A stretch of 10,708 bases of DNA. Source: a virus. The first letter of the stretch is position 1. Each line of letters opens with the position of its first letter. Made by a program: the position numbers and the translations under genes. Of this stretch, positions 1-10,708 are shown piece after piece. Where the stretch lies: UHGV virus genome UHGV-0299297; one strand, given 5' to 3'. The notes beneath the pieces are model-generated. The model did not search any database. It was given only the letters and a program-made list of their open reading frames with translations, and had not been told where the DNA came from.

Positions 1-132
1 GCTGCAAAAACAGCGACGAGACAATCTTCACGGCCAGCGATTCTGGCGGCAGCTCCCGTCCGTAGCGTTCCAGTACATACTCAGTGGCATACACACCGAC
101 ACCACCGGCAACCACACAGATAACCGTCGCCA
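1..132. repeat. Left arm of a perfect 132-bp inverted repeat; exact reverse complement of 298-429
   Basis: Direct base-by-base comparison: the reverse complement of 1-132 equals 298-429. The match stops at 133/297 and may extend beyond the left window edge. Confidence 0.9.
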
Positions 133-247
133 GAATCGCCCAGGTGGTGACAAAACTGACGGCCACGCTCTGCGGGTAAATCAGGGACAGTGCCAGCATC
201 AGCGCCAGCGACACGTTCAGCATCAGTGAAAGGGATAATTTCTTCAT
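1..247 (-). CDS. lysA: LysA-like lysis-timing membrane protein, N-terminal 82 codons, running off the left edge (inverted copy)
   Basis: ATG at 247-245 on the minus strand with a GGAG ribosome binding site 8 nt upstream (complement of 256-259). Translation MKKLSLSLMLNVSLALMLALSLIYPQSVAVSFVTTWAILATVICVV... is hydrophobic. Codons 40-82 are identical to forward codons 19-61 of ORF 246-608 because of the inverted repeat. Confidence 0.55.
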   Translation of the reverse strand, partial: MKKLSLSLMLNVSLALMLALSLIYPQSVAVSFVTTWAILATVICVVAGGVGVYATEYVLERYGRELPPESLAVKIVSSLFLQ

Positions 248-608
248 GGTGTTTACTCCGTTTAAGCCGGTACGCCGCCAGCGGTACGCCAGACGGTTGG
301 CGACGGTTATCTGTGTGGTTGCCGGTGGTGTCGGTGTGTATGCCACTGAGTATGTACTGGAACGCTACGGACGGGAGCTGCCGCCAGAATCGCTGGCCGT
401 GAAGATTGTCTCGTCGCTGTTTTTGCAGCCGGTGCCGTGGCGCAGACGGGCAGTAGCTCTGGTGGTGATGGTGGCGACATTTATCTCGCTGGTCGCTGCC
501 GGGTGGATTTTTACCGCGCTGATTTATCTCGTGGCATCGGTGTTCTTCCGGCTGATACGTACGGCCTGCCGTCAGCGTTTTGAGGGGCGGGAATCATGTC
601 AAAGCTGA
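246..608 (+). CDS. lysA: LysA-like protein, chimeric: authentic from about 298 onward, with the first ~17 codons being antisense of the lysA upstream region
   Basis: ORF track gives 120 aa with hydrophobic segments. There is no ribosome binding site before ATG 246. Sequence from 298 is the continuation of the minus-strand lysA N-terminus, so a reconstructed intact gene would be about 141 aa. The stop overlaps the lysB start. Confidence 0.5.
   Translation: MVFTPFKPVRRQRYARRLATVICVVAGGVGVYATEYVLERYGRELPPESLAVKIVSSLFLQPVPWRRRAVALVVMVATFISLVAAGWIFTALIYLVASVFFRLIRTACRQRFEGRESCQS
298..429. repeat. Right arm of the perfect 132-bp inverted repeat; lies within the lysA coding sequence
   Basis: Same comparison as the left arm. 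The two arms are separated by a 165-bp unique spacer (133-297). Confidence 0.9.
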
Positions 609-1021
609 TGATTGTGCTGGTTGTGTTGTTATCACTGGCGGTGGCCGGTCTGTTTCTGGTGAAACACAAAAATGCCAGCCTGCGCGCTTCGCTGGACAGG
701 GCGAACAACGTCGCCAGTGAACAGCAGACGACCATCACCATGCTGAAAAACCAGCTTCATGTTGCACTCACCAGGGCAGACAAAAACGAGCTGGCGCAGG
801 TGGCACTGCGTCAGGAACTGGAGAACGCCGCGAAACGTGAAGCACAGCGTGAGAAAACCATCACGAGGTTACTGAATGAAAACGAAGATTTTCGCCGCTG
901 GTACGGCGCTGACCTGCCTGATGCTGTGCGCCGGTTGCACCAGCGCCCCGCCTGCACCGACGCCAGTGATTGTCCACAACGCCTGCCCGAAAGTGAGCCT
1001 TTGCCCGATGCCGGGCAGTGA
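596..1021 (+). CDS. lysB: LysB, Rz-like inner-membrane spanin (i-spanin)
   Basis: 141 aa with an N-terminal transmembrane segment (MSKLMIVLVVLLSLAVAGLFLV) followed by a charged region of likely coiled-coil character. Sits immediately after lysA, and lysC is embedded in its +1 frame. Confidence 0.85.
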   Translation: MSKLMIVLVVLLSLAVAGLFLVKHKNASLRASLDRANNVASEQQTTITMLKNQLHVALTRADKNELAQVALRQELENAAKREAQREKTITRLLNENEDFRRWYGADLPDAVRRLHQRPACTDASDCPQRLPESEPLPDAGQ

Positions 1022-1166
1022 CCCGCAGACGAACGGCGATTTAAGTGCCGATATCCGGCAGCTTGAGAACGCGCTGGCGCGCTGTGCCAGCCAGGTAAAA
1101 ATGATTAAACACTGTCAGGACGAAAACGATGCTCAAACCCGACAGCCTGCGCAGGGCGCTGACTGA
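876..1166 (+). CDS. lysC: LysC, Rz1-like outer-membrane lipoprotein spanin (o-spanin), overlapping the lysB 3' end
   Basis: 96 aa with a signal peptide and a lipobox-like Cys (MKTKIFAAGTALTCLMLCAGC), then a proline-rich mature region. Starts inside lysB in another frame and runs past the lysB stop. GAGG ribosome binding site upstream. Confidence 0.8.
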   Translation: MKTKIFAAGTALTCLMLCAGCTSAPPAPTPVIVHNACPKVSLCPMPGSDPQTNGDLSADIRQLENALARCASQVKMIKHCQDENDAQTRQPAQGAD

Positions 1167-1596
1167 TGCCGTCACGGTACTGAAAACTAACCCCGATATG
1201 CTGCGGATATTCGTGGATAACGGGAGTATTGCCTCCACACTGGCGACGTCGCTGTCATTCGAAAAGCGTTACACGCTCAATGTCATTGTGACCGACTTTA
1301 CCGGTGATTTTGACCTGCTCATTGTGCCGGTGCTGGCGTGGCTGCGGGAAAATCAGCCCGACATCATGACCACCGACGAAGGCCAGAAAAAGGGCTTCAC
1401 GTTTTATGCAGACATCAACAATGACAGCAGCTTTGATATCAGTATCAGCCTGATGCTGACCGAGCGCACGCTGGTCAGTGAGGTTGACGGTGCGCTGCAT
1501 GTGAAGAATATCCCGGAACCCCTGCTGCCGGAGCCGGTCACCCGCCCGATGGAGCTGTATATCAATGGCGAACTGGTGAGCAAGTGGGATGAATGA
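1129..1596 (+). CDS. R: Tail completion protein gpR
   Basis: 155 aa ORF in the conserved P2 position after lysC. AGGA ribosome binding site 8 nt upstream. The stop overlaps the S start. Confidence 0.9.
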   Translation: MLKPDSLRRALTDAVTVLKTNPDMLRIFVDNGSIASTLATSLSFEKRYTLNVIVTDFTGDFDLLIVPVLAWLRENQPDIMTTDEGQKKGFTFYADINNDSSFDISISLMLTERTLVSEVDGALHVKNIPEPLLPEPVTRPMELYINGELVSKWDE

Positions 1597-2041
1597 GTTT
1601 AAGCGTTTTGAAGACCGGCTGACCGGACTTATTGAATCGCTGTCACCGTCAGGGCGTCGGCGACTGAGTGCCGAACTGGCGAAACGTCTGCGGCAGAGTC
1701 AGCAGCGTCGGGTGATGGCTCAGAAAGCCCCGGACGGCACACCCTACGCGCCACGCCAGCAGCAGAGCGCCAGAAAAAAGACCGGTCGTGTTAAGCGAAA
1801 AATGTTTGCGAAACTTATCACCAGTCGTTTTTTGCATATCCGCGCCAGCCCGGAACAGGCATCAATGGAGTTTTACGGCGGAAAGTCACCGAAAATCGCC
1901 AGTGTGCATCAGTTCGGTCTGTCGGAAGAAAACCGGAAAGACGGTAAGAAAATTGATTATCCGGCGCGTCCCCTGCTCGGCTTTACCGGTGAGGATGTGC
2001 AGATGATTGAAGAGATTATTCTGGCGCACCTCGACCGTTAG
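1589..2041 (+). CDS. S: Tail completion protein gpS
   Basis: 150 aa basic protein. Its start overlaps the R stop (ATGAATGA), as expected for the coupled P2 R-S pair. Confidence 0.9.
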   Translation: MNEFKRFEDRLTGLIESLSPSGRRRLSAELAKRLRQSQQRRVMAQKAPDGTPYAPRQQQSARKKTGRVKRKMFAKLITSRFLHIRASPEQASMEFYGGKSPKIASVHQFGLSEENRKDGKKIDYPARPLLGFTGEDVQMIEEIILAHLDR

Positions 2042-2073
2042 TTGTGCCATTCCCGACACCTCATCGTCACATT

Positions 2074-2095
2074 GCCGCCGGTATGACCCGGCGGC
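2074..2095 (+). promoter_or_regulatory. Perfect 8-bp GC stem-loop (GCCGCCGG-tatgac-CCGGCGGC) 13 nt upstream of the V start codon
   Basis: Inverted repeat read directly. It has no downstream T-run, so it is not a classical intrinsic terminator. It occupies the place of a Shine-Dalgarno sequence for V, which has no obvious GGAG. Confidence 0.35.
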
Positions 2096-2107
2096 ATCCT
2101 TCCCGTT

Positions 2108-2743
2108 ATGAACACTCTCGCAAATATTCAGGAACTCGCGCGCGCACTGCGCAACATGATTCGCACCGGCCTTGTCGTCGAAACCGACCTTAACGCCGGT
2201 CGATGCCGTGTGCAGACCGGCGGCATGTGCACCGACTGGCTTCAGTGGCTGACCCATCGTGCCGGACGTTCGCGCACATGGTGGGCACCTTCCGTGGGGG
2301 AACAGGTGCTGATTCTGTCTGTGGGCGGTGAACTCGACACGGCGTTCGTTCTGCCGGGGATTTATTCCGGCGATAACCCCGCGCCGTCTGCGTCGGCGGA
2401 TGCCCTGCATATCCGTTTCCCTGACGGGGCGGTGATTGAGTATGAACCCGAAACCAGTGCACTCACGGTAAGCGGAATTAAAACGGCCAGCGTGACGGCT
2501 TCTGATTCTGTTACCGCCACGGTGCCGGTGGTCATGGTGAAAGCATCAACCCGCGTCACCCTGGACACACCGGAGGTGGTCTGCACCAACAGGCTGATTA
2601 CCGGCACGCTGGAAGTGCAGAAGGGCGGGACGATGCGCGGCAACATTGAACACACCGGTGGTGAACTCTCATCAAACGGTAAGGTACTGCATACCCATAA
2701 ACACCCCGGCGACAGCGGCGGCACAACCGGGAGTCCTCTATGA
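2108..2743 (+). CDS. V: Baseplate central spike protein gpV
   Basis: 211 aa in the conserved position. The C-terminal HTHKH motif (DNA 2690-2704) matches the His-rich iron-binding apex described for the P2 gpV spike. The stop overlaps the W start. Confidence 0.9.
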   Translation: MNTLANIQELARALRNMIRTGLVVETDLNAGRCRVQTGGMCTDWLQWLTHRAGRSRTWWAPSVGEQVLILSVGGELDTAFVLPGIYSGDNPAPSASADALHIRFPDGAVIEYEPETSALTVSGIKTASVTASDSVTATVPVVMVKASTRVTLDTPEVVCTNRLITGTLEVQKGGTMRGNIEHTGGELSSNGKVLHTHKHPGDSGGTTGSPL

Positions 2744-3087
2744 CAGCGCGTTATCTCGGAATGAATCGCAGTGATGGCCTGACTGTCTCTGACCTTGAGC
2801 ATATCAGCCAGAGTATCGGCGATATCCTGCGCACGCCGGTCGGCTCACGGGTGATGCGTCGTGATTACGGCTCGTTGCTGGCGTCAATGATTGACCAGCC
2901 GCAGACCCCGGCGCTTGAGTTGCAGATTAAGGTCGCCTGTTACATGGCGGTGCTGAAATGGGAACCCCGCGTCACCCTGTCATCCGTCACCACGGCGCGC
3001 AGTTTTGACGGTCGAATGACGGTCACGTTAACCGGCCAGCACAACGACACCGGCCAGCCACTTTCGTTAACCATCCCTGTGAGTTGA
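2740..3087 (+). CDS. W: Baseplate wedge protein gpW (T4 gp25-like)
   Basis: 115 aa. ATGA overlap with the V stop and GGGAG ribosome binding site upstream. Conserved V-W-J-I order. Confidence 0.9.
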   Translation: MTARYLGMNRSDGLTVSDLEHISQSIGDILRTPVGSRVMRRDYGSLLASMIDQPQTPALELQIKVACYMAVLKWEPRVTLSSVTTARSFDGRMTVTLTGQHNDTGQPLSLTIPVS

Positions 3088-3091
3088 AACC

Positions 3092-4000
3092 ATGCCGATT
3101 ATCGACCTGAACCAGCTACCCGCACCGGATGTGGTCGAGGAGCTGGACTTTGAAACCATTCTCGCTGAACGCAAGGCGACACTGATTTCCCTTTACCCGG
3201 AAGATCAGCAGGAGGCGGTCGCCCGTACCCTGACACTGGAATCTGAGCCTCTCGTCAAACTGCTGGAAGAAAATGCTTATCGTGAGCTTATCTGGCGTCA
3301 GCGTGTGAATGAGGCCGCACGGGCGGTGATGCTGGCCTGTGCCGCCGGTAATGACCTTGATGTGATTGGTGCCAATTACAACACCACGCGCCTGACTATT
3401 ACCCCGGCAGATGATTCGACTATCCCACCGACACCGGCAGTGATGGAATCTGACACCGATTATCGTCTGCGTATTCAGCAGGCTTTTGAGGGCTTAAGCG
3501 TCGCCGGGTCAGTGGGAGCCTATCAGTATCATGGCCGCAGTGCCGACGGGCGTGTCGCGGATATCTCTGTCACCAGTCCGTCTCCGGCCTGCGTCACTAT
3601 CTCTGTGCTGTCACGTGAAAATAACGGCGTCGCATCCGAAGACCTGCTGGCCGTGGTGCGTAACGCCCTTAATGGCGAGGACGTCAGGCCGGTGGCCGAC
3701 CGCGTGACCGTGCAGTCTGCCGCCATTGTTGAATATCAGATAAACGCCACGCTTTACCTTTACCCTGGTCCCGAAAGCGAACCCATCCGCGCTGCTGCCG
3801 TGAAAAAACTGGAAGCGTATATCACGGCACAGCACCGGCTGGGGCGCGACATCCGTCTGTCTGCCATTTATGCCGCTTTGCATGTGGAGGGCGTGCAGCG
3901 TGTCGAGCTGGCCGCACCACTGGCCGACATCGTGCTCAACAGTACGCAGGCGTCTTTCTGTACCGAATACCGCGTCGTGACCGGAGGCTCGGATGAGTGA
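3092..4000 (+). CDS. J: Baseplate wedge protein gpJ (T4 gp6-like)
   Basis: 302 aa, the P2 gpJ length. The stop overlaps the I start (ATGAGTGA). Confidence 0.9.
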   Translation: MPIIDLNQLPAPDVVEELDFETILAERKATLISLYPEDQQEAVARTLTLESEPLVKLLEENAYRELIWRQRVNEAARAVMLACAAGNDLDVIGANYNTTRLTITPADDSTIPPTPAVMESDTDYRLRIQQAFEGLSVAGSVGAYQYHGRSADGRVADISVTSPSPACVTISVLSRENNGVASEDLLAVVRNALNGEDVRPVADRVTVQSAAIVEYQINATLYLYPGPESEPIRAAAVKKLEAYITAQHRLGRDIRLSAIYAALHVEGVQRVELAAPLADIVLNSTQASFCTEYRVVTGGSDE

Positions 4001-4604
4001 TTCGCGCCTGCTGCCGACCGGCTCATCACCGCTTGAAATTGCTGCCGCGAAAGCCTGTGCGGAAATTGAAAAAACGCCGGTCAGTATTCGTGAACTGTGG
4101 AACCCGGACACCTGCCCGGCAAATCTGCTGCCGTGGCTGGCGTGGGCCTTTTCGGTCGACAGGTGGGATGAAAAGTGGCCGGAAGCGACAAAACGCGCCG
4201 TTATCCGCGATGCCTATTTCATCCACTGTCATAAGGGTACTGTCGGCGCAATCCGGCGTGTTGTGGAGCCGCTCGGCTATCTGATTGAAGTGAGGGAGTG
4301 GTGGCAGCTCAACGAGGAGCCGGGGACGTTCCGTATCGTTGTTGGCGTGCTTGAGCAGGGTATTACCGAAGAAATGTATCTGGAGCTGGAACGTCTCGTT
4401 GCTGATGCAAAACCGGCGAGCCGCCATCTGACGGGACTGGCTATCAGTTTAAGTACAACCGGCAACATTTTTGCCGGAACGGGATGCTATCACGGTGACG
4501 CCCTGACGGTTTATCCCTACACCCCGGAGGCCATTATTGTCGGAGGGGATTATTTCCCGGCCTCGGTCATTCATTTAATTGATAACCTGAGAGTAAACGC
4601 ATGA
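3993..4604 (+). CDS. I: Baseplate protein gpI
   Basis: 203 aa. GGAGG ribosome binding site upstream. The stop overlaps the H start (ATGA). Confidence 0.85.
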   Translation: MSDSRLLPTGSSPLEIAAAKACAEIEKTPVSIRELWNPDTCPANLLPWLAWAFSVDRWDEKWPEATKRAVIRDAYFIHCHKGTVGAIRRVVEPLGYLIEVREWWQLNEEPGTFRIVVGVLEQGITEEMYLELERLVADAKPASRHLTGLAISLSTTGNIFAGTGCYHGDALTVYPYTPEAIIVGGDYFPASVIHLIDNLRVNA

Positions 4605-6280
4605 CAGTGAAATACTACGCCATTCTGACTAATCAGGGCGCAGCACGACTGGCTAACGCGACGATGCTCGGCAGTAAGCTGAATCTGACGCAAATGGCCG
4701 TTGGTGATGCGAATGGTGTATTACCGACACCAGACCCGGCACAGACAAAACTGATTAACCAGAAACGCATTGCACCGCTGAATCTTCTGAGTGTTGACCC
4801 TAACAATCAGAGCCAGATTATTGCGGAGCAAATTATCCCTGAAAACGAGGGAGGATTCTGGATCCGTGAGATTGGGCTTTATGATGATGAAGGCGTACTC
4901 ATTGCGGTGGCGAACTGCCCGGAAACGTACAAACCGCAGTTGCAGGAAGGCAGTGGTCGTACCCAGACTATCCGCATGATTCTGGTTGTCTCGAATACCG
5001 AAGCCATCACGCTGAAAATCGACCCGTCGGTGGTACTGGCGACCCGTAAATATGTGGATGACAAAATCTCAGAACACGAACAGTCACGACGACACCCGGA
5101 TGCATCGCTGACCGCAAAAGGTTTTACTCAGTTAAGCAGCGCAACCAACAGCACGTCTGAAACACTGGCCGCAACGCCGAGAGCGGTAAAGGTCGCGTAT
5201 GATCTTGCTAACGGGAAATATACTGCACAGGACGCGACCACAGCGCGAAAAGGTCTTGTCCAGCTCAGTAGCGCCACCAACAGCGATTCTGAAACGCTTG
5301 CGGCAACGCCAAAGGCGGTAAAGACAGCATATGACCTTGCTAACGGGAAATATACCGCACAGGACGCGACCACCGCGCGAAAAGGCCTTGTCCAGCTCAG
5401 CAGCGCCACTAACAGCACGTCAGAAACGCAGGCTGCCACACCAAAAGCCGTGAAGGCTGTATATGACCTTGCCAATGGAAAACAACCTGCCGACGCCACA
5501 CTGACCGCACTGGCAGGCCTTGCCACTGCGGCAGACAAACTTCCGTATTTTACGGGGAATGATACAGCCAGCCTGACAACCCTGACTAACGTTGGACGGA
5601 ATATTCTGGATAAAGCAAGCACACAGGCGGTTATTCAATATCTTGGTCTGAGCGATGCAAGTGGATACGTTGGACGCTGGCTGAATACCCGGGTTTTCAC
5701 CTCATCAGGTACGTACACCCCGACGCCAGGAACAAAACGGATCAGGGTCACAATAACTGGCGGCGGTGGCGGAGGGGGCGGCTGCAAGGCTACATCCAAT
5801 AATGAAACGTTTTTCGGTGCTGGCGGTGGGGCCGGTGGAACAATAATTTCAATAATTACCCCGACACAGAATAGTTATCCAGTCACTATCGGCGCAGGTG
5901 GGGCCGGTGGTGTTAGTGCGACGAACGGCACCAGTGGCGGGAATAGCGTATTTGCATCGTTAATTGCTCCTGGTGGCGCAGGTGGCGGGAAAGTGGGAGT
6001 TACAAATACAAACGGCGGTAACGGAGGTGTGCCGAGTACTGGCGATATCCGCATCACTGGTGGAAATGGAGGCGACGGTCAGTCCGGAAATATCAGCGTC
6101 AGCGGTGAAGGCGGAACATCGTACTGGGGTGGCGGTGGACGCGCAGGCGCTGGCGGTGGCGTTAGCGGTAAGGCATATGGTTCAGGCGGAGGTGGTGCAT
6201 ACGATGCCGGTTATAGCGGAACCAGTATGACGGGCGGGAAAGGCGCTGCAGGGATTTGTATTATCGAGGAGTTTGCATAA
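4601..6280 (+). CDS. H: Tail fiber protein gpH: conserved N-terminal baseplate-attachment region, central tail-fibre repeats, glycine-rich C-terminal domain
   Basis: 559 aa. The N-terminal ~150 aa resemble the P2 gpH-family collar/attachment region. The centre has three tandem ~44-aa repeats (SSATNS-SETLAATPKAVK-YDLANGK). The C-terminus is glycine-rich, including an 8-Gly run, and ends CIIEEFA. Confidence 0.9.
   Translation: MTVKYYAILTNQGAARLANATMLGSKLNLTQMAVGDANGVLPTPDPAQTKLINQKRIAPLNLLSVDPNNQSQIIAEQIIPENEGGFWIREIGLYDDEGVLIAVANCPETYKPQLQEGSGRTQTIRMILVVSNTEAITLKIDPSVVLATRKYVDDKISEHEQSRRHPDASLTAKGFTQLSSATNSTSETLAATPRAVKVAYDLANGKYTAQDATTARKGLVQLSSATNSDSETLAATPKAVKTAYDLANGKYTAQDATTARKGLVQLSSATNSTSETQAATPKAVKAVYDLANGKQPADATLTALAGLATAADKLPYFTGNDTASLTTLTNVGRNILDKASTQAVIQYLGLSDASGYVGRWLNTRVFTSSGTYTPTPGTKRIRVTITGGGGGGGGCKATSNNETFFGAGGGAGGTIISIITPTQNSYPVTIGAGGAGGVSATNGTSGGNSVFASLIAPGGAGGGKVGVTNTNGGNGGVPSTGDIRITGGNGGDGQSGNISVSGEGGTSYWGGGGRAGAGGGVSGKAYGSGGGGAYDAGYSGTSMTGGKGAAGICIIEEFA
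5117..5485 (+). repeat. Tandem direct repeat, period 132 bp, about 2.8 copies, inside H
   Basis: Copies begin at 5117, 5249 and 5381 (AAAGGNYTTGTCCAGCTCAGYAGCGC...). They are near-identical at DNA level, with a few substitutions. Confidence 0.85.
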
Positions 6281-6690
6281 TGAATGCGTCATATGCAGTT
6301 ATTGAAAATGGGATGGTTGTGAATGTCATTGTCTGGGATGGTGAGGATGAATTCACTGTGCCGGATAATCTGCAGCTCATTAATATTTCTGATATCAGTG
6401 AGCAGCCCGGAATCGGCTGGGCGTATTCAGACGGGGTATTTACTGCGCCGCTCCCTCCGGAACGTTCTCATGATGAACTGGTAGCTGACGCTGAACAGAA
6501 AAAACAGTCGCTGTTAGACGCAGCAATGGCCAATATCAGCGTGATTCAGTTAAAGCTGCAGGCCGGGCGCAAACTGACGCAAGAGGAAACTACCCGACTT
6601 AACGTTGTGCTGGATTATATCGACGCTGTGACGGCAACAGATACCAGCACCGCACCGGATGTCATCTGGCCTGAACTGCCGGAGGCGTAG
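6280..6690 (+). CDS. G: Tail fiber assembly chaperone gpG (Tfa)
   Basis: ATG at 6280 overlaps the H stop (TAATG) and has a GAGGAG ribosome binding site at 6266-6271. The track start at 6256 is a TTG and is not preferred. The gene follows H, as tail fiber assembly genes do. Confidence 0.85.
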   Translation: MNASYAVIENGMVVNVIVWDGEDEFTVPDNLQLINISDISEQPGIGWAYSDGVFTAPLPPERSHDELVADAEQKKQSLLDAAMANISVIQLKLQAGRKLTQEETTRLNVVLDYIDAVTATDTSTAPDVIWPELPEA

Positions 6691-6790
6691 ACCATTCAAT
6701 ATCTGACGTACCGGAAGTATCGGACCGCTCCGGTGCGTACAGGTAATCCAGCCACAAATTATATTGCGCCAGTACCTCAGACCTGCCGGG

Positions 6791-6991
6791 CTATTGCTTA
6801 GTGTTCATGTGTTTATTGGCCTGATTAATCAGTAGCTGTCTTTCTGGTCGTGTGGATCCTGCAAATCCTGAATGGTCGGAAATACCGCAGGCGGGCTGAT
6901 TGCCCGCCTTTTTTATCTGTTGTTTCATCCACTGACCAGCCAGGTCAAATAGCGTCTCATGCTCTGCACAACAGAAAATAGTTGCACCCAT
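6791..6991 (-). CDS. Hypothetical 66-aa ORF antisense in the G-FI gap; probably not a real gene
   Basis: From the ORF track only. No convincing ribosome binding site, several rare codons (CTA, ATA, AGA, CGA, GGA), it spans the forward terminator, and its start lies over the FI ribosome binding site region. Confidence 0.15.
   Translation of the reverse strand: MGATIFCCAEHETLFDLAGQWMKQQIKKAGNQPACGISDHSGFAGSTRPERQLLINQANKHMNTKQ
6889..6916 (+). terminator. Rho-independent terminator ending the H-G transcript
   Basis: Stem AGGCGGGC (6889-6896), loop TGATT, stem GCCCGCCT (6902-6909), then TTTTTAT. In the reverse direction the stem is not followed by a U-run, so it is forward-oriented. Confidence 0.7.
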
Positions 6992-7010
6992 TAACCACGG
7001 AGTTAAACGG

Positions 7011-8201
7011 ATGAGTGACTATCATCACGGCGTGCAGGTGCTGGAGATTAACGACGGCACCCGCGTCATTTCCACCGTATCCACTGCCATTGTCGGCATG
7101 GTCTGCACGGCCAGCGATGCGGATGCGGAAACCTTCCCCCTCAATAAACCTGTGCTGATTACCAATGTGCAGAGCGCAATTGCAAAGGCCGGTAAAAAAG
7201 GCACGCTGGCGGCGTCGCTGCAGGCCATCGCTGACCAGTCAAAACCGGTCACCGTTGTCGTGCGTGTGGAAGACGGCACCGGCGACGACGAAGAAACGAA
7301 ACTCGCGCAGACCGTTTCCAATATCATCGGCACCACTGACGAAAACGGTCAGTATACCGGACTGAAAGCCCTGCTGGCGGCAGAGTCGGTAACCGGTGTT
7401 AAACCGCGTATTCTCGGTGTGCCGGGACTGGACACCAAAGAGGTGGCTGTTGCACTGGCATCAGTCTGCCAGAAGCTGCGCGCTTTCGGGTATATCAGCG
7501 CATGGGGCTGTAAAACCATTTCCGAGGTGAAAGCCTACCGCCAGAATTTCAGTCAGCGTGAGCTGATGGTCATCTGGCCGGATTTCCTCGCATGGGATAC
7601 GGTCACCAGTACCACCGCCACCGCGTATGCCACCGCCCGTGCGCTGGGTCTGCGTGCCAGAATCGACCAGGAGCAGGGCTGGCATAAAACGCTGTCCAAC
7701 GTCGGGGTAAACGGTGTTACCGGCATCAGCGCGTCCGTATTCTGGGATTTGCAGGAGTCCGGTACCGATGCTGACCTGCTTAACGAGTCTGGCGTCACAA
7801 CGCTGATTCGACGCGACGGTTTCCGATTCTGGGGTAACCGTACCTGCTCTGATGACCCGCTGTTCCTCTTTGAAAACTACACCCGCACCGCGCAGGTGCT
7901 GGCCGACACGATGGCTGAGGCGCACATGTGGGCGGTGGACAAGCCCATCACCGCAACGCTGATTCGCGACATCGTTGACGGCATCAATGCCAAATTCCGT
8001 GAGCTGAAAACAAACGGCTATATCGTGGATGCGACCTGCTGGTTCAGCGAAGAATCCAACGATGCGGAAACCCTTAAGGCCGGAAAACTGTATATCGACT
8101 ACGACTATACCCCGGTGCCTCCTCTTGAAAACCTGACCCTGCGCCAGCGTATTACCGATAAATACCTGGCAAATCTGGTCACCTCGGTTAACAGCAATTA
8201 A
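7011..8201 (+). CDS. FI: Contractile tail sheath protein gpFI
   Basis: 396 aa, the P2 FI length. Sequence is recognisably P2 FI-like from the N-terminus (MSDYHHGVQVLEIN...) to the C-terminus. GGAG ribosome binding site 8 nt upstream. Confidence 0.95.
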   Translation: MSDYHHGVQVLEINDGTRVISTVSTAIVGMVCTASDADAETFPLNKPVLITNVQSAIAKAGKKGTLAASLQAIADQSKPVTVVVRVEDGTGDDEETKLAQTVSNIIGTTDENGQYTGLKALLAAESVTGVKPRILGVPGLDTKEVAVALASVCQKLRAFGYISAWGCKTISEVKAYRQNFSQRELMVIWPDFLAWDTVTSTTATAYATARALGLRARIDQEQGWHKTLSNVGVNGVTGISASVFWDLQESGTDADLLNESGVTTLIRRDGFRFWGNRTCSDDPLFLFENYTRTAQVLADTMAEAHMWAVDKPITATLIRDIVDGINAKFRELKTNGYIVDATCWFSEESNDAETLKAGKLYIDYDYTPVPPLENLTLRQRITDKYLANLVTSVNSN

Positions 8202-8213
8202 GGAGCCTGACCG

Positions 8214-8732
8214 ATGGCAATGCCGCGCAAACTCAAGTTAATGAACGTCTTTCTGAACGGCTACAGCTATCAGGGCGTTGCAAAGTCCGTCACGCTGCCA
8301 AAACTGACCCGTAAGCTCGAAAACTATCGCGGTGCGGGGATGAACGGCAGCGCACCGGTAGACCTCGGCCTTGATGACGATGCGCTGTCAATGGAGTGGT
8401 CGCTCGGGGGCTTCCCGGATTCGGTTATCTGGGAGCTTTACGCCGCAACCGGTGTGGATGCTGTGCCGATTCGTTTTGCAGGCTCTTACCAGCGTGACGA
8501 TACCGGCGAAACGGTGGCCGTCGAAGTGGTCATGCGTGGACGTCAGAAAGAAATCGACACCGGCGAGGGTAAACAGGGAGAAGACACCGAGTCGAAAATC
8601 TCCGTGGTCTGCACCTATTTCCGGCTGACGATGGACGGTAAGGAGCTGGTCGAAATCGACACCATCAACATGATTGAGAAGGTGAATGGCGTCGACCGGC
8701 TGGAGCAACACCGCCGCAATATCGGCCTGTGA
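8214..8732 (+). CDS. FII: Tail tube protein gpFII
   Basis: 172 aa, the P2 FII length. AGGAG ribosome binding site at 8201-8205. Directly follows the sheath gene. Confidence 0.95.
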   Translation: MAMPRKLKLMNVFLNGYSYQGVAKSVTLPKLTRKLENYRGAGMNGSAPVDLGLDDDALSMEWSLGGFPDSVIWELYAATGVDAVPIRFAGSYQRDDTGETVAVEVVMRGRQKEIDTGEGKQGEDTESKISVVCTYFRLTMDGKELVEIDTINMIEKVNGVDRLEQHRRNIGL

Positions 8733-8739
8733 TTTTCAT

Positions 8740-8760
8740 CCGGTCAGCCAGGCTGACCGG
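8740..8760 (+). promoter_or_regulatory. Perfect 21-nt palindrome (CCGGTCAGCC-A-GGCTGACCGG) between FII and E; candidate attenuator or RNA processing hairpin
   Basis: Read directly, 8 nt after the FII stop. It is followed only by TT, so it is at most a weak terminator. Confidence 0.35.
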
Positions 8761-8788
8761 TTAACCCTGATTCAGAAGTGAGAAAACC

Positions 8789-9064
8789 ATGAACAAAGAA
8801 AATGTCATTACCCTGGACAATCCGGTCAAGCGTGGTGAGCAGGTCATCGAACAGGTCACGCTGATGAAACCTAACGCCGGGACGCTGCGCGGTGTCAGTC
8901 TGGCAGCGGTCGCGAACTCCGAAGTCGATGCACTGATTAAGGTGCTGCCGCGCATGACGGCACCGATGCTGACCGAGCAGGAAGTCGCCGCGCTGGAACT
9001 GCCTGACCTTGTGGCGCTGGCCGGTAAGGTGGTCGGTTTTTTGTCGCCGAACTCGGTGCAGTGA
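8789..9064 (+). CDS. E: Tail assembly chaperone gpE (functional analogue of lambda G)
   Basis: 91 aa ORF in the conserved position between FII and T. It contains the slippery heptamer near its 3' end. Confidence 0.85.
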   Translation: MNKENVITLDNPVKRGEQVIEQVTLMKPNAGTLRGVSLAAVANSEVDALIKVLPRMTAPMLTEQEVAALELPDLVALAGKVVGFLSPNSVQ

Positions 9065-9216
9065 CGTTTCCAAAAAATCTCTCGGTCGATGACCTGATGG
9101 CGGATGTGGCAGTGATATTTCACTGGCCGCCATCAGAACTGTATCCCATGAGCCTGACCGAACTCATCACATGGCGCGAAAAGGCGCTCCGGCGAAGCGG
9201 AAACACGAATGAGTAA
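8789..9216 (+). CDS. E': E+E' frameshift fusion product (tail assembly chaperone, analogue of lambda GT)
   Basis: A -1 shift at 9037-9043 extends E by 57 codons (VAELGAVTFPKNLSVDDLMADVAVIFHWPPSELYPMSLTELITWREKALRRSGNTNE). Its stop at 9214-9216 overlaps the T start. This is the conserved arrangement ahead of the tape measure gene. Confidence 0.75.
9037..9043 (+). other. Programmed -1 ribosomal frameshift site, slippery heptamer T_TTT_TTG
   Basis: In the E zero frame the codons are GGT TTT TTG. The -1 frame is open from 9043 to the TAA at 9214-9216. Confidence 0.7.
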
Positions 9217-10708
9217 CAATGTAAAATTACAGGTATTGCTCAGGGCTGTTGACCAGGCATCCCGCCCGTTTAAATCCATCCGCACAGCGAGCAAATCGCT
9301 GTCGGGGGATATCCGGGAAACACAAAAATCACTGCGCGAGCTGAACGGTCACGCATCCCGTATTGAGGGATTCCGCAAGACCAGTGCACAGCTCACCGTG
9401 ACTGGTCATGCACTTGAAAAGGCACGGCAGGAAGCCGAAGCCCTTGCCACACAGTTTAAAAACACCGAACGTCCGACCCGTGCTCAGGCGAAAGTGCTGG
9501 AATCCGCAAAGCGTGCGGCGGAGGACTTACAGGCGAAATATAACCGCCTGACGGATTCCGTTAAACGCCAGCAACGGGAACTGGCCGTTGTGGGAATTAA
9601 TACCCGCAATCTTGCACATGATGAGCAGGGACTGAAAAACCGTATCAGTGAAACCACCGCACAACTTAACCGTCAGCGTGACGCGCTGGCGCGTGTCAGT
9701 GCGCAACAGGCAAAACTTAACGCAGTAAAACAGCGTTATCAGGCCGGAAAGGAACTGGCCGGAAATATGGCCTCGGTAGGCGCTGCCGGTGTGGGGATTG
9801 CGGCGGCGGGAACTATGGCCGGAGTTAAGCTGCTGATGCCCGGTTATGAGTTTGCGCAGAAAAACTCAGAATTGCAGGCCGTGCTAGGAGTGGCAAAAGA
9901 CTCCGCCGAAATGACCGCACTCCGCAAGCAGGCGCGCCAGCTCGGCGACAATACCGCAGCCTCGGCAGATGATGCAGCCGGTGCACAGATTATCATTGCG
10001 AAAGCGGGTGGAGATGCTGCGGCTATTCAGGCGGCAACGCCGGTCACGCTGAATATGGCACTGGCGAACCGCCGCACGATGGAAGAAAACGCCGCCCTGC
10101 TGATGGGGATGAAATCCGCCTTTCAGCTTTCAAACGATAAGGTCGCTCATATCGGGGATGTTCTCTCCATGACGATGAACAAAACCGCCGCCGATTTTGA
10201 CGGCATGAGCGATGCGCTGACCTATGCCGCACCTGTGGCAAAAAATGCCGGTGTCAGCATTGAAGAAACCGCCGCAATGGTCGGGGCGCTGCATGATGCA
10301 AAAATTACCGGTTCAATGGCGGGGACGGGAAGCCGTGCCGTGTTAAGTCGCCTGCAGGCACCGACGGGAAAAGCATGGGATGCACTCAAAGAGCTTGGTG
10401 TGAAAACCTCAGACAGTAAGGGGAATACCCGACCAGTATTTACCATTCTGAAAGAAATGCAGGCCAGTTTTGAGAAAAACCGGCTCGGTACTGCCCAGCA
10501 GGCTGAATACATGAAAACTATTTTCGGGGAGGAGGCCAGCTCAGCCGCCGCCGTGCTGATGACTGCCGCCTCAACCGGAAAGCTGGACAAACTGACTGCT
10601 GCGTTTAAAGCCTCAGACGGGAAGACCGCCGAGCTGGTAAATATCATGCAGGATAACCTCGGCGGCGACTTTAAATCGTTTCAGTCAGCGTATCAGGCTG
10701 TTGGCACT
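9209..10708 (+). CDS. T: Tail tape measure protein gpT, N-terminal 500 codons; 3' end beyond the window
   Basis: ATG at 9209 (MSNNVKLQVLLRAV...). The frame is open for 1500 nt to the window end. Alanine- and glutamine-rich with helical character, typical of tape measure proteins. Directly follows E/E'. Confidence 0.9.
   Translation, partial: MSNNVKLQVLLRAVDQASRPFKSIRTASKSLSGDIRETQKSLRELNGHASRIEGFRKTSAQLTVTGHALEKARQEAEALATQFKNTERPTRAQAKVLESAKRAAEDLQAKYNRLTDSVKRQQRELAVVGINTRNLAHDEQGLKNRISETTAQLNRQRDALARVSAQQAKLNAVKQRYQAGKELAGNMASVGAAGVGIAAAGTMAGVKLLMPGYEFAQKNSELQAVLGVAKDSAEMTALRKQARQLGDNTAASADDAAGAQIIIAKAGGDAAAIQAATPVTLNMALANRRTMEENAALLMGMKSAFQLSNDKVAHIGDVLSMTMNKTAADFDGMSDALTYAAPVAKNAGVSIEETAAMVGALHDAKITGSMAGTGSRAVLSRLQAPTGKAWDALKELGVKTSDSKGNTRPVFTILKEMQASFEKNRLGTAQQAEYMKTIFGEEASSAAAVLMTAASTGKLDKLTAAFKASDGKTAELVNIMQDNLGGDFKSFQSAYQAVGT

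Follow-up and report, generated by a model that had tools for sequence, protein, structure and literature searches.

The left edge of the window, by which is meant the whole 10,708-nt stretch of viral DNA analysed here, carries a perfect inverted repeat. Very probably, this is a hairpin (fold-back) artefact that sequencing or assembly left at a contig end and not a feature of the phage genome. Judged by its sequence and that of its relatives, the underlying DNA almost certainly belongs to a P2-like (Peduovirus) element of the ordinary kind, prophage or phage, with the gene order K-lysA-lysB-lysC-R-S. Reversal of positions 1-297 restores gap-free colinearity with relatives, the same genotype occurs elsewhere in normal order and the junction that accompanies the repeat was found nowhere else in the collections searched, and it is for these reasons that an artefact is favoured. 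A contig-end fold-back had been the first of the explanations offered in the original prediction, and the comparative evidence (one novel join, a normal-order twin genotype and no recurrence) now comes down on its side.

Geometry of the repeat and the junction at 297/298

An inverted-repeat scan, subsequently re-verified, pairs positions 1-132 with positions 298-429 (132 nt each, 100% complementary) around a loop of 165 nt, and the coordinates originally given for the two arms and for the spacer (133-297) proved exact on re-checking. Chance cannot account for a perfect match of this length; the runner-up inverted pair in the window is 40 nt long at 70%, and no repeat was found at the right end. 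Inwardly, the repeat is limited by G at 133 opposite T at 297, which do not pair. Outwardly, the left arm does begin at base 1, as had been observed, and since its limit is therefore the window edge, 132 nt is a lower bound set by that edge and not an intrinsic length. The right arm (298-429, plus strand) encodes lysA from the second base of codon 39 to codon 82 in normal orientation and is colinear with all downstream sequence. The left arm (1-132, minus strand) spans the same codons, mirrors 298-429 exactly as its reverse complement and matches L140, a near-identical contig, at 100% identity (reverse complement of positions 9170-9301). In addition, the reverse complement of 1-429 is identical to 1-429 with its spacer flipped.

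Alignment to the P2-like prophage of Escherichia coli SWHEFF_58 (L002), and also to P2 itself (L001), resolves the window into the reverse complement of reference positions 2336-2632 followed by reference position 2501 onward. Against both references, position 298 onward is colinear on the plus strand and positions 1-297 match the minus strand, the two pieces overlapping by 132 nt in the reference. This agrees with the earlier description of the reverse-complemented K-end/lysA 5' region fused to lysA from codon 39. At 132/133 the sequence is native lysA read backwards, and 297/298 is the sole new join. Here the reverse complement of K, at codon -11, abuts lysA codon 39 in a blunt junction with 0 nt of microhomology. 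Across the join the sequence runs ...GCCAGACGGT directly into TGGCGACGGT..., as against the native continuity at the breakpoint of ...AAACTGGTC into ACCGTCTGGCG... in K and of ...GGGCGATTC into TGGCGACGGT... in lysA. Both breakpoints have a 6-nt natural inverted repeat (ACCGTC/GACGGT) at or close to them. It was considered as a seed for the fold-back and dropped as evidence, as 10% of random pairs of sites 165 nt apart are equally good (P about 0.10) and priming from it predicts a join 10 nt off the observed one.

The spacer is composed of two parts, both encoded on the minus strand. Positions 133-247 hold the authentic 5' end of lysA, namely its first 38 codons and 1 nt more. The ATG (247-245) reads leftward, and the translation (MKKLSLSL...) is 100% identical to the LysA of L140; a ribosome-binding site, GGAG, is read from the sequence at 256-259 (minus strand), 8 nt upstream of this ATG. 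Positions 262-297 hold the last 11 codons and the stop of the endolysin gene K, which ends at the breakpoint; its product closes with TVWRTAGGVPA, the K C-terminus in L140, and K is annotated in L002 as a glycoside hydrolase family 24 (GH24) protein. Sequence reading and translation thus confirm that the spacer contains the true lysA start and its ribosome-binding site on the minus strand, as had been proposed. From 247 to 1, the minus strand translates to MKKLSLSL...SSLFLQ, the first 82 residues of a P2-type LysA. The order of the operon is the same as in relatives, with the K tail immediately preceding the lysA start (minus strand) and lysB overlapping the lysA stop on the plus strand.

On the plus strand, a chimeric open reading frame (ORF) of 120 codons (246-608) joins 17 antisense codons in frame with LysA residues 39-141, which matches the approximately 17 antisense codons predicted to open the forward lysA. 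The antisense start is in frame with the downstream lysA by chance, and a long ORF therefore survives across the junction. Its ATG (246-248, plus strand) and the authentic lysA ATG (247-245, minus strand) overlap in the palindrome CATG. This chimeric ORF is most likely not a real gene. It had been said to start without a ribosome-binding site, and this stands in so far as no good site is present, but AAGGGA, a weak and poorly spaced Shine-Dalgarno-like element, does sit 11-16 nt upstream of the ATG at 246. P2 late promoters are Ogr-dependent; a scan of 1-1200 for sigma-70-like promoters, which did not extend to the Ogr-dependent class, found none able to drive the plus-strand genes independently.

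A local Pfam scan gave no LysA match, and the NCBIfam profile NF038378, the RefSeq family of P2 LysA, was used for this protein. The minus-strand product of 247-1 covers profile positions 1-73, where it is cut by the edge, and the plus-strand ORF 246-608 covers positions 40-124 only. The flipped reconstruction, in which positions 1-297 are reversed, covers positions 1-124 of 124 with 118.8 bits (cut-off 40), and its LysA is identical to that of L140 at 141/141 residues. The expectation that flipping the spacer would restore a 141-codon lysA was accordingly met by a product of 141 amino acids, 100% identical to the normal-order protein. Downstream, lysB (596-1021, plus strand; TIGR03495 phage_LysB, E=1.7e-51) encodes an Rz-like spanin and is intact, overlapping the lysA stop. 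The Rz1-like spanin gene lysC (876-1166, plus strand; NF038368 P2_Rz1, E=6e-38; PF23793) lies partly within lysB, and its true start is probably further downstream than 876, as called in relatives.

Normal-order relatives and the remainder of the window

When positions 1-297 are flipped, the window becomes a gap-free, colinear match of 10,576 nt with its relatives. The closest of these, L140 (a 61-kb contig) and L141 (a 12.5-kb contig), were reached via the rare R-protein allele of the window, and both are in normal order. This allele led to three contigs in all, each of them with the normal arrangement. L140 has 2 mismatches in 10,576 nt against the flipped reconstruction and 2 in 10,411 against the window, and L141 has 1 mismatch in 5,091 against the flipped reconstruction. 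A gut-metagenome contig (L004) and an isolate genome (L005), also in normal order, differ from the window at 8 and 9 of 10,411 positions, respectively. In all four, the reverse strand is 100% identical to window positions 1-297. Likewise, contigs encoding exactly the tail-fibre protein of the window all have the arrangement K(165 aa)-LysA(141 aa)-LysB-LysC-R-S. The comparison with the lysA region of P2-like relatives that had been suggested alongside the prediction therefore yields near-identical relatives that are all in normal order.

The fold-back arrangement itself did not recur in any collection searched. In 5,426 complete E. coli genomes, 1,611 match the window and none covers at least 80% of positions 1-1200 at one place; the same is true of the 83 matching entries among 50,697 phage records. 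The colinear matches in both sets all begin at exactly 298. A 35-mer spanning the junction and a SNP-tolerant 22-mer gave 0 exact matches in the one-genome-per-species, IMG/VR viral and JGI metagenome contigs; as a positive control for this search, a native 21-mer at the same lysA position was found in at least 120 viral contigs. None of the 128 fetched P2-like loci has lysA sequence on both strands, and both the chimeric ORF (in 10 start variants) and the 82-aa LysA stump are absent from a collection of 15 billion proteins. A terminal hairpin is present at 1 of the 284 ends of the fetched loci, that of the window only, most of these ends not being true contig ends.

About 10 of the 128 P2-like viral loci (L016, L017, L024, L027, L054, L064, L066, L074, L113 and L123) end within the 476-nt K-end/lysA stretch, and L064 at least is a whole contig. 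Assemblies may tend to break repeatedly in the K-end/lysA region, for instance at the transition from identical to divergent sequence between co-resident P2-like prophages.

The remainder of the window (1129-10708, plus strand) is the P2 late region, comprising R, S, V, W, J, I, H, G, FI, FII, E/E' and T, whose ORFs match the Pfam-annotated genes of near-identical loci 1:1 at an offset of 5400. All are intact except the tape-measure gene T (9209-10708), which is cut mid-gene at the right edge: in L004, T occupies 14609-17056 and the window ends at 16108. As the right edge lies within T and the left within lysA, the window is a fragment broken inside genes at both ends.

Several features of these late genes and of their counterparts in relatives were observed in passing. 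The tail-fibre gene H (4601-6280) contains three in-frame tandem copies of a 132-nt (44-aa) unit at 5116-5511, with identities to the first copy of 82% (second) and 68% (third); relatives share this repeat, and the equality of its unit with the arm length of the inverted repeat looks like a coincidence. Six of the eight differences from L004/L005 fall within 126 nt of the tail-tube gene FII (8445-8570) and are absent in the comparison with L140, a cluster that looks like a small recombination patch between P2-like phages. The G-FI intergenic slot (6691-7010), which we take to be the known P2 cargo and defence hotspot, is empty but for a 66-aa minus-strand ORF (6791-6991) with no Pfam match. 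In five relatives with an identical tube protein (L130, L131, L134, L136 and L137; locus positions approximately 4800-8800), the same slot carries cargo, consisting of an invertase with alternative fibre segments, an SduA_C (Shedu-like) gene, or SIR2 with DUF6602. The frames of E (8789-9064) and E' (9061-9216), annotated as PF10109 and PF06528 in relatives, overlap, and are presumably the classic P2 tail-chaperone pair expressed by programmed frameshift. Upstream of the region equivalent to the window, the L140 locus has a Fic-domain gene (PF02661, locus positions 76-1116) adjoining the portal gene.

Graph simulation and competing explanations

The origin of the repeat was modelled in a simulated k-mer graph whose input was the normal sequence and a single fold-back fragment bearing the 297/298 join. 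A path-resolving walk through the junction halts once it meets k-mers that it has already used, so that the contig ends in an inverted arm exactly k-1 long. At k=133 the simulation reproduces window positions 1-600 base for base, with or without reads from the K gene, and at k=127 and k=141 the arms are 126 and 140 nt. A strict unitig walk leftward from lysB was also tried as a route and rejected, as it stops at a C/T branch at 297/298 and does not produce the window. If the path-resolving walk takes the other branch, a spacer-flipped contig with an intact lysA results, and the two spacer orientations have identical canonical k-mer sets. Since the same k-mers yield both orientations and the simulated arm equals k-1, neither the arm length nor the orientation of the spacer carries biological information. 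The printed orientation is arbitrary for the further reason that the reverse complement of 1-429 is the spacer-flipped form, built from the same k-mers. The sole empirical claim made by the contig is that k-mers across 297/298 existed.

Two parts of the original prediction are modified by these results. It had likened the 132-nt arm to an assembler k-mer of 127, an argument that holds approximately only, given that the simulated arm is k-1 and 132 nt implies k=133. It had also contrasted the split lysA with a flip-restored one; the geometry was right, but the two are not independent states. Indeed, were the arms really to continue outside the window, the intact lysA would be the copy on the minus strand, reading from 247 to 1 and onward. 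With regard to the implied k, MEGAHIT contig names among the fetched loci show values of 127 and 141, and SPAdes uses a k of at most 127. To our knowledge, 133 is not the default final k of any common assembler, and a literature search for assemblers using k=133 returned only papers on lysine-133.

The preferred explanation requires that one false join arose between library preparation and contig output, by which a minus strand that stops 36 nt into K from its 3' end was connected to plus-strand sequence 165 nt away, at lysA codon 39. Of the possible routes, a chimeric fold-back fragment or read whose junction k-mers got into the assembly graph would be the likeliest. A leftward walk from lysB would then have taken the junction, traversed the 165-nt loop along the wrong strand and come to a halt on re-entering its own k-mers, leaving a terminal arm of k-1 = 132 nt at the contig end. 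We infer that the window edge at position 1 is the end of the contig and that the assembler's graph had 132-nt overlaps, and that the junction would derive from a chimeric molecule and not from genomic DNA. The signature of the graph walk is, in itself, the same whether the junction k-mers are chimeric or come from real DNA.

An artefact could also have arisen after assembly, through a mis-join in which a 297-nt neighbour contig (K-end plus lysA codons 1-82), overlapping the main contig by 132 nt, was appended without a gap and in the wrong orientation. This route, which we regard as unlikely, is suggested by the perfectly blunt join with no microhomology, by the overlap of exactly 132 nt between the two pieces in the true sequence and by a left piece that stops exactly at the edge, and the adjacency would need no chimeric molecule. 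Nevertheless, k=133 is implied here too, by a 297-nt graph edge with a 132-nt overlap on either side, the graph walk yields an identical final sequence more simply and scaffolders normally use orientation information and place Ns at joins. It is also conceivable, but distinctly improbable, that some DNA molecules of the sample contained a real head-to-head fold-back (inverted duplication) with a homology-free break at the K/lysA boundary. Its structure would be ...lysB' lysA' (165-nt loop) lysA(39-141) lysB R S..., with the long arms collapsed by the assembler to k-1 nt. A k-1 arm at a contig end is equally expected from real junction k-mers, these k-mers needed enough support to pass the assembler's filters, and bacterial populations do show spontaneous inversions and duplications (PMC3411829). 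The bacterial inversions confirmed in that study had inverted homologies, albeit short, at their endpoints, verification having required at least 12 bp (PMC3411829), compared with 0 nt at the window junction. The event would also be unique among thousands of P2-like sequences, the same genotype exists in normal order at a distance of 2 SNPs in 10.5 kb, and the remaining 10.4 kb show no decay, the late genes being intact. Finally, the prior for a very recent gross rearrangement that falls exactly at a contig end is low.

A further proposal is a functional switch, in which the 132-nt arms recombine and the 165-nt spacer flips, thereby toggling lysA and the timing of lysis. Perfect inverted repeats of 132 nt could recombine, and the flipped form does encode an intact LysA of 141 amino acids; despite this, the proposal is extremely improbable. 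The repeat pair occurs in 0/128 P2-like loci, 0/1,611 matching E. coli genomes and 0/83 matching phage records, even the 'on' state would be without K and the upstream operon, and the two 'states' of 1-429 are mere reverse complements of each other. Neither the window nor, to a distance of 10 kb, the near-identical L140 contains an invertase/resolvase gene (PF00239), and one representative Hin/Gin/Cin-type 26-bp crossover site (taken from PMC4134206) gave 0 matches in a search at up to 3 mismatches. The flip switch of the original prediction is thus left with no invertase gene, no crossover site and no second example of the junction in the genomes and contigs searched.

If the fold-back artefact is accepted, the biology of the element is little affected: it would be an ordinary P2-like element with a normal lysis cassette. 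The consequences chiefly concern data hygiene. Gene calling would yield a spurious LysA variant of 120 aa besides a truncated one, repeat detection would yield a terminal inverted repeat, and comparative pipelines might infer inversion or phase switching. More generally, when a perfect inverted arm closes a contig, it is the assembler that sets how long the arm is (k-1) and which way the loop reads, and the single junction is the datum to check. Were the junction real, the organisation of the P2 operon means that R, S and the lysis genes would be severed from the upstream late operon. The prophage would be defective, with a truncated K and its lysis and tail-completion genes split from that operon. 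Such a palindromic (snap-back) rearrangement of prophage or replicating phage DNA would be a modestly interesting example of a homology-free event.

Comparison with known systems

The P2 LysA family (NF038378, 'DNZ54_00345 family'; Pfam PF28015) is one point of reference. Jointly, the two partial copies in the window amount to a full-length member, but as printed neither copy is complete.

Reversible inversion between inverted repeats in late genes is a real phenomenon in the tail-fibre switches of P2-like, Mu, P1 and e14 prophages, represented among the loci fetched here by L130, L131 and L134, and EC958 provides a further example of prophage tail-fibre inversion (PMC4134206). These switches have an adjacent serine invertase, 26-bp crossover sites and imperfect arms, and are conserved in many genomes, whereas the window has none of these characteristics. 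In L130, L131 and L134, the fibre switch adjoins a PF00239 resolvase gene.

An inverted repeat at a contig end is also produced by true hairpin telomeres, such as those of Borrelia replicons and N15-type linear prophages, when sequence is read round the hairpin (PMC10353223). A hairpin telomere is, however, the physical end of a linear replicon; it has a telomere motif and no long loop and needs a telomere resolvase. The turn in the window, in contrast, is inside lysA of a cos-type P2-like phage and encloses a 165-nt loop. Wrap-around at a telomere was rejected as a candidate, as relatives continue normally through the turn and no telomere resolvase is encoded among the neighbouring genes.

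Closer parallels are found among artefacts. Chimeric fragments with inverted repeats that form from adjacent single strands are a recognised artefact class (PMC8458033). They arise in FFPE material and during enzymatic fragmentation and end repair, and connect sites separated by some hundreds of bases (PMC8458033), a scale that matches the window. The model for these chimeras differs in having a short reverse-complementary seed, of approximately 6 bp, shared at the breakpoint, where the join in the window has 0 nt of overlap and the nearby 6-mer is 10 nt off. The classic PacBio hairpin, consisting of insert, adapter and reverse insert, has long arms and essentially no genomic spacer, as opposed to the 165-nt genomic loop and short arm of the window; an arm this short, of a length seemingly determined by the graph (k-1), suggests short reads and an assembler of the de Bruijn type. 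Contig-end hairpins are themselves recognised artefacts and have been screened for in E. coli assemblies, including their prophage regions (PMC4134206). They resemble the window in presenting a perfect inverted repeat that extends to the end of the sequence, with unique sequence past the repeat that is colinear with the true genome, and, as in the window, they can be removed by trimming or flipping.

Follow-up and report, generated by a model that had tools for sequence, protein, structure and literature searches.

A probable Pam3 gp24-type glycine-rich tip, encoded together with its own assembly chaperone, on the P2-type tail fibre of an Escherichia coli prophage

The window analysed here, namely the whole stretch of 10,708 nucleotides of the virus genome UHGV-0299297, holds the tail-gene region of an Escherichia coli prophage of the P2 family. 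Its genes were named from the ORF list and Pfam, and occur in the order lysis/spanin, R/S-like tail completion, V, W, J, I, H and tfa, followed by the sheath gene FI, the tube gene FII, E/E' and the start of the tape measure gene (Table 1). The flanks at 2108-4429 and 6887-8359, which cover V, W, J and FI, are about 95% identical to P2 at the nucleotide level. The order V-W-J-I-H-tfa, then a terminator and the FI operon, is also that of P2, whose V-operon terminator lies at the position equivalent to the one found here; the fun(Z) region of P2, in contrast, is absent from the window. The closest relative, a prophage of E. coli MS 124-1, is 94-98% identical across the whole region.

In the H protein, Pfam recognises Phage_tail_fib at residues 1-150 (E=8e-63), Phage_fiber_2 in three stretches (196 bits) and Gly_rich_2 at residues 368-556. 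The family phrog_6202 of PHROGs spans both the P2-type N-terminus and the distal tip, and no NCBIfam model matched H or Tfa. The collar domain, the Phage_fiber_2 repeats and the place after gene I in the V operon are those of a P2-family H, and the collar domain, the fibre repeats and the joint as far as 'YLGL' are shared with canonical P2 H (NC_001895). Judged by sequence, the proximal half of H is a bona fide P2-type H, in which the DNA segment of the collar domain at 4429-4849 has diverged from P2 at the nucleotide level. The H of MS 124-1 has 603 aa (1812 nt) and is thus 44 aa longer than that of the window, and the repeat arrays of the two genes align in registers shifted by 132 nt; the length and the shifted registers are consistent with one additional 44-aa repeat unit in MS 124-1.

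Table 1. Positions of the features discussed, in window coordinates and, where available, in residues of the encoded protein
Feature	Position	Strand	Residues	Description
Tail fibre gene H	4601..6280	+		559-aa ORF; P2-type proximal part and foreign distal tip
Tail-collar / baseplate-attachment domain	4601..5050	+	H1-150	PF12571, 211 bits
Shaft repeats	5135..5472	+		132-nt (44-aa) tandem unit, 2.6 copies (TRF); PF03406
Joint segment '...DATLTALAGLATAADKLPYFTGNDTASLTTLTNVGRNILDKASTQAVIQYLGL'	5492..5647	+		77.6% nt identity to P2 H; last P2-like stretch, recombination site
Exchanged receptor-binding tip (probable)	5642..6277	+	H348-559	Predicted TNF-like beta-sandwich and polyglycine-II lattice, Pam3 gp24 / Gly_rich_2 type
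Ten Gly-rich segments (about 11-12 motifs)	5756..6253	+		Simple counting rule; variable loops between the segments
Gly-rich segments 1-5			H386-395, 405-414, 430-438, 456-464, 472-476
Gly-rich segments 6-10			H487-493, 502-505, 509-521, 527-534, 545-551
GGGGGGGG	5759-5782	+	H387-394	Gly motif
GAGGGAGG		+	H406-413	Gly motif
GGNGG, two copies		+	H472-476 and H487-491	Gly motif
Side ORF	5964..6230	+		88 aa
Side ORF	5875..6057	-		60 aa
'Hydrophobic tail' ICIIEEF	6254..6274	+		Last beta-strand in the model (DSSP, model residues 205-211)
TAATG	6278..6282	+		Overlap of H stop and tfa start, from the sequence
tfa, tail fibre assembly chaperone	6280..6690	+		136 aa; PF02413 (Caudo_TAP), 78.7 bits
Tfa domains			Tfa 3-55 and 64-119	N-terminal beta domain and C-terminal helical Caudo_TAP domain
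tfa' relic, second convergent tfa	6662..6772	-		C-terminal ~35 codons, '...WLDYLYAPERSDTSGTSDIEW...'; ORF and sequence
Rho-independent terminator	6889..6909	+		8-bp stem (7 GC), then T-run; closes the V-W-J-I-H-tfa operon
Sheath gene FI	7011-8201

Glycine accounts for 62 of the 176 residues (35%) at H384-559 (5750-6277), against 6.3% at residues 1-383, which bears out the original prediction of a Gly-rich end of about 175 residues; the Gly motifs quoted there and the terminal GICIIEEFA are likewise all present in H. In an alignment of 111 family members, 40-97% identical to the tip, nearly all invariant or near-invariant columns are Gly, and the Gly motifs are unvarying among 121 E. coli alleles. 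This enrichment is far beyond chance, and the conserved Gly columns exclude drifting low complexity. The domain had been placed at 5750-6280, a location that is correct for the Gly-rich stretch and too short at its start: the module shared with other phages begins at 5642 (H348, 'LGL'), and the first beta-strands of the tip domain lie upstream of the Gly-rich stretch at H360-386 (5678-5758), so that a start at 5750 loses the first three strands. The terminal GICIIEEFA, described at first as a short hydrophobic tail, is kept as 'GIxxIEExx' in the alignment of 111 members and aligns with 'GIIIVQYFS', the C-terminus of gp24 of cyanophage Pam3, which shares the pattern 'GI..I..(F/Y)'; in the predicted structure it is the closing beta-strand of a TNF-like sandwich. 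A membrane-anchor or lipid-binding role for this segment was rejected, because it is a conserved buried beta-strand.

The two side ORFs within this region have lengths typical of codon-order shuffles (the fraction of shuffles equal to or longer than the observed ORF is 0.34-0.97) and were for this reason rejected as real genes. They had been explained as by-products of the low-complexity GGN codons; the shuffle control agrees that they are by-products, and the GGN codons are not specifically needed, because the N-terminal part of H, which is not Gly-rich, gives equally long open frames.

The boundary between the two halves of H is sharp. By BLASTP, H1-352 aligns with P2 H1-383 at 59% identity and the alignment ends at '...AVIQYLGL', with no BLASTP similarity of the distal part of H to P2 H 384-669. 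DNA similarity to P2 stops at 5647 and restarts at 6887, directly at the terminator; no P2 similarity was found within 5648-6886. The protein alignment ending at 'YLGL' and the DNA break at 5647 support the earlier view of a mosaic H, with a P2-type N-terminus and a different distal domain. Collinearity of the C-terminal domain with canonical P2 H, the finding that would have spoken against a mosaic, was looked for and is absent, and the mosaicism stands.

On the distal side of this boundary, the similarity passes to phages of other kinds. Positions 5642-6660 are 91.8% identical in nucleotide sequence to the tip and tfa of prophages with Mu-like tails (Tfa, 91% at the aa level), whose baseplate genes are of Mu Gp45/46/48 type and whose fibre has only 308 aa; this similarity ends at 6660. 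Positions 5637-6635 are 67% identical in nucleotide sequence to the end of gp90 and to gp89 of the Escherichia jumbo phage Goslar (tip, 73% aa; Tfa, 64% aa). Goslar has in common with the window the cassette of tip and Tfa, the joint and the stop/start overlap, and differs in that its cassette is carried by a P1-S-like fibre of 1324 aa in a lytic, nucleus-forming phage of 237 kb. The tip-plus-tfa block common to the Mu-like-tail prophages and Goslar supports the proposal that the tip moves together with its Tfa. The joint motif also precedes the tip on other fibre scaffolds: tips with 87-99% aa identity were found on several further N-terminal scaffolds, and were always joined at '(Y)LGL(G/S)D.SGYVGR'. 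Three DNA comparisons thus agree, to within a few bases, on a left joint at 5642-5648, and this position falls in a motif common to otherwise different fibres. A homology search for the donor of the tip and Tfa had been suggested, and it yielded the above relatives but no single donor group, since the N-terminal scaffolds that carry the cassette are of at least five or six kinds. Among 5,426 complete E. coli genomes, 263 carry the tip-plus-tfa DNA at a coverage of at least 80%, and 147 contain the sequence of a probe across the joint of the P2 shaft and the tip; about 3-5% of complete E. coli genomes have the tip.

The product of tfa belongs to PF02413, for which the cut-off is 22.1 bits, and to phrog_188, 'tail fiber assembly protein' (E=1.7e-31), and its 1789 homologues are mostly of 134-138 aa. 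The AF2 model (pLDDT 88.6) consists of a beta domain, a linker and helices, and the domain boundaries match those reported for Pam3 gp25, which has a beta-sandwich at 1-55 and helices from 64, embraces the tip laterally and forms trimers via the helices (PMC9608196). Pam3 gp25 is likewise a small two-domain chaperone whose gene is directly downstream of that of the tip. The corresponding P2 protein G is different, with 175 aa and 29% identity to the Tfa of the window over only 128 aligned residues. The stop codon of H and the start codon of tfa overlap in TAATG, which suggests that the two genes are translationally coupled; an overlap of the end and start coordinates is seen likewise in Goslar and in the Mu-like-tail prophage.

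Overlapping the 3' end of tfa by 29 nt, there is a relic of a second, convergent tfa, and the equivalent stretch of MS 124-1 is annotated in RefSeq as a partial tail fiber assembly protein. Because this tfa' fragment stands tail-to-tail with tfa, in the manner of U and U', we considered whether the cassette is an active invertible host-range switch with two alternating tips, such as the Mu G, P1 C and e14 P segments. However, only about 35 codons of tfa' are left, no second tip, invertase or recombinase ORF was found between tfa and FI, and the distance from tfa to the sheath gene is only about 320 nt including the terminator, with nothing further annotated by RefSeq. An active switch is accordingly extremely improbable, and the tfa' relic is at best a fossil of one.

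As for the nature of the tip, the C-terminal 200 aa of H match PF21722 (Gly_rich_2) with 55.9 bits (E=8e-15; cut-off, 24.3 bits) over profile positions 2-224 of 226. An exhaustive HMMER search of 1.84 billion representatives gave 8,128 relatives with E<=1e-3, of which 1,326 had E<=1e-10. The domain is located at the extreme C-terminus in 131 of 136 full-length family matches, and in the present H it ends 1 residue before the stop. When a profile built from 111 members was compared with PDB, Pam3 gp24 (7yfw/7ypx) was found with E=2.6e-20 over gp24 residues 50-276 of 280, an alignment that takes in the entire domain up to its final residue; phmmer with the single tip sequence retrieved Pam3 at only E=0.018, and the family profile was therefore required. 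The AlphaFold2 model of the tip, obtained with the family alignment, has a mean pLDDT of 96.5 and a pTM of 0.91 with no segment below 50, and the predicted fold superposes on the solved structure of Pam3 gp24 (gp24 and gp25, PDB 7YFW and 7YPX; PMC9608196, PMC9942802). In this model the tip is a TNF-like beta-sandwich with an extended lattice of Gly-rich strands, and it contains central motifs of the GGGGxGG type, GGGGGGGG and GAGGGAGG. Gp24 itself has been described as a TNF-like sandwich with six loops, each carrying two Gly-rich motifs, that form a four-layer lattice (PMC9608196). The number of Gly motifs is similar in the two proteins: counted by one rule, the tip and gp24 have 10 Gly-rich segments each, and some segments hold two motifs. 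On the basis of sequence and predicted structure, we assign the tip with good confidence to the Pam3-gp24 / Gly_rich_2 family of fibre tips.

A Gly-rich stretch of this kind could also be read as a disordered or flexible low-complexity or collagen-like spacer, with receptor binding located elsewhere or in Tfa. The sequence complexity is indeed very low, 68% of the tip residues are without DSSP-assigned structure, and a tblastn search of the tip against 50,697 phage records with the complexity filter on gave no match. This empty search is a false negative caused by low-complexity masking, since Goslar and Klebsiella phages were retrieved by blastn in its 'distant' mode, and the DSSP pattern of the model (no helices, 67 strand residues) is the one expected for a beta-sandwich that bears a polyglycine-II lattice. 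The sequence conservation, the homologies in Pfam and PDB and the high confidence of the model exclude a spacer, which we regard as scarcely conceivable.

The assignment to the Pam3 gp24 family brings in a second comparison, because the Pam3 authors likened gp24 to S16 gp38 and to ALK (PMC9608196), and a survey of 2026 described Pam3 gp24 and Bxb1 gp33/gp29 as bundles of PPII helices of the S16 gp38 kind (PMC13243192). The tip of H might be a T-even gp38 adhesin (S16/T2/T6) fused to a fibre, which would recognise an outer membrane protein such as OmpC or FadL via hypervariable loops. This is very unlikely: there is no GP38 match in Pfam, 6F45 was not retrieved, and the tip is covalently part of H, whereas gp38 of Salmonella phage S16 is a protein of its own, which caps the fibre as a monomer and has another type of base domain. 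Of the other proteins in this circle, the TNF-like/glycine-rich ectodomains of ALK/LTK differ in belonging to eukaryotic cytokine receptors, and Bxb1 gp33 in being the tail-tip 'wing brush' of a siphovirus.

The name 'carbohydrate kinase', which NCBI gives to dozens of 88-99% identical tips (the 308-aa homologues), raises the question of whether the tip is an enzyme or an auto-processing module, for instance for LPS or capsule degradation, or a cleaved intramolecular chaperone; the authors of a study on a Klebsiella fibre of this class, TFP_Y, also leave open LPS hydrolysis by the fibre (PMC12671077). No kinase, hydrolase or Peptidase_S74 family was found in Pfam or NCBIfam, and fold searches with the tip retrieved nothing but fibre tips and the ligand-binding domains of ALK/LTK; no enzyme rose above background. 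In addition, the separate tfa gene downstream leaves no need for an intramolecular chaperone, and the 308-aa proteins occupy the tail-fibre slot after a Mu Gp48-like baseplate gene, which indicates that 'carbohydrate kinase' is a mis-annotation. An enzymatic or self-processing tip is thus highly improbable.

We consider it very probable that the end of H is a receptor-binding tip of the Pam3 gp24 type, which was fused at 'YLGL' to a P2-type shaft and is inherited with its own Tfa. The TNF-like beta-sandwich would form the base of the tip, from which paired Gly-rich strands would rise and pack as polyglycine-II helices in a hydrogen-bonded lattice, a geometry suggested by Pam3 gp24 and S16 gp38. 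By analogy, this rigid Gly lattice would present the non-Gly connecting loops as a variable receptor-binding surface. In Pam3 gp24, the proximal part is conserved and the variable distal tip has been proposed to be receptor-binding (PMC9608196). Variation among the 121 E. coli alleles falls between the Gly motifs, in the blocks H415-424, 442-454, 460-465 and 482-489; the entropy peaks at H444-445. The tip would be joined at '...YLGL' to the trimeric P2-type shaft, presumably with one tip per H chain and hence three per fibre, and the beta domain of Tfa would clasp the side of the tip and its helices trimerise, as in Pam3 gp25. The cassette appears to take the place of the P2 H tip, G and the downstream accessory region, and we propose that the phage has thereby been re-targeted.

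With regard to the receptor, the nearest experimentally studied relatives of the tip are the fibres of Jedunavirus-type Klebsiella phages. The fibre of Klebsiella phage BUCT_49532 is 65% identical to the tip over 202 aa without gaps, and the likeness of TFP_Y of SCNJ1-Y (PMC12671077) and of MMNM_27 (PMC11633184) is at the level of the class, within which the exact subtype may differ. A 297-aa representative, P0134, was considered as TFP_Y and rejected, because it has V169/T209 in place of T169/S209. For this fibre class, LPS binding and triggering of DNA ejection have been reported, and so have mutations of the glycine-rich domain that affect the host range (PMC12671077; see also PMC11633184). 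The Jedunavirus-type fibres differ from the present H in that they are short (285-297 aa), globular and baseplate-attached, belong to minimalist lytic myoviruses and have no adjoining tfa gene. A polyglycine-II scaffold is also able to bind a protein, as S16 gp38 binds OmpC (PMC9594776). By analogy with these systems, the receptor of the tip may be LPS or another surface glycan, with LPS as the most likely candidate, a proposal whose chances we put at about even. Taken as a whole, the mechanism is held with good confidence at the level of the fold and the cassette, and with moderate-to-low confidence at the level of the receptor.

A more far-reaching reading, which is speculative and which we think rather unlikely, is that the tip and Tfa make up an adhesin cassette of a plug-in kind, which would function regardless of context on trimeric shafts from four or more myovirus architectures with no relation to one another (P2-like, Mu-like tail, Goslar and P1-S-like). 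The three tips may be loosely associated monomeric lattice domains and not an intertwined trimer, the cassette may derive from a two-cassette invertible switch with tfa' as its fossil, and its E. coli receptor may be one that has so far been assigned to no phage.

That phages of unrelated kinds exchange H tips horizontally, along with the assembly genes, is textbook knowledge that dates back to the first sequencing of P2 H/G. The fold, the Pfam family, the principle of joint tip and tfa exchange and the protein itself (RefSeq 'tail fiber protein') are already in databases. The current view of tail fibre evolution is unchanged, and a specialist would not be surprised. A literature search found, in the library that it covered, no paper describing a Gly_rich_2-type tip on P2-like or E. 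coli phages; searches for PF21722/Gly_rich_2 gave only plant papers, and those for Peduoviridae with glycine-rich gave none. In the paper on P2 pseudotyping and in the RBPseg atlas, polyglycine is cited only via the S16 gp38 reference. The points of interest are modest: how widely the cassette has spread (P2-like, Mu-like-tail and jumbo phages), how often it occurs in E. coli, and the clean natural fusion point. Misleading database names can also be corrected, such as 'carbohydrate kinase' and, for the tail fiber assembly protein, 'partial'.

The fibre tip sets the host range, and the assignment to the Pam3 gp24 class is therefore practically useful, because it gives a structural template with which the specificity of the tip can be predicted and engineered. 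'...YLGL|' is a precise and naturally used fusion point for chimeric P2-type fibres. If the reading as a plug-in cassette is true, the tip and Tfa would be a ready-made and naturally validated module to re-target P2, P4 cosmid transducing particles and tailocins.

The mosaic character of this tail-gene region extends beyond the exchanged tip and tail fibre assembly gene. Nucleotide identity to P2 stays at about 95% up to position 4429, inside gene I, is then lost, and resumes at 4849 at a level of only about 79%. Judged from this sequence comparison, the interval 4429-4849 is a second mosaic joint, and the C-terminus of I and the collar domain of the tail fibre protein H would therefore come from a P2-like lineage other than that of V-W-J. 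Features located in H and downstream of it are collected in the table.

Features of the tail fibre gene H and of the region following tfa
Feature	Position	Strand	Remarks
H shaft repeat	5135-5472		unit 132 nt / 44 aa; 2.6 copies
tfa' relic, second convergent tail fibre assembly gene	6662-6772	minus	'...WLDYLYAPERSDTSGTSDIEWSTPP...'
66-aa ORF, unannotated	6791-6991	minus	includes terminator hairpin
Strong terminator	6889-6909		

Upstream of these genes, the S-like gene and V are separated by a gap of only 66 nt (2041-2108), whereas P2 carries orf30 on the opposite strand between S and V, and the related prophage of E. coli MS 124-1 has a hypothetical gene of 741 nt at this position. The window opens, in the lysis-gene region, with a foldback (1-429): 298-429 is a perfect (100%) inverted copy of 1-132, and the 165-nt spacer between the two copies (133-297) lies in the orientation opposite to that of the MS 124-1 prophage. 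The foldback could reflect a genuine inversion or have been introduced by the assembly.

The fibre protein H has 559 aa in the window versus 603 aa in MS 124-1 (L001 7820-9631), which is consistent with one extra shaft repeat in the latter, as judged from the protein length, and with fibre length varying through the copy number of this repeat.

In the MS 124-1 prophage, which is nearly identical, the assembly gene tfa (L001 9715-10041) is listed by RefSeq as a pseudogene 'missing N-terminus'. The equivalent ORF in the window is intact with 136 aa, and homologues of 134-138 aa are found on hundreds of contigs and in the jumbo phage Goslar; on the basis of this ORF and these homologues, the pseudogene call is probably wrong. 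The relic tfa' and the 3'-terminal part of the intact tfa overlap by 29 nt, and the similarity to the cassette of Mu-like-tail prophages stops at 6660, precisely at the start of the relic. The relic may have been left behind by an invertible-type arrangement with two cassettes. No lysogenic-conversion gene is present in 6690-7011, the slot occupied by fun(Z) in P2; this slot holds the relic, the strong terminator and the 66-aa ORF, which is probably spurious, and nothing else.

Dozens of 308-aa E. coli proteins with the same tip as H (P0004-P0120) are named 'carbohydrate kinase' in NCBI/nr, and this looks like a propagated mis-annotation; they are tail fibres of Mu-like-tail prophages (L004-L006 8001-8927), and downstream of their genes lie a Caudo_TAP gene and an Acyl_transf_3 gene. 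Among complete E. coli genomes, 74 of the 346 places matching a 5440-5860 probe are on plasmids, perhaps because some phage-plasmids carry fibre repeats or tips related to these. The Gly_rich_2 domain is not confined to the C-terminus in some representatives of its family, such as P0158, P0169, P0181 and P0184 (521-1078 aa), each having two or three tandem copies. The family profile also matches residues 2-197 of RemZ (PDB 8gl8_D, a chain of 1114 aa; E=2.7e-4), and this segment is a possible case of a Gly_rich_2-like domain in a protein other than a phage fibre.

In the Jedunavirus-type group, no tfa adjoins the fibre gene, and the gene that comes after it encodes a spanin on the opposite strand. 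Many Jedunavirus-type Klebsiella and Escherichia myovirus fibres match that of BUCT_49532, a Klebsiella representative, over only the first 257-278 nt or so, and thus tips have been exchanged within this group too.

Follow-up and report, generated by a model that had tools for sequence, protein, structure and literature searches.

The 320-bp gap between the tail-fibre assembly gene G and gene FI in this P2-like prophage is very probably a by-product of a tail-fibre swap, made up of the debris of two tail-fibre assembly genes and followed by a normal operon boundary. In all likelihood, no part of the gap is translated at present. One remnant derives from an inverted assembly gene (G') that lies within an imported tail-fibre cassette, and the other comes from an older, resident G gene, of which it preserves the 3' end. 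The two are joined at 6846|6847.

Layout of the G–FI gap

The window (the whole 10,708-nt stretch analyzed, from UHGV virus genome UHGV-0299297) covers the late region of a P2-like (Peduovirus) E. coli prophage, with the gene order V (2108–2743), W, J, I, H (4601–6280), G (6280–6690), FI (7011–8201), FII, and E onwards. With the end of G at 6690 and the start of FI at 7011, the gap spans 6691–7010 and has the length of 320 bp given by the first-pass annotation of this DNA. Among complete genomes, E. coli chromosomes come closest, at ~97% identity over 97% of the window, and the same H–G–gap arrangement was found in none of the deposited phage genomes. The best-matching E. coli prophages align only from 298, and positions 1–297 (the lysis-gene region) form a separate variable segment. 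The features in and around the gap are as follows.

5492–6846, plus strand: imported cassette, assigned by homology (glycine-rich C-terminal domain of H, G and a 3' piece of G')
6280–6690, plus strand: current tail-fibre assembly gene G, 136 aa (Pfam Caudo_TAP, positions 22–131 of 131, E 5.6e-22)
6662–6846, minus strand: 3' remnant of the inverted tail-fibre assembly gene G', a pseudogene (homology, Pfam, PGAP)
6847–6888, plus strand: 3' remnant of the older resident G gene (RVDPANPEWSEIP), about 13–14 codons, of cargo-free or P2 type
6791–6991, minus strand: spurious 66-codon ORF with an ATG start, a chimera of non-gene segments
6889–6916, plus strand: intrinsic terminator of the V-W-J-I-H-G late operon, in its ancestral position directly after the old G stop
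6917–6943, plus strand: predicted Ogr/activator site of P_F (alignment to the P2 RefSeq feature 'activator binding site; activation of pF promoter')
6985–7010, plus strand: predicted F-operon start (6985–6987) and 5'UTR (P2 RefSeq feature 'transcription start site for F operon')

The GC content of the gap had been judged by eye to be lower than that of its flanks, and sliding 320-bp windows confirm a modest difference: the gap has a GC content of 0.484, whereas the window averages 0.557 (sd 0.031), so that the gap ranks among the lowest 1.6% of such windows. The minimum of the window (0.466, at 6238–6557) lies outside the gap, at the H/G junction inside the imported cassette. Save for one TAG, a single minus-strand frame is open over the entire gap because that frame is a gene remnant.

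The imported tail-fibre cassette

The left part of the arrangement does not follow P2. Positions 5492–6767 are 92% identical to an unrelated, non-P2 myovirus-type prophage (L009, 3712–4987), and positions 6163–6844 are 90% identical to a lambdoid remnant (L008). P2-type homology restarts in BLAST at 6847, to the right of the cassette. The 90–92% identity to unrelated prophage types thus identifies 5492–6846 as an imported module consisting of a tail-fibre tip and its chaperone. The tip contains a Gly_rich_2 domain (Pfam) at residues 368–556 of H (window 5700–6277); with this glycine-rich domain, the receptor-binding end of H differs from the usual P2 H tip. Among the scar-sharing prophages (L001–L003 and L011–L015), the H proteins range from 559 to 721 aa. 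The length differences sit upstream of the common C-terminal cassette and probably reflect a varying number of tail-fibre repeat units (PF03406).

The ATG of the current G gene overlaps the stop codon of H (TAATG). PGAP treats this G inconsistently: it is annotated as intact in GN4143 (WP_094029835.1) and as a pseudogene 'missing N-terminus' in most identical loci. With the Pfam profile covered from position 22 to 131 of 131, the 136-aa G looks like a real gene with a divergent N-terminus.

The inverted G' pseudogene

The G' remnant keeps the final 60 codon positions and the stop of a gene of about 147 codons, and its 3' end overlaps that of the forward G by 29 bp, as in intact G/G' pairs. Its alignment with the intact 147-aa G' of Peduovirus magyaro covers the final 67 residues of that protein, codon by codon, and shows two differences only: a W codon changed to TAG at 6791–6793, and seven missing codons (a 21-bp deletion). 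The C-terminal translation reads ...ERQLLINQANKHMNTKQ*PGRSEVLAQYNLWLDYLYAPERSDTSGTSDIEWSTPPAVQAR*. When the TAG is read as W, the remnant passes the Pfam profile PF02413 (Caudo_TAP) with 26.4 bits against a cut-off of 22.1, over positions 71–130 of 131. A complete uninterrupted frame and the N-terminal part are absent. Because only 60 of ~147 codons are left, with an in-frame TAG and a 7-codon deletion, the remnant is a pseudogene fragment and no gene. The presence of a G' pseudogene at this locus is already known, since PGAP annotates the remnant as a pseudogene in the public records of identical E. coli loci.

The older G gene and the 6846|6847 junction

Homology to G' ends at 6846, and homology to the cargo-free E. 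coli prophage in OZ038535 and to Yersinia phage P37 begins exactly at 6847 in BLAST. From there it runs into FI at 90–95% identity. The short stretch between the junction and the terminator (GTGGATCCTGCAAATCCTGAATGG) is the end of an older G: the G protein of P37 ends in ...SRVDTANPEWPEIPQ*, and its counterpart in the window is ...RVDPANPEWSEIP. The 3' end of P2 G likewise matches window positions 6842–6889 at 88%. In the sublineage of the window, a 9-bp deletion has taken out the CAA-TAA stop of the old G; this CAATAA is kept in 4 of 9 aligned scar variants.

The junction between G' and the old G reads CTGTCTTTCTGGTCGTGTGGATCC. The 6846|6847 junction, the TAG and the 21-bp deletion are identical in all nine aligned scar variants, so the scar has a single origin. 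A microhomology, TTCTG(G)T(C), is common to donor and recipient at the junction; it is ambiguous and needs an extra loss of 4 nt.

The cargo-free junctions of Yersinia phage P37, Salmonella phage STYP1 and the E. coli prophages in OZ038535 and NCTC11151 are collinear with the window from 6847 at 90–95% identity, through the G 3' end, the terminator, P_F and FI. They differ in having an intact 175-aa G and a gap of 128–133 bp, whereas in the window ~13 codons of the old G stand behind a different G and a fragment of G'.

The operon boundary

In P2, the late operons VWJIHG and FI-FII-E-E'-T-U-D are transcribed from the promoters P_V and P_F (PMC3931495). The right part of the gap corresponds to the boundary between these operons, and the activity of its terminator and promoter is predicted here from homology and folding. 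The terminator scan places the hairpin at 6889–6909, with an 8-bp stem (seven G–C pairs) and a 5-nt loop, followed by TTTTTATCTG. Its predicted folding energy is −17.7 kcal/mol (z = −3.7). The element would work in the forward direction only, as the minus strand has no T-run after the stem. It is conserved in L-413C, STYP1 and P37 and is partly decayed in P2. A G+C-rich hairpin, a U-tract and conservation at the operon end are thus all present, as expected of a Rho-independent terminator, and the clean forward terminator reported at 6889–6916 in the first-pass annotation stands on scan, folding and conservation alike. Since the hairpin directly follows the G stop in cargo-free relatives, 6889–6916 can be assigned as the ancestral terminator of the V operon.

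The P_F stretch that follows is 97% identical to L-413C and related phages. Its last part, 6985–7010, is invariant among aligned relatives and contains the FI ribosome binding site (GGAG, 6999–7002). For an Ogr-dependent P_F, a TGT-N12-ACA element (PMC3931495) would be expected. No exact copy is found upstream of FI; the predicted activator site contains TGTTTCATCCACTGACCA, which matches with one mismatch (TGT-N12-CCA, 6921–6938), and the aligned position in P2 shows the same deviation. At one mismatch, the element is no more frequent than expected by chance, and the match alone is not significant. P_F was assigned by homology to the annotated P2 features, the motif being uninformative at one mismatch.

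Comparison with invertible tail-fibre segments

The donor side of the scar resembles the invertible segments of the Mu G / P1 C / e14 P type, such as that of Peduovirus magyaro (NC_041848). Its G and G' are convergent and overlap by 29 bp, as in the window, and the G' remnant is 81% identical to magyaro G' over window positions 6505–6846. Conversely, magyaro has an invertase, an alternative H tip and a pair of crossover sites, and the window has none of these. The magyaro sites are perfect 31-bp inverted repeats (L006, 2430–2460 and 4294–4324), which bound a 1.9-kb tail-fibre segment beside a serine invertase. The magyaro invertase matches PF00239 and has no counterpart in the window; its CDS, annotated with a length of only 164 aa, may carry a frameshift near the C-terminus.

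No ORF in the gap matches a resolvase, and PGAP annotates no serine invertase there in identical loci. Searches for crossover cores of the Gin/Hin type and for long inverted repeats, which do recover the magyaro sites, gave nothing above chance in the window, and no inverted crossover repeats were found in 4500–7100. The window contains a single AAACCNNGGTTT-like match, which is at chance level. At the QYLGL codons of H (5632–5657), 17 of 26 positions match the magyaro crossover site, a weak likeness that could be a recombination-site relic or the result of coding constraint. A convergent pair of intact G and G' genes with an alternative H C-terminus is absent as well, G' being a truncated pseudogene with no alternative tip beside it. 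Without invertase, crossover sites or alternative tip, the window holds no invertible switch of the Gin/Cin/Pin type, and its tail-fibre segment cannot switch.

Census and history of the scar

Counts from a survey of 5,426 complete E. coli genomes are listed below.

Genomes with the P_F–FI region: 1,697
Genomes with homology reaching back to 6848: 42
Scar carriers among the 42: 34
Non-scar genomes among the 42: 8 (four inspected, all four cargo-free with an intact 175-aa G)

An identical gap in most P2-like phages would have marked it as ordinary intergenic sequence; the gap is found in only 34 of the ~1,700 E. coli genomes with the P_F–FI region. In most other P_F–FI loci, which have Z/fun-type cargo, homology begins at the terminator. 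Among 60 evenly sampled E. coli hits, 19 begin homology at ~6920 and have a recombinase gene adjoining P_F; these lack both the terminator and the old-G remnant.

Convergent G/G' pairs are found in invertible tail-fibre segments. The arrangement in the window probably arose when a minimal, cargo-free ancestor (H–G–terminator–P_F–FI) replaced its H receptor-binding end, together with the chaperone belonging to it, by a cassette of a phage with such a pair. The left crossover would have fallen inside H, near 5492. The right crossover, at 6846|6847, would have been illegitimate: the inverted G' of the donor, broken in its middle, would have been fused to the final ~14 codons of the resident G, so that 185 nt of G' and ~42 nt of the old G were retained as dead sequence. 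Subsequent decay would then account for the TAG and the 21-bp deletion, plus the 9-bp deletion in the sublineage of the window. In the resulting prophage, late V-W-J-I-H-G transcripts would be expected to run ~226 nt beyond the G stop and to end at 6889–6916, and the Ogr-dependent P_F (~6917–6943, start ~6985–6987) would drive FI onwards. The order of these events is a reconstruction from the segments. Tail-fibre swaps and invertases have been published for this hotspot (bioRxiv 10.1101/2024.10.15.618418), in keeping with such an exchange.

Alternatively, the scar may have formed in two steps, which is possible but unlikely. A whole invertible segment (G, G', an alternative H tip and a serine invertase) would have entered the 3' end of the old G, and a later deletion would then have taken the 5' half of G', the alternative H tip and the invertase. 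Complete invertible cassettes do occur at this position in many P2-like prophages, as shown by Peduovirus magyaro and by the 19 of 60 sampled loci with a recombinase beside P_F. Deletions of this kind also occur, as indicated by an independent truncation in L009 in which a G' remnant is fused to a remnant of the invertase helix-turn-helix. However, the known invertase-bearing P2-like prophages join at ~6920 and have neither the terminator nor the old-G remnant, so they cannot be the parent. Moreover, no intermediate with an invertase adjoining the old-G remnant was found among the inspected genomes of the 42 complete E. coli genomes with homology from 6848, and a two-step history needs one event more. 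The census, with no invertase intermediate, thus favours a one-step swap into a cargo-free ancestor over acquisition followed by deletion. Both histories would yield the same product, and sequence alone does not reveal in which order the events took place.

The L009 truncation (4882–5075, E. coli Br_190_kylling, beside ybhB-bioA) keeps 123 nt of G'. It lies at the end of a different prophage type, and the decay of its cassette is independent.

The untranslated region before the terminator

The ~200 nt that separate the G stop from the terminator are most simply read as a passive 3'UTR (~226 nt) of the late H–G mRNA. The first-pass annotation had suggested a small RNA ending at the terminator; it is very unlikely that this stretch is such an RNA or that it has a regulatory role as a 3'UTR, for instance as an antisense to the tfa genes of co-resident prophages. 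Transcription of the late H–G mRNA would be expected to include the region at its 3' end and to stop at a strong terminator. The region also folds more stably than shuffled sequences (z = −3.1), and in antisense it shares 80–90% identity with the intact G'/yfdK-type genes that other prophages carry. However, the promoter scan of 6200–7400 found no promoter-like site on either strand, and an Rfam scan of 6500–7200 at a permissive threshold gave only a DUF2693 RNA at 19.9 bits, far below its threshold of 81.3. At least the outer stem of the fold (inverted repeat I5, pairing 6690–6705 with 6862–6877) is explained by the presence of two homologous Tfa C-termini in opposite orientation, which partly accounts for the above-random folding. 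The region is also decaying by indels and substitutions in the manner of a pseudogene.

Even less probable is that the late H–G 3'UTR, through ~156 nt antisense to G'/yfdK-type genes, acts as an antisense RNA or as a recombination anchor, roles suggested by complementarity and expected transcription only. G'/yfdK-type tail-fibre assembly genes are common in other E. coli prophages. If stable or processed to the terminator, such a 3'UTR could hinder the tail-fibre assembly of co-induced competitor phages; as an anchor, the G' fragment could support further exchange of tail-fibre cassettes by homology.

The 66-codon antisense ORF

The antisense ORF at 6791–6991 was described in the first-pass annotation as lacking a ribosome binding site and using rare codons, and both points were confirmed. 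No Shine-Dalgarno sequence is present in the 20 nt upstream (TCCGTTTAACTCCGTGGTTA), and the codon adaptation of the ORF to the window's own genes is 0.545, which is below the 11 real genes (0.665–0.809) and within the range of 36 spurious antisense ORFs (0.577 ± 0.081). Conservation of the ORF, which would have marked it as a small cargo gene, was not found: in five of eight close scar-sharing relatives, it is shortened to 54, 49, 11, 11 and 11 aa by indels in the P_F region and a point change.

The sequence of the ORF is fully explained by its parts, namely the antisense of the F 5'UTR, P_F, the terminator and the old-G remnant, followed by 17 in-frame codons of the G' pseudogene. With the F start mapped from P2 to 6985–6987, its ATG (6991–6989) falls in the antisense of the F-operon 5'UTR, and its stop is the premature TAG of the G' remnant. 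It is the only ORF of at least 60 aa in the gap and is intact in some close relatives; nevertheless, a real small cargo gene is highly improbable here, and the ORF is effectively refuted as a gene. Neither this ORF nor a 43-aa ORF on the plus strand has a match in Pfam or PADLOC.

The Z/fun cargo site

The interval between G and FI is the Z/fun site of P2-like phages, a mixed hotspot for defence genes, tail-fibre swaps and invertases (bioRxiv 10.1101/2024.10.15.618418; PMC13586616). Homology of P2 to the window ends at the P2 G stop (L020, 1271) and restarts at the hairpin (L020, 3523; window 6887), which places the fun(Z) insertion within a few bases, after the G stop and before the terminator. 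Four relatives read CCGCAATAAATACAGGCGGGC at this point, the uninterrupted, cargo-free form; in the sublineage of the window, the only change at this point is the 9-bp deletion that took out the old stop. The Z/fun site was probably never occupied in this lineage. With the insertion point uninterrupted and the extra sequence lying upstream of it, the latter is debris from the cassette swap and not lost defence cargo.

Between the G stop and P_F, no intact accessory gene was found with Pfam or PADLOC, only spurious ORFs; the earlier statement that the site carries no defence system or cargo gene is thus correct. The suggestion that the ~200 nt are a remnant of excised cargo does not hold. A lost defence or moron gene at the Z/fun insertion point would fit a documented hotspot and the somewhat low GC of the gap; it is nonetheless extremely improbable and already refuted by segment-by-segment homology, as all bases of the gap can be assigned to G', the old G, the terminator or P_F, the insertion point is contiguous in relatives as in cargo-free prophages, and PADLOC detects no defence-like protein in the gap.

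In this prophage, the tail-gene hotspot of P2 is genuinely empty, and there is no defence system or small gene to seek in it. Empty hotspots are rare (PMC13586616), in agreement with the ~42 of ~1,700 P2-type loci that are unoccupied in complete E. coli genomes. The locus further offers a clean worked example of how swaps of tail-fibre modules leave debris of both donor and recipient; otherwise its significance is small and lies in correct annotation.

In P2 itself, the same interval is flanked by the G 3' end and by the hairpin, P_F and FI, as in the window, but 2.25 kb (fun(Z) and a second terminator) lie between the G stop and the hairpin, where the window has nothing. By annotation, the second P2 terminator lies on the left side of fun(Z). 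The P2 copy of the ancestral hairpin (L020, 3523–3555) has a mismatch and a wobble pair in its stem, and the old terminator appears to be decaying in P2, where it no longer ends the V operon.
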